Assembly (NCBI GenBank): GCA_965603825.1
Contig: CBFDEM010000051.1
Span: 310,001 to 374,000 of the forward strand
Direction of reading: 5' to 3'
Origin: Blepharisma stoltei ATCC 30299
Lineage: Eukaryota; Protista; Ciliophora
Length of the DNA stretch: 64,000 bases
In this document: positions 1-64,000 of the stretch, one piece after another
Position numbering within the stretch: the first letter of the stretch is position 1
How the letters are laid out: every line of letters begins with the position of its first letter
Notes under the pieces: model-generated
Told to the model about the DNA's origin: nothing
What the model saw: the letters and a program-made list of their open reading frames with translations, nothing else
Databases searched by the model: none
Position numbers and translations under genes: made by a program

Positions 1-752
1 GCTACAGTTTCTTCATCAGTTGCAAACAAAATTTTCTGAACTTCATGGATAGTCGGGTTCTCTTGTCCATCATAATGATCACATAGCAGTTCTACCGCTC
101 TCAATTTCCCATAATAGAAGTCTCTTTCTTTCTCCATAGATTCATTTTGTGACTTTAGCTCTTCGATTTGCTTTGCCTCATTTTCGTGTCCCTCTTTAGA
201 CTGCTTTTTGGGAACCACTTTTTTAAGTGCGTTTTCATTATTTTTTGGAGTTCTTGTTGGTGGTGACACAGCAGCTCTTGCAGGCGGAGATGCATGAGCC
301 CTTTTTACTTCTCCATGAGGAGCGCTTCCTTCAATATCCCAAGGAGTTTTTGCTCCATGTCTCCTTTCTACAGCTGGATAATCTCCACCTCTAAAATTCA
401 AGTCTACAAAGCGCTTAAACCACTGTAAAAACTCTAAATTGTCAAGTGATCTAGCTTTGATCAATTTTTCTACTTCAATATATTTATCAACTCTATTCTT
501 TTCAAAAGCCTGCTGCAGCAGCTTAAAATTTTGTGCATATTCGTGATCATACTTGGCTTGCCAGTTTACTTTGCTAAGCTTGATACTTCCTGGGAATACC
601 GCATCAATAATTTGGCAATATGCTGCCCCGGTCGCCATTTGTTCAACCCTCGTGATGTTTAGCTGCAATAAATCATTGACCCAGTTAAGAAGCTCAGTCT
701 TTCCGACGAAGAAAGCGCCTTCCATGATGCCTATGTTAGATCCAAGTGCCAT
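1..752 (-). CDS. EB1: Microtubule end-binding protein EB1 (3' end runs off the window)
   Basis: Minus-strand translation MALGSNIGIMEGAFFVGKTELLNWVNDLLQLNITRVEQMATGAAYCQIIDAVFPG...DNLEFLQWFK (CH domain), then ERDFYYGKLRAVELLC (EBH domain). Absent from the ORF track because no stop lies inside the window. Confidence 0.95.
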   Translation of the reverse strand, partial: MALGSNIGIMEGAFFVGKTELLNWVNDLLQLNITRVEQMATGAAYCQIIDAVFPGSIKLSKVNWQAKYDHEYAQNFKLLQQAFEKNRVDKYIEVEKLIKARSLDNLEFLQWFKRFVDLNFRGGDYPAVERRHGAKTPWDIEGSAPHGEVKRAHASPPARAAVSPPTRTPKNNENALKKVVPKKQSKEGHENEAKQIEELKSQNESMEKERDFYYGKLRAVELLCDHYDGQENPTIHEVQKILFATDEETV

Positions 753-854
753 TTAACTAATTACCATTGGCTAGTTTAATTTTAATCTTAATCCTTATCT
801 TTAATATCCAAACACAAGATAATAAAACCCTTTTAATACGAAATCATTATCTCA

Positions 855-1538
855 TTAAAAAAGATCTTCATTAGTATTCTCTAACAAATTATTATTGATT
901 TCTCTGTTTTGTTGGATCCAAGATCCCATCTCGCTTTGGTATTTGGCAACAGCTGCCTCGATTTCTTCTGTCTCAAACCCGAACTGCTCATAGATTTCGT
1001 CTTCTATCATTTTCATCTTGATATTCAGCTCATTTGGGTCCTCTTCATTGATTTTGCTTGTGCGGGATGTGGTGAACTTGAAAATTTCGTTTAATCTTGA
1101 CTGATTAAGCAAGGAAGATACATTTTTAACTGGTATTGAACATACTTTACTGAACGCTAGAGCCACCTCTGGGTCGTGCTCCATACGGTTATAAGATTCT
1201 TGAAAAATTTCCTCTGTTAACCGTAATCGTCCGAGGACATCAGCAGTTGCTTTGTCAAGAGCTCTTCTTGCGTGATCTTTTAAGTCTCTTATACAGATCC
1301 TGTATTCTTTTCCACCTCTATACAAATTTCTACGTTTTTTGCGGTTCAATTTAAGCAAAGTCGCAAAATTCTCTGAAAAAGCTTCTCGGATTTGTGCGAG
1401 GACTTTTATAAAGGAAGGCTTGTCAAGGAGCTTGATTGTGGCGAATTTCATTGAAGACCTTAGCCTATATCAAGCTATTCCTCCAGCTAAGGACAAAGCT
1501 GCTATTCCTAATGCGCAAATAAGAATTTTCATTCCCAT
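855..1538 (-). CDS. Uncharacterised helical protein with N-terminal signal-anchor (227 aa)
   Basis: ORF 855..1451 extends through TGA=Trp (1470-1472) to the ATG at 1538: MGMKILICALGIAALSLAGGIAWYRLRSS. Ends TAA. Confidence 0.75.
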
Positions 1539-1584
1539 AAAGATATTAAAGTTATATAATGTATAATATTTATGGATGGATAAA

Positions 1585-2259
1585 TTATTGCCTCTTAGTA
1601 ATCCATTCTAAATTTCTCGCAAGCTGTGCTTCCCATCGGTCTCCATTATCTATAAGCTTAGTTTTAGTGTAGAGCATGTCAGAATGAGCTAGAGTGGAGA
1701 ACTCAAAATTTGAAGATAAAACAATTGCATCTACTGGGCATGCTTCTTGGCAATATCCACAATAAATGCACTTCGTCATATCAATGTCGTATCTTATAGT
1801 TTTTCTAGCATTATCTGGTCTTGGCTCAGCTTCAATTTTAATAGCTCTGGGGGGACATGCAGCTTCACATAGTTTGCAAGCGATGCATCGTTCTTCGCCT
1901 GTTGGGTATCTTCTTAAGCCATGCTCACCTCTAAATAGAGGACTGAGCGGACCTTTTTCTGCAGGGTAATTTATTGTTACTTCTGTTTCAAATGAATGCA
2001 TCCCCATCATTCACACCATTTTAAGTATATCAGCAGCCCAAAATTTTCGATGTCAATGATTTAAGGTAGACTCCCAGTCTACATCAGTTCGGATTTCTAA
2101 AGGGTGCGGAGAAAGTTCATCTTTGGTTGACCAATAATAATCTTGATGAGGTGTATAATGAGGATGATGCTGATCCATGGGCACTTGTGTATATGAGTAT
2201 TCTTGGCCATCATCTCCTTTTTGAATATTAGTAAAGCTCCTCAGCACTCGCCGTATCAT
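1585..2259 (-). CDS. NDUFS8: NADH dehydrogenase Fe-S protein 8 (TYKY/NuoI), mitochondrial
   Basis: Two CxxCxxCxxxCP ferredoxin motifs and [23 protein letters not shown]. ORFs 2053..2259 and 1585..2010 join in frame via TGA at 2053-2055 and 2011-2013. Arg-rich presequence. Confidence 0.95.
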
Positions 2260-3292
2260 TATTTATTATTTATCGGCATTTAAGCTCCATCTTCAGAATC
2301 AATAAAATTATTTTCATCAGATTTTTTCTCAATTTATTTAATATGAGCATTATCTAAAAATATCTGAATTGAATCAATTGAAACGCAACTGAGAGTTTAG
2401 TCATAATGCGTAGAACACATATAGTATTATTAATAATTTTAAAAAAATTTTCTACTTATTAAAAACTTTAACAATCTGAGTTGATTTTAATTTATTCTAA
2501 ATTATTGTCATAAATAAAGATAACCATTAAAATACAAAATTAATTTTTCAGCTACTAATATTGGTCTCTATTTTTTATCTGTTATTTTTAAATAATTAAA
2601 AAATATGGCAAACAAGATTTATATTTTAATGAAATCCTTAATAATTTGTCTATAACTTGACAAGATCCAAGTAGTTTTATTCTAAATAAATATGGATTAG
2701 AGAGCTTGAAGAAGGATCTTCTAAGCTAGGCACTTCAATAAAAGAAAATAAAACCTCTCAGATCTCTTAATGCATGGCTAGCTAATTTTTGATGAAAGAA
2801 TTTTTATTCAATCCTCGAGTTATTAATGAGATCACATCCAAACTCAGACCTTCTCAAAATCAATTTCTCAAACAATCAAAGATGGCTCTATAATATAATT
2901 GAGTTTTAAAAGCCTCTACTATCTTATCAACTTTAGAGGGAGTTAGTGCAACTCTATTCTGGTTTCAAAGGTTTATTAGCTTAATCTTAATAATTCATTT
3001 CAAATCTGCCTTTTGTTAGCACACCATATCCCGAAAATGTCAAGCAAATGCGTTGTGGCAATATTATTCCTCTTAGGATTATAAAAATAGTAAAATTATC
3101 AATTAATAGCCTAAATAAAATTATAAATGAAGAGGGTTAATAGAAGAATATCAACTTATAAGGAATAGCTAAATTAAATAGCACTGAGCTATAAAATAAA
3201 AGAAAGCTTCGCCAGAATGATCTTTTTATAATTGAGCAGATAAGAGAATGGTAAAATTATTAGCTTAATTTAGAAATAATTTATAATTAGAA

Positions 3293-3601
3293 ATGGTAAA
3301 GTATATTTAGAGCGAAATCGAAGAAGCTTTTATGAGAATCAAAACCCATAAAGGAGTCAAAGGGATTATTATTGCAAATTATGCTGGAATCTCAGTGAAA
3401 AGTTCAATGAGCCAAGCAGATACTCATAAATATGCAAGTTTGATTTCAAGTTTAACATTGACAGCGAGATCGACAGTTAAAGATCTCGATTCACAGAATG
3501 ATTTGGTGTTTTTGAGGATAAGGAGCAAAAAACATGAAATTATGGTGGCTCCAGATCATGAATATATGCTAATTGTGATCCAGAACCCGGATGAAGAGTA
3601 A
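3293..3601 (+). CDS. DYNLRB: Dynein light chain roadblock type (LC7)
   Basis: ATG 3293-3295, 15-nt intron, then [21 protein letters not shown]...[25 protein letters not shown]. Confidence 0.93.
3296..3310 (+). other. 15-nt spliceosomal intron gtaaagtatatttag (directly after the start codon)
   Basis: GT..AG with A at position 10. Removal restores the conserved roadblock N-terminus MSEIEE. Confidence 0.85.
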
Positions 3602-4302
3602 TCAATAAATATAATTTAATCTTATTTTAGGTATTAATCGCACAAAAAATACTTACAGTGCTATTAAATCATCCATGAAAATGCAAATTTCAGTTAATTG
3701 GCTTATAAATCAACGAAACATAGTAACTTATAATGAAATTATTTTATTAAAATAGATTTTGAATAATAAAAATGGATTCATCACATAATTTTCTAAAAGA
3801 ACTCTAGAATTATAAGAGCATAAGTCCTTTAAGCAAGAATTAAACAGAAATAATCAAATAACTCTAATAAAATTAAATTTTCTCATAATTTTCTATATGA
3901 AAATTTCAATATGGAAACTTTCATATACAAGACAAACACAGCGAAAAAGACCAGAAAATGGTGCTTCAATATGGAGTTCTTATTGCCGGCAAGTCAATCA
4001 AAAAGTTTGAAAAACAATTTTTTTCCAGCAAATTTTTATTTTATTTATTTTTCTAGCCCCAAATTGAGCTTGGCATCTCACTCATAGTCCAATTAGAAAA
4101 ATTGATTACGAAAATTCCAGCCACTCAGCTTGAGTTATTATTTTTTAGCCAGAATTGAGCTCAATTCAATCATTTTTCTGTTTAAGCATTTCGCCCCTAT
4201 TATTTTGGACCAAGCCCAAATCTAGCTTAAGAAGAAAGCACCAACTGAGGGAAAAGAAACTTCGCACTTATTCGAACTAATACTTTCAAACTTCATATTT
4301 AA

Positions 4303-4902
4303 ATGCTTACAAGAAGGGGCTTACTTAGAAGGCCAGTAATACCAGAGCTTAAGCAAGATCACTGCACCATTTGTTTAGACACTTTCAATTCTGAGACCAT
4401 CCATGGACTCCTCCCATGCAACCATAGCAATTTTTGTCTCCAATGTATTTTAGGCTGAGCTGAAGTAGCTAACAAGTGTCCAATCTGCGTGGCTAGGTTT
4501 TTCAGCGTCACTCCTTGCTTGCCAAATGGCCAGCTGGTTCCGAACACAACGCCATTCGATGTTGAGCATCGAGACCAAGAAGAAGACTTTGACTACTCAG
4601 ACTCTGAGGATGAAGAAGTCTGCAAAGTCTGTGAGAACTACGTCAGCAGTGAGCACCTCCTCATCTGCCAAGATTGCGGAGATTCATATCATCTAAATTG
4701 TCTGTCCATGTTAGAAGTCCCCAACGTAGAAACTTGGTACTGCGACGAGTGCTTACAAAGACTCCCGAAAAAGCTGCAAAAAGAGCAATGAAAAGAAATG
4801 ATTGCAGTGGGACGACCAAAAAAACAAAAACTCGAAAAGCGAAGATCTGAAAGGATCAGAATGCTCAGAGAAAAGACAGCTAGTCGTAGCGTAGATGATT
4901 AA
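4303..4902 (+). CDS. RING finger plus PHD finger protein (PHRF1-like architecture, 199 aa)
   Basis: CTICLD...LPCNHSNFCLQCILGW(TGA 4456-4458)AEVANKCPIC RING; CKVC...LLICQDCGDSYHLNCL...WYCDEC PHD. Second TGA at 4789-4791. Ends TAA 4900-4902. Confidence 0.85.
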
Positions 4903-4958
4903 TAATTTTGAATTTAAATTTAAAACAGAGTTTTATTATATGGTGAAAGTCAATACTT

Positions 4959-6629
4959 ATGGAAGAAAACAAACTTGAAGTTCAGGGAGATTTGTCTCTA
5001 GACGATATAGAAGAGAATCCAAGTCGTATTTCTAGACATCTCGAAACTACAGAAACACCGAGTAGACTTGAACTTTTAAAAGACACGCAAAGCAGTGAAA
5101 TGTCTGAGGAATTCAAAGAGCCTTATGACTCAACGTCTCCAAGTCTTAGACCTCCAGGGTTGAATAAGTCAGTACAGGAGTTCTTTAAGCAGTCAAACGA
5201 AATTCAAGAAGAAATAAGGCAGCTCACAGAAATGTGCCAGCAAATTTCACCAAAAAGAGAATTTTACCCTTCTTCGTATAGCTATCCTGGAGAAGAGCAA
5301 GAATGGCGAGAACAAAACCAAGAGAATGTGTCGCAACATAGCGATACTGGTGGAGTAAACTATTTAGAAGAAATCTCATGAACTGAAATCAATGGGCTCT
5401 TAGAAAAGCATGGATTTAATACTTTGCCTCTTTATGTAGATGGAAATCTTCTAATTCCGAATATTAATGAAATCACTGATACCTTAGTTGAAGTTTTAAC
5501 AGAAATTACTAACCAAGGCAGAGCTCTTGAGGAAAGCGAGGGCAATATTGTTCGACTACAGCAGGAAATCAAAGATTTAAGAATGATTAACGATAAGCTT
5601 AAAGAAGATTTATGGAAAATGAAGAACATGGAAGAAAAAAGAAAAGCTGATGACAATAAGGTGAAAGAGCTAAGCCAATACAATAGAGATCTGCAAGAAA
5701 AGCTTGCTAAATGCAGTGAAATATGTAAAGAAAAAGAAGCTTTGATTATGAAAATAAAAGGCCAAATGGATCTCAACAGTCATTCAGGATACCAAGCTTC
5801 TCCTGATAGCAGAGCAGCTTCTTTATTTTTTAATTTCATGGAGCGGGAATACAACGCAAGTAGAGAAACCGACTCAAAAATAATGAGCATTATTATGATG
5901 TATGAAGATCAAAAATACCGACAAATAAAAGAGCTATCTTCAATTAAAAAAGACATGGACATTTCCAAAAAATATTTCAAAGACTTAGAAATGAATTACA
6001 CCAAAATCAATCAAGACCTTGAAGACAGCAAAATTGAAAATCAGACCTTGAAAAACAGAATAAAATACCTGGAGCAGCATACTACATCTGAAAATACAGA
6101 AAAGCTTAAAATAATAAATTCTATCACCCAAGCTCTATCTTTAAGATCTTATGAAGAAATTTTGCCAGCAATTTTTAAAATGCAGCAAGTCCTCCTTGCT
6201 CTACCAAATGTTGATAAATTTGTTACGAGCGTTTGTGCTGAGCTTTTCAGTGGTGAAGCAGCTTTGAGTCCGAATAAACTAGATAATGTAGTTCCTGAAA
6301 TCCAACGACTGAAAAACTCTTTAAATGAAGTTTTGGATTATAAGGCAAAATTAAGTGAAGCTTATGGGAATATTGATGAGAGGGAAATTATTGAGAAAGC
6401 AAGAGGGTTGGCTCATTTCTGCAGACTTTTTGATGTGAAGAGGACTGATGATATTGTTAATGTTGTTGAAGGAGTGTTTTTCTTTGTCCATGAGTTGAAG
6501 CTCTTTTTAGGGGTAAGTTTTATATAGTTTGCAAGACGTGCGCTGAGGCTGCAGCCTGACTCGCCAGTGAAGCAGGTTTTGGAAGAAATCATGAAAATAA
6601 TTCAACCTGAAATGGTCGGCTTTTATTAA
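4959..6629 (+). CDS. Coiled-coil centrosomal protein, CEP70-like
   Basis: ORFs joined by TGA 5379-5381 (SW-TEINGLLEKHGF resembles the CEP70 N-terminal WxxINxLLxxHG motif). C-terminal HFCRLFDV motif. Intron 6513-6527. Ends TAA. Confidence 0.65.
6513..6527 (+). other. 15-nt intron gtaagttttatatag
   Basis: GT..AG with A10. Removal extends the ORF by 33 codons to TAA 6627-6629. Confidence 0.8.
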
Positions 6630-6735
6630 TTTATTTAAGTTTAGGTTTAGGATACTTTACAGTACAAAAATATATCATTAAAGAAAATATGATAGACAAA
6701 ACTTGCATTTTTTCTTTTTAATTTGCTGAATCATT

Positions 6736-7236
6736 TTATTTTAGTAAACTAAGTTTTCCAGTAATTGCATTTATTTTAGATTCAGCATCTGGCCCTATTG
6801 CTAGTACAGTTGTTGTGCCAGGCTCTACTTCAGTCCTTCCTGCATCTTCTACAAGATAAGTTACTAGTCCACTCGCTTTTGCTTTTTCTTCTATCTCAAG
6901 CATTTTCGGCAAATTTGGCACTTTCAATACAACTTTTGGACTTCCGCAATCATCCCATTTATCCAGAGTTTCTTCTTCTGACTCTTCATAAGCTCCAATT
7001 ACTGCATGGCCAACCTGCGCTGCAACTTTTCCAATGCTCATGCCTAGATCTGTACGTACAATAATAACCATCTTATATCTTTCTTCCAACTCTTCATTGC
7101 CTTCTTCATTGCTGTCTTCATCGTTTTCAATTTCCTCTGCATTATTTTCTTTTTCTTTGGCTTCTTCTTTGTTTTCTTCCTTCTTTTCTTCTTCAATTTT
7201 CTCTTGGGTTTCAATATTCTCTGGGGTTGAGTCCAT
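6736..7236 (-). CDS. PTH2: Peptidyl-tRNA hydrolase 2
   Basis: KMVIIVRTDLGMSIGKVAAQVGHA, PKVVLKV, DAGRTEVEPGTTTVLAIGP, ITGKLSL motifs. Confidence 0.95.
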   Translation of the reverse strand: MDSTPENIETQEKIEEEKKEENKEEAKEKENNAEEIENDEDSNEEGNEELEERYKMVIIVRTDLGMSIGKVAAQVGHAVIGAYEESEEETLDKWDDCGSPKVVLKVPNLPKMLEIEEKAKASGLVTYLVEDAGRTEVEPGTTTVLAIGPDAESKINAITGKLSLLK

Positions 7237-7277
7237 TGTGTGAAATAATAATTAATAGAATTATGGCATTAAGAATT

Positions 7278-9095
7278 CTAAAATTTATAAGCGCTATATG
7301 CAGATTGAATTCGGGGGCCTGTTGTTGACCGCTTCAAAGAAGCCCTGATTTTTTCTTTTTTCTTTGGCTGCTCCTCGTGAAAACTGTCTGATGTCTTTAA
7401 GGTAGATTTCGCGAGATTTGAATCAAGTGGCTCTGGGTTCGGGGCTTCAAGAGTCTTTTCTCGAGCAATTCCCATCTCAAAGTCGATTTCTTTCATTTCT
7501 AGATTAATTCTATCCATAATTGTCTCGATTTCATCATTAGCAGATTTAAAGTTATGGTTTTCTCCAATAGTATTTTTCCCTAAAAGCTCTGATTTTGTTG
7601 ATTCATGGGTCAACTCAGCGTTTTGTATCAATGGAGGTTTAAAATATAGTCTCTGTGGAGGCAAAGAGTTGTATCCTTTTCCGCTTAAAGCTCTCATCAG
7701 ATTTTTGTAGACCTTTGTTTTCATTTTTGATTTCATAGCGATTTCTTGTCTTTTTAGGTTATCTTTATCTTCTTCTTTTAGCTTGTCAATACGGTTTCCA
7801 ACGTGATCATAAGGATTTCTGTCTGTGATAAGCTGCCTGTGATGTTTTCTTAGTCTTAAGTCAGAAATTTTTCGCTTGTCATCAATTTCTTGCTCCCATT
7901 TGGTGATTGCTCCTTTTGCTGTTAAAGGACGAAGATGTTTGATATCTGATTTCACATTTAAAGTTTTGCTTATTTTTGTATAAAAGTATTCATCTACACT
8001 GACAAAGCGGTGCTGTGAGTCCACTGTCATCTTTTTCTGGAGCTTTTTCAGCTGTTCTTCAGAGTAATAGCGCCCAGGGAGTCTTGTTTGTACAGTTGAT
8101 GGGAAATTTAAGCTTGGCAATGAAGCTTGGGAATTTAAATGGTCAGTTTCCGCTGGCTCTTTGCTTACAGGGAAGCTGCATGCAGTTTTGAATTCAAACG
8201 GCTCGTTTTCTTTTTTTATTTGATTATCCAAGCTTAGCTTCAGGTCTCTCCTTTTCATTGGCTTGTGAATTCTTTTTTCTATTGTTTCCGGAGCTATAAG
8301 ATTCACATCAGCAAGCGTTTGCTTTATCGTTTGCAACATTTCGCTTTCTCCAGACAAAAACTGGTCTGCTATTTTTACTGCATTATTATAAGCATCCAGC
8401 ATTGCGCTTCTCCTTCCCAAAGCCTCTTCAGAAAGTCCTATTGTATAAAATGCTATTACATAAGTAGTCACAAGCGTTTTCACCTTTTTCATGTCTTTTT
8501 TATTCAAATTTGCAACCGATTTCCCGTCCAACCTCTGTTTCATTTCAATTTGCAAAGTCGCCAATGCTTCCTCAGCATGTTTAATAGCTTCCTTATATCT
8601 TCTCAATTCAAAATACAATGTACTCACACTTAAGCGAGATTTTGCAATTAATTGTAGAGAGTCTGGCAACCTAGCTGGATACTTATCAATGATTTTGAGA
8701 GCTCTCATTAAATAGCTCAAAGCCATGTGATAGTTTTTGCTTTCTTGATGAAAAGAAGCCCAGTTATTAAATGTCAGCAGAATTAATCTGAAAATTTTTT
8801 CGTCAAGAGTTTGATTTTCTTTATCACAATTATTAAGCCAATTCATTAGCACTTGTTCAGCTCTTCTTAAGTAGGAAACTGGAGAAGAATAATGGAGTGA
8901 AAGTTTATTGCAAAGAGAAGCTATCTGCTTTGTGATGTCGATGGAAATCGGAAATGATAAATTGGCAGCTTCAGTGGAAATTCTTTCAATTGCAGTGAGA
9001 GAGTCTTGAAGCTTGCCTTTCCTTTCAAATTTTTTGCTGTCCTTGAACGCTGCGAGATAAATTTCGGGTACTAAATGATTCATTGTACTTGACAT
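7278..9095 (-). CDS. Hypothetical protein with N-terminal TPR-like helical repeats (605 aa)
   Basis: Long intact ORF with TPR-like helices (TFNNWASFHQESKNYHMALSYLMRAL; AFYTIGLSEEALGRRSAMLDAYNNAVKIA). Ends TAG. Confidence 0.7.
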   Translation of the reverse strand: MSSTMNHLVPEIYLAAFKDSKKFERKGKLQDSLTAIERISTEAANLSFPISIDITKQIASLCNKLSLHYSSPVSYLRRAEQVLMNWLNNCDKENQTLDEKIFRLILLTFNNWASFHQESKNYHMALSYLMRALKIIDKYPARLPDSLQLIAKSRLSVSTLYFELRRYKEAIKHAEEALATLQIEMKQRLDGKSVANLNKKDMKKVKTLVTTYVIAFYTIGLSEEALGRRSAMLDAYNNAVKIADQFLSGESEMLQTIKQTLADVNLIAPETIEKRIHKPMKRRDLKLSLDNQIKKENEPFEFKTACSFPVSKEPAETDHLNSQASLPSLNFPSTVQTRLPGRYYSEEQLKKLQKKMTVDSQHRFVSVDEYFYTKISKTLNVKSDIKHLRPLTAKGAITKWEQEIDDKRKISDLRLRKHHRQLITDRNPYDHVGNRIDKLKEEDKDNLKRQEIAMKSKMKTKVYKNLMRALSGKGYNSLPPQRLYFKPPLIQNAELTHESTKSELLGKNTIGENHNFKSANDEIETIMDRINLEMKEIDFEMGIAREKTLEAPNPEPLDSNLAKSTLKTSDSFHEEQPKKKEKIRASLKRSTTGPRIQSAYSAYKF

Positions 9096-9529
9096 GATTT
9101 AAAATAGTTATAATAGAAATGGCATCCTTGGCAGTTCTTAAATTAATATCTTATCCTTTATTTTTCATTTAATTCAAATTAGGCTAGTAAGCTTTGCGCA
9201 GTTAATAAAGAGCTCACTAGCAGTTATGCTTTTCATATGAAATATAAAATTTTTGCTTTGAGAACGCTCTTTTTGGTTTGTTTTTAATGAAATATTAATC
9301 TCTAATAAATACTAAAATTTTTCGCTTTGCAAAATTTTAGAATTTACAATTAAAAGGTCGTTCGTTTTAAAAAATGGGTTTTTCCAGTGATTATCATGAT
9401 AAGGAAAGTATAAATCATTATAATATTCCAATCCATAGCTTATAAGAAGAAAGCGTAATAAATTTAATGCATTTTAAACAGTTACATTAAACCAATAATC
9501 ATTTTTATTATTGAAACTCATATCAAATA

Positions 9530-10969
9530 ATGATTCATCACACAAGACGAGGAAGTGTCACTCTTAAAAAACAGTGGTTTGTAGGTTCAAAATCATCAAA
9601 TATCGAGAACTCCTACCGATTTGAGGCAGAGCTGGGCAGCGGAGCCTATGGAAAAGTCATGAAAGCAGTAAATTTGAACAGTAACCAAACTGTTGCTATC
9701 AAAATGATTCAAAAGATAAGAGTAAAAGATTACAAAACCTTCAATAAAGAGCTCTCAATATTAAGTATCATGGTATTCTTTATACAGGACCACCCGAACA
9801 TCGTTAAAGTACTTGAAACATATGAAACTGAAAGAATCTGCTACTTAGTCATGGAATTATGCGAAGGAGGCGAGCTTTTCGATAGGATTATCCAAGAAAA
9901 AAAACTTTCAGAAGCTAACGCAGCGTTTGTGATGAGAAAATTATTTAGTGCGCTGTCATATTGCCATGATCAAGGAATCTGTCACAGAGATCTCAAGCCA
10001 GAAAATCTCATGTTTGTCACGAAATCACCTGATAGTGATATAAAACTGATAGACTTTGGGCTTGCAAAAGACATCACTGAGCATTCAGTAATGCACAGTC
10101 TTAATGGGACGCCTTATTATATAGCGCCTGAAGTTCTATCTGGGAGCTATTCGCATGAAATAGACTGCTGGTCACTGGGAGTCATCATGTATGTCATGCT
10201 ATCTGGAACTCCACCATTTAATGGCAAAAACAATGAGGAAATCCTCATGAAAGTCTATAATGGATCTTATTCATTTCGACCAAGGGCTTTTCAAATGGTT
10301 TCTGAAATGGCTAAAGATTTGATATCAAGGCTGCTCGTCAAAGACCCAGAGCTAAGATACACAGCCAGAGATGCATTTAACCATCCGTGGATTAGAGGAC
10401 TTGCCCCATTACCAGAGATTCCGCTAAGTGTGAACGTTTTCAATGACATAAGCCAATTTGTTGAGTCAGAATCTTTAAAAAAAGCTACATTAATGTTTGT
10501 TGCCTCAAGGCTTTCAGAAAGAGATATCAACCAACTTAAAGAAGTTTTTATTGCACTCGACAAAGATGGAGATGGGTTACTTTCCAGAGATGAGTATGAA
10601 ATGGGACTTCACCAGAGTGGGATAAATATTGATAGATCAGCTCTAGATATGATGTGGCAAATCATGGATTCCAATAAAAACGAATTGATAGACTATACCG
10701 AATTTTTAGCTGCTTGCTTGCATAATCAGCAGTATATGAATGTAGGAATACTTAAAACCGCTTTTGAGTACTTCGATATGGTAAAAGTTATTTAGGATGG
10801 AAACGGGCTCATTACTTATGCTGAGCTAAGAAGTGTCCTGAGAGATAAAGAAGTTTCATTAAACCTTAAAGACGATGAAGTGGAGGAAATGATTAAAGAA
10901 GTAGACAGAAATGGTGACGGGTTTATAGATTATGCTGAGTTTTTGCAGATGATGGTTGGGAAAATATAA
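9530..10969 (+). CDS. CDPK: Calcium-dependent protein kinase (kinase plus 4 EF-hands)
   Basis: GSGAYG, HRDLKPEN, DFG, GTPYYIAPE; EF loops DKDGDG, DSNKNE, DMDGNG, DRNGDG. Introns 9773-9787 and 10781-10795. Confidence 0.95.
9773..9787 (+). other. 15-nt stop-less intron gtattctttatacag (in frame)
   Basis: GT..AG with A10. If retained it inserts VFFIQ between helix C and DHPNIV. Same position as intron 45626-45640 in the second CDPK. Confidence 0.8.
10781..10795 (+). other. 15-nt intron gtaaaagttatttag
   Basis: Removal restores the EF-hand loop FDM|DGNGLITYAEL. Confidence 0.9.
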
Positions 10970-11097
10970 GGTATATCAAATGGTATTCATACTATTCAAC
11001 GCATAATTAATCAATATCAAATGAATAGATAGGAATATTAATTAAGATATTTATACTTATCAATAATTTATTTTTAGAACTAAGAAAAGTTATTTAG

Positions 11098-11481
11098 TTA
11101 CTTGCCTCTTGCTGCTATTGATTTTTGCAACTGCATGATTTTTGTCTGCTTTTCTTCGGCTTTCTTCAAGAAATCTTCCTTAAGTTTTTCCAATCTCGTT
11201 CTAAGTGGAATTTACATTTCTTTTGTGATAAATTCAAGCCTTTTGTCAACGGTGTTTTTAGCTTCAGAAAGTGATTGAGAAATAAGTGCTGGACCAATCA
11301 GTTTGTAAACTTTTGACTCTTCATCTTGCAATTGATCAAATTCCTAAGTGAAACATACTTCTTTGACCATATCATTTTCGTGCTTCTTTAAGATATAATC
11401 TTGTCTCATGGATTCAAGCTTGCCAACTTCTTTCTGAATCTTTCTTAGGTCAGCTAACTCTTTCTCAATTTCTTCAGCCAT
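11098..11481 (-). CDS. PFDN6: Prefoldin subunit 6 (beta type)
   Basis: Three exons give ...KHENDMVKE|EFDQLQDEESKVYKLIGPALISQSLSEAKNTVDKRLEFITKEI|TRLEK. Introns 11344-11358 and 11201-11215. Missing from the ORF track. Confidence 0.9.
11201..11215 (-). other. 15-nt intron gtaaattccacttag
   Basis: Phase-2 GT..AG with A10; restores the prefoldin reading. Confidence 0.85.
11344..11358 (-). other. 15-nt intron gtatgtttcacttag
   Basis: Phase-0 GT..AG with A10; restores the prefoldin reading. Confidence 0.85.
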
Positions 11482-11583
11482 TTTATAATAGGTTGCTTCT
11501 ATGTATGAATAGAGATTACCAACAATTAAATAAAATTAACTAGCTAGCACATAGTTATTACTCACAAGAATTTTTAAAAATAT

Positions 11584-12465
11584 TTAACTCATGCTGGCTT
11601 CCACTGTTTTAGCCAAAAACAAGGTCTGTCCAACCTTAAATAATAATCCATCATGAATCTCAAAGAAATCTTCAGCAAAAAGCCAGGTTCCGTTGGTCGA
11701 TCCTTTAACCCCATTTCCATCTTCAAGTATCCACCCAACCTGATCTTGAAACTTCAAAATAAGCTGGTATCTCGACAGACTTGAGTCATTGAACACTACT
11801 TTGCAGTCTTGAATTCGGCCAATTTGAATATCCGAGTCATCCGGGGTAAACGACAAAACTTCATCAGCTTTCGGCCCCTCTAAAAATTTCAAAGAAATAT
11901 CAGAATTAGCAGAATTCAACTGCACAAGCATATGTGATTCCCCAAACGACACAACGTTTCCATTTTTAAGCGAAAAAGGCTTCGTTATTTTTACAAATGT
12001 CCCAGTTCCTTCTCCCAGGTCTTTTAAAAAATACTTTTTTTTCTGGACATCATATCTGACCACCATATGATTGTTTTCTGAAGCTTCGGAGTCGTGAATG
12101 ACTATATCGCTTTTTTCAGAGGAATTCCCAAAATAGACCAGGCCATCCTTAGGTGTTCTTGTGGATCCTTCGTAACCACCTGGATTAATCCTATACTCTG
12201 TGTTCTTTGGGAGAGAGTTTCCTTCAACGATTATAAACTTCATTTTCGGCCCAGTCAGAATTTCGTTTTCAGAGATAAGTGACCCTGAAGACAGCAAACT
12301 TTGCTCTTGCCGCTGCCCTGAATTTTCAAGTGGTAAGGCGATAAAATTTGAAGAAGGCTTTGTTTGATGGGACTCAGGAGGTAAAGGTTCTTGCTGGTTT
12401 TCGTCAGGATACTGGCAGCAGCACTGTCTAGAAAATACAGAGAGGAACAATTTGAAATTCACCAT
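11584..12465 (-). CDS. Double FHA-domain protein
   Basis: YFLKDLGEGTGTF and IGRIQDC...SSLSRYQ...DGNGVKGSTNGTW FHA motifs. Confidence 0.85.
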   Translation of the reverse strand: MVNFKLFLSVFSRQCCCQYPDENQQEPLPPESHQTKPSSNFIALPLENSGQRQEQSLLSSGSLISENEILTGPKMKFIIVEGNSLPKNTEYRINPGGYEGSTRTPKDGLVYFGNSSEKSDIVIHDSEASENNHMVVRYDVQKKKYFLKDLGEGTGTFVKITKPFSLKNGNVVSFGESHMLVQLNSANSDISLKFLEGPKADEVLSFTPDDSDIQIGRIQDCKVVFNDSSLSRYQLILKFQDQVGWILEDGNGVKGSTNGTWLFAEDFFEIHDGLLFKVGQTLFLAKTVEASMS

Positions 12466-12546
12466 TATTGAAATATTTTTTCAATATTTTAACAGTTTTT
12501 AATAAAAAACCGAGAAAAGACATGGACTATTTTTAATACCATTTAA

Positions 12547-14748
12547 TTAAGATAGCATTGTATCTAGCATTCACGGATCAGCTATTTGATGAGCGATGTC
12601 TCCTCCATTTTGAGAGTTTTGTCTAAAAGAAATGGAGTTGGCTTTTCTTCTTTCGCTGCTTTCCCTCGCTTGCTCTTTTTCCCATCTCTTTTTCCTTTCA
12701 TAGTTCATCATAAGCTGGTCCCACACTGTTTTATTTACAACCCCATTTACCAGCATCCCTGCTTCTTCTTGGAACCTCTTCACCAGTGCTTCTGTCTTCT
12801 TGCCAAAAATCCCGTCTGCCTTATGTCTAGTCCCTAGTGAGCTGTTTAAAGCCATTTGTACAAGTTTTATGTCTTCAGGGTCGTTATCTTGTTTTGCCCT
12901 TGAAATATTATTTTTGAAGGGTGGGATTTGTATAAGCTGCCTTTCATTCATTTCGTTCATCAAGCTTTTCATATGTTCTCTGTGTTGTGAATCTTTGGCT
13001 TGGATTTCGATAGGGGATGTGTTGCCGCTAGAAAATGAAGGACTTGGGATTCCATATGATTTGAAGTCTCTGACGATATTTTCAAAGCTGCTGTTACGAG
13101 AGCCCATTCCAGAACTTATAGGAGTGTAAACTGTCGAGTCCTCGTTGCAGTGATCAATCTTTTCGCGGATAACTTGAGCAATCTTAGGTATAAAGGAAGG
13201 ACGAAGGTTAAAGGTAGAAGCCATTTCTTCTGCTACGCCTTCTGGGGTGTCTGTGTTAAGGTTGAATACGAAATCCAGCCTAATGCGGTTGATTTTTCCA
13301 GTAACTGCGTCTTTGCTTCCGATGTTAATTGATAAGGTCATTTCTGTTTCTTGGGGGTCTTGAGGGAGATTTTCAATTTTTGATAAGTTGATGAAGTCTG
13401 TTGGAGGTATGCTTCTCCTATCATCTCTGCTGCTCGCCCTACTTAAAGCGGCTGGTGTCTCTTTTTCTTTTGTTGGTTCTCTGCTATTAGCTCTGCTTAA
13501 ATTAGCAGGTGGCGGATCTCTTTCTTTTATAGGCTCTTTGCTGCCTGCTCGGCTCAAGGTCGGTGTTTCTTTTATAGGCTCTTTGCTGCCTGCTTTGCTT
13601 AAGGTTGCTGGTGCTTCTTTTAGAGCAGAAGGAGGTTCAGTAGCCCTCTGTTCGACTGCACGTGGAGGAGGGTTTTTAACTTCTTCTTTTTCATTGTTTA
13701 TTATAGGCTTTTGACTAGGCTGAGATGGAGGAGACTCTGCTTTTATTTCTTCGCTTTCTTTATCATGAATAATTGGTGTGTCTATTTCTATACTTTTCTG
13801 AGTAGAAAGTTCTTCAGGTCTAAGCTGTATAGGCTGATGAACTCTATCATCATTTTCATCAATCACAATAAATGGATGTGCTAATAACTCCTCTGCGTAC
13901 GGTCGTTGATCAACAGGAGCTAAGCATAATTCAATGAATTCCTTGACTTCTTTATCCATGATTCTTTCAAGTACCAATGGCTTAATCCCGTTAGTGACTT
14001 TTCTATAAACTTCTACTGGGGTTTTGCATTCAGAATAAGGTATTGAGTGCGTGCACATTTCTAATAAACATAGACCAAATGAATAAATATCCACCGTTGG
14101 CCCATATCTTTCTTCAAACAACTCAGGGGCCATATATTGAGGAGTCCCTAAGACAGTCTTATTATGAGAAGTCCTCATAAATGTCGACAACCCCAAATCT
14201 CCAATTCTGATATCCCCAGTACTAGAGCTCACAAAAATATTATCACATTTTAGATCTCTATGTATGACTGGGTATGGTTTTTGAGTATGCAAATAATGTA
14301 AACCGTTTAAAATGTCTCTGCATCACTGCTTAATAACTCTTAAATGCGGTGACCTGATTTTTTTCAAGTATTGCTTCAAAGAGCCTCCTGTCATGATTTC
14401 AGTAATAAATATGACTTCTTCTCTTTCTTTATTGTGTCATGCCTTAATGAAATGGATGATGTTTGGATGCATCAATTTTTGAATCATCATTATTTCGTCG
14501 CGGACTTTTTCTTTTTCGATTTTGCTCATGCCTCCTGTTTTAACCACGTTTCATGCAACTTCGCAGCCTGTGTCATTATCAATGGCTCGATAAACAGTTT
14601 TGTATGCACCACTGCCAATTTCTTCATTGAACTACTTAAGGGTTACTCTTGAAAATCGGCCTTTAGGAGAGTCCTCTACTATTTTGTAGCCTACTTCTTT
14701 AATCTTATTGACCTCTTCTTCGTTTTCGCCTTCTTCTTGGTCTTTCAT
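12547..14748 (-). CDS. WNK: WNK-family Ser/Thr kinase with CCT-like domain and C-terminal peptidoglycan-binding-like domain
   Basis: SPKGRFSR|FNEEIGSGAYKTVYRAIDNDTGCEVAW(TGA)N places the catalytic Lys in subdomain I (WNK signature). IHRDLKCDNIF, IGDLGL, GTPQYMAPE. Intron 14632-14646; TGAs at 14551, 14437, 14323, 12571; TAA 12547-12549. Confidence 0.92.
13423..13608 (-). repeat. Four degenerate coding tandem repeats (LS[KR]A[GNS]S[KR][ED]) inside the WNK gene
   Basis: tttcttttataggctctttgctgcctgct recurs at 13521 and 13566 (45-nt period), with two more diverged copies. Confidence 0.8.
14632..14646 (-). other. 15-nt intron gtaacccttaagtag
   Basis: Removal joins GRFSR to FNEEIGSG, as in WNK kinases. 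Confidence 0.88.
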
Positions 14749-14986
14749 CTTTAAGATTATTATTAACTTTAATAAATTTAATGAATTATTTTATTTATCA
14801 TTTTCAACTCTTCTAAACTTCTAGAATATTTAGAAAATAGAGAAATTAATTAGGCATTTTGCTTATTTAGCATTTTATTAAAAACTGATTAGAAATAACA
14901 GCAAATTAATCAAGTAAAAAAAAACTTATTTTAAAATAATTTACAAAAATAAAAAGCAAAAAATTTTAAAATCTTACAGATATCAA

Positions 14987-16183
14987 TTAGCATTTCTTTT
15001 TTTTTCTTAGTGAATTTGCAATTCCTTCAAGAGCTCTCTTGGTTGTCCTTTTTGATTTTTCTCCACCTTGAAGAATTGCAGCTCCAAACTTTGGAGTGGA
15101 GTTTGGTATTTGAGGAATAGGAAGTGGACCTTCTTTGCCTTGCAGTGCTTTTGAAGTTAAGTATTGGTGCAGTCCTCCATCAATCATATAAGGAGTGTAT
15201 AGGCTACTTAAAAATTTTGACTTGACGAATCCAACTAAGCTTGACTGATGCTCAATAATATTTATATTTGGAAAAATTATTGGGGAAACTTGCTCTTGTG
15301 TTATTACTTTTTTTACCAAAAATGAAGAGGGTGTATCATGTCCAGGGAACAATGCATAATAGCAAGGTAAAAATGACATACATTGTGTATCAATATCAAA
15401 AATCGAGCTGCAAATAAAAGCTAAATCTTCGTTTCTTAAATATTCACACAACCCTGCTAGCTCTCCAGAAACAGAAGAGATAATTCATGAAGATCCGTAT
15501 ATGTACGCCAAGCTTATTGTTTCAGCATAAACAATATTTTCCGCGAAAAATTCGATATTTTGCACTTCAATAGCTTTATTCGTTAAAATATGCTGAGGTG
15601 ATAACTGAATTGGGATTTCATAATTTTCTTGATCTCCTTCTTGTGATAGAACAAAATTTCCTCGGTAAATTGTTAGAGCAAAAGTATTGAGAATATTTCT
15701 GAATAAATTCTTAATTTCAATTGGAGAATTCATAATACAATTGAAACCATCCACTTTATCTTCACCAATTTTAAAGAGCTTTACTCTAGACTCAAGCTGG
15801 TAATTGAGCCATTTCTCTAGGGAGTTGCAAATACAAAATATTAAACAATCCTGCTCAGCCATCATTAAGTGTTTTATGCACACTCTGACAGCACTCAGAG
15901 TTGAAATGTCATCAATCATAGGCTCTTCTCATAGTTTGTAGTCATTGATAAGAGGAATGTAAACTGAGGGGAGTGGCGGGCGATCTTTTGCAACAAAGAT
16001 ACACTATGTTATGATTACTTTATAGCAATCAGAATGAATCGCATAAACAGATATGCTGGTTAAACCTTTAAGGTGCATATAGTTGAGCAGCTCAATTAAA
16101 TTGAGCTTTCTGAGTAGATTTTACAAATGGGTAATAAGATTGGAGTCTCTATAAAAGATATCAAAAACGATATAAATGTACAT
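14987..16183 (-). CDS. Uncharacterised protein, possibly M1AP (meiosis 1 arrest protein)-like
   Basis: Continuous frame from ATG 16183 using introns 16110-16124 and 16004-16018 and two TGA=Trp codons. C-terminal LCEYLRNEDLAFI...YYALFP...SFLVKKVITQEQVSP resembles the M1AP C-terminal pattern (by eye only). Confidence 0.6.
16004..16018 (-). other. 15-nt intron gtaatcataacatag
   Basis: GT..AG with A10; removes an in-frame TAG. Confidence 0.7.
16110..16124 (-). other. 15-nt intron gtaaaatctactcag
   Basis: GT..AG with A10; removes an in-frame TAA. Confidence 0.7.
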
Positions 16184-16484
16184 TTTTTATTATAATAATA
16201 TAGATGCTCGAAGAAATATTTGCTCTCTGATTTCCAGACTTAACTTAAGCTTAAGCTATTTTTTCTTTGCTTTGTCTTGCTTTTCACTCTATAATACGAA
16301 TTCATAACTATTCAGATTGCGTGTCTTGAAGCTTATTTTTTAATGTTGCAAATTGCAATTAAACAAAAATATAAGTAGTATTAAATTTAGTTTATGAGCA
16401 TCATTTTATAAAATAACTACATTTAATTCAAGTTAAAATTTATCGATAAAGAAAAACTTAATTACAAAGCATTAGTATATGCAT

Positions 16485-17285
16485 CTAAAATTTAAAGTTT
16501 ATACTTGGGGACTCCTCCACAAGATCTTCAATCATGTCCCCAGAAATATCATTCCCTTCCAAACTTAACGTCTTAATATGTTGCAGCTTCTGAATGCTAT
16601 CTAAAAAGCACTTTCCTCCTGCATCTCCAATAGCATTCTGTGACAAAAATATTGTCTGCAAATTTGGCATAGTTACAAATGCAGCTATCAAGAATTTGAT
16701 CCCATCTGGCCCAATCTCATTTTCAGTAAGACTGATTGTATTGAGCTTCAGCAGTTTTGGAAGATCTTTTCCTAAAATTTCTGCCCCTCGAGGTCCGAGT
16801 CCGTTGATGTGAAGTTCTAACGTTTGCAAAGATTCAAGCTTGGCAAAAGCTGTGCATAGGTATTGAATTCCTTCAGGGCCTAGGTTGTTATCGGCTAAAG
16901 ATAAATACCTCAGTTTACTTAAAGTTTGAATTGGCTTTGCAAGATCTTTAATTCCTTCAACCCCCAATCTCGCCTTCCACAAATTAAGGCTGTTAAGGTT
17001 TACAAAAGAAGGCAAAATATTAGCTAAATGCGAATGATTGGCACACAGGTCAATAAATTTTAAATCAATAGTAAAAATTTGTTGATCTTCGTGTGCGAAA
17101 ACTGCCTCATATAAAGTTTTAATTTTTCGGTTCATTCCTTGCTGGGCTATAAAGTAGGATTGAAGGTCTGATAATTCGGTATTGTTAGCAGATATAAATG
17201 TTATTCTTTCATGAGAGTCTGGCACTTTTGGGCTTGGCTTTACACTTTGTGAGCGTCCTTTACTAGCTCCGCAAACACTTCCCAT
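16485..17285 (-). CDS. Leucine-rich repeat protein (RNI-like) with N-myristoylation/palmitoylation-type motif
   Basis: About 28-aa LRRs (LxxLxLxxNxLGxxG). Probable start MGSVCG at 17285. Ends TAG. Confidence 0.85.
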   Translation of the reverse strand: MGSVCGASKGRSQSVKPSPKVPDSHERITFISANNTELSDLQSYFIAQQGMNRKIKTLYEAVFAHEDQQIFTIDLKFIDLCANHSHLANILPSFVNLNSLNLWKARLGVEGIKDLAKPIQTLSKLRYLSLADNNLGPEGIQYLCTAFAKLESLQTLELHINGLGPRGAEILGKDLPKLLKLNTISLTENEIGPDGIKFLIAAFVTMPNLQTIFLSQNAIGDAGGKCFLDSIQKLQHIKTLSLEGNDISGDMIEDLVEESPSINFKF

Positions 17286-18033
17286 TGTTTTATTATGTAA
17301 GCAATTAAAATAAATAGGATTAATGGATACTGAATAAAAAACTTTTAAAAAGTGCATGTTTTTATTTTGATGGATATGTTCCATTTTAAACGCTGTTATT
17401 ACTGATAATCTCTATTGCTGCATTAGGACTTAGGATTAAAGTTGCTTATTTTAGTCATTGAATAGCAATGAGGATTTCATGAGTCTTAATGAGGACCCCA
17501 AGCCCATTGGCTGTATGGAAGAGTATTGCTATATGAAATGTTGTAGATCAGGAAACTGCTACAAAATCCATCCCCACGGAAGCATTTCAAAGTTGATTTT
17601 ATACAAAGCTAAATTCTTATTGATTTTTTTATCATTGCTGTAGCAAGTATAATTCTTTTATCTATTCAGAAATTGCTCATATTTGCACACAGTAATTGCA
17701 TTGAATTATTGGTCTTTTGATAATAATCAACTGAATTGCAAAATTTTGTATTAAAAATTCATTAATTAATAGATTTCTATTACCCGTCTAGCATTAATAA
17801 GATATCATTACAGTTTAAGATATAAAAGGAGCGTCTTATATTTGAAATATAATTCCTTTAGTTTTTAATTAATATGCAAATAAATTAAAGCTTTTTATCC
17901 AATTGCATTTTATTTGTAATGAATTCCCAATTGATTATATTAAATTAGCAAATTTATAAAAATGAATTATTTTAATTTGAGGTTACGGCAGCTGAAATTG
18001 GTTGAGAAATTATTTGCGTCATCCTATTAAATA

Positions 18034-18654
18034 ATGGCAGACGAAAAACTTTGCAAGCACAAAGAATCATGTGTGAAAAATGCATGCAAAGGTTTGGTTG
18101 TCTCATTTCTTCAAAGCTTGGCCGCTAAATCAGCTTTTCACATCGTTTTCCAGTTTCTATTGAAGCGTGGATATAAAAACCCAGTCCAATGCTTATTAAA
18201 GCTCATATCACTCGACACACTTAAGTTTGTTGGCTTCGCATCGCTGATGAACTTCTTATATAAAGCAACCTTATGTGCCATGAGAAATTACCGCAAAAAA
18301 GAAGATGGACTTAACCATATTGTTGCTGGAGCTGTAGGTGGGTTATCAATTGCTTTTGAAGACCAAGAAAGAAGAGAAACATGGGCACTCTACTTTTTCG
18401 CAAGGTTCATTGATGTTTCGCTAAGAAAAGGAGCTAAGAAGTATCTTCCAAATACCAATGTCAACAACATTGAAATGTATCTCTTCATGATAATGATTGT
18501 CTTTAATGTTTATTGCTATGGAAAAGAAAAAGATATATTGGTCAAATCTTATTACAACTTTTTGAAATCCGTATTTAGCCCTTCAAAAGCAGAGCAATCA
18601 GTCATGAACGCTTGGAGTGCAGAAAGTGCCATAAGAATGCCTCTTAATAAGTAA
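18034..18654 (+). CDS. Tim17/TMEM135/PXMP4-family membrane protein
   Basis: LYKATLCAMRNYRKKEDGLNHIVAGAVGGLSIAFEDQERRETWALYFFAR motif. Confidence 0.75.
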   Translation: MADEKLCKHKESCVKNACKGLVVSFLQSLAAKSAFHIVFQFLLKRGYKNPVQCLLKLISLDTLKFVGFASLMNFLYKATLCAMRNYRKKEDGLNHIVAGAVGGLSIAFEDQERRETWALYFFARFIDVSLRKGAKKYLPNTNVNNIEMYLFMIMIVFNVYCYGKEKDILVKSYYNFLKSVFSPSKAEQSVMNAWSAESAIRMPLNK

Positions 18655-18721
18655 TTTTCATGCTAAAGCATCAATAAATCTCAATTAAATTAATTTAAAG
18701 GAACCAAAATATTGTTTACAT

Positions 18722-19933
18722 TTAAAGAAAAGTCCTAAATCTTGGAGGATCAGTTGAAATTCTATTTACCCAAAAATTAGCACACGCACTATGATAGTTT
18801 GACCCACTGAGCATAACACTTTGTGAAATTGGGAATAAACAAACCGTACAAAATTTATCAGATAATTTTGAAAGCCTTAGTTTCGGAATATCGTAGTTAA
18901 ATAAATTCCCGCACTCACTTCATGATAATGGTATATCTTTACTATAAAATTCCAAAGACTTGAGTGTGCCAACAATTTCTACTGCGAAATGCAGTCTTTC
19001 ATATATCTGATACACCTCGGAAAGACCTTTTAAATAAGTTTTAAGATCCTCGTCTTTGTCTAAAGTTGTGATACTTGGCTTCAATTTGTTTAAAATTATA
19101 ACAGCTCTTTTTAGCTCTTCAGAGATTTTTTGAAGAACAAGCTGAGATTGGCTTAAGAAAGCAGCCGACTGATTTGATAAAATTTTTTTGATTTCACAAT
19201 AAAACTGGGCTTTTAAAAATATTTCTTTGATATTTTCGATATCCAGAGAAGTTTTCACTTCTGGGTACACAAATTTCTCTGCGAACTCTCTTCCTGCTTC
19301 GCTTCCATATGATACTGTTACTTTTTCTTCCAGTTCTTTTAAAGTTAGCTCTTTTTTGTCTTTTATTCAATTTTCAATTTCATCTGGGGATGATAATTCT
19401 TTTTCTAGCTGAATTAAAATATTTCGGTACTGTATCGCTGTGTCATAATCTTCCCTTTCGGCGGCCATGGATTTTATCTCTTTTATGCGCTCAATTTCTT
19501 TGAGAGTTTCTGAGTGTTTTCTGCATTTTAATGCTTCATCTAGCCTTCCTTGTGATAATAAACTAACAGATAGCTTTTTTAATCCTTCTGAGTCATCAAG
19601 CAAAGTCCAGGGATTTAGTTTTTCGACTTCTACTGGCTGAATTGGTAAATGTAGGTCTAAAATACTTTCCCCAGAGATTGGAGCGATATCTAAATTGAAA
19701 TCGCTTGGAAAAATGAATTGTTTTTTCTTTATGGAAGGTGGCTGAGGGAAGTTTTCGTCATTAGATTGAGCTGGAACTGGGGCTGGCGCATCAAGCTGTT
19801 CTGAAAATGGGAATCTTTTTTGTGGCTTAATACCTGGAGAATTTTCACGAAATTCCAATAAATCGACGTCAAATACAGTCGTGCTAGACTTAAATTCTGT
19901 AAATTCGTCTTCCATCTTATCAATGATAGACAT
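18722..19933 (-). CDS. Synergin-gamma-like protein (C-terminal CxxC...YHxxCANFW domain; UVR-like coiled coil)
   Basis: ORFs joined by TGA at 19367 and 18920. C-terminus FCTVCLFP...NYHSACANFWVNRISTDPP; AAEREDYDTAIQYRN; N-terminal DEFTEF adaptor-binding-like motif. Confidence 0.7.
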
Positions 19934-20156
19934 CTTAGAGTTATATGATATTGATCATTTAAGCTGCAAAATATTGCATTATTATGAACTGCAATCTAAA
20001 ATTTACTTTGCATGCAAAAATAATTATGAGTCAGCTGTTTAAATATTTATTATCCTCGCATATCATATTTAAGATAAAGCCGGATTGGGATAGCAAAACG
20101 GCTCCTTTCCTAATCAAAAATTTTAAAATATGTTGCTTAATGTTATTCAAATAATA

Positions 20157-20825
20157 ATGGGCAATAAAACTAGTAAGCTTCAAGAGATACCAAAATTAAA
20201 AAGTGCAGAAATTGAAGAATTTTCTAAGCAAACACTCTTCACCCACGAGCAAATTGAAAAATTGTACACACATTTTTACAAAATTTCTTCTTTAGAAACT
20301 GATGATGGCGTGATTGATTTTTCAGAGTTTTGCTTAAATCTCCATAACCCTCCTGAATCAGTCCTATGTGAAGGGGTTTTTCATCTATTTGATGCCAACA
20401 ATGACGGAACCATAAACTTCAGAGAATTTTTAATTGGAATCAGCACTTTCATGATCCCAAAAGAAGATTTATATATTCGTATCCCGGCAACCAGACTAAA
20501 AGAGCAAATTGAGGTGTCTTACAGAATGTTCAGCGGAATGAGAAATAAAATTTACCTTAAAGACGTTAAGAAAATGATGACTTCGGCGATAACCGACAAT
20601 CATTCAATAAATTTGGACAATGGTATGATTGAAGCTATAGTTGACCGAACTTTTAGCGATTTGGAATGCGAAGAAGACAGCCATGGGATCTATATTGATG
20701 CTAATAGCTATAAGAAAATGATATTAAAGAACCCAGAAATGCTGAAATGGCTTTCAATTGATATTGAAAAGGCTACGAAATCAATTAAGACCTTTATGAG
20801 AAAAAGTAAGGCAAGATGCTTATAA
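20157..20825 (+). CDS. Calcineurin B-like / NCS-family EF-hand protein, myristoylated
   Basis: MGNKTS start; DDGVIDFSEF; VFHLFDANNDGTINFREF. Confidence 0.85.
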   Translation: MGNKTSKLQEIPKLKSAEIEEFSKQTLFTHEQIEKLYTHFYKISSLETDDGVIDFSEFCLNLHNPPESVLCEGVFHLFDANNDGTINFREFLIGISTFMIPKEDLYIRIPATRLKEQIEVSYRMFSGMRNKIYLKDVKKMMTSAITDNHSINLDNGMIEAIVDRTFSDLECEEDSHGIYIDANSYKKMILKNPEMLKWLSIDIEKATKSIKTFMRKSKARCL

Positions 20826-21141
20826 TAATTAAGTCTAAGAAGGTTCTGAAATTATCAGTAACAGCCAGCCTATTAAATTTTTATTTTATAGTGTTATCCT
20901 TAGATTTTTAAAGCTCTTTGTTGTAATAAAAGCTTTTCAAGTCTCTTTAATCAATTTTAATGTATATTATGCGAATTTCACTATAAAAGTTCATGCTATA
21001 TTTAAAAATGAAACCAGATGATTTTCCATATAATAAAGATCATAAACACAATTAAGTCTCCTTTTCCTGATTCAAATTCTTTCATGTATTTTAAGCTTAA
21101 AACATTATAATAAAAACTTAGCGCTATTATAAATCGCGATA

Positions 21142-23880
21142 ATGGGAGGTTGTTTCAGCAACAACAAATCGAAAACGAGTGACATAAATCACGCCCGGAA
21201 ACAAAGCTCAGTTCGAATAACAGACATTAACCTTGCCTCAGCCACAGTTTCGAACAGAATTAACACTGAAGAGCTTAAAGCCAATTCACGCCCAGGCTCT
21301 GCAAATAGAAAAGCTCATAAAAAAGGAGCACATGTAGGAAATCTTCAAAGGAAAGCAAGCATGATCACAGAAGCCACCACCGCAGCAATAAGCACCCGTG
21401 ACAAAACACTTGAGGAAACGCTTGAAATACGAGAGGCTTTAAGCCACCACTTCATATTCAATAATCTGCCTGATGAAGTTATAGATACAATCTTAGGGAT
21501 GATGAAATTATTTGTTTTGGAGCCCAATCAGCTAGTATACGGCCAGGATCAGATGGGGACTCATTTTTTTGTAGTAACCAAAGGAAAGCTGGAAATTAGA
21601 GTGAAAAACGAGCCTAAAGGAGTGATCACGAAAGGGATGAGTTTTGGCGAACTTGCATTAATGCATGACTCGAAACGTACAAATTCTGTATACACAATGG
21701 AAAGAACTATGCTATGGGGAATTGACCGATATGAGTTTAGAAACGCTGTGGCGTCCTATAATTCACAAAGATTCGAAGAAAACAGAAAATTCATTGATTC
21801 TGTCCCATTGCTGCAAATTTTGACGAATGCCCAGAAAGAAGCACTTTTAGCTGTTCTGAAGAGCCAAACTTATAACCCAGGCCAGAAAATTGTGACTGAA
21901 GGAGAGCCAGGAGATCTGTTTTATATAATTAAAGAAGGCACAGTAAGCTGCTATGTTCAAGGAAAAATTGTGAGACAATTGGCGAAAGGCGACTTTTTTG
22001 GCGAGCAGGCTTTGCTTTATAATTCACTGAGAACTGCAACAATTGTTTCAAATACAAAAGTTGGCGTCCTTTCTTTATGTAGAGAAGATTTAATTAATGT
22101 CCTTGGTGACCAGCTTCAACTTATAATATATAAAAACTCCCAACGAATTGCTATTGAGTCAAGTCCTTATTTGAAAGAATTGACCAAAAACCAAGAAGAA
22201 GCTGTGATTCAAAAAATGAAAGTTGTCAGCTATCACAATGGAGAAATCATCATTAATAAAGGAATGCCAAAAGGGCATAAACTATGACTAGTTGTCAAAG
22301 GAGCAGTAATCACTGAAGAAACTGGGAGAAGGATCTTATCATTGCATTGCATAGGAGATGAAGAGCTAACAAACCCAATCCAGAGCAAATATGAAGAAAA
22401 CTATATAGCAGAAGGCTCAGTTGATATTGAAGAAATCGGAAGGACTGAGTTTGAAAATTGTATAGGAGGAAAACTCAATAATATAAAGTCTCATAATGAA
22501 GTATTAAACATCATGAGAAACGTACAGCTACTAAGAGCTCTTCCTATGAATAAGCTCGAGTCCTTGGTTAATATGATTTATGTTCAAACATATGAAGACA
22601 AACAAGTTATATTTCATGAAGCTGCCCCAGGAGATGCATTTTATATAGTAAAATCAGGACAAGTCGACATTATTAAAGACAACACAGTTCTTAGGACCAT
22701 CTCAAAGCATGGCTACTTTGGAGAAAGGTCCATCATCAATAATGAAAAACGAACAGCTACAGTTGCTGCAAGCGGGAGGGCAAAAGTATGGGTACTGAAT
22801 AGAGAAGATTTCTTGAATCTCATAGATGAAGGAATAAGATATCAACTGTTAAAAAGAATGGAATTACAAGATGATTCCATCACCTTAAGTGATTTATGCA
22901 TTGTGAAAATGCTTGGCAAAGGGATGTTCGGCAACGTCTTTATGGCTATCAATAAAAACAAAGGGACTTTATATGCCCTTAAAACTGTAAATAGAGCTAA
23001 AATCAGAAGCTATGACTTATATACAAACTTATTATTAGAAAGACACATCTTGCTACAAATAGACCATCCTTTCATTATGAAGCTTGTCAAAACTTTCAAA
23101 GATACAGAGCGCGTTTATTTTTTAACCGAGCTTGTAAGAGGAAAAGACTTATTTGACGTCCTAAGAGAAATGAACTTATTGAGTGATTCAGACACAAAAT
23201 TTTTTTCTTCTTGCCTTTTGATGATTTTAGAGCATATGCACGAGAGAGGAATTATTTATCGTGATCTTAAGCCTGAAAATATTATGATCGATGAAGATGG
23301 GTATCCAAAACTCATTGATTTTGGGACTGCAAAAGTTGTAGAAGGCAGGACATACACTGTAGTAGGGACTCCTCATTATATGGCTCCAGAAGTGATACTA
23401 GGGAAAGGATATGGGCTTTCAGCTGATTATTGGTGCTTAGGGGTCATTATTTATGAATTTGTAGTCGGGTCATTACCATTTGGAGACGAAGAAGAAGAGC
23501 CTTATGCGGTATATGAACAAGTACTGAAAGCTAAATTAGGATATCCCCACCATACAAGAATGAACCCAAAATGCAGAGAAGTGATCGAAAAGCTCCTTGA
23601 AAAAAACCCAGTTATGAGAGGGACAATTGAAACAATAAAAGCTATGAAATGGTTTGAGGATATCGACTGAGATAACTTGCTTGGTAAACAAATAAAGCCA
23701 CCTTATATTCCGCGCTTGCCTAATCAGTCAGCAGAAATAAATCAAGCTATGAAATCTAAAGTATCACTAACAGGTGTGATTTCGGTAATTTTTATGTAGA
23801 AAGAAGAAGCCCATGATGTATTCGAAATTCCAAGAGGTAGAGGTAAACCTCCTCCGACAGGATGGGATGATGTTTTTTAA
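21142..23880 (+). CDS. PKG: cGMP-dependent protein kinase, alveolate type (four CNB domains, one degenerate)
   Basis: MGGCFS acylation motif; FGELAL, FGEQAL and FGERS CNB motifs; GKGMFG, YRDLKPEN, GTPHYMAPE. TGA 22285 and 23668; intron 23785-23799. Ends GWDDVF-TAA. Confidence 0.93.
23785..23799 (+). other. 15-nt intron gtaatttttatgtag
   Basis: Removal yields the AGC C-tail WDDVF. Confidence 0.85.
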
Positions 23881-23910
23881 ATTATTACATAAATGAAATT
23901 AATAGCTTAA

Positions 23911-24876
23911 ATGGAGCAAGACTTAGTCATTTATAAGAAAAGCGATAATTATGATCCTGTTATTCAAATTGTAAGATGCTGGGTTACTTTATATCAAATC
24001 AGAGGCTACAAAGAATGCGAAAGCGGTCATAATTGGAATAAGATAGAAAATCTCCCAGTTTTGAGATATGAAAAGAGTATTTTTGGAAAGGAGCATGTCT
24101 TGGAGTTTCTTAAATCGGCTTATGATATCAATTTCAATTTAACTGAAGAAGAAAAAAAAGAATCCTCATTGATGGAAGAGCTATGTATTAGTCGAATTAA
24201 TCCAGCAACAAGGTATGCGATGTGAAATGAACAAAATAGAAAAATTCAAAATGAAACTGGTAGCAATAATTTTTGAAGTATTTTGATAAAGCTATTAGAA
24301 AATTTAGGACTTGCTGTGAAAAAACCAAATGAAAAGGAGAGTTTAAAGTATCAGTATGCATTTTCATCTGAAGAAAATTCATTTAATCAAGTGCATCAAG
24401 CTCATCAGCTTTTAAGTGAAAAACTCGGAAATCAAACGTTTTTCTTTGAAGAGAGAAATAGAGCCAGATTCCCAAGAAGTGCAGATATTTCTATTTATGC
24501 ATATTTATTAGAAGAGTTTGAATATTTGCATGATCATCCTCACGTAACTGAATCATTAAACAGTTTTCCAAATTTACTAAGCTTTGTTCAGAGAATTAGT
24601 AGCATATTGCTATCGAGCAATCAGAAGAAAGAAATTCCTGAATACAGCATTATTTATAGGCATTTCGCGAATATTCAAGAGGATGAATTTTATTATCCTC
24701 CTACAATACAAATAAAGCCTTATCAAGAATCTAACTGAGAATTAATTAAATATAAGTTCCAAGATAAATCCTTAGATCTAAAAGATTCCACAAAAGACAC
24801 AAAACGGCGAATTTACGTGGTAAGTATTTCAGCAATTTTATTCTTCATCATTTATTTGAAAATCATTAAACATTAG
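23911..24876 (+). CDS. Metaxin/Sam37-like GST-fold protein with C-terminal TM anchor
   Basis: LPVLRY, LSEKLGNQTFFF...PRSADISIYAYL, FPNLLSFVQRI. TGAs at 24223, 24274 and 24736. Hydrophobic C-tail. Ends TAG. Confidence 0.72.
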
Positions 24877-25149
24877 CTGAAGCCAATTAAAATCGCAATC
24901 TTAATATATATATATTAATTATATTAAAAATGCACTTAAATTATAGTTAATTTATAATTGCTTAAAAGAAAAAGATTTATATTTTATAAGTGAAATAATC
25001 CTTCTAACTTCAAAAAATGCTTTTACATAAGCCCAAATCTTTGAATCAATATAGACAATATAGACAGATGGCGACCATAAAAAAGACATAAACCTGAGTA
25101 AAAAATATATTTTGTTTAATTCAAATAAGAATTAATACCATCTTAGCAG

Positions 25150-26130
25150 TTATATTTCAGCACCATATCGCTCTACAACAGGCTTTGAAATTTTGGCTAC
25201 CATTAACATTTCGTAGGGGCGCCGACTATCAAACTCCTGTGGGCATAGAACAATAAAAACTTCATTATTACTTTCAACCATTTCAGACCCTTCTGGTATC
25301 TTTGCTTGCAAATATGGAGGCAAAGGCTGTGCCTGAGCAGAGCTTCCAACAACTGAAATATTGAAGTAAATTCCTCTGTCCTTGGATCTAAATAAATACA
25401 TTATCAAAAATAGGCTGATTATTTCGCAAATTTCGCACGACATCACAATAATATCTCAATAGATAAACGGAGGGTCGAAGAAGTTTGCAATTATTATCAA
25501 GAAAGTCACTGTAAAAATTTGTTGAATATAATAAAAATAGCAAATCTTTAAAAAGAATTTTAGCATTGAAATTTTATCTGAAGTGGGCTGAATCATCTGA
25601 GTGATGTTAGAGTTTCTCAAAGAAGTTAAGCGATGCTGTAAAGCATTGATATTTCCTAAGCAATATTTTTGGGTAAGGTAAAGCAATATAGAAAGAATGA
25701 GGTCAAGTAAAACAACTAACCTGTCTGGATTTATCATGAAAGCGCTAAATCCTAAATATACAGCTCCCATAGTCATTGCAATGATACTAACTTCACTTCT
25801 TTCAAGTGTATCACGAGTGATACCAAAACCTTTGCTGATCAAAATTAAGCATGTAAAAATAAATGTATTGTATAAAGTATATGTTGAACTTCAGGCTAAT
25901 TCCCAATAATCTCACGTTGATGATTCTGTGCAGGTAAAATACTTAGGAGATGAAAATATATCATTCAGTGTTTTGAAGCACAAAACTAAAACTATTACTT
26001 TTTGTAAAGGCTTCGTAAATTGCCAATTTATTTTTCAGGTATTCAGAATTCACCACATAAAAAAGCTGCATCAACTAATGCTAGTAAAAATGTAAAAATA
26101 TCCCAAAGCGAGGTTATTTGTGCAAGCCAT
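25150..26130 (-). CDS. Multi-pass (about 7TM) membrane protein, GOST family-like (GPR180/TMEM145/GPR107)
   Basis: Single 326-aa frame from ATG 26130 using six TGA=Trp codons. LILISKGFGITRDTL motif; alternating hydrophobic helices. Confidence 0.7.
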
Positions 26131-26412
26131 TTATTGTTTTATTATTTTGTGCTACATTAGAATAGGAATAAATATTGATTATCATATAAATAAAAATAAA
26201 GATACTTATATAGTAGCGCATGCATCTGAATTATATAAGTAATGAGCATAACCAAATTAATAAATTTTAGATTTTATCAATAAATTAAATTATTTAAATT
26301 TTCATGTTTATAAAAAATATTAGCTTCTTCCACTTAATGTCGTTATACTACTAGAAAACGGCCAATTTAGAGATCAAGAAGAGAGACTTCTATCAATAAT
26401 TTATTAGCAAAG

Positions 26413-28398
26413 TTAGTTTCTTCGATTATTAAAAGATGCTATCCATTTTTCCAATGTCAATCTTATTTCTTTTGCAGAAGGTCTGCTTTCTGGATCTGTA
26501 TACCAAGTGCATTCCATTAAATTTACTATCTGTGGCAATTTATTATGAATCATTTCAGGAATTTCTGGCCTTTCCATCGCTTTTAGTTTTTCACAAAATT
26601 CCTCAGGTTCTAACTGATTATTTTTTTTCAAATAATCAAATGGTGATCTTCTTATAATTACAGCATAAGTCGTCATTCCATAGGATCATATATCTGCTTT
26701 CTGTGTAGGATTGTTTCCTTTAATATGCTCTGGGGAACAATAATGCAATGTAAATCCTGGGCTTATTTTCATTCCTTCACCTAAAAACTCACTCATTCCA
26801 AAATCAGCTATTTTCGGAGTGTTATTTTCATCAAAAAATATATTTTGCGGCTTTATATCAAAATGGCAAATGTTTTTATAATGCATAAACTCTAAACCTT
26901 TTATGACTCCATGTAGTCTTTCGAGTCTTATCTTAAGATCTGCTCTAGGCTGATTTTTGATAAATGAGCTTAATGTTTCATTGGAGCAGAACTCTAGCAC
27001 CAAGCCTAATTTATCCTCCACTTTAACACACCCATAACACTTAATTATATTTTCATGGCAAAGGCATTTCATTATTACTAATTCTTTCTGAAGTCTGGAT
27101 AATGCTTTTCCATTTCCTTCTTTAACTTCTCTTGCGAATTTTATAGCAACATTCATTCCATGAAGCTCATTTTGGTACACATCTCCAAATCCTCCTTGTC
27201 CAATATGCCTTTCTTCGTCAATTAATTTTGGGTATTTAAAATCGAGAGATGGAATTAAGTCACAGTCTAAAATTTCATAGCTGGGATTATAGAAAATGTC
27301 TAATATTTTTGACATTAAAAGAGAATACCATCATCTTAACTTCCTTTCATAATCTTTTAAGGCCATGAAGTCATTTTCATCTCTATCTCGAATTCTAGCC
27401 ACTTTATTAATATTGTCAGGGATAAAACAAAAATTGTAACCGTCCTTCTCTGATCCATAAATTACAATATTTTGCGCTGGAAATGATAAAAACTCAAATA
27501 AATGCTCAAACATTTCGATAATTGTAGAGATAATGGCTTCCAGCAATTCTTCTGGTGTTTCCCTTATTTCTAAAAAATTATATAGCTGCATATAAATAAA
27601 TTCAGGGCCAGTTGGATTTGGTTTTTCATTTTCAAAGTAGAGCTTTAAAAATTGATCTTTATTTATTAAATTTTGGACTAATGATTTTGAAGTTCCAGCT
27701 TCCTGAATTGATGGCATAGAATTTGAATTAACTGAAGAATCTTGCTCATATGTCGAATTTTCTTCTTCAGAATCGCTTGAAGACGACTCTATATTTTTAT
27801 TATCATATTTTCCTTGCCCATCTGAATAAATTTTTGATTTAATGCTTGGGTCAAGTCCATTGTTTGTGTTTTCAATTAAGAAATAAAACTGATGGACATG
27901 TTCATTGTATATAAGAGTTGCTTTCTTGATATAAGCCATTATAACATTCTCGATATCTGGACAATCAAGTTGGAAATATCTTAGGGAGAGCTCGAGCTGG
28001 AGGAATTGATTTTTGCCAACGATGTTGAAATATCCAATATCAAGATTTGCATTGACAATGGAAATCATGATCAATGCTTTTTCTTTGAGGTTTGGATCTG
28101 CGAATTTGAAGGGCTCATTTCTGACGGTGAAATATATTCTTATTTTGATAAGAGTTTCAAATATAGCTATTTGAACGATAAATATTTGGAGACTTTGTAT
28201 TTTTTCCTTTGAAACAAGAGAGCATGGCAAACTGAAAGTGAAATTTGTTGGAGTTTCTGAAGTTTTAGGCGAAGCTTTTGTAAGTCTTGCAATAATTGAG
28301 TTAGTCTTCTTGATTATATTATTCATCTCTTTTGTATATTGGTATCTTGTTTGGAGCGAAGTGCTGCTTTGAGTACTTGATGATATTTGGTAATCCAT
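26413..28398 (-). CDS. Protein kinase (TKL-like) with long N-terminal extension
   Basis: IGQGGFGDVY, VAIK, HFDIKPQN, IADFG, KADIW(TGA 26686)SYG, CTWYTDPESRPSA. Joined to the N-terminal ORF through TGA 27331. Confidence 0.88.
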
Positions 28399-28735
28399 AA
28401 TATTTTTATTAGTTCTATACTATTTATTTTTAGCTTTACTCTTAAATAGAACTAAATAATTATCTGAATCCTGTAAGATATTAAAACATTATACCCTCAC
28501 TCTTCAACTCCACATTTGAAAATTTAATTATGTTTAAAATAAACTTTAGATGCAAAAAAGAACAAAACTTCAATTGAATGAGATTGCTAAAAAGCCATTT
28601 TCTTTATTCTTTTTCAAGTATTGATCTAAAAATAATCCTTGATTGCTATATTAGTTTAAAATGCATAAAATTACCAAACAAGAAATTTATTAAGCCGAAA
28701 TCTAAATAAAATTTGATTTATTAGTTATAGACAAA

Positions 28736-29422
28736 ATGTCAATTAATCTTAACAACACTTATCATTCACTTGAAGAGGTCAAAAAGCAACGAAAAGGCTT
28801 AGAGAAAAATGCTATTAAGATTAATTGCAGAATAAAACTACTTCAGCAGGAGGAACAAAAAGCCATGAGAGCAATTAAAACAGCAAAATCTAAACAAAAA
28901 CAAATAATTGCATCTCGGCGATATAACGATCAACTCTCAAAAACTAAAATGCAGTGAGAAAACTGGAAGCAGCAAGAAATGATGAGAAACAAAGAATGGA
29001 TTAGATCGTTTAGGAATGAGAGAGAAAAAAATAAATTACAAAATGAAAAAGCAATTTTAGATGCTAGAAAAGAAGCTTACAAAAAAGGTAGAGAAATAAG
29101 AGACTTGAGCCTAAAACGAAAAAATGAAATAAAACTAGAAATTATCGCTATAAATAAAGAAAGATCTCAAAGTGTAAAACTAAATGAGAAAAAAATTCAA
29201 GAAACATTAGAAACTTGGGGGACAGTAAAAGTCCAAGTTGGAAAAGATGATTATCTGAAGAGGGTTGAAAAAGAAGCTGCTAAGAAGAAAGAAGTAGAAA
29301 TGAAAATACTAGAAATGGAAATGCTGGAGTCTGAAATTATAGCGAAGCTAGAAATGACAAAAGAAATGCAAAAAATAACAGCGGATGAGCTTCAATGGGT
29401 CACTGAGAATAAAGAGCTTTAA
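28736..29422 (+). CDS. Coiled-coil hypothetical protein
   Basis: Two in-frame ORFs joined by TGA 28955-28957; K/E/R-rich heptads. Confidence 0.7.
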
Positions 29423-29491
29423 TTAGAATCATGAGAAGCTCTATAATTCATTTTTTATTATTTAAATGCTCTTTTAACCCATTTTACCAAC

Positions 29492-30226
29492 TTAATTCGA
29501 TGTTAAAGTTAAGGTGCTGTTACCACTGTCTATCAAAAAGGCACGAGGGTGGTTAGATCCGCACATTCCTGAGCAAAGATAAAGCTGGACTAAATAATTT
29601 CCAGTCGGCCAGTAGTTCGATTCTCCGAAGTCTCCTCTTGTATCAATTGAAATTTGAACGCTATATGGTCCAGGCATAAATCCTTCATTCAAGAAATCAT
29701 TCCAGTTTTGTCCGTAATCGCCAGGAGCAGTGATGTTCATGCCAATTTGTCCAGTTCCAGTTCTCTGAGTAATATTGAAGTTCATGGTAACTGTAAATGT
29801 AGTTCCAACTGGACCATTGGTAGGAAGAATTGAAATACTAGTAATATTTCCGGCACCTCCTGCAACTGCTGGGCATTGCCCCAATAACTGGCAGTAATAA
29901 ATTGGGTCTAAGTCTGCAGAGACCAAAGCTTCAATGAAGGCTCTAATTCCTACATAGTCGCAAAGGACATTGCAGAAGACTTTTTCGAGTTCAGTGTGGA
30001 GGATTCCACAAAGTTCTTCACAGCTACCAATGATGTAGTGGTCTAGGACGTAGTTGAGAAGGACGTTGATATCTGCTCCTGCAAATTGGAAGCATGCTGC
30101 GCAAAGATCATTACTTTCTCCATCAGCTTCGACAAAATCGAGAGTTTCAATGGAGGTGACTGTCACTTTAGCTTGTGAGAGGCAAGCGATTATGCTGAGG
30201 ATTAAAAACAGCTTACAACCAGACAT
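29492..30226 (-). CDS. Secreted saposin-B domain protein, countin-like
   Basis: Signal peptide; six-Cys saposin pattern CAACFQF...SCEELC...FCNVLC...DLDPIYYCQLLGQCP; C-terminal beta-rich domain ending CSGMCGSNHP. Confidence 0.8.
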   Translation of the reverse strand: MSGCKLFLILSIIACLSQAKVTVTSIETLDFVEADGESNDLCAACFQFAGADINVLLNYVLDHYIIGSCEELCGILHTELEKVFCNVLCDYVGIRAFIEALVSADLDPIYYCQLLGQCPAVAGGAGNITSISILPTNGPVGTTFTVTMNFNITQRTGTGQIGMNITAPGDYGQNWNDFLNEGFMPGPYSVQISIDTRGDFGESNYWPTGNYLVQLYLCSGMCGSNHPRAFLIDSGNSTLTLTSN

Positions 30227-30642
30227 ATTTTATTCACCATATACAGAGCGAACATTCTGGCTCTTCCAATTATTGGAGATAATAAATATTTATGCATTTG
30301 TGATAAGAATCATGTGGGGATTTTTTAAAACTTTTAAAACAGGGATTTAAAGGGAGATCTAAATAAATGATAAAAACAGAAATATTCTGAAGAATAATTA
30401 TTGAAGTTTTAGATAAATATTCCTGCTATCGCAAGATAAAAGGTATTTGTTTCTAATTAATTTAAAATTTCTTCTTTTCATTGATTTCTCAAACTATTGC
30501 AGACAGGCTTCAGTATATTATCTATTTTAGATTATTTTTTCTAGCAGTCGAAAGGCTTGATAAATCCTAATTTGTATTAAATCACCAATTCTTTCTTAAT
30601 CTTTTGTAAATTAAGTATATTATGATATAAATAAGGTTGAAT

Positions 30643-31980
30643 ATGGAATCTATTGAGGCATTTTTATTGAGGCCAAGCCCAGCTCTTGCAGATACTTTAT
30701 TATCCCGCCTTTCATTCCCCGATATAGCTCGATTTTGCAAATCAAGCAAGCTTAAAGGCTCTGAACTGCTTGATAACTTAAGCAAATTCAACAAACTTGA
30801 TATCATCAATGATTTCGGCATTGAAGAAATCTTTTCCCTTCTTCAATCTCCTCATCTTCGTATTACCTTAATTAATTGCTTATCTACACAAGATGTTCAA
30901 GAACTATTTTCTCATCAATTTATTCTAACAATGCTTAATTTTATATCCCAAGAAGACTTAGGTTGTGCAATTTCTGCTAAAAATTTCATTGTGAGAAAAC
31001 TTAATAGGTCATTTTTAAATGATGAAGTCTTACAATCAATAAAAAAATTGATGGAAAGTGGGGACTCTACAATTCAGCTAAGATACATTGAACTTGCAAT
31101 TGAAGCTGGAAATAAAGACCCAGAAGTTTTTACTGCTCTTGCTAATATTGGGGTTTATGAAGCAGCAATTGATATGTTCACGAGCGAGGATTTATTGTCA
31201 AGACTAGCTTCTATTGAAGTTGTAGCTGAATTAGGAAACTCTGAGCAGGGATGCAAAGTTTTATTGAAAGAAAAAGTTCGGAATATGATCCGTGAAAGTG
31301 TGGAAGATGATTATAATGATATTTATACGAGAGCAAAGCTGCTTTTATTAGCATGCAAAATATATTCTTATACTGGAAATGCTGAGCTTTTCCAAGGAAA
31401 ATTCTGAAATATAGTTGAAATGGCATTGCGATCTACTGATGATACGATGGTCAATAATGGACTTACAGGGATTTCTATCATTGCTTCAAGGCCTATAGGT
31501 GCATCTTTAATTGCTGATCGAGCAGAAATAATTGCAGCCTTCGCGAGACTTCAAACCTCAGCCAATATAAATTCCAAAACTGGATTTTACCTTGTTTTCG
31601 CAGAAATCGCGTCACATTCAGACGAAGAATCAATCAGAAAAATTCTTTCAAGCATTTGATGGACTGATCCTATATTGAGAGAGCTAAGTGCCCCTTTCCA
31701 AGAGATTTTAGTTAGTATACTAAAAGCTGTGAAAGGATTTTTAAGATTCCCATATATAGTGCAGCAGCTTTACAGTCAGCCAAAGTTTGCAGAATTTATG
31801 CTGAAGCGAACAATGCATGATGGTCCGGAGTTAGTTTATTTGAGATATGAAATAAACCAAAAAGCTACTCAGCTAGAATTAGATGATTTGTTGAAAGACA
31901 AATTAAATGATTATGTAAGAGAAGGAGTTTACCCTCAAAATTCAGGATTTATTGAAGAAGCAATTACAAATGCAAAATAA
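30643..31980 (+). CDS. PSMD5: 26S proteasome assembly chaperone PSMD5/Hsm3-like ARM-repeat protein
   Basis: Three in-frame ORFs joined by TGA 31405 and 31657. IQLRYIEL, SEDLLSRLASIEVVAEL...QGCKVL, APFQEI, PKFAEFMLKR, YVREGVY motifs. Confidence 0.7.
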
Positions 31981-32051
31981 TTATTTTAAGTATTATTTTA
32001 TGAAAATTTATAACGCTATAGATGCTAATTTATTATATTTTCATATTAAAC

Positions 32052-33002
32052 TTAAACTTCAATGTCTCCATTATGAATACTATTAGATTTCCAAGCTCTT
32101 TTATGTGAAGGCAAACCATCATAGTCTGTTAATGGGTATACCAGCAGTTGCAGAAAGCTTACTACAATCATTTCTGAGCACATCAGCATTGCATTTGTAT
32201 AATCAGTAATTTCGGATACAGAGTATTTCCCAGTGCTAGCGATTAAGTTTAATCTTGCAAAAAGTCCTACAATAAGAGGTTGAAATTCCGTGATTATCAA
32301 TGTCAATTTCACAATAAAGAATTTTAATTTGATCTTAAAATCTCTCATTTCTGGTACCTTTTCTACAAAGAAAGCGAAATTAAATAAATAAATAAGGGCA
32401 AACATTGAGCTAATTGACCTACAAAGGGACATCCACAGTCACGAAGATGTATCGTAAACGTCTCCTTCTATATAATCATCATAGTTGCTTCCAATGATAA
32501 TTATTGCTATTAAAGCTGTCACTATCATTACTGCAATGAATTGAAAAACTCCGATTTTCATTTTTCGCATATACTTTTTAACTTGGTTTTGAGTTGCCAA
32601 AGGATAAGGTTTTATACAGCCAAAGCAACATTTTGCTTGATGTTGGTTCATTAAAACTTTTTCTAAGATATCACTAGAAAAACTATTTACTCCGTCTGAA
32701 TCTGTCCATCCAAGTAGCGTCTCCACATATTGCATAAAGAGAAACAACGCAGCTCCTTTGACCAATTGAATTAATACTTGGATAAATCTTATTTCTTCAC
32801 CTGAAAAGAAGCAAGCCCATGATGCTCAGCCAATCACAACAGGGCTCATAAAAATTGCTATGCAGCGAATTTGGGCTTGTTTATACTTGAGATTTACTCT
32901 GAAAATATGAATTTGATAGAAAACAACGATTGATGCTATTAATAATGCAATAGCTGTCACAATGATAGCAGAGCTTTCTTCAAGATTGTCATGATCGACC
33001 AT
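32052..33002 (-). CDS. Organic solute transporter alpha / TMEM184-family protein
   Basis: TGA-joined ORFs (32826, 32439). AQIRCIAIFMSPV, MKIGVFQF, KLKFFIVKLTLIITEFQ, LMCSEMIVVS motifs. Confidence 0.8.
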
Positions 33003-33093
33003 TTCTCGAATTATGGCAACATATTTAAAAGATTTTTTAATCATAAAAAATAATAAGATTTTTATTAAATCTTTAAAACGATGATAATATTTA

Positions 33094-33675
33094 ATGCCAG
33101 CCAAAAGAGTTCTTATTCTTACAGGAGATTGTGCAGAAGATTTAGAAGTCATGGTCCCTTATCAAGTTTTGAAGATGGTTGGACATCATGTCGATGCTGT
33201 ATGTCCAGATAAGCTAGCAGGCCAATCTGTGAGAACTATAATTAATGAAATGGAAGGAGCTCAAACTTACTCAGAAAAACGAGGCCATAATTTCGAGCTT
33301 AATGCTACTTTTGCAGATATTCAAGAATCTTCATATGATGCGCTTGTAATTCCGGGCGGACGTGCTCCTGAATATATAAGGCTGAACCCTAGGGTAATAG
33401 AAATTGTTCGCCACTTTGCTACAAATAATAAACCCATAGCGATAACTTGCCATGGAATCCAAATTTTAACAGCTGCAAATGTATTGTCAGGAAGAAATGT
33501 GACTGCATATTATGCATGTGGGCCTGAAGTTACTAACGCAGGAGGGCACTATGTAATGAAAGGAATAACTGAAGTATTAGTTGATGGTAACTTAGTTACT
33601 GCTGTGGCCTGACCTGGAAATTCTGATTGGTTAGCAGAATTCCTGAAACTTCTTGGGACGACTATTACCCCTTAA
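33094..33675 (+). CDS. DJ-1/PfpI family protein (glyoxalase III/deglycase-like), copy A, diverged
   Basis: [17 protein letters not shown]; nucleophile motif TCHG. TGA 33610-33612 aligns with TGG in copy B. Same 193-aa length as copy B. Confidence 0.92.
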
Positions 33676-34102
33676 CTTAATCAAAATTAACTACTAAATA
33701 GACTCAAATATTTTTTTAAAAAGGAGCTTCAGAATTGAAAAATAAAGATTGCACGAATAACACTTTTTAATCCCTTAAATGTCATCGAATTTAAAAAATT
33801 TATATTAAAAATAGAGCTATATATATTTCCTATCCAGGATAATTTAATCCTTTTAAAAAATCTAGACTGGAATCAGCAATTATTGTTTATTTGCAATGAT
33901 TAAATTTAAGATAAATAAGATTTTATATAAAATATCAGTCATAACTATGCTGAATTCTGATTTTTCAACTTTTCTACTTGATATCTTGATAGAGAAATTA
34001 ACAAAATCTACTATATCCAAGCATAAAAATTAAATCAAAAGTAGAAAAGAGGTAAGCTTTTATTTAGATTTTTATCAAATTTATAATTAATTATAATATT
34101 TA

Positions 34103-34684
34103 ATGCCAGCCAAGAGAATTCTTATTCTGACAGGAGACTATGTAGAAGATTATGAAGTGATGGTCCCTTATCAAGCTTTAAGAATGGTTGGACATCATGT
34201 TGATGCTGTATGCCCAGATAAGCTTGCAGGCCAATCTGTGAGAACTGCAGTTCATGACTTTGAAGGAGCTCAAACTTATTCTGAAAAGCCAGGCCATAAT
34301 TTCGAACTCAATGCTACTTTTGCAGATATTCAAGAATCTTCTTATGACGCTCTAGTAGTTCCAGGTGGGCGTGCTCCTGAATATATAAGGCTGAACCCTA
34401 GGGTAATAGAAATTGTTCGCCACTTTGCTACCAACAATAAACCTATTGCGGTAATCTGTCATGGCATCCAAATTCTAACAGCCGCAAATGTATTGTCAGG
34501 AAGAAGTGTGACTGCATACTATGCATGTGAGCCTGAAGTTACTAATGCAGGTGGGCATTATGTTAAGAAAGGTGTCACTGAAGCACTAGTTGATGGTAAC
34601 TTAGTTACTGCTGTGGCTTGGCCTGGACATCCTGCTTGGCTAGCAGAATTCTTGAAACTTCTTGGGACGACAATTACCCTTTAA
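34103..34684 (+). CDS. DJ-1/PfpI family protein (glyoxalase III/deglycase-like), copy B
   Basis: [56 protein letters not shown]. Confidence 0.95.
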
Positions 34685-34908
34685 GTTAATCGAAATTAAC
34701 TACTAAATAGACTCAAATATTTTTTTAAAAAGAAGCTTTTTACCAAATAAGTATAAAACCGCATGAGGCAGCGTTTTCTAAAAGAAATACTGATACTTAA
34801 AAAATATTAAAATGCAGCTCATATATATTTTTACAGCAGATGCAAGCAAGACTTATCATTATTTCTTACAGCCAAAGAAATTCTCCACTGTTTAATTAAT
34901 TCTTGCAA

Positions 34909-35277
34909 TTAATTAAATTTTCTAAAGCCATGAAACAATGGCATCAACGCATGCTTTATTTCATAGCATTTTTTACAGAATTTAGCACATTTGCATCCAT
35001 TACAGTAGCCCTCTGCATTTCTGCTGCAATTTGAGCACATAAAGTCAGCTACATAAAAGATACTTTTAGATAGAGAAGTATACCCAATTCATTTAACTGA
35101 ATTTTGATGTGAAGAGCTTCTATAGCTATTAGTGTCTTGAATAATTCTTTGCGAATTAGGATGTGATAACGATATATATTCAGTATTATGAAAACTTTTC
35201 GTTGAAGTCGAATAAGGATGTTTTGGCTTCCTTGCATTTGTGCAGCAACAAAGCTGGTTTATCAAATTATAAATCAT
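34909..35277 (-). CDS. Small protein with C-terminal B-box-type zinc finger (122 aa)
   Basis: From ATG 35277 through TGA 35089 to CSNCSRNAEGYCNGCKCAKFCKKCYEIKHALMPLFH, then TAA 34909-34911. Confidence 0.65.
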
Positions 35278-35333
35278 AATTATTACTTCAATTATCAATA
35301 AAAATTGTGCTAATAAATTTAATAGCTGCGGTA

Positions 35334-36293
35334 ATGGATACTCAAATAATTGTCGGAGGTCTAGCTGCATGCTTAGGGCTTGGATATCTTTTATATCGCT
35401 ATTCAGACGATGGACTATCAGATTCAGCTACTCTGACCAGAGATGATGTAGTCAGAATCCTCCAAGATCTCCGCAGTGAACTTATGAATGTCTATATCCA
35501 GATCTCTAGCTTTGTCTTGAGCATCAGAGAGCAGATGGGAGGCAGAATTCCAGACGAATACATAAAAGAGATCATTATGACTCAAACTCCGATCGGCGAT
35601 CAGATCAGCAAAGTGGAAGAGAAAGTTTATCAGAAAAATTCAATAACAAAAGAATCGTTCCAAGCAGCCTGCACAATTACTTATGCTAGTGATGATGAAG
35701 TAAAAGAACTTATGGATGAAATGAAAAAGTCTCTTGAAAATTCATTTCGTGGCGTTGCTCCTAGTTTCAGCGGAGAATTGCCTGAAATCATGACTTCTGA
35801 AAAGACATTAGAAGTATTCAAGGACATGAATGATGCAACCCTTTTAGCCATGTATGATATCATAGAAGACATAAAATCGCAAGGGATAAATGAACAAAGC
35901 CAACAATTCCAAATGGAGTTTCAAAGGCAAAGTCCAAAAATCGAAAAGGCGACATTTAAAGTTTTTGAGAAGCATGGGCTTGATGAATTAGATCAGCCAG
36001 CGACCCTTGTTATCCAGAGAGCGATCCAAGTATATAGCAAGACTGATTTCATTTTCAAACAAAGGATGTCTACATTACAGCAAGGAATAGAACAAAAAAT
36101 GCAAGCAGCAATGACAGGCAGGATATCTCCTTATGAGATAGAAGCAATAAGGGCTAGTCTGGAAGCAGGCCCGAAGGTGGAAGAGATTGAAGAAGAACCA
36201 TTAATTCAGGAGCTTGAAAACCCAAGAGAGGTGAAGGAAGAGGAGTTTAACGACGAAGAAGACTTGCTGGAAGGAGAAGTCATAGCTAAGTAA
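35334..36293 (+). CDS. Uncharacterised helical protein with N-terminal signal-anchor
   Basis: MDTQIIVGGLAACLGLGYLLYRY; intact ORF with acidic tail. Confidence 0.75.
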   Translation: MDTQIIVGGLAACLGLGYLLYRYSDDGLSDSATLTRDDVVRILQDLRSELMNVYIQISSFVLSIREQMGGRIPDEYIKEIIMTQTPIGDQISKVEEKVYQKNSITKESFQAACTITYASDDEVKELMDEMKKSLENSFRGVAPSFSGELPEIMTSEKTLEVFKDMNDATLLAMYDIIEDIKSQGINEQSQQFQMEFQRQSPKIEKATFKVFEKHGLDELDQPATLVIQRAIQVYSKTDFIFKQRMSTLQQGIEQKMQAAMTGRISPYEIEAIRASLEAGPKVEEIEEEPLIQELENPREVKEEEFNDEEDLLEGEVIAK

Positions 36294-36426
36294 TATTTAT
36301 GATATTCGCTGCGTCTCAATATTTACTCAATAGCAAGAAATTTTATAAAATTTTAATCTAAATATAATTAAAACTTTAAAGAAGCTACGTAAAAAATGCT
36401 TGAATAACAAAAATATTATTATAGAA

Positions 36427-37416
36427 ATGGCTCATTACAAAGGAGTTAGAGGAAATGCAAAACTCAAAATGATAAACCCACTATCACAATTAGAGAGATC
36501 TGATTTATTTATTGTTTTTACAAGCTTTACAAATCCATCCAATCTAGCTATGCAATTATCACATAAGCAAAATTTTTGAATGAAAAGATCAAGCGCTGAT
36601 TATAGCATCTTCAAAGATCGTTTTTATTTGATTAATTTAGACAATCTCTCTTTAGCTGAAGATAACAAAAAGTCCCAAGTGGTGTGTGAGGCCCTAAATG
36701 TCCCTGAGAATATAAAAAATATTACCTTGACCTTTCCAAGGATTGAAAACAGTGAAACTTGGATTCCTGCAATCAAGGAAGGCATTGAACAAGTTTTAAG
36801 AGGCCCAAGGCATAAAATATCACTGACTGTTTGTCTTCAAAGTAAAGAACTGGAAATTTTAAAGTACCAATTTCGGGATTCTTCTTTTTATCCTGAAATC
36901 AATGTCAACGAACTAAAGCGATTAAAAAGCCACATATTTACAAAATTTCTTTGCAATAATTGCCAAGAATTCGCGTATAAACCATATGTTACGAAGTGTT
37001 GCTACTCGATTTATTGTAATGTATGCGCGCAAAATTTCTGGTGTAGAGATTGTAGTAATAGGTGTGATTTTGAATCAAATCCTGCAATAAAAAAATTAAT
37101 TGAAGACTCGCCTTATAGCTGCAATTGTGGAATAGAAGTGAAAATCAAGGAGATGGACCAACACATGCTTGGCTGCGTTTCAAGTCTTTATAGATGCAAG
37201 TTTGAAGGCTGTGGATTTGAAGGGACTCAACTTGATATTATGAATCATGTTTTTCAATCACATAGTGAGGTAATAATAGAAAGGATGAATGAAATTAAAG
37301 CAATTGATATGAGTAAAAAATCAAACTATATTCAATGCAGACTTTGCGGAGAGTTCAGTGAAGATAGATGCGAAAATTGCCAAAAGTATCTACCAATCAG
37401 TCGAAGTTTGCAGTAA
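36427..37416 (+). CDS. RING plus TRAF/SIAH-type zinc finger protein
   Basis: Extended to ATG 36427 via TGA 36577-36579. CNNC...KCCYSIYCNVC...CRDC; HMLGC...YRCKFEGCGFEG...MNHVFQSH. Confidence 0.72.
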
Positions 37417-37520
37417 TAATGGGTAAAGAAATTATTAATGAGGCATTCTATAAATTAATAACAGTTTGCTTTAATTTTTTCATTTAAAAATCAAAGTTTA
37501 AGTATAATAGAATTTTCAGT

Positions 37521-37808
37521 TTAAAAAATTGTTAAAAAGTTTGTTGTAAGTTTAGCAAATTCTTCGAATTTACTAAAGGAAATATTCTCAATTAAATTTG
37601 AGTCGAAACCCTCAAAGACTATTTTTACATCTTCAAGCTTAAATTCATTAAGCCCACATTCTGAAACAAACCATTGAATTCCTATCAAGGCTTCCTCAAA
37701 ATTAATAAAACCATCACTATCTGCGTCTGCAAGATGAAATGCAGCATCTAAAGCTGCTGAAAAAATATGTGGATCTGCTAAAATTTCTCTTATATCAGCT
37801 AATGACAT
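37521..37808 (-). CDS. Small EF-hand protein
   Basis: DADSDGFINFEE loop plus a degenerate second loop. Confidence 0.7.
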   Translation of the reverse strand: MSLADIREILADPHIFSAALDAAFHLADADSDGFINFEEALIGIQWFVSECGLNEFKLEDVKIVFEGFDSNLIENISFSKFEEFAKLTTNFLTIF

Positions 37809-38044
37809 TTATTATCCTTGCTAGATTAGAACTCCTTTAAATTAAATTATTTCTAATCTAAGTGTTATTAGACAACTATCAATTAATGCAAGCATAATAG
37901 CTTTTAATTGAATCTATCTTTTATATTTTTATTTACGCGATTTTATTATTCAAGAGTATATGAGCTCTTCCTTTAATATAAGTTTCAACTAATTTAAAAA
38001 AGACAAATAAACAATTTAACTGATCATCTCCAAACAGATAAAAA

Positions 38045-38914
38045 ATGGAATCTGAAGAAGAGATCAGAACTGAACTAGAGACTGTGGATGATTTCTCACA
38101 AGTGCTACCAACAAAAGCCTTATATATTGCAGGTGCCTTGAAATCAAAAACATCATTATCCCCTAACATAATTCTTACATTTTTGCATAAAGTTTACTCA
38201 GACTTTAAGACAGGAAAAGTCCCTGAAGATGCCAAAGCTAAAATAGAAATTGCTTTATATAAAGGAGATTTAGGGAATGCTAAAACTTTATTAGAAAACG
38301 CATTATTTAACAGCTTATTTATTCCTCAAGAAATTCTTCAGCCTGCTGTCCAAAATAAGCCTGAAACTGCTTTTTACTGTGCCAAATGCAAATATGCAAT
38401 TCTTGATGATGACTGTATTGTCTTGGAATCATGTACTCATACATTTCATTTAAAATGCCTTACACAATATCTAAATGAAAATATTACAAAAAATACAATA
38501 AAAATTTCATGCCCAAGCTGCCATGTAGAAATTCAGCCAGGATTTTTCCAACAATATATTGATAAGAATCTGATGAGGTATTATGAAAATCTTGCATTTG
38601 AAAGATTGATTAAAAGCGGGGAAATCGGAAGAATAATTAAATGCCCTAATTACTCCTGCACTGCGCAATTTGAAATCCAGGATCAAACCACCTTAGAATG
38701 CCCTGAGTGTCACAGAAATATTTGTGGGAAATGTGAAAAAGTCCAATCAGACTGCCAATGCAACAAATATAATAATTTTTTCAGCAAATTGCAGTGCCCT
38801 TTTTGCAAAAGGCGCTGCAAAATCAACAGAAGAAAAGGGCCTTATATTTGCAAAGGATGCGATATGTGTAGAAGATGCCGAAAGGTAGTCTACAATTGCC
38901 AATGTAGAGCTTAG
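38045..38914 (+). CDS. RBR-like (RING1-IBR) E3 ubiquitin ligase
   Basis: CAKC...CTHTFHLKCL...CPSC RING; KCPNYSC...CPECHRNICGKC IBR-like; Cys-rich tail. Confidence 0.75.
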   Translation: MESEEEIRTELETVDDFSQVLPTKALYIAGALKSKTSLSPNIILTFLHKVYSDFKTGKVPEDAKAKIEIALYKGDLGNAKTLLENALFNSLFIPQEILQPAVQNKPETAFYCAKCKYAILDDDCIVLESCTHTFHLKCLTQYLNENITKNTIKISCPSCHVEIQPGFFQQYIDKNLMRYYENLAFERLIKSGEIGRIIKCPNYSCTAQFEIQDQTTLECPECHRNICGKCEKVQSDCQCNKYNNFFSKLQCPFCKRRCKINRRKGPYICKGCDMCRRCRKVVYNCQCRA

Positions 38915-38955
38915 CCATTAAATAATTTTAACTACTTTTTACATTATCGAATATT

Positions 38956-39372
38956 TTATTTCTTTTTAATAGGTGAGAAAAATCCTTCTGGGACTTCTAC
39001 GTTGGCTAAGACGCTGTCTAAATGTCCTTCAAGCTTATTCATGTGCTCATAAAATGAGTTTTTTACTTCTGTCGTCATGCAGGCTGGTTTTGGCAATGGA
39101 GGTGTTTTTGAGACATCTTTCATAATGATGGGCGGATTATTTTCTTTATTTTGATTTTGCTTTACCATCATTTTTCACACGATGCTTGGGGGTCTTCTTT
39201 CAGTTATGGATGAGCTTCTAGGTCGGTTTGCTATAGCAATATTTTTGCTGAAATACTCAGGAATCAGTTTGGCGTCTGCCTTTTTCTTGTTTAAGAATAA
39301 AGGTTTGTTAAAGTTTGCTGAAGGAGGCCGAGGCTTAATACAGTTAGGAGTAATTGTAGGCTTGAGAGACAT
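38956..39372 (-). CDS. Hypothetical basic, Pro-rich protein
   Basis: Two in-frame ORFs joined by TGA 39175-39177; ends TAA. Confidence 0.55.
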
Positions 39373-39498
39373 TTTTGATTTTAAAATTTAATTTCATAAG
39401 GTAAACATCGTATTTTGATTTATCAAAAAGAGTGCTTTTAGCTAAAAATTAATATTTAAATATATTTTGGTATCCAAATCAACTATAAGTTAATTAAA

Positions 39499-39753
39499 CT
39501 ATGGATTAACTGTTTTCTCTATTCCTTTTACCCATTTCCCCATATAAGAATCCATCATTATTCCCAAAAGCCCTTTAGGTGGTTGCTGCTCAGGTCTCAT
39601 ATAGACTTCTCCTTTGATGGTCTTTTCAATTTCATCTAAATCTTGAAGATTCCTTTGAGTAGTAATAAAAAGCTCATCTCTGAGTGCGAATGCTCCAATT
39701 ATTGAGATACCGAAGCCAGTTGTAAACAATAAAAGCTTTCGTTTTATAGCCAT
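39499..39753 (-). CDS. Small single-pass membrane protein
   Basis: 84-aa ORF with an N-terminal hydrophobic segment, filling the gap between neighbours; ends TAG. Confidence 0.55.
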   Translation of the reverse strand: MAIKRKLLLFTTGFGISIIGAFALRDELFITTQRNLQDLDEIEKTIKGEVYMRPEQQPPKGLLGIMMDSYMGKWVKGIEKTVNP

Positions 39754-39788
39754 TTTCTTATTATAAAATTTTTAGATTATATGAATAA

Positions 39789-42488
39789 TTAAAATGCAGC
39801 ATCCCATGTTTCAGGATCATTGTTATTCTGCTTTCTGGAGGAATGGGCATCTTCTTCTTCCTCTAATGAATGTAGAATATTTTCTATAGTTTTCGGATTT
39901 TTAATTGCTTTTTCAATTTCTTTATCTAAATCTGGAAGTTCTGGGATATAAGGAGTTGGTAGTAGTTTGTCCAATAGCTTTTCCCAATCAATCGATGCAA
40001 GCCAAGCATTAGCTTTTAAGTTTTCAATGCTTCCTCCATGCCTCATGGCTGGATTTTTGCTTAAAAGCTGTTCAATAACAGACCTCACGCCTACATTTTT
40101 ATTGAGCCACGGTGGAAATAAAATTCTTCTTTCAAGAATTTTTTCGTAAATTTCATAAGGCTCTTCTTCATCATTTCCAAAAGGAACACAGCCACATATA
40201 AATTCATAGAGCATTATTCCTAAGCTCCAATAGTCCACAGCAATCCCATATCCTTTTCCAATAATAATTTCAGGTGCCATATAATGCGGAGTCCCTAAAA
40301 TGGTATACGTTCTTCCTGAAACAATTTTGGCTGTCCCAAAGTCAATTAATTTTGGATACCCTTCATCATCAATCATTACATTTTCAGGCTTCAAGTCACG
40401 ATATATTATATCTCTTTCATGAAGATGCTCGAGGATGCAGAGAAGGCAAGAAGTATAAAATAATGCATCTGGCTCTTTAACAAGTCCAAGTTCTCTGAGA
40501 ACATCAAATAAGTCTAAGCCTCTTACGTATTCAAATAAAAAGTATAACCTCTTGGAGTCTTTAAAAGTCCTGACTAGCTTTAAAATGAGTGTATGGTCAA
40601 TTTCCATGAGAATATTTCTTTCTTGGAGCATCATAGCTTGGAGCTGGTATTCCTCAATTTTTGTTCTTTTTACAGCTTTAAGTGCATACAAGGATCCTTT
40701 AGTCCTATGAGTAGTTAGTAAAACTACACCAAACATGCCACGCCCAAGAACTTTGACAGGCACAAGCTCATCAATTCCTATTTTATCGTCTTGCAAAAAT
40801 ATTCTTTTTAACAATCTTGCCCTCATTGATTCATCAATAGTGCTCAAAAAATCAGATTTCCTTAATATCCAACATGAAGAATGTCCTTTAGATTTGACAG
40901 TTGCAGATCTGAATTTATCAAACATCAATGACCTTTCGCCAAAATAATCCAGCTTTTTAATTGTCCTTATCATTTGTCCATCTTTGTAAACTTCCACTTT
41001 TCCCGACTTCACAATAAAAAATGAATCTCCTGGGCTATTTTGCTGGACAATTTCAAATCCATCTTCATACTCCTGAACATATAAGACGCGGCATAAAGCT
41101 TGTAATCTTTCATTGCTCAACCCTCTCAACAACTGGATTTTTTTCATTACTTTCAAAGCTTCGTTATTTGCTGTCGCATTTGCATATCTCCCTCCAATGC
41201 AATTTTGGAACTTTTCTTTCGAAATGACAGCGCAATCAGTGTCTTCGTCTGCAAAAACATCATGTTCATAGCTCTCTGTCGTTTCATTAGTTATTTCTTC
41301 GTCGCCTAAGCACTGAAATTTTTCAATGCTGGTATCTGAATATTTTAGTTTTCCTTTTAGCACAATGACCAGTTGTCTGCCTTTTACTGAGCCTCTGCTA
41401 ACTACTCTTATGCCTGCTTCAAAAGTTTTTATTTCCATTGCAGCAATCAATGAGTTTGTCTGCTCCGTTGTCAGCTGACTTAAACTTTTGCTTTTATCAA
41501 TAGCAATTTTTTGGGAATTTTTATAAATAATTTGATGCAGGTTATTCCCAAGCACCCGAATTAATTTTTCTCTCCCAATTGCGATACAAGTGACGTTGCC
41601 ATTTGCGGTGATTGTCGCTGTTCTTGCGCTTCCATATAATAAAGCTTGATCTCCAAAATACTCGCCTGCATTCATGCGCCTTATTTCAACGCCTTTTTGT
41701 GTGCATATAACGAACCCTTCTTTTATTATATATAATAAATCTCCTGGATCTCCTTCATTAACAATGTTTTCTCGATCTGCAAACTTAAAGCTTGACAACG
41801 CAAAAACTAGTGTTTCTTTTTGTTTTGGGGTTAGGATATTGAATAATGGCACAGTATTAACAAAATTTTTATTTTCTTCATAATAAGTTGCATTAATTTT
41901 TTCAAGGGCTTTTCGAAAAGTACTTCTTGCTAGTCCTCATAAGCCAGTTTTTGTGATGGATTTTACAGTTGCGCTTCGAGCAGAATCATGCAATAATGCT
42001 AATTCTCCAAAGCTGTCCCCTGGATGGAGAACTTTGACCCTGTTACCATTGATGATGACCTCTAAATCACCACTTTCAACTACAAAAAAGTTATTTCCTG
42101 ACTGATTTTGTTCAAAAATCACCTCTGCAGGTCCTAACTCATAATAATTCATATGGGAGACTATAGCTTGATGAAGCTCTTTTCTCAATCCTTTAAATAC
42201 AAAATGTTTTCCTAGCGCTTCCAATATGCATTCATTATCTTTTTCAGTCTTAACACGATCAGAAATAACTGCATTTGGTGCATCTTGTCCCGTCTCAGCC
42301 TGATCCCTAAACGTAATTTTAATCGCTTTTTTCTTGGTACTTCTTCTATTAAAGGAGTCTCTTAAATCGCATTCCGACTTTACCTCATCTGCATATGTTG
42401 ACCTTGGTAGCTCGCTCTGCTTTTTTGAAGGATTCGGTTTTTGCTGATTTTCATTTGAGTTTTGATGAGAACTTAAACAGTTTCCCAT
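39789..42488 (-). CDS. PKG: cGMP-dependent protein kinase, second paralog
   Basis: MGNCLS; CNB motifs FGELAL, FGDQAL, FGERS; GRGMFG, YRDLKPEN; TGLW(TGA 41937)GL; ends WDAAF. Confidence 0.93.
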
Positions 42489-42503
42489 AATAAATCTGAT
42501 AAA

Positions 42504-42857
42504 ATGGAATTCAAGAAAGAAATTCCTGATTTCAAAGAGCGAAGAAATGAATTTGAAAGAATTTTAAATAATCACCCGAATAAAATTCCAATAATTTTGG
42601 AACCTGCGAAAAAAACCAAGAATGCAATTACTATTAAGCAGAACAAATTTTTAGTGCCCAAGCTGTTTACGTTCCATGAATTCTTGTTCCAGGTAAGGAA
42701 AAGAGTGGGATTGTCAAGCGGAGAAAGCTTATATGTGGCTGTGGCTGGATTTTATTTTCCTTCTTTGGATAGGACTATGATGAGCATTTATGATGAGTTT
42801 AAAGATTCTGATGGATTTTTATATGTTAATTTTAGCTCTGAAGCTGTTTGGGGGTAA
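42504..42857 (+). CDS. ATG8: Autophagy protein ATG8 family
   Basis: HPNKIPIILE, KFLVP, IYDEFKDSDGFLYVNFSSEAVWG. Confidence 0.92.
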   Translation: MEFKKEIPDFKERRNEFERILNNHPNKIPIILEPAKKTKNAITIKQNKFLVPKLFTFHEFLFQVRKRVGLSSGESLYVAVAGFYFPSLDRTMMSIYDEFKDSDGFLYVNFSSEAVWG

Positions 42858-43108
42858 ATATAATATAAATACTTGTGATTTTGATTCTGCATGGTTGATT
42901 ACTTTTTTTGCATAATTAAGTTGATTAAGATATTGTAGATACCAGCATTATTTTGAAATAAGCATTTTCTCATATAATTATATTGGTCAAGATTTATAGC
43001 ACCCTGATCCATAAAATTTACTTTTTATATGTTGTCTTTTTCTCTGAGTTATACAAATTAAATATGCATCAGCTAAGATTGGAATTTTAATTATATATTA
43101 TTTCTCGA

Positions 43109-43789
43109 ATGGAAAAAATCAGAAGCAACCCTGGCGTTATGACATCTGAAGCTCAATTAGAGCGTCTATGCGCAAGAGAAAAATGGGTAAACCCCTATGA
43201 AGTTTTACTTTTAGGCCCAGATTCGACTGATGAAGAAATCCGTTCAAAGTTCCGTAAAATTTCAGTTCTTGTCCACCCTGACAAGTGCCGTGACGACCGC
43301 GCATTGCATGCCTTTCACAGTAATTGCTAAATAGTTCTTGAATCTGCCTATAAAACTCTTCAAGACCCTGAGAAGAAAAAGACATTTCAAAGAATCATGC
43401 GAGAAGCACGAGAGCGAGTAGAATATGAGCGTAAAAAAGAAAACTGCAGGCGAGATATGCTTGGTCTAGCAAAATTACCAGAAGATACATTTTCCTCAGA
43501 GGTGCAGGACATGTGCAATAGAATTTTCAGAGAAATTGAAGAAAGGAAAATTCATTTTGATAAATATGATTTCATGGCGCATAAAAGACAGAGAGAGGAA
43601 GACGAAAGAAGAAAAGAAGAAGATGAAAGGAAGACACAGGATGAAAAGGAATGGGAAAGGTCAAGGGATAAAAGAGTCAACCAATGGAGGACTTTTACAA
43701 ATAAAAAAGACAATAAGAAGAGCAAAAAAAGGATGAGAGGATTTGAAATGAAGCCTCCAGTTGTGAGAATGGAAGAAAGAAAGAGCTAA
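43109..43789 (+). CDS. DNAJC8: J-domain protein DNAJC8/SPF31-like
   Basis: NPYEVL, ISVLVHPDK; intron 43320-43334 gives AFHILESAYKTLQDPE; WERSRDKRVNQWRTF, MKPPVVRMEER. Confidence 0.88.
43320..43334 (+). other. 15-nt intron gtaattgctaaatag
   Basis: Phase-1 GT..AG with A10; joins the two DnaJ ORFs. Confidence 0.88.
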
Positions 43790-44089
43790 ATAATAGTTGT
43801 ATAGATATAGATTGTATAAGTATAGATAGCATATTTAGATTTTCCCACTTATTCAAGTCAACGTATTTTTTCCCATATAAAATTAATATTAAATAAAATA
43901 ATTAATGATATGCCAAAATGCAGCTGAGCGCCTTGGGTTTTAAATATCAGCTCTTTACACTTAATATCAAGTTTATCTGACTTTATAATCATTATATGCA
44001 ACTATTTTATTTTCATTTTTCTTTTATTATCATTATGCTAAAAAATAAAATAGCCAAGAATTTATAAAGAAGCAGTTTGAAATTAGACA

Positions 44090-44707
44090 TTATGTCTGCC
44101 AATTATCAACTTTAGTCACTTGATCTTCTGTTCTACCTTCCTGCCTCAAAGAATGATTGGCTCCATGCTCCCATTTAAAATCTTGTCCTTTTTGGCAGAT
44201 ATATTTATATTCCAGTGTTTCACAGCTCCCTTTTTCTATTGGCACTGTTCCTTTCCAATTATCTCCTTCGCTTCATTCAAGCTTATAAGCTTTTTGGAGA
44301 TCCCAATTTCCTAATTTTTCATGATTTCCACAAACCCAAATTGATTCTCCAAAAGAAGTCCTGTAATTAATATTAAAATGCAAATTACATGTGTTTTTCC
44401 CTTTAACTTCTGGCTCATTGACTGGCTGTTTTATAGATTCAACTCTCTGCTGCTGTTTTGCAGCTTCATTTTCTGGCTTTTTTATGGTCTCTTTGACTTC
44501 CTGCTTTATAGGTTCATTTATCGGTTGCTTTCTGGTCTCAGTAGAAAATTCTTGTGCTTGAAGCTCTTCAATTCTTTCCATTTCTTTTATTTCTTCTTGT
44601 CTTTCTTCTAAGATTCCTTTTTCTATCGTTTGGTCATGCTGCTCCTGGCGTGCTCGCTGTTTTTTATTTTTTGATTTTTTTCCCGATCTCTGTTCTGATC
44701 CCTCCAT
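44090..44707 (-). CDS. CBM20 (starch/glycogen-binding) domain protein, short paralog
   Basis: FNINYRTSFGESIWVCGNHEKLGNWD...LEW(TGA 44273)SEGDNW...LEYKYIC...KWEHGANH...DNWQT-TAA. Confidence 0.88.
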
Positions 44708-45274
44708 TATTATGGAATTTATAATTAATTTTTAATAGGATCTGTTGAAATGGTAATGATAATAATATTAAGTTTAAAGATATAATAGATAAAATTAGAT
44801 TATTTATATGTCGAATTTACGATCACTTTCTTATGGTTTCTATCAACAATTTTTTTAATTAATAAAAATGGATTTAATTCGGTTAATATCAAAAGTTAAT
44901 AGTAGCGATCATATAAAAATAATTTTTTCACAAATAATATTTTATAATGCCAATATGATCCACATTAAATAATTTAACCAAATTCTCATTTTAAGAATTA
45001 ATTAATCATTTAATAAAATCCAGTTTATTCATAATTCCAGCGTATATTCATTTTATCACTTTAAATAATTTTTATTATATATTAATCTCGATTACTGGAA
45101 ACTATTCCATAAAATTTTGCCATTTCTTATTATCTTAATTTAATCTAGAGCATGGCTTTTTTAATGATCAATTTTGAATTCACAAAATCTGCTTCGAATT
45201 CTGATATTAATTAACATGAGGTTGAAAAAATGAAAGAGCTTACCATAACTATAAAATTCAATAAATAAATACTA

Positions 45275-46819
<1,545 letters not shown>

Positions 46820-47033
46820 CCCATTAACAATGTCGGATATATATATATATAAAATAGTTAATTAGATTTTTATTTAAAGATATAGTTATAATTGCATTTT
46901 TCCTTATGACACAAAAATGATTTTTTTATTCAATATTATGCCGCTAATATTATTTAACCCATAAAGACAGATTTTGCTATAGTAATCAATATTTTCAACT
47001 CAAATTTTATTTAATTATACTTTTTTAAGTTTA

Positions 47034-48341
47034 TTATCCTTGCCAGCTGTCAGTTCTCGATACTTCATCTGGAACTTCATCTTTATGATGTAAAGTATGG
47101 TTAGCTCCACTCTCCCATTTGTCTTCATGCTGTCTATGGCAAATATATTTATATTCTAATTGCGAAAATAAACTTTTTTCAAGTTGTACAGATCCTCTCC
47201 ATATATTGCCATCAGTCCAAGTCAGCTTTAAAGCTTTGGTTGGATCCCAATTTCCAAGTAGCTCATGGCTTCCACATACTCCAATTGACTCCCCAAATGA
47301 AGTATCATAGTGGATATTAAAGGCAACCTGGCTTTTAAGTTTATGACTTTCATGAGCTTCTTGCGGAGCCTCATGAATTTCTTTCGCCTCTTCAGCTTTT
47401 TCCTGAACAACTTCTTCTTTTGGAGCTTCTTTGTGATCATGCTCTACTGGCTGTTCTTTTGCAGGCTCGCTTGCTTCTACAGGCGCTTCTGTTTGCACTT
47501 CTTGTTTTTGTTCAGGCTCTATTTCACTTTTAACTTCTTCTACTGAAGGGGCAGCGATATCTGTCTTTTCCTCTGCTGCAGGCTCTGCTTTTTGCTCAGG
47601 TTCGATTTCACTTTTAGTTTCCTCTGCAGGGATTTCAGCCTTTTCCTCTGCTGCAGGCTCTGTTTTTTCTTCGGCATCAGCTTGTTTCTCTTCAGCCTGA
47701 ACTGGTTCGCTTTCCACAGTAGGTTCTGCTTTAACTTCTTCAACTTCTTGAGGTTTTTCTTCAGTTTTTTGTTCAGCTTCCTCTTGGGGGGTTTCAGCAA
47801 CTGTTTCTGGCTTTGTCTCTTGAACTTCTTCAGTTTTTACTTCTTCAGGTTCATGGCTAGTTTCTGCAGGTGCAGCTTCTTGAGTCTCAGCAGCAGTATC
47901 GACTACTGCAGCTTCTTCAATTGTAGCGCTAGTCTCTGCTTGAGGTTCACTAGGTTCTTGAACTTCCGCTGCTTGTTCTTCTTGCTGAGGAACTGGCTCC
48001 TCTGCTTTAACCTCTTCTACTTTTTCCTCTGCAGCCTCTTCTACTTTTGTAGCTTCTGATGCCTCTTGAGCAATAGTTTCAGATGCATCTGCCACATTTT
48101 CAGTTGCATCTGACCCTTGAACTTCAGGAGCAGCAGGCTCTGAACTGGAAGGCGACTCCTCTTCTTTTTTCTCTTCGATTGATACAGGTGTCTCTTGTGT
48201 ACTCTGCTCAGATTCTTCAGTTGCATCTTGAATTTCACTTGGCTTCTCTGCTCCTTCATTTGGGGTATCGGCAATTTCTTCTTGAGCTTTTACTTCGGAC
48301 TCTTCGATAGGGTTCGTGATTACTTCAGCTCCTTCAGCCAT
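47034..48341 (-). CDS. Acidic low-complexity protein with C-terminal CBM20 domain, long paralog
   Basis: About 335 aa E/A/P/K-rich with internal repeats (EPAAEEK; KSEIEPEQK), then FNIHYDTSFGESIGVCGSHELLGNWD...WTDGNIW...LEYKY...WESGANH. Confidence 0.88.
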   Translation of the reverse strand: MAEGAEVITNPIEESEVKAQEEIADTPNEGAEKPSEIQDATEESEQSTQETPVSIEEKKEEESPSSSEPAAPEVQGSDATENVADASETIAQEASEATKVEEAAEEKVEEVKAEEPVPQQEEQAAEVQEPSEPQAETSATIEEAAVVDTAAETQEAAPAETSHEPEEVKTEEVQETKPETVAETPQEEAEQKTEEKPQEVEEVKAEPTVESEPVQAEEKQADAEEKTEPAAEEKAEIPAEETKSEIEPEQKAEPAAEEKTDIAAPSVEEVKSEIEPEQKQEVQTEAPVEASEPAKEQPVEHDHKEAPKEEVVQEKAEEAKEIHEAPQEAHESHKLKSQVAFNIHYDTSFGESIGVCGSHELLGNWDPTKALKLTWTDGNIWRGSVQLEKSLFSQLEYKYICHRQHEDKWESGANHTLHHKDEVPDEVSRTDSWQG

Positions 48342-48811
48342 TTAATAATGGTTATAACATCACGTCATAAATGGTTGAATAATTAAGATATAAGGGAAGA
48401 TTATCATTTAGATTCCAATAGAAAATTTACTAAGAGAAATTCTGAAGAGCAATATTGATGACACTTTATATTTGGAAAAATATTTTGTTTGACTTATTAT
48501 TTTATTGAAATTCATTTTGCCAATTTTTTAATAATAGGTGAAGAGGAAAATTATTTTTATTTTCGATGAGAAAAATCACTGAAATAGCATTATCTTATGA
48601 TAATTATTTGGTAACTATGAGTTATATATATTTATTTCAGTGGTATTAAATTATAATAATTTGAGCAATCCGCATCATTCATCCATTTTTACAATTCCTT
48701 ATCAGAATCTAGATTATAAATCAGAACTTCCTTTTTACTCTGAAAATTTACAAATATTACGATATTAACTCTAAATAACGTTTAGCAAAGATTTTTGGTA
48801 AAAATGTTAAT

Positions 48812-50440
48812 TTAAGACATCGAGTTATCAAAGGAATTTTTTCCACCCATAAAGAAGTCATTTCTCAGCACCCTAGAGTTGCCAACGAACCTATGCATAA
48901 AATTAGGAGGAGGATATCGTTTTAATCTTGCTTCTCTATTTTTCGTCTTTTCTTTTCTTTCCTTTTGGATGCTTCTTGATCTCGGTATTGATTTTGACTC
49001 TTCAGTGACTCTAGGCGATTTTATTTCCATACTTTGCCCTCTATAAGGGCTTGGACATGTCTCTGGTGGTGGTGGATTTTTCGGATACGTTCAAGGGACT
49101 GTAAAGCTCAATCTTTCAGTGTTAATACTAGGTGTAAGGTGTACTCTTTCCCTCAAGGTTTTAAGCTTATTTAGCATTGGATAATACTTCCTCTTCAATT
49201 TTTCTTCTAAATGTCTTTCTGTAATAGCTAGTGAATTTCCATGGGTTAGTTCTTGTTTAATTTCCTCAACATTTTTTAGTTGTTCTATTCTTTCATTATT
49301 TCTCTTTTGGTCAAATTTATATTTTTCTTTTAAATACTTTAATGTTTCTTGGTTCGAAACTCTCTGCTTAAAATCAGTTCTCGACATCGCATAAAGCTCT
49401 CCTTTAATTGAATTGCAAATGCAGGAATTCATCCTTAAATTTACATTTTCGATTATTTCTTCGTATCCGAACACTTCGTTTTCTCCTTTAATTGCGATTT
49501 GCAATTTTATATTTTTATGGACTTTTTTCATCAAACTTAGCTTTAATGTTGCACTTTCTAGTGTACTTGATAGGAATTGCGATCCTGATTTTACTTTTCT
49601 TTCAGCATACCCTGGGCTTTCGTTTTGCTGATTCTTTATTAGCTTGAATTCTCCTGATCTTACAAAATACACATAATCAGCGTTATTTCCTTCTTTATAG
49701 ACATATTGAGCTTTACCTACCGATAACTCAATAAAATAGTAAGAAATTTTTTGCAATGATTGTTTCGTCCATGCTGAAAATAATGGTAATGACTGCAGAT
49801 AAGCCACTCTCTCATTTAATGTTCTATCTGCTATACTCCCTAACACTTTCTTGAAATCTTGTTTACATAATACAGCTAAAATGCAATGTTCTTTTGCAGT
49901 TATCGTAGCTGCTCTTGGCTTATCACTGATTAAGCTTAATTCTCCAAAAGCTTGGCCAGGATTTATACCACCTACTTCTTTAAGTTCTTCAACTTGTATC
50001 ATTTCGTTTTCATCAATTCTCGACTCTGGCTCATTCCTCAGTGCTTTTTCTCTCTCCCCTAGGAATTCTCGCAACTTTGTGGCCTCTTTATTATCAATTT
50101 TTGCAGCTGCGATCGATTCTGGACTTTTTAATATTTCGATGACTTCGCTTATCGGTTTATAAACTTTTAATGGTACAGCTACTGTGAGGCTTCCTCGTAA
50201 AACAATATAAAATTTATCGCCCATCTCACCATATGAGATTACCCTTGATCCGCGTGAGAATTCTTCAACAGTCATGACTTGGCAACAAGCCATGTGAATT
50301 TGATTTGAACTTTTTTCGTTTGTTATTTTTTTAAAAAATTCGATTTCTTGTGTGGATTCCATGATTTCGTTGATATCTTGTTGGGTGCGACTTTTGGGAT
50401 GAACTAGAAAAGCATTTAGATTAACATGATTATGAGACAT
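48812..50440 (-). CDS. Cyclic nucleotide-binding domain protein (two CNB domains)
   Basis: GEMGDKFYIVLRG, AFGELSLISDKPRAATI, YVYKEGNNADYVYFVRSGEF. TGA 49091 joins the C-terminal ORF. Confidence 0.85.
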
Positions 50441-50540
50441 TTATATTAGCTCATTTATATAAGGTTATCAAAACTAAAAATTAAGAGAATAAAATAATTT
50501 GGAATAAATTTAAGATATTATAATTCAAATAAAAAGATAA

Positions 50541-51011
50541 ATGGAAGTAGCTTCCCCAACGATGAGGATCCTCCTCAATCATGATGGAAGTATGACGAAG
50601 GCTTTAGAATCTCTAACTCTCCGGCCCATAAAAATAGATCTTCTTTCAGAGACTGAAATAGAAAACTCGCCTACTCCTTTTATTGAATCTCCAGCAGTAT
50701 TAAGAGAAACATTACTTATTTCTGGAGGAGAAAAACTTGTTCATGCTGTTTCTTATTGAAACAAAGAAAAATATCAGCATTATCTTTCAGAAAATCCTGA
50801 AATGCCAATTGGAAAAATTTTGATATCTCGAAGAATAGAGCAATTTCGAGAAATAGTTTCAATAGAAAAATCAGTTCAAAGCGAAAGAATTATTAATTTA
50901 CTTGATGCGAGAACTAATGAGTTATTTTCAAGAACTTATGTTATTTATACGGATGCAAAGCCCTTATGTGTTATCACTGAAACCTTTTCTGATGAAATTT
51001 CAAGGATTTAA
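50541..51011 (+). CDS. Chorismate pyruvate-lyase-like protein (UbiC/Ycf21/DUF98, UTRA-like fold), 156 aa
   Basis: RILLNHDGSMTKALESLT...LRETLL...LVHAVSYW(TGA 50757)...MPIGKIL...QFREI...FSRTYVI...KPLCVITETFS. Confidence 0.8.
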
Positions 51012-51126
51012 GAAAATGATTAATTTTAATTATATCTGAGTAGAAATGAGGAGCAAGAGAGCTCTTTTAAAATAATTTCAACGAAAAAGTTTAATTAACT
51101 TTGCTGATTATGTTATATTGAAATAA

Positions 51127-52302
51127 CTATGCTGCATCATCACGTCTCCATGCATTTTTCTTTTGTTTCACTACTGAATCTCCCCAAACATCAATTTTCT
51201 TCTCAGGTGGCTTAACTTCAGCTGCCTTTGGCTCTTCTTTCTTTGTCTCATCTCCATCAGCGTTCTTTGGCCCCTCCTGCTTCTTAGAGTTTTGGAACCT
51301 CTTCGGTCCTTGCGGTTGTCCTGAAGCAAACATCGGATCTTTTGGTTTTTCTTCAACTGGATTTCTAGTAAATCGTTTTTCTTCCTCTCCATGGTCTCTC
51401 TCTCTTCTTGGCCCAAAAGCTGTTGTTTCCTGGTTTCTTGTAAAACCTTGGCCTCCTTCTGTATTTCTTACAAATCCTGATCCTGGTCCTTCAGCATTCC
51501 CTTCTCTCCTTTTCATTCCTCCAAAAGGTCCTTCTTTTCTCTGTCCAATAGACTCACTATTCTCCGGATTTCTTTTATATCCTGAAAAAGGTCCTCCTTG
51601 CTGTCTTCTCCCATCAAAGCTGTCTTTTTTTATATCCATATTAATCATGCCATTATTTCTTTGTATTGGCGTGTTAGTTTCTTCCTTTTTCTTTCGGAAA
51701 TCCTCTTCTTTATATTCAATTTTTTGTCCCTTGTCAAATACTCCGATTTCCCTCTGTCCAGCTGTCAAGTTTATATTAAGCTTCGCATCTTGCTTAGCCC
51801 ACTTTTTCTTGCCTTTCTTTTCCTTTTTCTGTGGAGAAGGCTGCTTTTGTTCTTCAACTTCTCCTTCTTCTTTCTCATTCGGAGTTTCGTCAAGTGCAAC
51901 AAAAATATTTGAGCTGCCGTTTATATCGTGCCTTTCTGCAGGCTTTTCTGATTTTTCTTGCTTTGCAGATGGCTTTTCAGCTTTTTTATCAACTTGCTCG
52001 ACAGATTGAGAAAGCGTAGGAAAGCTTTCGATTTTGGGTGGAGCTTTTGTGGTTCTCTTTAGGGGATTATATGTAGCTTTTTTTTCTTCTTTTTTCGAAG
52101 GTTCTGGCTGGTCAGTTGGTGTGTCTTCAGAAACTTTCCAGGCTGGCCCTTCTTTTTTGGATTTTTTAGCGTCATCTCTGAGAAAGTTTTCATCTTCGAC
52201 GACATTAACAAAACCCACTTGCATTTCTGGCTGTTCTTCTTCACCACTGTCCCATTTATCTTCATCTGAACGCACTGCTTGCTCAGTACGCTCCATTGCC
52301 AT
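51127..52302 (-). CDS. Intrinsically disordered K/E/G/R-rich protein with an ESFPTL motif
   Basis: 391-aa intact ORF; low complexity with repeated F-x-R-N units; ends TAG. Confidence 0.7.
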   Translation of the reverse strand: MAMERTEQAVRSDEDKWDSGEEEQPEMQVGFVNVVEDENFLRDDAKKSKKEGPAWKVSEDTPTDQPEPSKKEEKKATYNPLKRTTKAPPKIESFPTLSQSVEQVDKKAEKPSAKQEKSEKPAERHDINGSSNIFVALDETPNEKEEGEVEEQKQPSPQKKEKKGKKKWAKQDAKLNINLTAGQREIGVFDKGQKIEYKEEDFRKKKEETNTPIQRNNGMINMDIKKDSFDGRRQQGGPFSGYKRNPENSESIGQRKEGPFGGMKRREGNAEGPGSGFVRNTEGGQGFTRNQETTAFGPRRERDHGEEEKRFTRNPVEEKPKDPMFASGQPQGPKRFQNSKKQEGPKNADGDETKKEEPKAAEVKPPEKKIDVWGDSVVKQKKNAWRRDDAA

Positions 52303-52584
52303 TAATTATAAGAAAACAAAATGGACATACCTGGTTTCTTAATAGATGAAGCCATATTCAATATGGAATTTATTAAGAAATGTGACAATGCGATAGATTT
52401 GTGTCTGCATTAGCAAAATACAAGGAAAAGGTCTTTAGTTATCTGCAATATATGAACTCATATTTCTAAAAAACTAATTGGGAAAATGGTCTTATAAGGC
52501 TGTAGTTTTATGTAATAGTTGCTGTATTATCATTAATTTTTTTGCTTTGAAAATAGGTGAAATAATAAATCTATTATAAAAATT

Positions 52585-53754
52585 ATGAAGTGCTTAATTA
52601 TTTTCGCACTTACCATAATTGCATCTGCAGCGACAGATATCTCAAAAATTATCCCAGCTACAATTTTTGGTGATGATCAATATGCTTTTAAAGAATTCCT
52701 AAATGGTGCTTTCATGAAGATGCTAGACAAAGAAGAAATCAAGCTACCAAGAAATGTGAGTCTAGAACTGCAGTCCTCTATAGATAAGGCCTTAGTATCA
52801 GCTTATAACTACTATTTCGAATATTTGCATGAAGAAGCGTACCAGCAGATAGATTATATCTTCTGAAATTTTACAGACTTCTTGAAATCTTGTGAATCAT
52901 GTGAAGCTAAAAGTATACCAGAAATAGACAAATTGAACCGGCTTGCAGACCCCTATATTAGCCTAATCAATCATCTTGAGATAGAAGATGCTATAGTTGA
53001 TTCTTTGAGTTTTGTGCCATTCAAAAAATTTAATAAGTCAGGCTCGAAGTTTGGGCAAATTTTTAGTATTTTGAAGCCGACGAATAGAGATAAAACTTAT
53101 GATTTTGATTCAATGCAATTTCTCAAAGAAATTCTAGGCGAAGTCAGCCAAACTTCGGTAGGCTCTTGCATTAATGCAGTTAGCGAAATTACTACATCTG
53201 CTACTCAGCTGCTTTCTGATGGCTTAGATGTAATAAATGGGAATATTTTTGCTCTTGCAAAACTTTATGTTAGCTATGACCAAATTCAAAAAAGCATTAT
53301 TGAAATTCAAGCCAATTGCAATCTAGAGTCACTATCTGATATAGAAGTTCTATTTTCAAACATAAATACTCAGAGCATTTTCAATAACCTTTATTTAAAT
53401 AAGGATATAATAGAAGCTGACTTGAAAGGACTTTTGGAATCTGAAGCTAAAAATTTGAACTATGGCAAAGCTTTTGTGAAAATAATAAAGATCTTATTGA
53501 ATTCTAATACAAATCAAGATAAGGATGCAAAAAATCTCGCAGCAGAAGAATTAAAAAAACCAGAAAATTTGGCTTGCTTAAGTGATGTATTGAAGCATCT
53601 TGGAGGAGATTGAAAACCTTATATAGAGACTGCCTATAAATTTAGATCGGAAGCGGCAGAAGAATTTATTAACTATAGCGATGAAATTTATGAGATTTCC
53701 AGAGATTGCGGAGTTCCTGGCTTTGCGCTTTCTTTTTTTTCACTGATGGACTAA
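52585..53754 (+). CDS. Secreted helical protein of unknown function
   Basis: Signal peptide MKCLIIFALTIIASA. ORFs joined by TGA 52864 and 53611. TAA 53752-53754. Confidence 0.72.
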
Positions 53755-54103
53755 GAGCACTTTAAGAATGATTTTCTAATTAATCTCTATTAAAGCAAAC
53801 TAAAAAATTGTTATGATGCATTCAATATATTAATCATTCTGCTTATCAGTGATAATCTAATTGTCGCAGAGACGAAGTTCTTTGATTAAGTCAACCGTCT
53901 CAAAGGCGTTAAGATTTTGAGAATAGTATAAACGATTGTATTCATTATCGTAGCATAGTAAAAGCATAAACTAATTGAGATAATAATATTATTAATATAT
54001 TCCGACTAATTAATTGACTTGCAGTTCTTGATTGTAAAAAATAGAATAAAACTTAATTTATAAATTAAAATCAAGATTTAAGTAATTAACATAATTTAGA
54101 AAA

Positions 54104-55777
54104 ATGTTTTCTCAGCACAGTTCATATGACTCTCCAAAATCCATAAGAATTTCTGATATTTTTAGCATTGCAAGAACCCCAGAAAGTGAATTATACCAAG
54201 AGCAGCGAGAAATTTTAAAAGAGCACGTCAACAAACTAAATAGATCATTTGAAAGCAAAGAAAAAATCTTAAAAAGCTTTGAAGACTTATTAAGGGCTGT
54301 TCACTTTTTCGATAAGCCTGACATCATTCCTACACCAAATGACATAGATCGAATCAAACAACAAATTTTGCAAAATCAAGAAGAACCAAACCAAGAATCA
54401 TACAGAAAATTATATGAGGACGAAAAGAAATTAAGAGGAAATAAAGAAAATGAATGGAAAGAAAAAGAGAAGAAGTGGAGATACCTGGAAAAAGAATGCG
54501 AAGAATTGAAAAATAAAGCAGTAAAAATCAGGGAAATTGAAAATGAAAATGAACAGCTGAGAAAAAGACTGAAAAGATTTGCGGAAATTGAAAGAGAAAA
54601 TGAGGAACTAAGAAAAGAATTGAAAACAGGAAAAAAGAAAAAAAATAATGCTAAGGCAAGTGAGTTAGAAAGATTTAATCAGCAACTGAAAAGAGAGTGC
54701 GAAGAAAGGGATATCATTATTGCAGAGCTTAAAGAAGAAATTGAGACGCTTAGACGTACATTAAAAGAATACAGAGATAAATATGAAACTAGTTGTGAAG
54801 CTCTAAAAAGTCACAGTTCAGGAGAAAAAGAAAGATATTTAGCTGAAGAATTATACGAAGTAAAAAATAGATTGAAAACTTTACAAGATGAGCATGAATT
54901 TACCTTAAGGAAACTAGAAGAAACTAAACCTCTGACCTCAGAAAGATTACCCACATATGTTGTCCAATTAGAAGAGAGAAATATAGATCTTGAAGACAGA
55001 GTCAAAATTTTAGAAAAAGCATACTCAAACCAATTAGACTATACCCACCGCATTGAAGAAGAATTTAAAAGAAAAGGCGGGGAATTAGATAAAGTGGATG
55101 AAAGAAACGCCAGAGAAGCAAGTCTGAAGAGGCCAAAACCTCACAGTGAGCTGAATGGAAATCCAAGAATTAATAATGAAATAAGGGTAGAAGAAAATTT
55201 AAGTGAGCCTAAACCAGAAGCAGAAGAGAGAATCCCATTGTTAAGTCAACCAAAGCTGATTAATCCTTTTCAAGATAAAAAACAAGCTTCAAAGCTATAT
55301 AGTTCAGAATCTTTAAGCATAGATGATCAAAATATCCGAACTCCTTCATCTGAGCAGCAATTTTTAGAGAAGATTAAAGATTCTAATAAAGCCCCGGCAA
55401 ATTATTTTTCCATCAAGGAACAGAATGAAACCACAATTGATCCTTCCAAAAAAATCCAACCAGCTTCACCATTACCTAAAAGCAAAAAGCGTAAAGTAGG
55501 GGTCTCTACCACAAAAAGTCATAATAAAGCGTTTAAAAATAAAAGCTCTACATCAAATATTCATACTGAGCCATCTGAGCCCTCAAGCAGGAGAAAAATA
55601 GGCTCATCACTTAATGAAAGCGCATCAACTCCAAGTTTGAAGAAGGCAAGCAGGAAAAGCAGCAAAGAAAGTGTAGAAAGACTAACTGGAGAAAGAGGGG
55701 AGTTTTGCGATGTCTGTGTAAGAATTCATGGCCATAAATGGGCACATTCCCCTTACAAAGAAAAGCCATCTATCTAA
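54104..55777 (+). CDS. Coiled-coil hypothetical protein (557 aa)
   Basis: Intact ORF with heptad-rich centre, Ser/Lys-rich tail and a terminal CxxC...HGH motif. Confidence 0.75.
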   Translation: MFSQHSSYDSPKSIRISDIFSIARTPESELYQEQREILKEHVNKLNRSFESKEKILKSFEDLLRAVHFFDKPDIIPTPNDIDRIKQQILQNQEEPNQESYRKLYEDEKKLRGNKENEWKEKEKKWRYLEKECEELKNKAVKIREIENENEQLRKRLKRFAEIERENEELRKELKTGKKKKNNAKASELERFNQQLKRECEERDIIIAELKEEIETLRRTLKEYRDKYETSCEALKSHSSGEKERYLAEELYEVKNRLKTLQDEHEFTLRKLEETKPLTSERLPTYVVQLEERNIDLEDRVKILEKAYSNQLDYTHRIEEEFKRKGGELDKVDERNAREASLKRPKPHSELNGNPRINNEIRVEENLSEPKPEAEERIPLLSQPKLINPFQDKKQASKLYSSESLSIDDQNIRTPSSEQQFLEKIKDSNKAPANYFSIKEQNETTIDPSKKIQPASPLPKSKKRKVGVSTTKSHNKAFKNKSSTSNIHTEPSEPSSRRKIGSSLNESASTPSLKKASRKSSKESVERLTGERGEFCDVCVRIHGHKWAHSPYKEKPSI

Positions 55778-55901
55778 CTTTATTTAATCGTTTATAATGA
55801 GTCTTTCCCAGTAGTGTTAACTAATATGCTAAAAACTGTTTATTTTATTGAATTAATGGCAATTAGATATAAAATAAATCGTTGACTTTTTGTTTAAAAA
55901 T

Positions 55902-57269
55902 ATGTCGGCTGAACAGAGATCTTGGGCTTTGCATGGCTTCGAATTAGGAAAATCCCTAGACCAACAAATTCAATCTCGAGTCGAAGAAGGCTATGGTCTT
56001 GTAACTAATAATTAGAATCCTACTAGAAACTCAGAACTATCAAAAAAATATGAAGGAATCGGGAATATATGAAGCTGAATATCAAGATTTCCCAATATTT
56101 CTTCAGCAGAAGGCATTTTAAAAATAATTGAGTCAAGCGAAGGGGCAAGCAAAACTCATAACCAAGGGTCAAATGTGGTTTATTCCAGCCCAGAAAGAAG
56201 CAAATGTCTTGCATTATGCGGATGAGGAGACCTCTCAGACAAAAGAAACCTTGAGGCAGTCTGCAAATCTTTAGAAGACCAAGGAAATTGCACAAAAAGT
56301 GCTATGCTAGCTACCATGAGTTTTAATCTTGAAAGAGCTTGCACAGCCTTGAAATCAGTGGAGTCTGAGCATTATGCATTAGTTTCGATATTACAGACAA
56401 TGCAGTTTGATGATTCTCAAGCAAAAATTAAACATTTATATCAAAGATTAGCTTCTCAGATACCTGATATATATGCGAGCTCGATACTGAGGTTTTTAGC
56501 AGGTCCAGAAGAATATAATAGAATACTATCAACGCTTGCAATTTCAGATAAGGTTGGCTTTGGCTGCCGATTTCTATCAGATGCTCAATTAAGAGCTTTT
56601 TTACGAACTGAGCTAGAAAATGCTAAAGAGCAAGGAAATCTTGATGGTATCATGATTTCTGGATTTACGATAGACTCATTGCCAATTATGAGGAATTATC
56701 TAGACAGAACTGGTGATGTCCAAACGACAGCTTTATTATCAATTTTTGCCCAAAGCTCGTTTACTAATGACGATCTTCAAAGTTGATCTAGCCATTACAA
56801 AGAAATTCTAAACAGACTTGAATTGTGACACGCAAGATGCAAGCTTGAAATTGATGAAAGTGAAATTATCAAAAAAACAAAAGAGAAAGGAAAAGCAATG
56901 AGGTGCTATTATTGCGGGAATTCTTTAGCTTTGCCTGATATGGTTGGGGTTTTAACTGTCAACAAAAGGGGAGATTCACATTCAAGCTCAAAGCCAAATA
57001 TTAGTCATTGTCCCAATTGCCCTAATGCGCTGCCGAGATGTGCTATTTGCTTGATTCCGTTTTCTTCAATAAATCCGTTTTTTGAAATGGCGAGGGCTTT
57101 CCAAAACCCGAAGAATCCTTCACCATCTGTGAAATTTGATGAGTGGTTCACTTGGTGTGAAAAATGCCACCATGGCGGACATACAGGGCATATTCTTAAT
57201 TGGTTTACGGATTGCAATGAATGCCCTGTTGTTGGGTGTAGCTGCACATGCAATAGTTTGGATCCTTAA
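55902..57269 (+). CDS. MIOS: GATOR2 subunit MIOS/Sea4 (helical solenoid plus zinc ribbon/RING; no WD40 seen)
   Basis: RVEEGYGL|N, CLALCGW, DKVGFGCRFLSD, GNLDGIMISG, YLDRTGDVQT, LPRCAICL, WFTWCEKCHHGGH...WF...ECPVVGCSCTC. Intron 56001-56015; five TGA=Trp. Confidence 0.88.
56001..56015 (+). other. 15-nt intron gtaactaataattag
   Basis: GT..AG with A10; removes an in-frame TAG after the conserved GYGL motif. Confidence 0.82.
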
Positions 57270-57330
57270 TTAATGAAAATTATTATTTATGAGGTAAAAA
57301 TAGAAAATTCTAATTAATCGTATAAAATCA

Positions 57331-59568
57331 TTACTTAGGAGTAGTTATGAGCCTTTTTATATTTGGAATCATCAAGCTTAACTCTCTTCTGTTTTCTTCC
57401 AAATCTCTCTTTTCTTTTTCAAGCAGTGATTTTTCTATACAAAGTTCACGCTTTTCAGCTTGAAATTTCTTAATTTTTGTAATCAATTCTTTATTTTCTT
57501 CTTTTATTCTCATTTTTTCGTTTTCAAATTCTAATAAATCTTTCTCAAGTTTCAATCTTTTACTCTCCAAGTCTTCTTTTCCTTCGCAATTTTTCTTTTC
57601 CTGGCTTTTAAACCATCCTAGCTTTTCTGTTTCTTTTTTAAGTACTTTTCATTCTTCGTCAATGATTTTTCTACATTTTAGCACTTCTTGTCTCTGTTCA
57701 TCCATGCGTGTCCATTCTTCATCTAAAGCAATCCTATGACAGTCATATTTTTTTTCTTGCACTGTGATATATGTCAGTCTTTCTGAGCACTGCTTTTCTC
57801 TTTCAGCCAATTTCTTTTGCCTTTCATTGACTTCTTTTATTTTTTCTTTTAAGAGCTTTTTTTTCTCTAGAAACTTTTCTTGTTCTTTTATGAATTCTTC
57901 TTTGGTAGAATCTAAAGTTGTGGCTGTAGATTTACTAGAGTTTCTATGGTATTTATGAAAATCATCTTTTGTGATGTCGAGAGAAAAAGCAGTCGAGCTA
58001 TTTGAGTTTCTTTGGAACTTATTTTGAGTTAAATCAATACAGTCAATAAAAATTGATGACTTTGAGAGGTCTTCGTTCATCACAAAAGAGTTTTCATCTT
58101 GCTTTTGAAAAGTGATTCTGGCTGGATCTGCAATAGATTGATCAAGGCAAATCGATAAATCTTGCTCAGAACAGTTTGAACTGAACTTTTGATGCTGCTC
58201 TTTAGGATGATCGATTTTTGAATTTTCCAGCAAGCTGGTTAGAGAAATATTGGAGTAGCTTTTATCTTGTTTGTCACTATTTTTTGTAACGATTTCTGAG
58301 ATCAGTTGCTCAATAAGCATTTCAAGCTCATAAATTCTTACTTGGGCAGCATCATGAATGCAGTTTGATAAAATATCTTTCATATCATCTCTATCGTTTT
58401 CATATGAAATTTTTGATTGAAGGCTAATTATTTCTTCTTCTAACTGATGAGAATAAGCTATATAATCTACCTCGATTTTATTTTCAATAAACTCTCTATC
58501 AGTGAATGACTCACTAATAGGTGGCTTGGCTTGCAATAAATAGTTAATTTTTTCAGTTTTATTTGGGGTTTTCATATTTAGATATTCAGAAAAAATGGGC
58601 AAAGAGAGCCTTTGGGCTTCAATTTCGTCTGCATAGTTTACTTTGATTCTGATTGACGCTAAGCCGACTTGCAAGGTGAATTCTACTGGACACCCAAATT
58701 CTTCCATTTCACTGATTATCTCATTAACTCTGTTGCCAGCTGCTTTGATATCGTCTGGAGAGCATTCTAATTCTATATCTTCGCTTAAATTTATTTCTTT
58801 GTGTGTGCTAGCCTGCTCATTTCCTTTAATTATCTCAAGGGCTTCATTAAACAGCGTCTGCAGTTCCATTTCAGTATTATCTTTATTGCTCTCTATGATA
58901 TCTCTCCCTATTATTTCTTGCAATGAACTTTTGAAGTTTTCTACTTGCTCTACATACATTTCAACCTCTTTACATTTTGCGTTTTCTTTTTCCTCCATCA
59001 GATTTTTCAATAATTCTGCATTTTTTTCATTTTTTGATTTTAGTCTTTCATTTTCTCTTTGCAAGCTCTCTATATTTTCTATCTCTTCTTTTATTTTTTC
59101 AATCTCCGTTCGAAGCCCTTCATTTTCGTTTCTCAAAATTTCAATTTGATTTTCTTTTTTTTCAATCTCATCTTTCAGCGCATCCTCCGCTTCAGTGATT
59201 TTTTTCTTCATCATCCTAAACTCAGTTTTTTTCTGGGCAATTTCTTCTAATGCTTGATTTAAAGCTTTTGCTTTTTGCTCAAGTTTGATTTCTAGTTCTT
59301 CATTTTTTTCCTTTTCAATTTCCAAGTCACTCTTTAAAAGCTCAATTTCAGTTAAATTTGTAATATCATCAAGCGGTGTCCTTTCAATATGTGATGATTT
59401 TGTTTTTGAATGCTTGGCTGAATATATATAATATTTTGTGTCTGGGGCTGTTGTGGAGACTATAAGCTCTCTATCAGTTGAAATTGGGGTTTCTTCCTAT
59501 TTATTTTTTACAGTTCCTCCTTCTATATAAGAGTTTCCAAATCTTTTAGAAATTGGAGTTCTTAACAT
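57331..59568 (-). CDS. Long coiled-coil hypothetical protein
   Basis: ATG 59568, intron 59497-59511, ORF 57649..59325, TGA 57649, then the C-terminal ORF to TAA 57331. Confidence 0.72.
59497..59511 (-). other. 15-nt intron gtaaaaaataaatag
   Basis: GT..AG with A10; connects the upstream ATG exon in frame. Confidence 0.7.
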
Positions 59569-59602
59569 TTTAAATTAAATTATGAAAAATGAAATAATAA
59601 AA

Positions 59603-60670
59603 ATGCTTGATATTCGGGTTGGAGGCAGATACCGTATTGGCAAAAAAATAGGCAGCGGCTCATTTGGAGAAATTTACCTCGGAGTAGACATCCAGACAAA
59701 TGAAGAAGTCGCGATAAAACTTGAAAAAATTGAGTCAAGGCACGCTCAGCTGATATACGAAAGTAAGCTCATAAGACTTCTCCAAGGTGGGCCAGGTCTT
59801 CCCGGAATTCTCTGATATGGCATAGAAGGGAATTTCAATGCGATGGTTATGGAATTATTAGGTCCAAGCCTCGAAGACCTTTTTAATTTTTGTAATAGGC
59901 GATTTACGTTGAAAACCGTTCTTATGCTTGCTGACCAAATGATTTGTAGAGTAGAGTACGTGCACTCAAAAAATTTTATACATAGAGATATTAAACCCGA
60001 TAACTTTTTAATCGGACTTGGCAAGCGGAGCAGTTTGCTGTATATCATTGATTTTGGGCTCGCAAAAAAATACAGAGACCCTAAAACTCATGTACATATT
60101 CCTTATATTGAGGGGAAAAACCTCACAGGGACAGCAAGGTATGCATCAGTTAATACACATATCGGGATTGAGCAATCCCGAAGAGACGATTTAGAGTCAA
60201 TTGCTTATGTGCTGATGTACTTTTTAAGAGGAAGCTTGCCATGGCAAGGAATTTCAGCTCATGGAAAACAGGAAAAGTATCAGAAAATTAAGGAGTCAAA
60301 AATCAATACAAGTGTAGAAATGCTTTGCAGAGGATTCCCTAATGAATTTATGACGTATATTAATTATTGCAGAGAACTTAAGTTTGAGGAAAAGCCAGAT
60401 TATGGGTATCTAAGAAGGCTTTTTAAAGATTTGTTTGTAAGAGAAGGGTACGATTATGATTATGTATACGATTGGACGTTATTGAATTACTCCAATGCAA
60501 GACCATTGAGAAGCAGAGCTCACCATGAAGAAGAGAAAAAAGAAATTAGAAATGTAGATGTCAGCAGGGAAGTGGTAAATATAAGTGACAATGCTGAGAA
60601 TAAGCAAATTGAAAGACAAGATACGAAGAAATCTGAAAAGAAAAGCAAAAATAAATGTGAAATCTTTTAA
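59603..60670 (+). CDS. CK1: Casein kinase I
   Basis: [28 protein letters not shown](TGA 59813)[42 protein letters not shown]. Alternative in-frame ATG at 59582. Confidence 0.96.
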
Positions 60671-60820
60671 ATAAATTAAAAAATCTATGTTTTTATAAAA
60701 TCTGGACACTTTATTTTAAAAATCGTAAAACTTATTTTATACCTGCATAAATATGCATCTCTGAGAGCAAGCTAAATCTTTTGTGTGCTCTTATCATATT
60801 GACATATTTTTTAGCCACTC

Positions 60821-61630
60821 ATGAGCCAGCAACGCAAGCAACAAAGAGAAGAAGATATCCAACTTCTACTTGCCGTTAAAGCCCACCTTGGCACTCCAAA
60901 TGTCTCAGAACAAATGAAGCCTTATGTTTTCCAAAAACGTGCAGATGGCTTAAACATCATTCACTTAGGTAAGACTTGGGAAAAATTAATGCTCGCAGCC
61001 AGAGCTATTGTAGCAGTTGAAAACCCAGCCGATGTCATCGTCATTAGCGCTAGACCATATGGACAACGTGCAGTTCTGAAATTCTCACAATACACTGAAA
61101 CTTCTTATCTAGCTGGCAGATGGACTCCAGGAACTTTCACAAACCAGAAAATCCCTAAATTTATGGAGCCAAGGCTTATTATTGTTACAGACCCACTTAC
61201 AGACCACCAGGCTTTAATTGAAGCCTCATATGCCAATGTCCCAACAATTGCATTCTGTGACACCGATTCACCAATGAAATTTGTTGACATTGCAGTTCCT
61301 TGTAACAACAAAGCCAAAAACTCAATTGCAATGATGTACTGGTTATTAGCAAGAGAAGTACTTTATTTAAGAGGAGCTTTAAGCAGAACCCAACAGTGGG
61401 ATGTTATGGTTGACTTGTTTATATGGAGAGACATAGAAGCCGAAGAAAGAGCTGCTAAAGAAAAAGGAGAAGCTGTAAGAGAAACAAGACAAAGGAAAAA
61501 AGAGCAATGGGATGAAGCAGGAGCAGAAGCTGCAGAACACCCAGCAGAAGAGCAGAACCTCGCTGAAGGAGAAAACTGGGAAGAAGGGCAAGGATGGAGT
61601 GAAGAACAACCAGCACAAGGCTGGGACTAA
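60821..61630 (+). CDS. RPSA: 40S ribosomal protein SA (uS2)
   Basis: [64 protein letters not shown]. Confidence 0.97.
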
Positions 61631-61673
61631 CTAATTCCTTTTTAGACATTTCTAGGTTGATTCTTTTAAATTA

Positions 61674-62372
61674 TTATGGCTGAGACGACATTTTTCTTTC
61701 GACTCTTTCAACTAATCCATCTACATATTCCTTTGCAGCAACTTCAGCTGGTGAGCTTAAAGAAGGTATAGCTGATTCTTGCAGTTTAGTTTCTATTTCG
61801 ATATGCTGGTGGCCTTCATTATGAGTTTCGTGAACTGTATGATGAGACTCATGATGAGTGACTTCAGTGTGCTGTATATGTACCTCATGGCGGGTTTCTG
61901 TTATGACTTTATGCGTTTTTGTTTCGGAAAATTCAGATTTTTTCTCATTAACTTGTATATCAAATTTGTTTTCATGATGCCCTAGTTCATTTTTCTTTTC
62001 TTCTTGAGATTTTGGATGTTTTGATGCGGTATTTTTTTCTTTATGCTCTATTTGCTCTTGATTTTCAATTTTTGGATTGACTTGGCTAGGAATTTTTGGT
62101 TCAGAGCCTGGCTTAGTGGAATATTTGATTTTTTCTGGCTCTTTTCTGATTATTTTAGGATAGTCGCATGGCCTGGGTGCTCTTGGATTTGCTTCATCCC
62201 AAATAAATTCTTTTCCCTAAATATTAGTCACAGCTTGCTTGCATTTGAAATACTCTGCAGCAAATTTGATTATATCTTGAGGTTGTAAGCGGAGAATTTC
62301 TCGTGTTAAATCACGCAATATGTTTGGAAATTCTGGAGGTATTGGAAACTGCTGCAGGTACTTGCTTGCCAT
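61674..62372 (-). CDS. RIIa-type dimerisation/docking domain protein with His/Glu-rich tail (227 aa)
   Basis: IPPEFPNILRDLTREILRLQPQDIIKFAAEYF, intron 62217-62231, open frame to TAA 61674-61676. Missing from the ORF track. Confidence 0.8.
62217..62231 (-). other. 15-nt intron gtgactaatatttag (GTG donor variant)
   Basis: GT..AG with A10; removes an in-frame TAG. Confidence 0.75.
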
Positions 62373-62411
62373 AACTGCTTTGAAATTATTTAAGAATAAA
62401 AATATAAATTT

Positions 62412-64000
62412 ATGTCAACCGAACCTTCTCTCCCTAAATCAGCAGAGGCAGAGCACGAGTGCAAAGAAAGCTCATGCAAAAGATGCAGAGGTCATAAATG
62501 TGAAGAAAAACCCAAAGTTCCCAAACAGCGACAAAGACTTTTACCTGACAAATCTGAACATCTGGTTTTGTTTAAGATAAAGTATCCTTCTCTATATGAA
62601 AAACTCAGATCAGCCATTGTGCAGTTCAGACTGCTTGGAGAAGAAAAAGGCATCGGAAGAATGAGGAACAACCAAGAGCCAATGATTTCAGAATGAAATG
62701 ATCTTTTAGAAAACAAATTCAAAGAAATCAGAAGGAGAAAGCGACTGGATTTAGCAAAATATAATGTGATATCTTCTCTTGATGACCTTACGATGAATGA
62801 TATGAGAAGAAATAATTTACTGTCTGGAGAAGAAAAAATCACCACAAACTATGGCACAAAAACGTTCGCAGAAGTTATTGAGTCGTTGAAGAAGTCCCCA
62901 TTTTTCATTAACTACATGAAAAGAAAAGAAGTAGAAAAAGAAATTTTAGAAATCGGTCCTGATTTATTTGCACAGATCGAGCTCGAAGTAGCTGAAGAGG
63001 TGATTGGAGAATATAATGACTATTTAGTTCAAGTCAAAAATTTAAGAAAAAAATACTTGCAGGAAAGAAGTAAAAAAAGTTCAGATAAATTGAGGACAGA
63101 AAGCTCAAGAAGCTATGAAAATGGATCATTTACTGATAGATCATCACTGTATAGAAAATCGAATGATCGGCCTGCAAGTTTGTCAAGAGGGAAAATCACA
63201 TATAAAAAAAACACTATTGATTTATACACAGGTGGACCAAATATTAAAAAATTTGAATGGAAAATATATTCATATGAAGATAGAATCTGTGCTGCAATAA
63301 AAATTCAATCTCATATTAGAAGATATTTGGCTAGAAAACACTACATAGCATTAAAGCTTAACAGATTGAGACATAAAAACCGCTCAAAATCTGTTAATAG
63401 ACCGAATAGAAAAACGCTTTCAACCCTTGAAGACGAAAAAATTTCGAAGCTTGAGCAGTTAATTTCTTTTATAAAAGAAAACGATTTAAAATCAATAAAA
63501 AAAATCACTCATACTTTTTCCATAGATGCTTTAAATTCAAAAGATAGCAGAGGAAATACAGCGCTTTATTATGCTTGTCAGCAGGGTTCTCTTCTTATGG
63601 TGTCATATTTGTGCACATTAGGTGCAAGTATTAATATAAAATGTGAAAAAAATTCCACTGCTTTGCATGCTGCATTTATGAGCGATAATGCTGATCTTGT
63701 ATACTACTTAATAAATAGAGGAGGAGACTTAACTGTTTTTAATGATGATTTTTCAACTCCTTTAGATTATGCAAGTGGAAAATTAGCCTCTCTTCTTGGA
63801 GTCAACTTGAAGCAGCCTAAAGGGAAAATAGTAGATAAAGGAGTAATTATGAAAAAATTCAAGCACGGAGCTCTCAGCTATTTAAGAAAGCATGAAAGGA
63901 GCAACACAGAAATTAAAAAGCAAGAAGCTATTTATACTGAAACTTCAGAAGAGCCAGAAATGCTGGCTACATTTCAAGTTAGAGAAATTCGAGAATACAG
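62412..64000 (+). CDS. IQ-motif and ankyrin-repeat protein (3' end runs off the window)
   Basis: Reads through TGA 62694; AAIKIQSHIRRYLARK IQ motif; RGNTALYYAC, NSTALHAAF and STPLDYA ankyrin repeats. Confidence 0.8.

Follow-up and report, generated by a model that had tools for sequence, protein, structure and literature searches.

The window analysed here, 64,000 nucleotides of a contig of Blepharisma stoltei ATCC 30299, carries on its minus strand a gene of the WNK kinase family, WNK4_7 (Table 1). Its reading frame starts with an ATG at position 14748 and ends with a TAA at positions 12547-12549, which are the limits given by an earlier note on this DNA. Four TGA codons, specifying residues 61, 99, 137 and 721, are read as tryptophan, and a 15-nt intron contains an in-frame TAG at its end (14632-14634). 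The introns of B. stoltei are 15-16 bp long (PMC9942806). The earlier note had placed the kinase, the linker, the CCT-like domain and the peptidoglycan-binding domain in one frame; the order stands, but the frame is not uninterrupted, as it contains the four TGA codons and the intron with its TAG. In the searches, the frame was used either as stop-free pieces or as the database protein P0121 (CAG9330329.1). For the trees and for the identity check against P0121, the Blepharisma loci were translated in their own code, with TGA as tryptophan. The spliced translation of WNK4_7 obtained in this way is identical to P0121.

Table 1. Coordinates of WNK4_7 and its parts in the window, in the direction of transcription
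Feature	Positions	Strand	Remarks
Whole gene WNK4_7 (CAG9330329.1)	12547..14748	-	CDS with stop; 728 aa when spliced, TGA = Trp
15-nt spliceosomal intron (GTAACCCTTAAGTAG)	14632..14646	-	absent from contigs of RNA runs X1, X2 and X3
WNK-type protein kinase domain	13867..14628	-	residues 36-289; Pkinase E 3.8e-56
Low-complexity linker	13423..13602	-	residues 378-437; four LS[RK]A[GNS]S[KR][ED] repeats at 378, 393, 412 and 430
CCT-like domain (WNK CCTL1 / OSR1_C-type)	13153..13305	-	residues 477-527; aligns with WNK3 5O2C residues 318-369
Full conserved C-terminal module	12679..12921	-	residues 605-685; P-F-x-G lead-in, three-helix domain, start of charged helix
PG_binding_1 (PF01471) core	12712..12882	-	residues 618-674, 57 codons
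Charged C-terminal tail	12550..12678	-	residues 686-728; includes TGA=Trp721 (12571-12573)

The kinase and the C-terminal domain are parts of a single transcript, as had been presumed. One 2160-nt transcript contig (run X1) covers positions 12564-14738 with the intron removed and with zero mismatches. The transcript contigs extend to position 12529 on the 3' side, and the upstream spacer of the gene is covered by none of them. A Blepharisma japonicum MMETSP transcript (P0122) likewise spans the protein from the kinase through the PG_binding_1 domain. WNK4_7 is a genuine gene of B. stoltei that is expressed and encodes a soluble kinase of the WNK family. Its product is already public under an automatic annotation.

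The protein begins with the kinase, followed by the repeat linker, the CCT-like domain and a peptidoglycan-binding-type domain (residues 620-674), the third helix of which continues into the charged tail in the AF2 model. The lack of a signal peptide, claimed earlier, agrees with the composition of the N-terminus, which is hydrophilic (mean hydropathy -1.5) and has no hydrophobic stretch. No membrane segment is found in the protein, the largest Kyte-Doolittle mean over 19 residues being 1.02. By these measures WNK4_7 looks cytosolic.

The kinase aligns end to end with the structures of WNK3 and WNK1. All of the 15 best PDB sequences are WNK3 or WNK1 (E 7e-94 to 9e-83), and PAK, the next kinase family, follows at 1e-37; among the matches listed, the named homologues are mostly plant WNKs. 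With animal and plant WNKs (human WNK1 and WNK3, plant WNK8 and WNK10) the protein shares the catalytic lysine in the glycine loop (GSGAYK45TVY), a substitution at the position of the beta3 lysine, which is Asn62 here (EVAWN62VV vs EVAWCEL in WNK3), and a CCT-like domain after the kinase. OSR1_C (PF12202) scores 17.8 bits on WNK4_7, below the cut-off of 22.4, and passes the cut-off in the Climacostomum ortholog (31 bits) and in paralogs. When the genome was scanned with PF12202, WNK genes alone were matched and a separate OSR1/SPAK-type gene was not found. RFx[V/I] motifs dock CCT domains of the SPAK/OSR1 type and are typical of animal WNKs without strictly defining them. WNK4_7 differs from animal WNKs in that it has no RFx[VI] motif, which is absent from its eight paralogs as well. 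Taken together, the sequence features identify the kinase as a true WNK with a CCT-like domain. What further sets the protein apart from the animal and plant enzymes is its C-terminus, as PG_binding_1 occurs in none of the named WNKs among the matches listed.

The assignment of the C-terminal core to PG_binding_1, made in the earlier note, is confirmed. The codons read as written there, and PF01471 matches the isolated core over profile positions 3-57 of 57 with an E-value of 3.5e-12 and a score of 46.7 bits; in the full context the score is 40.5 bits, and the Pfam gathering cut-off is 23 bits. The match is far beyond chance. A phmmer search of PDB sequences with the core returned only proteins with peptidoglycan-binding domains, the phage endolysin 7RUM being the best (E 2.3e-5). 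In the AF2 model of the domain (pLDDT 91.3), three helices span model residues 14-28, 40-53 and 63-80, and Foldseek ranks 1-24 against the PDB are all taken by proteins of bacteria or phages that carry such a domain (TMq 0.60-0.81, rmsd 0.8-4.4 A), so that the structure check proposed along with the assignment gave the same answer. Among these structures, the model is matched best by the C-terminal domain of CtpB from Bacillus subtilis (TMq 0.80). Matrix metalloproteinase (MMP) prodomains, in which the fold is used for protein contact, match the model weakly, with TM of at most 0.51 and a probability of 0.2-0.3. Descent from an MMP prodomain was rejected on these weak scores and on the finding that the genome has no PF01471 gene other than the WNK genes. 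The model comparisons support a domain of the bacterial/phage type, not of the MMP-prodomain type.

The resemblance to bacterial and phage PG_binding_1 domains (phiKZ gp144, SleB, SleC, SltB2/SltB3, LysT84 endolysin and DD-peptidase 1LBU) extends from the three-helix fold (TMq 0.6-0.8, 23-33% identity) to the above-cut-off profile match, an intact first DGxxGxxTxxxPho repeat and a conserved FQ. The second repeat, by contrast, is degenerate in WNK4_7, and the domain is joined, without a signal peptide, to a eukaryotic cytosolic kinase, whereas the bacterial and phage wall enzymes are secreted. The extracytoplasmic setting is missing from WNK4_7, in which the domain is combined with a kinase and a CCT-like domain and not with domains that act on walls.

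The five PF01471 matches in the 41.5-Mb B. stoltei genome lie on five contigs, all of them within WNK reading frames. The genome contains nine WNK-like genes, five with PG_binding_1 and four without it. A profile of the family matches residues 605-685 of WNK4_7 at E 1.6e-35, as well as four paralogs. The earlier suggestion to look for the WNK-PF01471 architecture elsewhere proved fruitful: it is present in B. japonicum, Climacostomum virens, Fabrea salina and many metagenome contigs of uncultured relatives, and the collection came to about 29 proteins that combine the kinase with the domain. A profile built from the halves after the kinase contributed only four such proteins, along with bacterial proteins containing the domain; its matches included no named ciliate from outside the heterotrichs, which is a result that cannot show absence. 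Rather than an isolated case, the fusion is a family: besides the five paralogs of this genome, orthologs were found in at least three other named species of heterotrichs. Among heterotrich ciliates it is both old and conserved, and a 40-nt intron in contig L007 hints that it may also occur beyond the heterotrichs, which would place the capture deeper. As the earlier note supposed, it also appears to be undescribed. No description of a WNK joined to a peptidoglycan-binding domain was found in the literature searched, and a preprint on the Stentor kinome reports 10 WNKs and does not mention such a domain.

The WNK4_7 proteins of B. stoltei and B. japonicum differ in 20 residues, 16 of which fall within residues 306-444 and none after residue 493; the region of the repeat linker is the fastest-evolving part of the protein. 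The base differences listed for the domain either affect third positions or exchange one Leu codon for another. This pattern indicates that the PG_binding_1 domain is under strong purifying selection. The same pattern argues against the view that the domain is an artefact or a relic, whether it came from a chimeric assembly, from contamination by bacteria or from a gene model that reads through, or is in decay and has no function. The sole support for this view is the general rarity of the domain in eukaryotic cytosolic proteins. It is opposed by the single spliced contig that spans the gene, by the Blepharisma-type TGA=Trp codon downstream of a domain that lies in the frame of the kinase, by the paralogs on five contigs and by the orthologs in three other named species. 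On the spliced contig and the downstream TGA codon, chimera and contamination were rejected, and the view as a whole is highly improbable.

A tree of the WNK domains and 61 others, of the kind that had been proposed earlier, needs two label changes, vs 24.6 with shuffled labels. The tree in which the WNK domains are held together has a log-likelihood 39.7 above that of the free-search tree, with a p-AU of 0.886. All WNK copies of the domain are compatible with one origin. A tree of the kinase domains, made by a quick method, is poorly resolved, with two intended outgroups inside the ciliate set; it is used only for its starred grouping, in which P0010, a protein that bears the domain, sits together with the paralogs on C18 and C2, which lack it.

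The DGxxGxxTxxxPho motif has been linked to ligand recognition, and its presence in two copies suits a ligand of repeating structure (PMC12547810). In WNK4_7, repeat 1 (DGIFGKKTEALV, residues 640-651) is intact, reading D640-G-I-F-G644-K-K-T647-E-A-L-V651. Across the WNK family its key positions are kept to different degrees (D/N in 93%, the first G in 86%, the second G in 48% and T in 76%). Repeat 2 (NGVVNKTVWDQL, residues 663-674) is degenerate, N663-G-V-V-N667-K-T-V670 (NGVVNKTV), and across the family its Gly is replaced by T, N or S and its Thr by L or V in about 70% of the copies. The Thr of repeat 2, the equivalent of ExeA Thr503, is kept in 85% of the non-WNK comparison domains, which were drawn from the matches to a WNK-derived profile. 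In the clade of P0032-P0035 repeat 1 is lost too (NETYDSET, NDDYDKEA), and the domain is still kept. The WNK4_7 copy retains nearly all consensus positions of PF01471, including F654, the equivalent of ExeA Phe487, and N617, A628, E648 and K652 are conserved specifically within the family. Conservation cannot tell the keeping of the fold from the keeping of a ligand, because most conserved positions of this small fold are structural.

Bacterial Ser/Thr kinases with PASTA domains (PknB, PrkC) and animal NOD1/NOD2 are proteins in which a module that binds wall fragments controls a signalling domain. By analogy with them, the domain of WNK4_7 might bind peptidoglycan or muropeptides derived from food vacuoles or intracellular bacteria and might thereby change the activity, localisation or clustering of the kinase, which would couple feeding or infection to the control of ions and volume. 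The canonical bacterial/phage type of the domain, the intact first motif with F654, the full conservation between the two Blepharisma species and the retention of the domain in five paralogs of a bacterivorous ciliate, in whose genome it is found nowhere else, are all consistent with such a sensor. The degenerate second repeat is compatible with it as well. A second repeat that is degenerate is likewise seen in the domain of SltB2, for which the authors state that peptidoglycan binding has been shown experimentally (PMC12547810); because SltB2 is described as a binder, decay of the motif does not exclude binding. The decay in SltB2 is milder than that in the WNK family. Against a sensor stands that the second motif is degenerate throughout the family and that the P0032-P0035 clade has lost the two motifs while retaining the domain. 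Moreover, the solved relatives include a copy that is used purely for dimerisation, and four WNK paralogs manage without the domain. Lacking both a secretion signal and a membrane segment, the protein would as a sensor meet only those wall fragments that reach the cytosol. On this evidence we regard sensing as unlikely, though far from negligible. The analogy with PASTA kinases and NOD1/NOD2 is one of function, as their PASTA and LRR folds are not homologous to the domain of WNK4_7. The PASTA kinases, besides, sit in the membrane and expose their sensor on the outside of the cell. That the heterotrich WNK family consists of cytosolic receptors for bacterial wall fragments, in which the captured domain binds muropeptides and switches WNK signalling, as a counterpart of NOD and PASTA proteins that arose independently, appears doubtful.

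The sequence evidence leans towards co-option of the domain rather than peptidoglycan sensing, because the family as a whole has a degenerate second repeat, one clade has degenerate forms of both repeats, and the fold is matched best by the dimerisation domain of CtpB. The authors who studied CtpB describe its C-terminal domain as a motif for dimerisation that is similar to a peptidoglycan-binding domain "despite distinct function", and they note the likeness to a domain of gp144 and to the propeptide of pro-MMP-2 (PMC3808539). With CtpB there is a precedent for a use of this fold that does not involve peptidoglycan. CtpB differs in being a secreted bacterial protease, and for the WNK domain dimerisation is only a proposal. 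The absence of a signal peptide, a membrane segment and an RFx[VI] motif from WNK4_7 and the family-specific polar residues (N617, E648 and K652) also count for co-option, and the intact first repeat, F654 and the near-full PF01471 consensus of the WNK4_7 copy count against it. We consider it on balance probable that WNK4_7 is an expressed WNK whose domain was captured once and now serves as a partner-binding or dimerising C-terminal module. A piece of a gene coding for the domain would have been taken up once by a WNK gene, no later than in the common ancestor of the named heterotrichs, and would since have been retained as a C-terminal regulatory module; that the donor was a bacterium or a phage, and the direction of the transfer, we infer. 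The fold, no longer a cell-wall anchor, might gather WNK molecules or dock them on a target, and would then replace the oligomerising and RFxV-docking elements used by other WNKs.

The conservation of the domain while its classical motifs drift could also reflect a different ligand. The fold might bind another polymer or structure of the ciliate, such as a cortical, cyst-wall or vacuolar glycan, and place the kinase there. Confinement of the domain to one kinase family in this genome would agree with such targeting, as would the suitability of a double motif for a repeating ligand (PMC12547810). The idea is pure inference, however, and a cytosolic location is predicted for the protein while wall-like polymers lie outside the cell; we hold it to be improbable.

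WNK kinases have been investigated for their sensing of chloride, cell volume and crowding, and to our knowledge the known WNK accessory domains all serve protein docking. The present family is a conserved, multi-paralog branch of WNKs that has long carried a wall-binding fold of bacterial or phage type. If the module was re-used for protein contacts, as we favour, it would be a clean natural case of a transferred prokaryotic domain with a new role in eukaryotic signalling, to be placed beside the MMP prodomain and CtpB, and it might reveal how the WNKs of ciliates come together in the absence of the elements known for animal WNKs. If it still binds muropeptides, a single-celled predator would possess a detector of bacteria coupled to a kinase, and the sensing of cell walls in the cytosol would have been invented independently. 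Gene knock-down by feeding of dsRNA has reportedly been used in Stentor.

Among the ESM Atlas clusters of at least 50 members, no large cluster combines a kinase with PG_binding_1. A homologue search with the domain region returned its own cluster and one paralog-like match, and is uninformative on the wider distribution because its word index is too coarse for a domain of 100 residues. The searches of the ESM Atlas agree with both domain identities, kinase and PG_binding_1. A profile search of protein representatives with the domain was dominated by proteins that carry 5-16 tandem copies of it, and these served as a comparison set.

The C-terminal domain of WNK4_7 (CAG9330329.1), the WNK kinase of the window, matches PF01471 PG_binding_1 over profile positions 3-57 of 57 and clears the cut-off of 23 bits with a score of 46.7 bits (E 3.5e-12). 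A PDB sequence search with the domain found only PG-binding-domain proteins, the best of which was the phage endolysin 7RUM (E 2.3e-5), followed by 5TV7, phiKZ gp144, CtpB, SleB and 1LBU. The AlphaFold2 model of residues 606-686, calculated with 12 family members, consists of three helices and has a mean pLDDT of 91.3. Compared with the PDB by Foldseek, the model has PG-binding-domain proteins of bacteria or phages at every rank from 1 to 24 (TMq 0.60-0.81, probability 0.99-1.00); owing to the small size of the domain, all matches fall short of E 0.001. Among eukaryotes the fold is best known from the prodomains of MMP-2 and MMP-9, which score far lower against the model (TM 0.35-0.51, probability 0.1-0.3). 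The domain is therefore bacterial-type, as the earlier note had called it. Divergent WNK copies are under-detected by Pfam: the precomputed Pfam list of P0024, a WNK (MMETSP cluster mate P0331), lacks PF01471, yet the family profile scores its domain at 75 bits, so that Pfam-only architecture counts are too low.

The reading frame contains one TAG and four TGA codons, the TAG being located at the end of a short intron. With this intron removed and TGA read as tryptophan, 728 of 728 residues are identical to CAG9330329.1, and the gene is thus already in public databases, by automatic annotation. Introns of 15-16 bp, the reassignment of UGA to tryptophan and 64 telomere-to-telomere contigs were reported for the B. 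stoltei ATCC 30299 macronuclear genome (PMC9942806); the assembly searched here has 64 contigs and 41.46 Mb. The last TGA (residue 721) precedes the TAA by 8 codons and is predicted to be read as tryptophan. In the close paralog on contig C56, the stop lies one codon past the matching place (…IAEPC-stop vs …IADP-TGA-MLDTMLS-TAA in WNK4_7). The transcript contigs leave TGA721 compatible with tryptophan or with the end of translation.

Coordinates of the WNK4_7 gene, its neighbours and related loci (window positions unless a contig or residues are named)
Feature	Position	Strand	Remark
WNK4_7 frame	12547-14748	-
Intron	14632-14646	-	15 nt, GT...AG
Pkinase domain	residues 36-289	-	Pfam E 3.8e-56
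Linker repeats	13423-13602, residues 378-437	-	four spaced LS[RK]A[GNS]S[KR][ED] units, also given with trailing P
PG-binding-type domain	12712-12882	-	57 codons
Last TGA	12571-12573	-
FHA protein gene	11587-12465	-	two FHA domains, PF00498, E 2.4e-19
Leucine-rich-repeat protein gene	16488-17384	-	LRR_6, E 5.7e-15
Short frames	14990-15451, 15488-15919		between LRR and WNK genes
PF01471-bearing WNK loci	contigs C51, C56, C60, C5, C21		six-frame PF01471 scan
Domain-less WNK paralogs	C18:98800-101900, C2:314900-318000, C57:234800-237600, C36:969300-971900		L009-L012
Two-CCT subfamily gene	L006:3001-4746
L007 intron region	L007:2060-2110		40 nt, GTAAGT...TTTAG

Four sequencing runs of one study contain about 80% of the words sampled from the gene. 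A single 2160-letter contig from run X1 covers 12564-14738 with no mismatch and with exactly the 15 intron letters absent, and the same letters are absent from contigs of X2 and X3. The removal of the intron shows that the contigs, which give neither expression level nor exact transcript ends, are RNA-derived, though the kind of the runs is only guessed. The contigs extend to 12529 on the 3' side, and none from the compared runs covers the upstream spacer, 14757-15000. Contigs of run X5 (2015), from a second organism, also cover the domain and differ there in about 5% of the bases. The X1 contig and the B. japonicum MMETSP transcript P0122 both span the kinase through the PG-binding-type domain, which disposes of the possibility, raised in the earlier note, that transcripts end before the domain.

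The fusion is a family and not a one-off. The six-frame PF01471 scan of the whole genome found five places, all in WNK-type reading frames, one of them WNK4_7 on C51, the contig from which the window (310001-374000) is taken; a family-derived profile found the same five loci and none further. The genome contains nine WNK-like genes (E below 1e-30); the remaining four stop directly after the CCT-like domain. About 29 proteins with the kinase and the domain were collected from elsewhere, in protein sets that are word-indexed or without organism names. The named sources, B. japonicum, Climacostomum virens (P0020) and Fabrea salina (cluster of P0012), are all heterotrichs. In two metagenome contigs, L006 and L008, a 15-nt intron interrupts the same codon as in WNK4_7; the L006 gene ends at TGA and so combines tiny introns with the standard code, a pairing known from reports on Stentor. 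At this codon the metagenome contig L007 (P0057; GC 45%) has a 40-nt intron, suggesting that its source organism is probably without the tiny-intron habit, not a tiny-intron heterotrich, and that the fusion may range wider than the named species. The L006 gene and P0032-P0035 form a subfamily from a standard-code, tiny-intron organism; its members carry a pair of CCT-like domains, and the two DGxxGxxT motifs of their PG-binding-type domain have both degenerated.

In a tree of 29 WNK and 61 other domains (68 columns), the WNK label changes 2 times versus 24.6 times with shuffled labels (a value as low as 2 was reached in 0 of 500 shuffles), and when the WNK domains are constrained to stay together the log-likelihood is 39.7 above that of the free-search tree (p-AU 0.886). 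Both results fit a single capture of the domain, which 68 columns cannot prove. In the kinase tree, otherwise poorly resolved, the domain-less C18 and C2 paralogs group with the domain-bearing metagenome protein P0010 (support 100), which suggests a later loss of the domain in that branch. B. stoltei and B. japonicum differ at 20 of 535 aligned residues, 16 of them in the linker (306-444) and none beyond residue 493; the listed base differences within the domain are in third codon positions, except one synonymous CTG/TTG change.

The kinase belongs to the WNK type: the best 15 matches in the PDB sequence search are WNK3 or WNK1 (E 7e-94 to 9e-83), with PAK next at 1e-37. The WNK hallmark, Lys45 in the glycine loop (GSGAYKTVY), is present, and Asn62 occupies the beta3 position (EVAWNVV vs WNK3 EVAWCEL), which is lysine in other kinases. 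The CCT-like 1 domain of the WNK3 structure 5O2C aligns with residues 477-527; PF12202 stays below its cut-off in WNK4_7 but passes it in paralogs and in the ortholog from Climacostomum. The linker repeats (LSKAGSKE, LSRAGSKE, LSRANSRE and LSRASSRD) look like R-x-x-S basophilic phosphorylation sites and are embedded in the fastest-evolving stretch of the protein. A sequence scan found neither a hydrophobic N-terminus nor a membrane segment, and WNK4_7 is most probably a soluble protein of the cytosol. An RFx[VI] motif is absent from WNK4_7 and from its eight paralogs. The OSR1_C/CCT profile matched WNK genes only in the whole genome, with no separate OSR1/SPAK-type CCT kinase seen; this usual downstream partner of WNK may be missing from B. 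stoltei or too divergent for detection.

Ligand recognition in the PG-binding family is tied to two DGxxGxxTxxxPho repeats, and Phe487 and Thr503 of ExeA are named as critical residues (PMC12547810). WNK4_7 has an intact first repeat (DGIFGKKTEALV) and, as F654, the equivalent of Phe487. Its second repeat has degenerated (NGVVNKTVWDQL), with Val in place of Thr503. In most of the 29 WNK copies T/N/S stands for the second-repeat Gly, and in about 70% of them L/V stands for the Thr; of 1138 instances of the domain outside the WNK set, picked by a WNK-derived profile and without organism labels, 85% have Thr. N617, A628 and E648 are conserved in the WNK set only. Members of the P0032-P0035 clade have lost the first repeat as well (NETYDSET, NDDYDKEA), yet they retain the domain and Pfam still recognises it; if the family has one common function, the classical motifs would be dispensable for it. 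The best fold match to the model is the C-terminal domain of CtpB. Its authors regard it as a dimerisation motif and liken it to a peptidoglycan-binding domain "despite distinct function" (PMC3808539). The motif decay and the CtpB match, with the absence of RFx[VI] and the lack of any OSR1/SPAK-type match in the genome scan, tip the balance slightly towards a co-opted partner-binding or dimerising module. Muropeptide sensing is a less probable but live rival, since the local copy is nearly canonical, which counts against co-option, and since the domain of SltB2, whose second repeat is also decayed, has according to its authors been shown to bind peptidoglycan (PMC12547810).

The earlier note knew of no described fusion of this kind, and the searched literature agrees: no paper of the library has WNK and "peptidoglycan binding domain" together, and those with WNK and peptidoglycan among the matches listed are reviews or gene lists that do not concern a fusion of this sort. 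A Stentor kinome preprint counts 10 WNKs with the domain unmentioned, and the combined architecture is missing from the ESM Atlas clusters listed (searched at 50 or more members). The parts are known; their combination appears undescribed.

The two short frames upstream of the WNK gene have no Pfam match and are followed by a leucine-rich-repeat protein gene. On the other side lies a gene for a protein with FHA domains, the transcript contigs of which have a word depth much above that of the WNK contigs.
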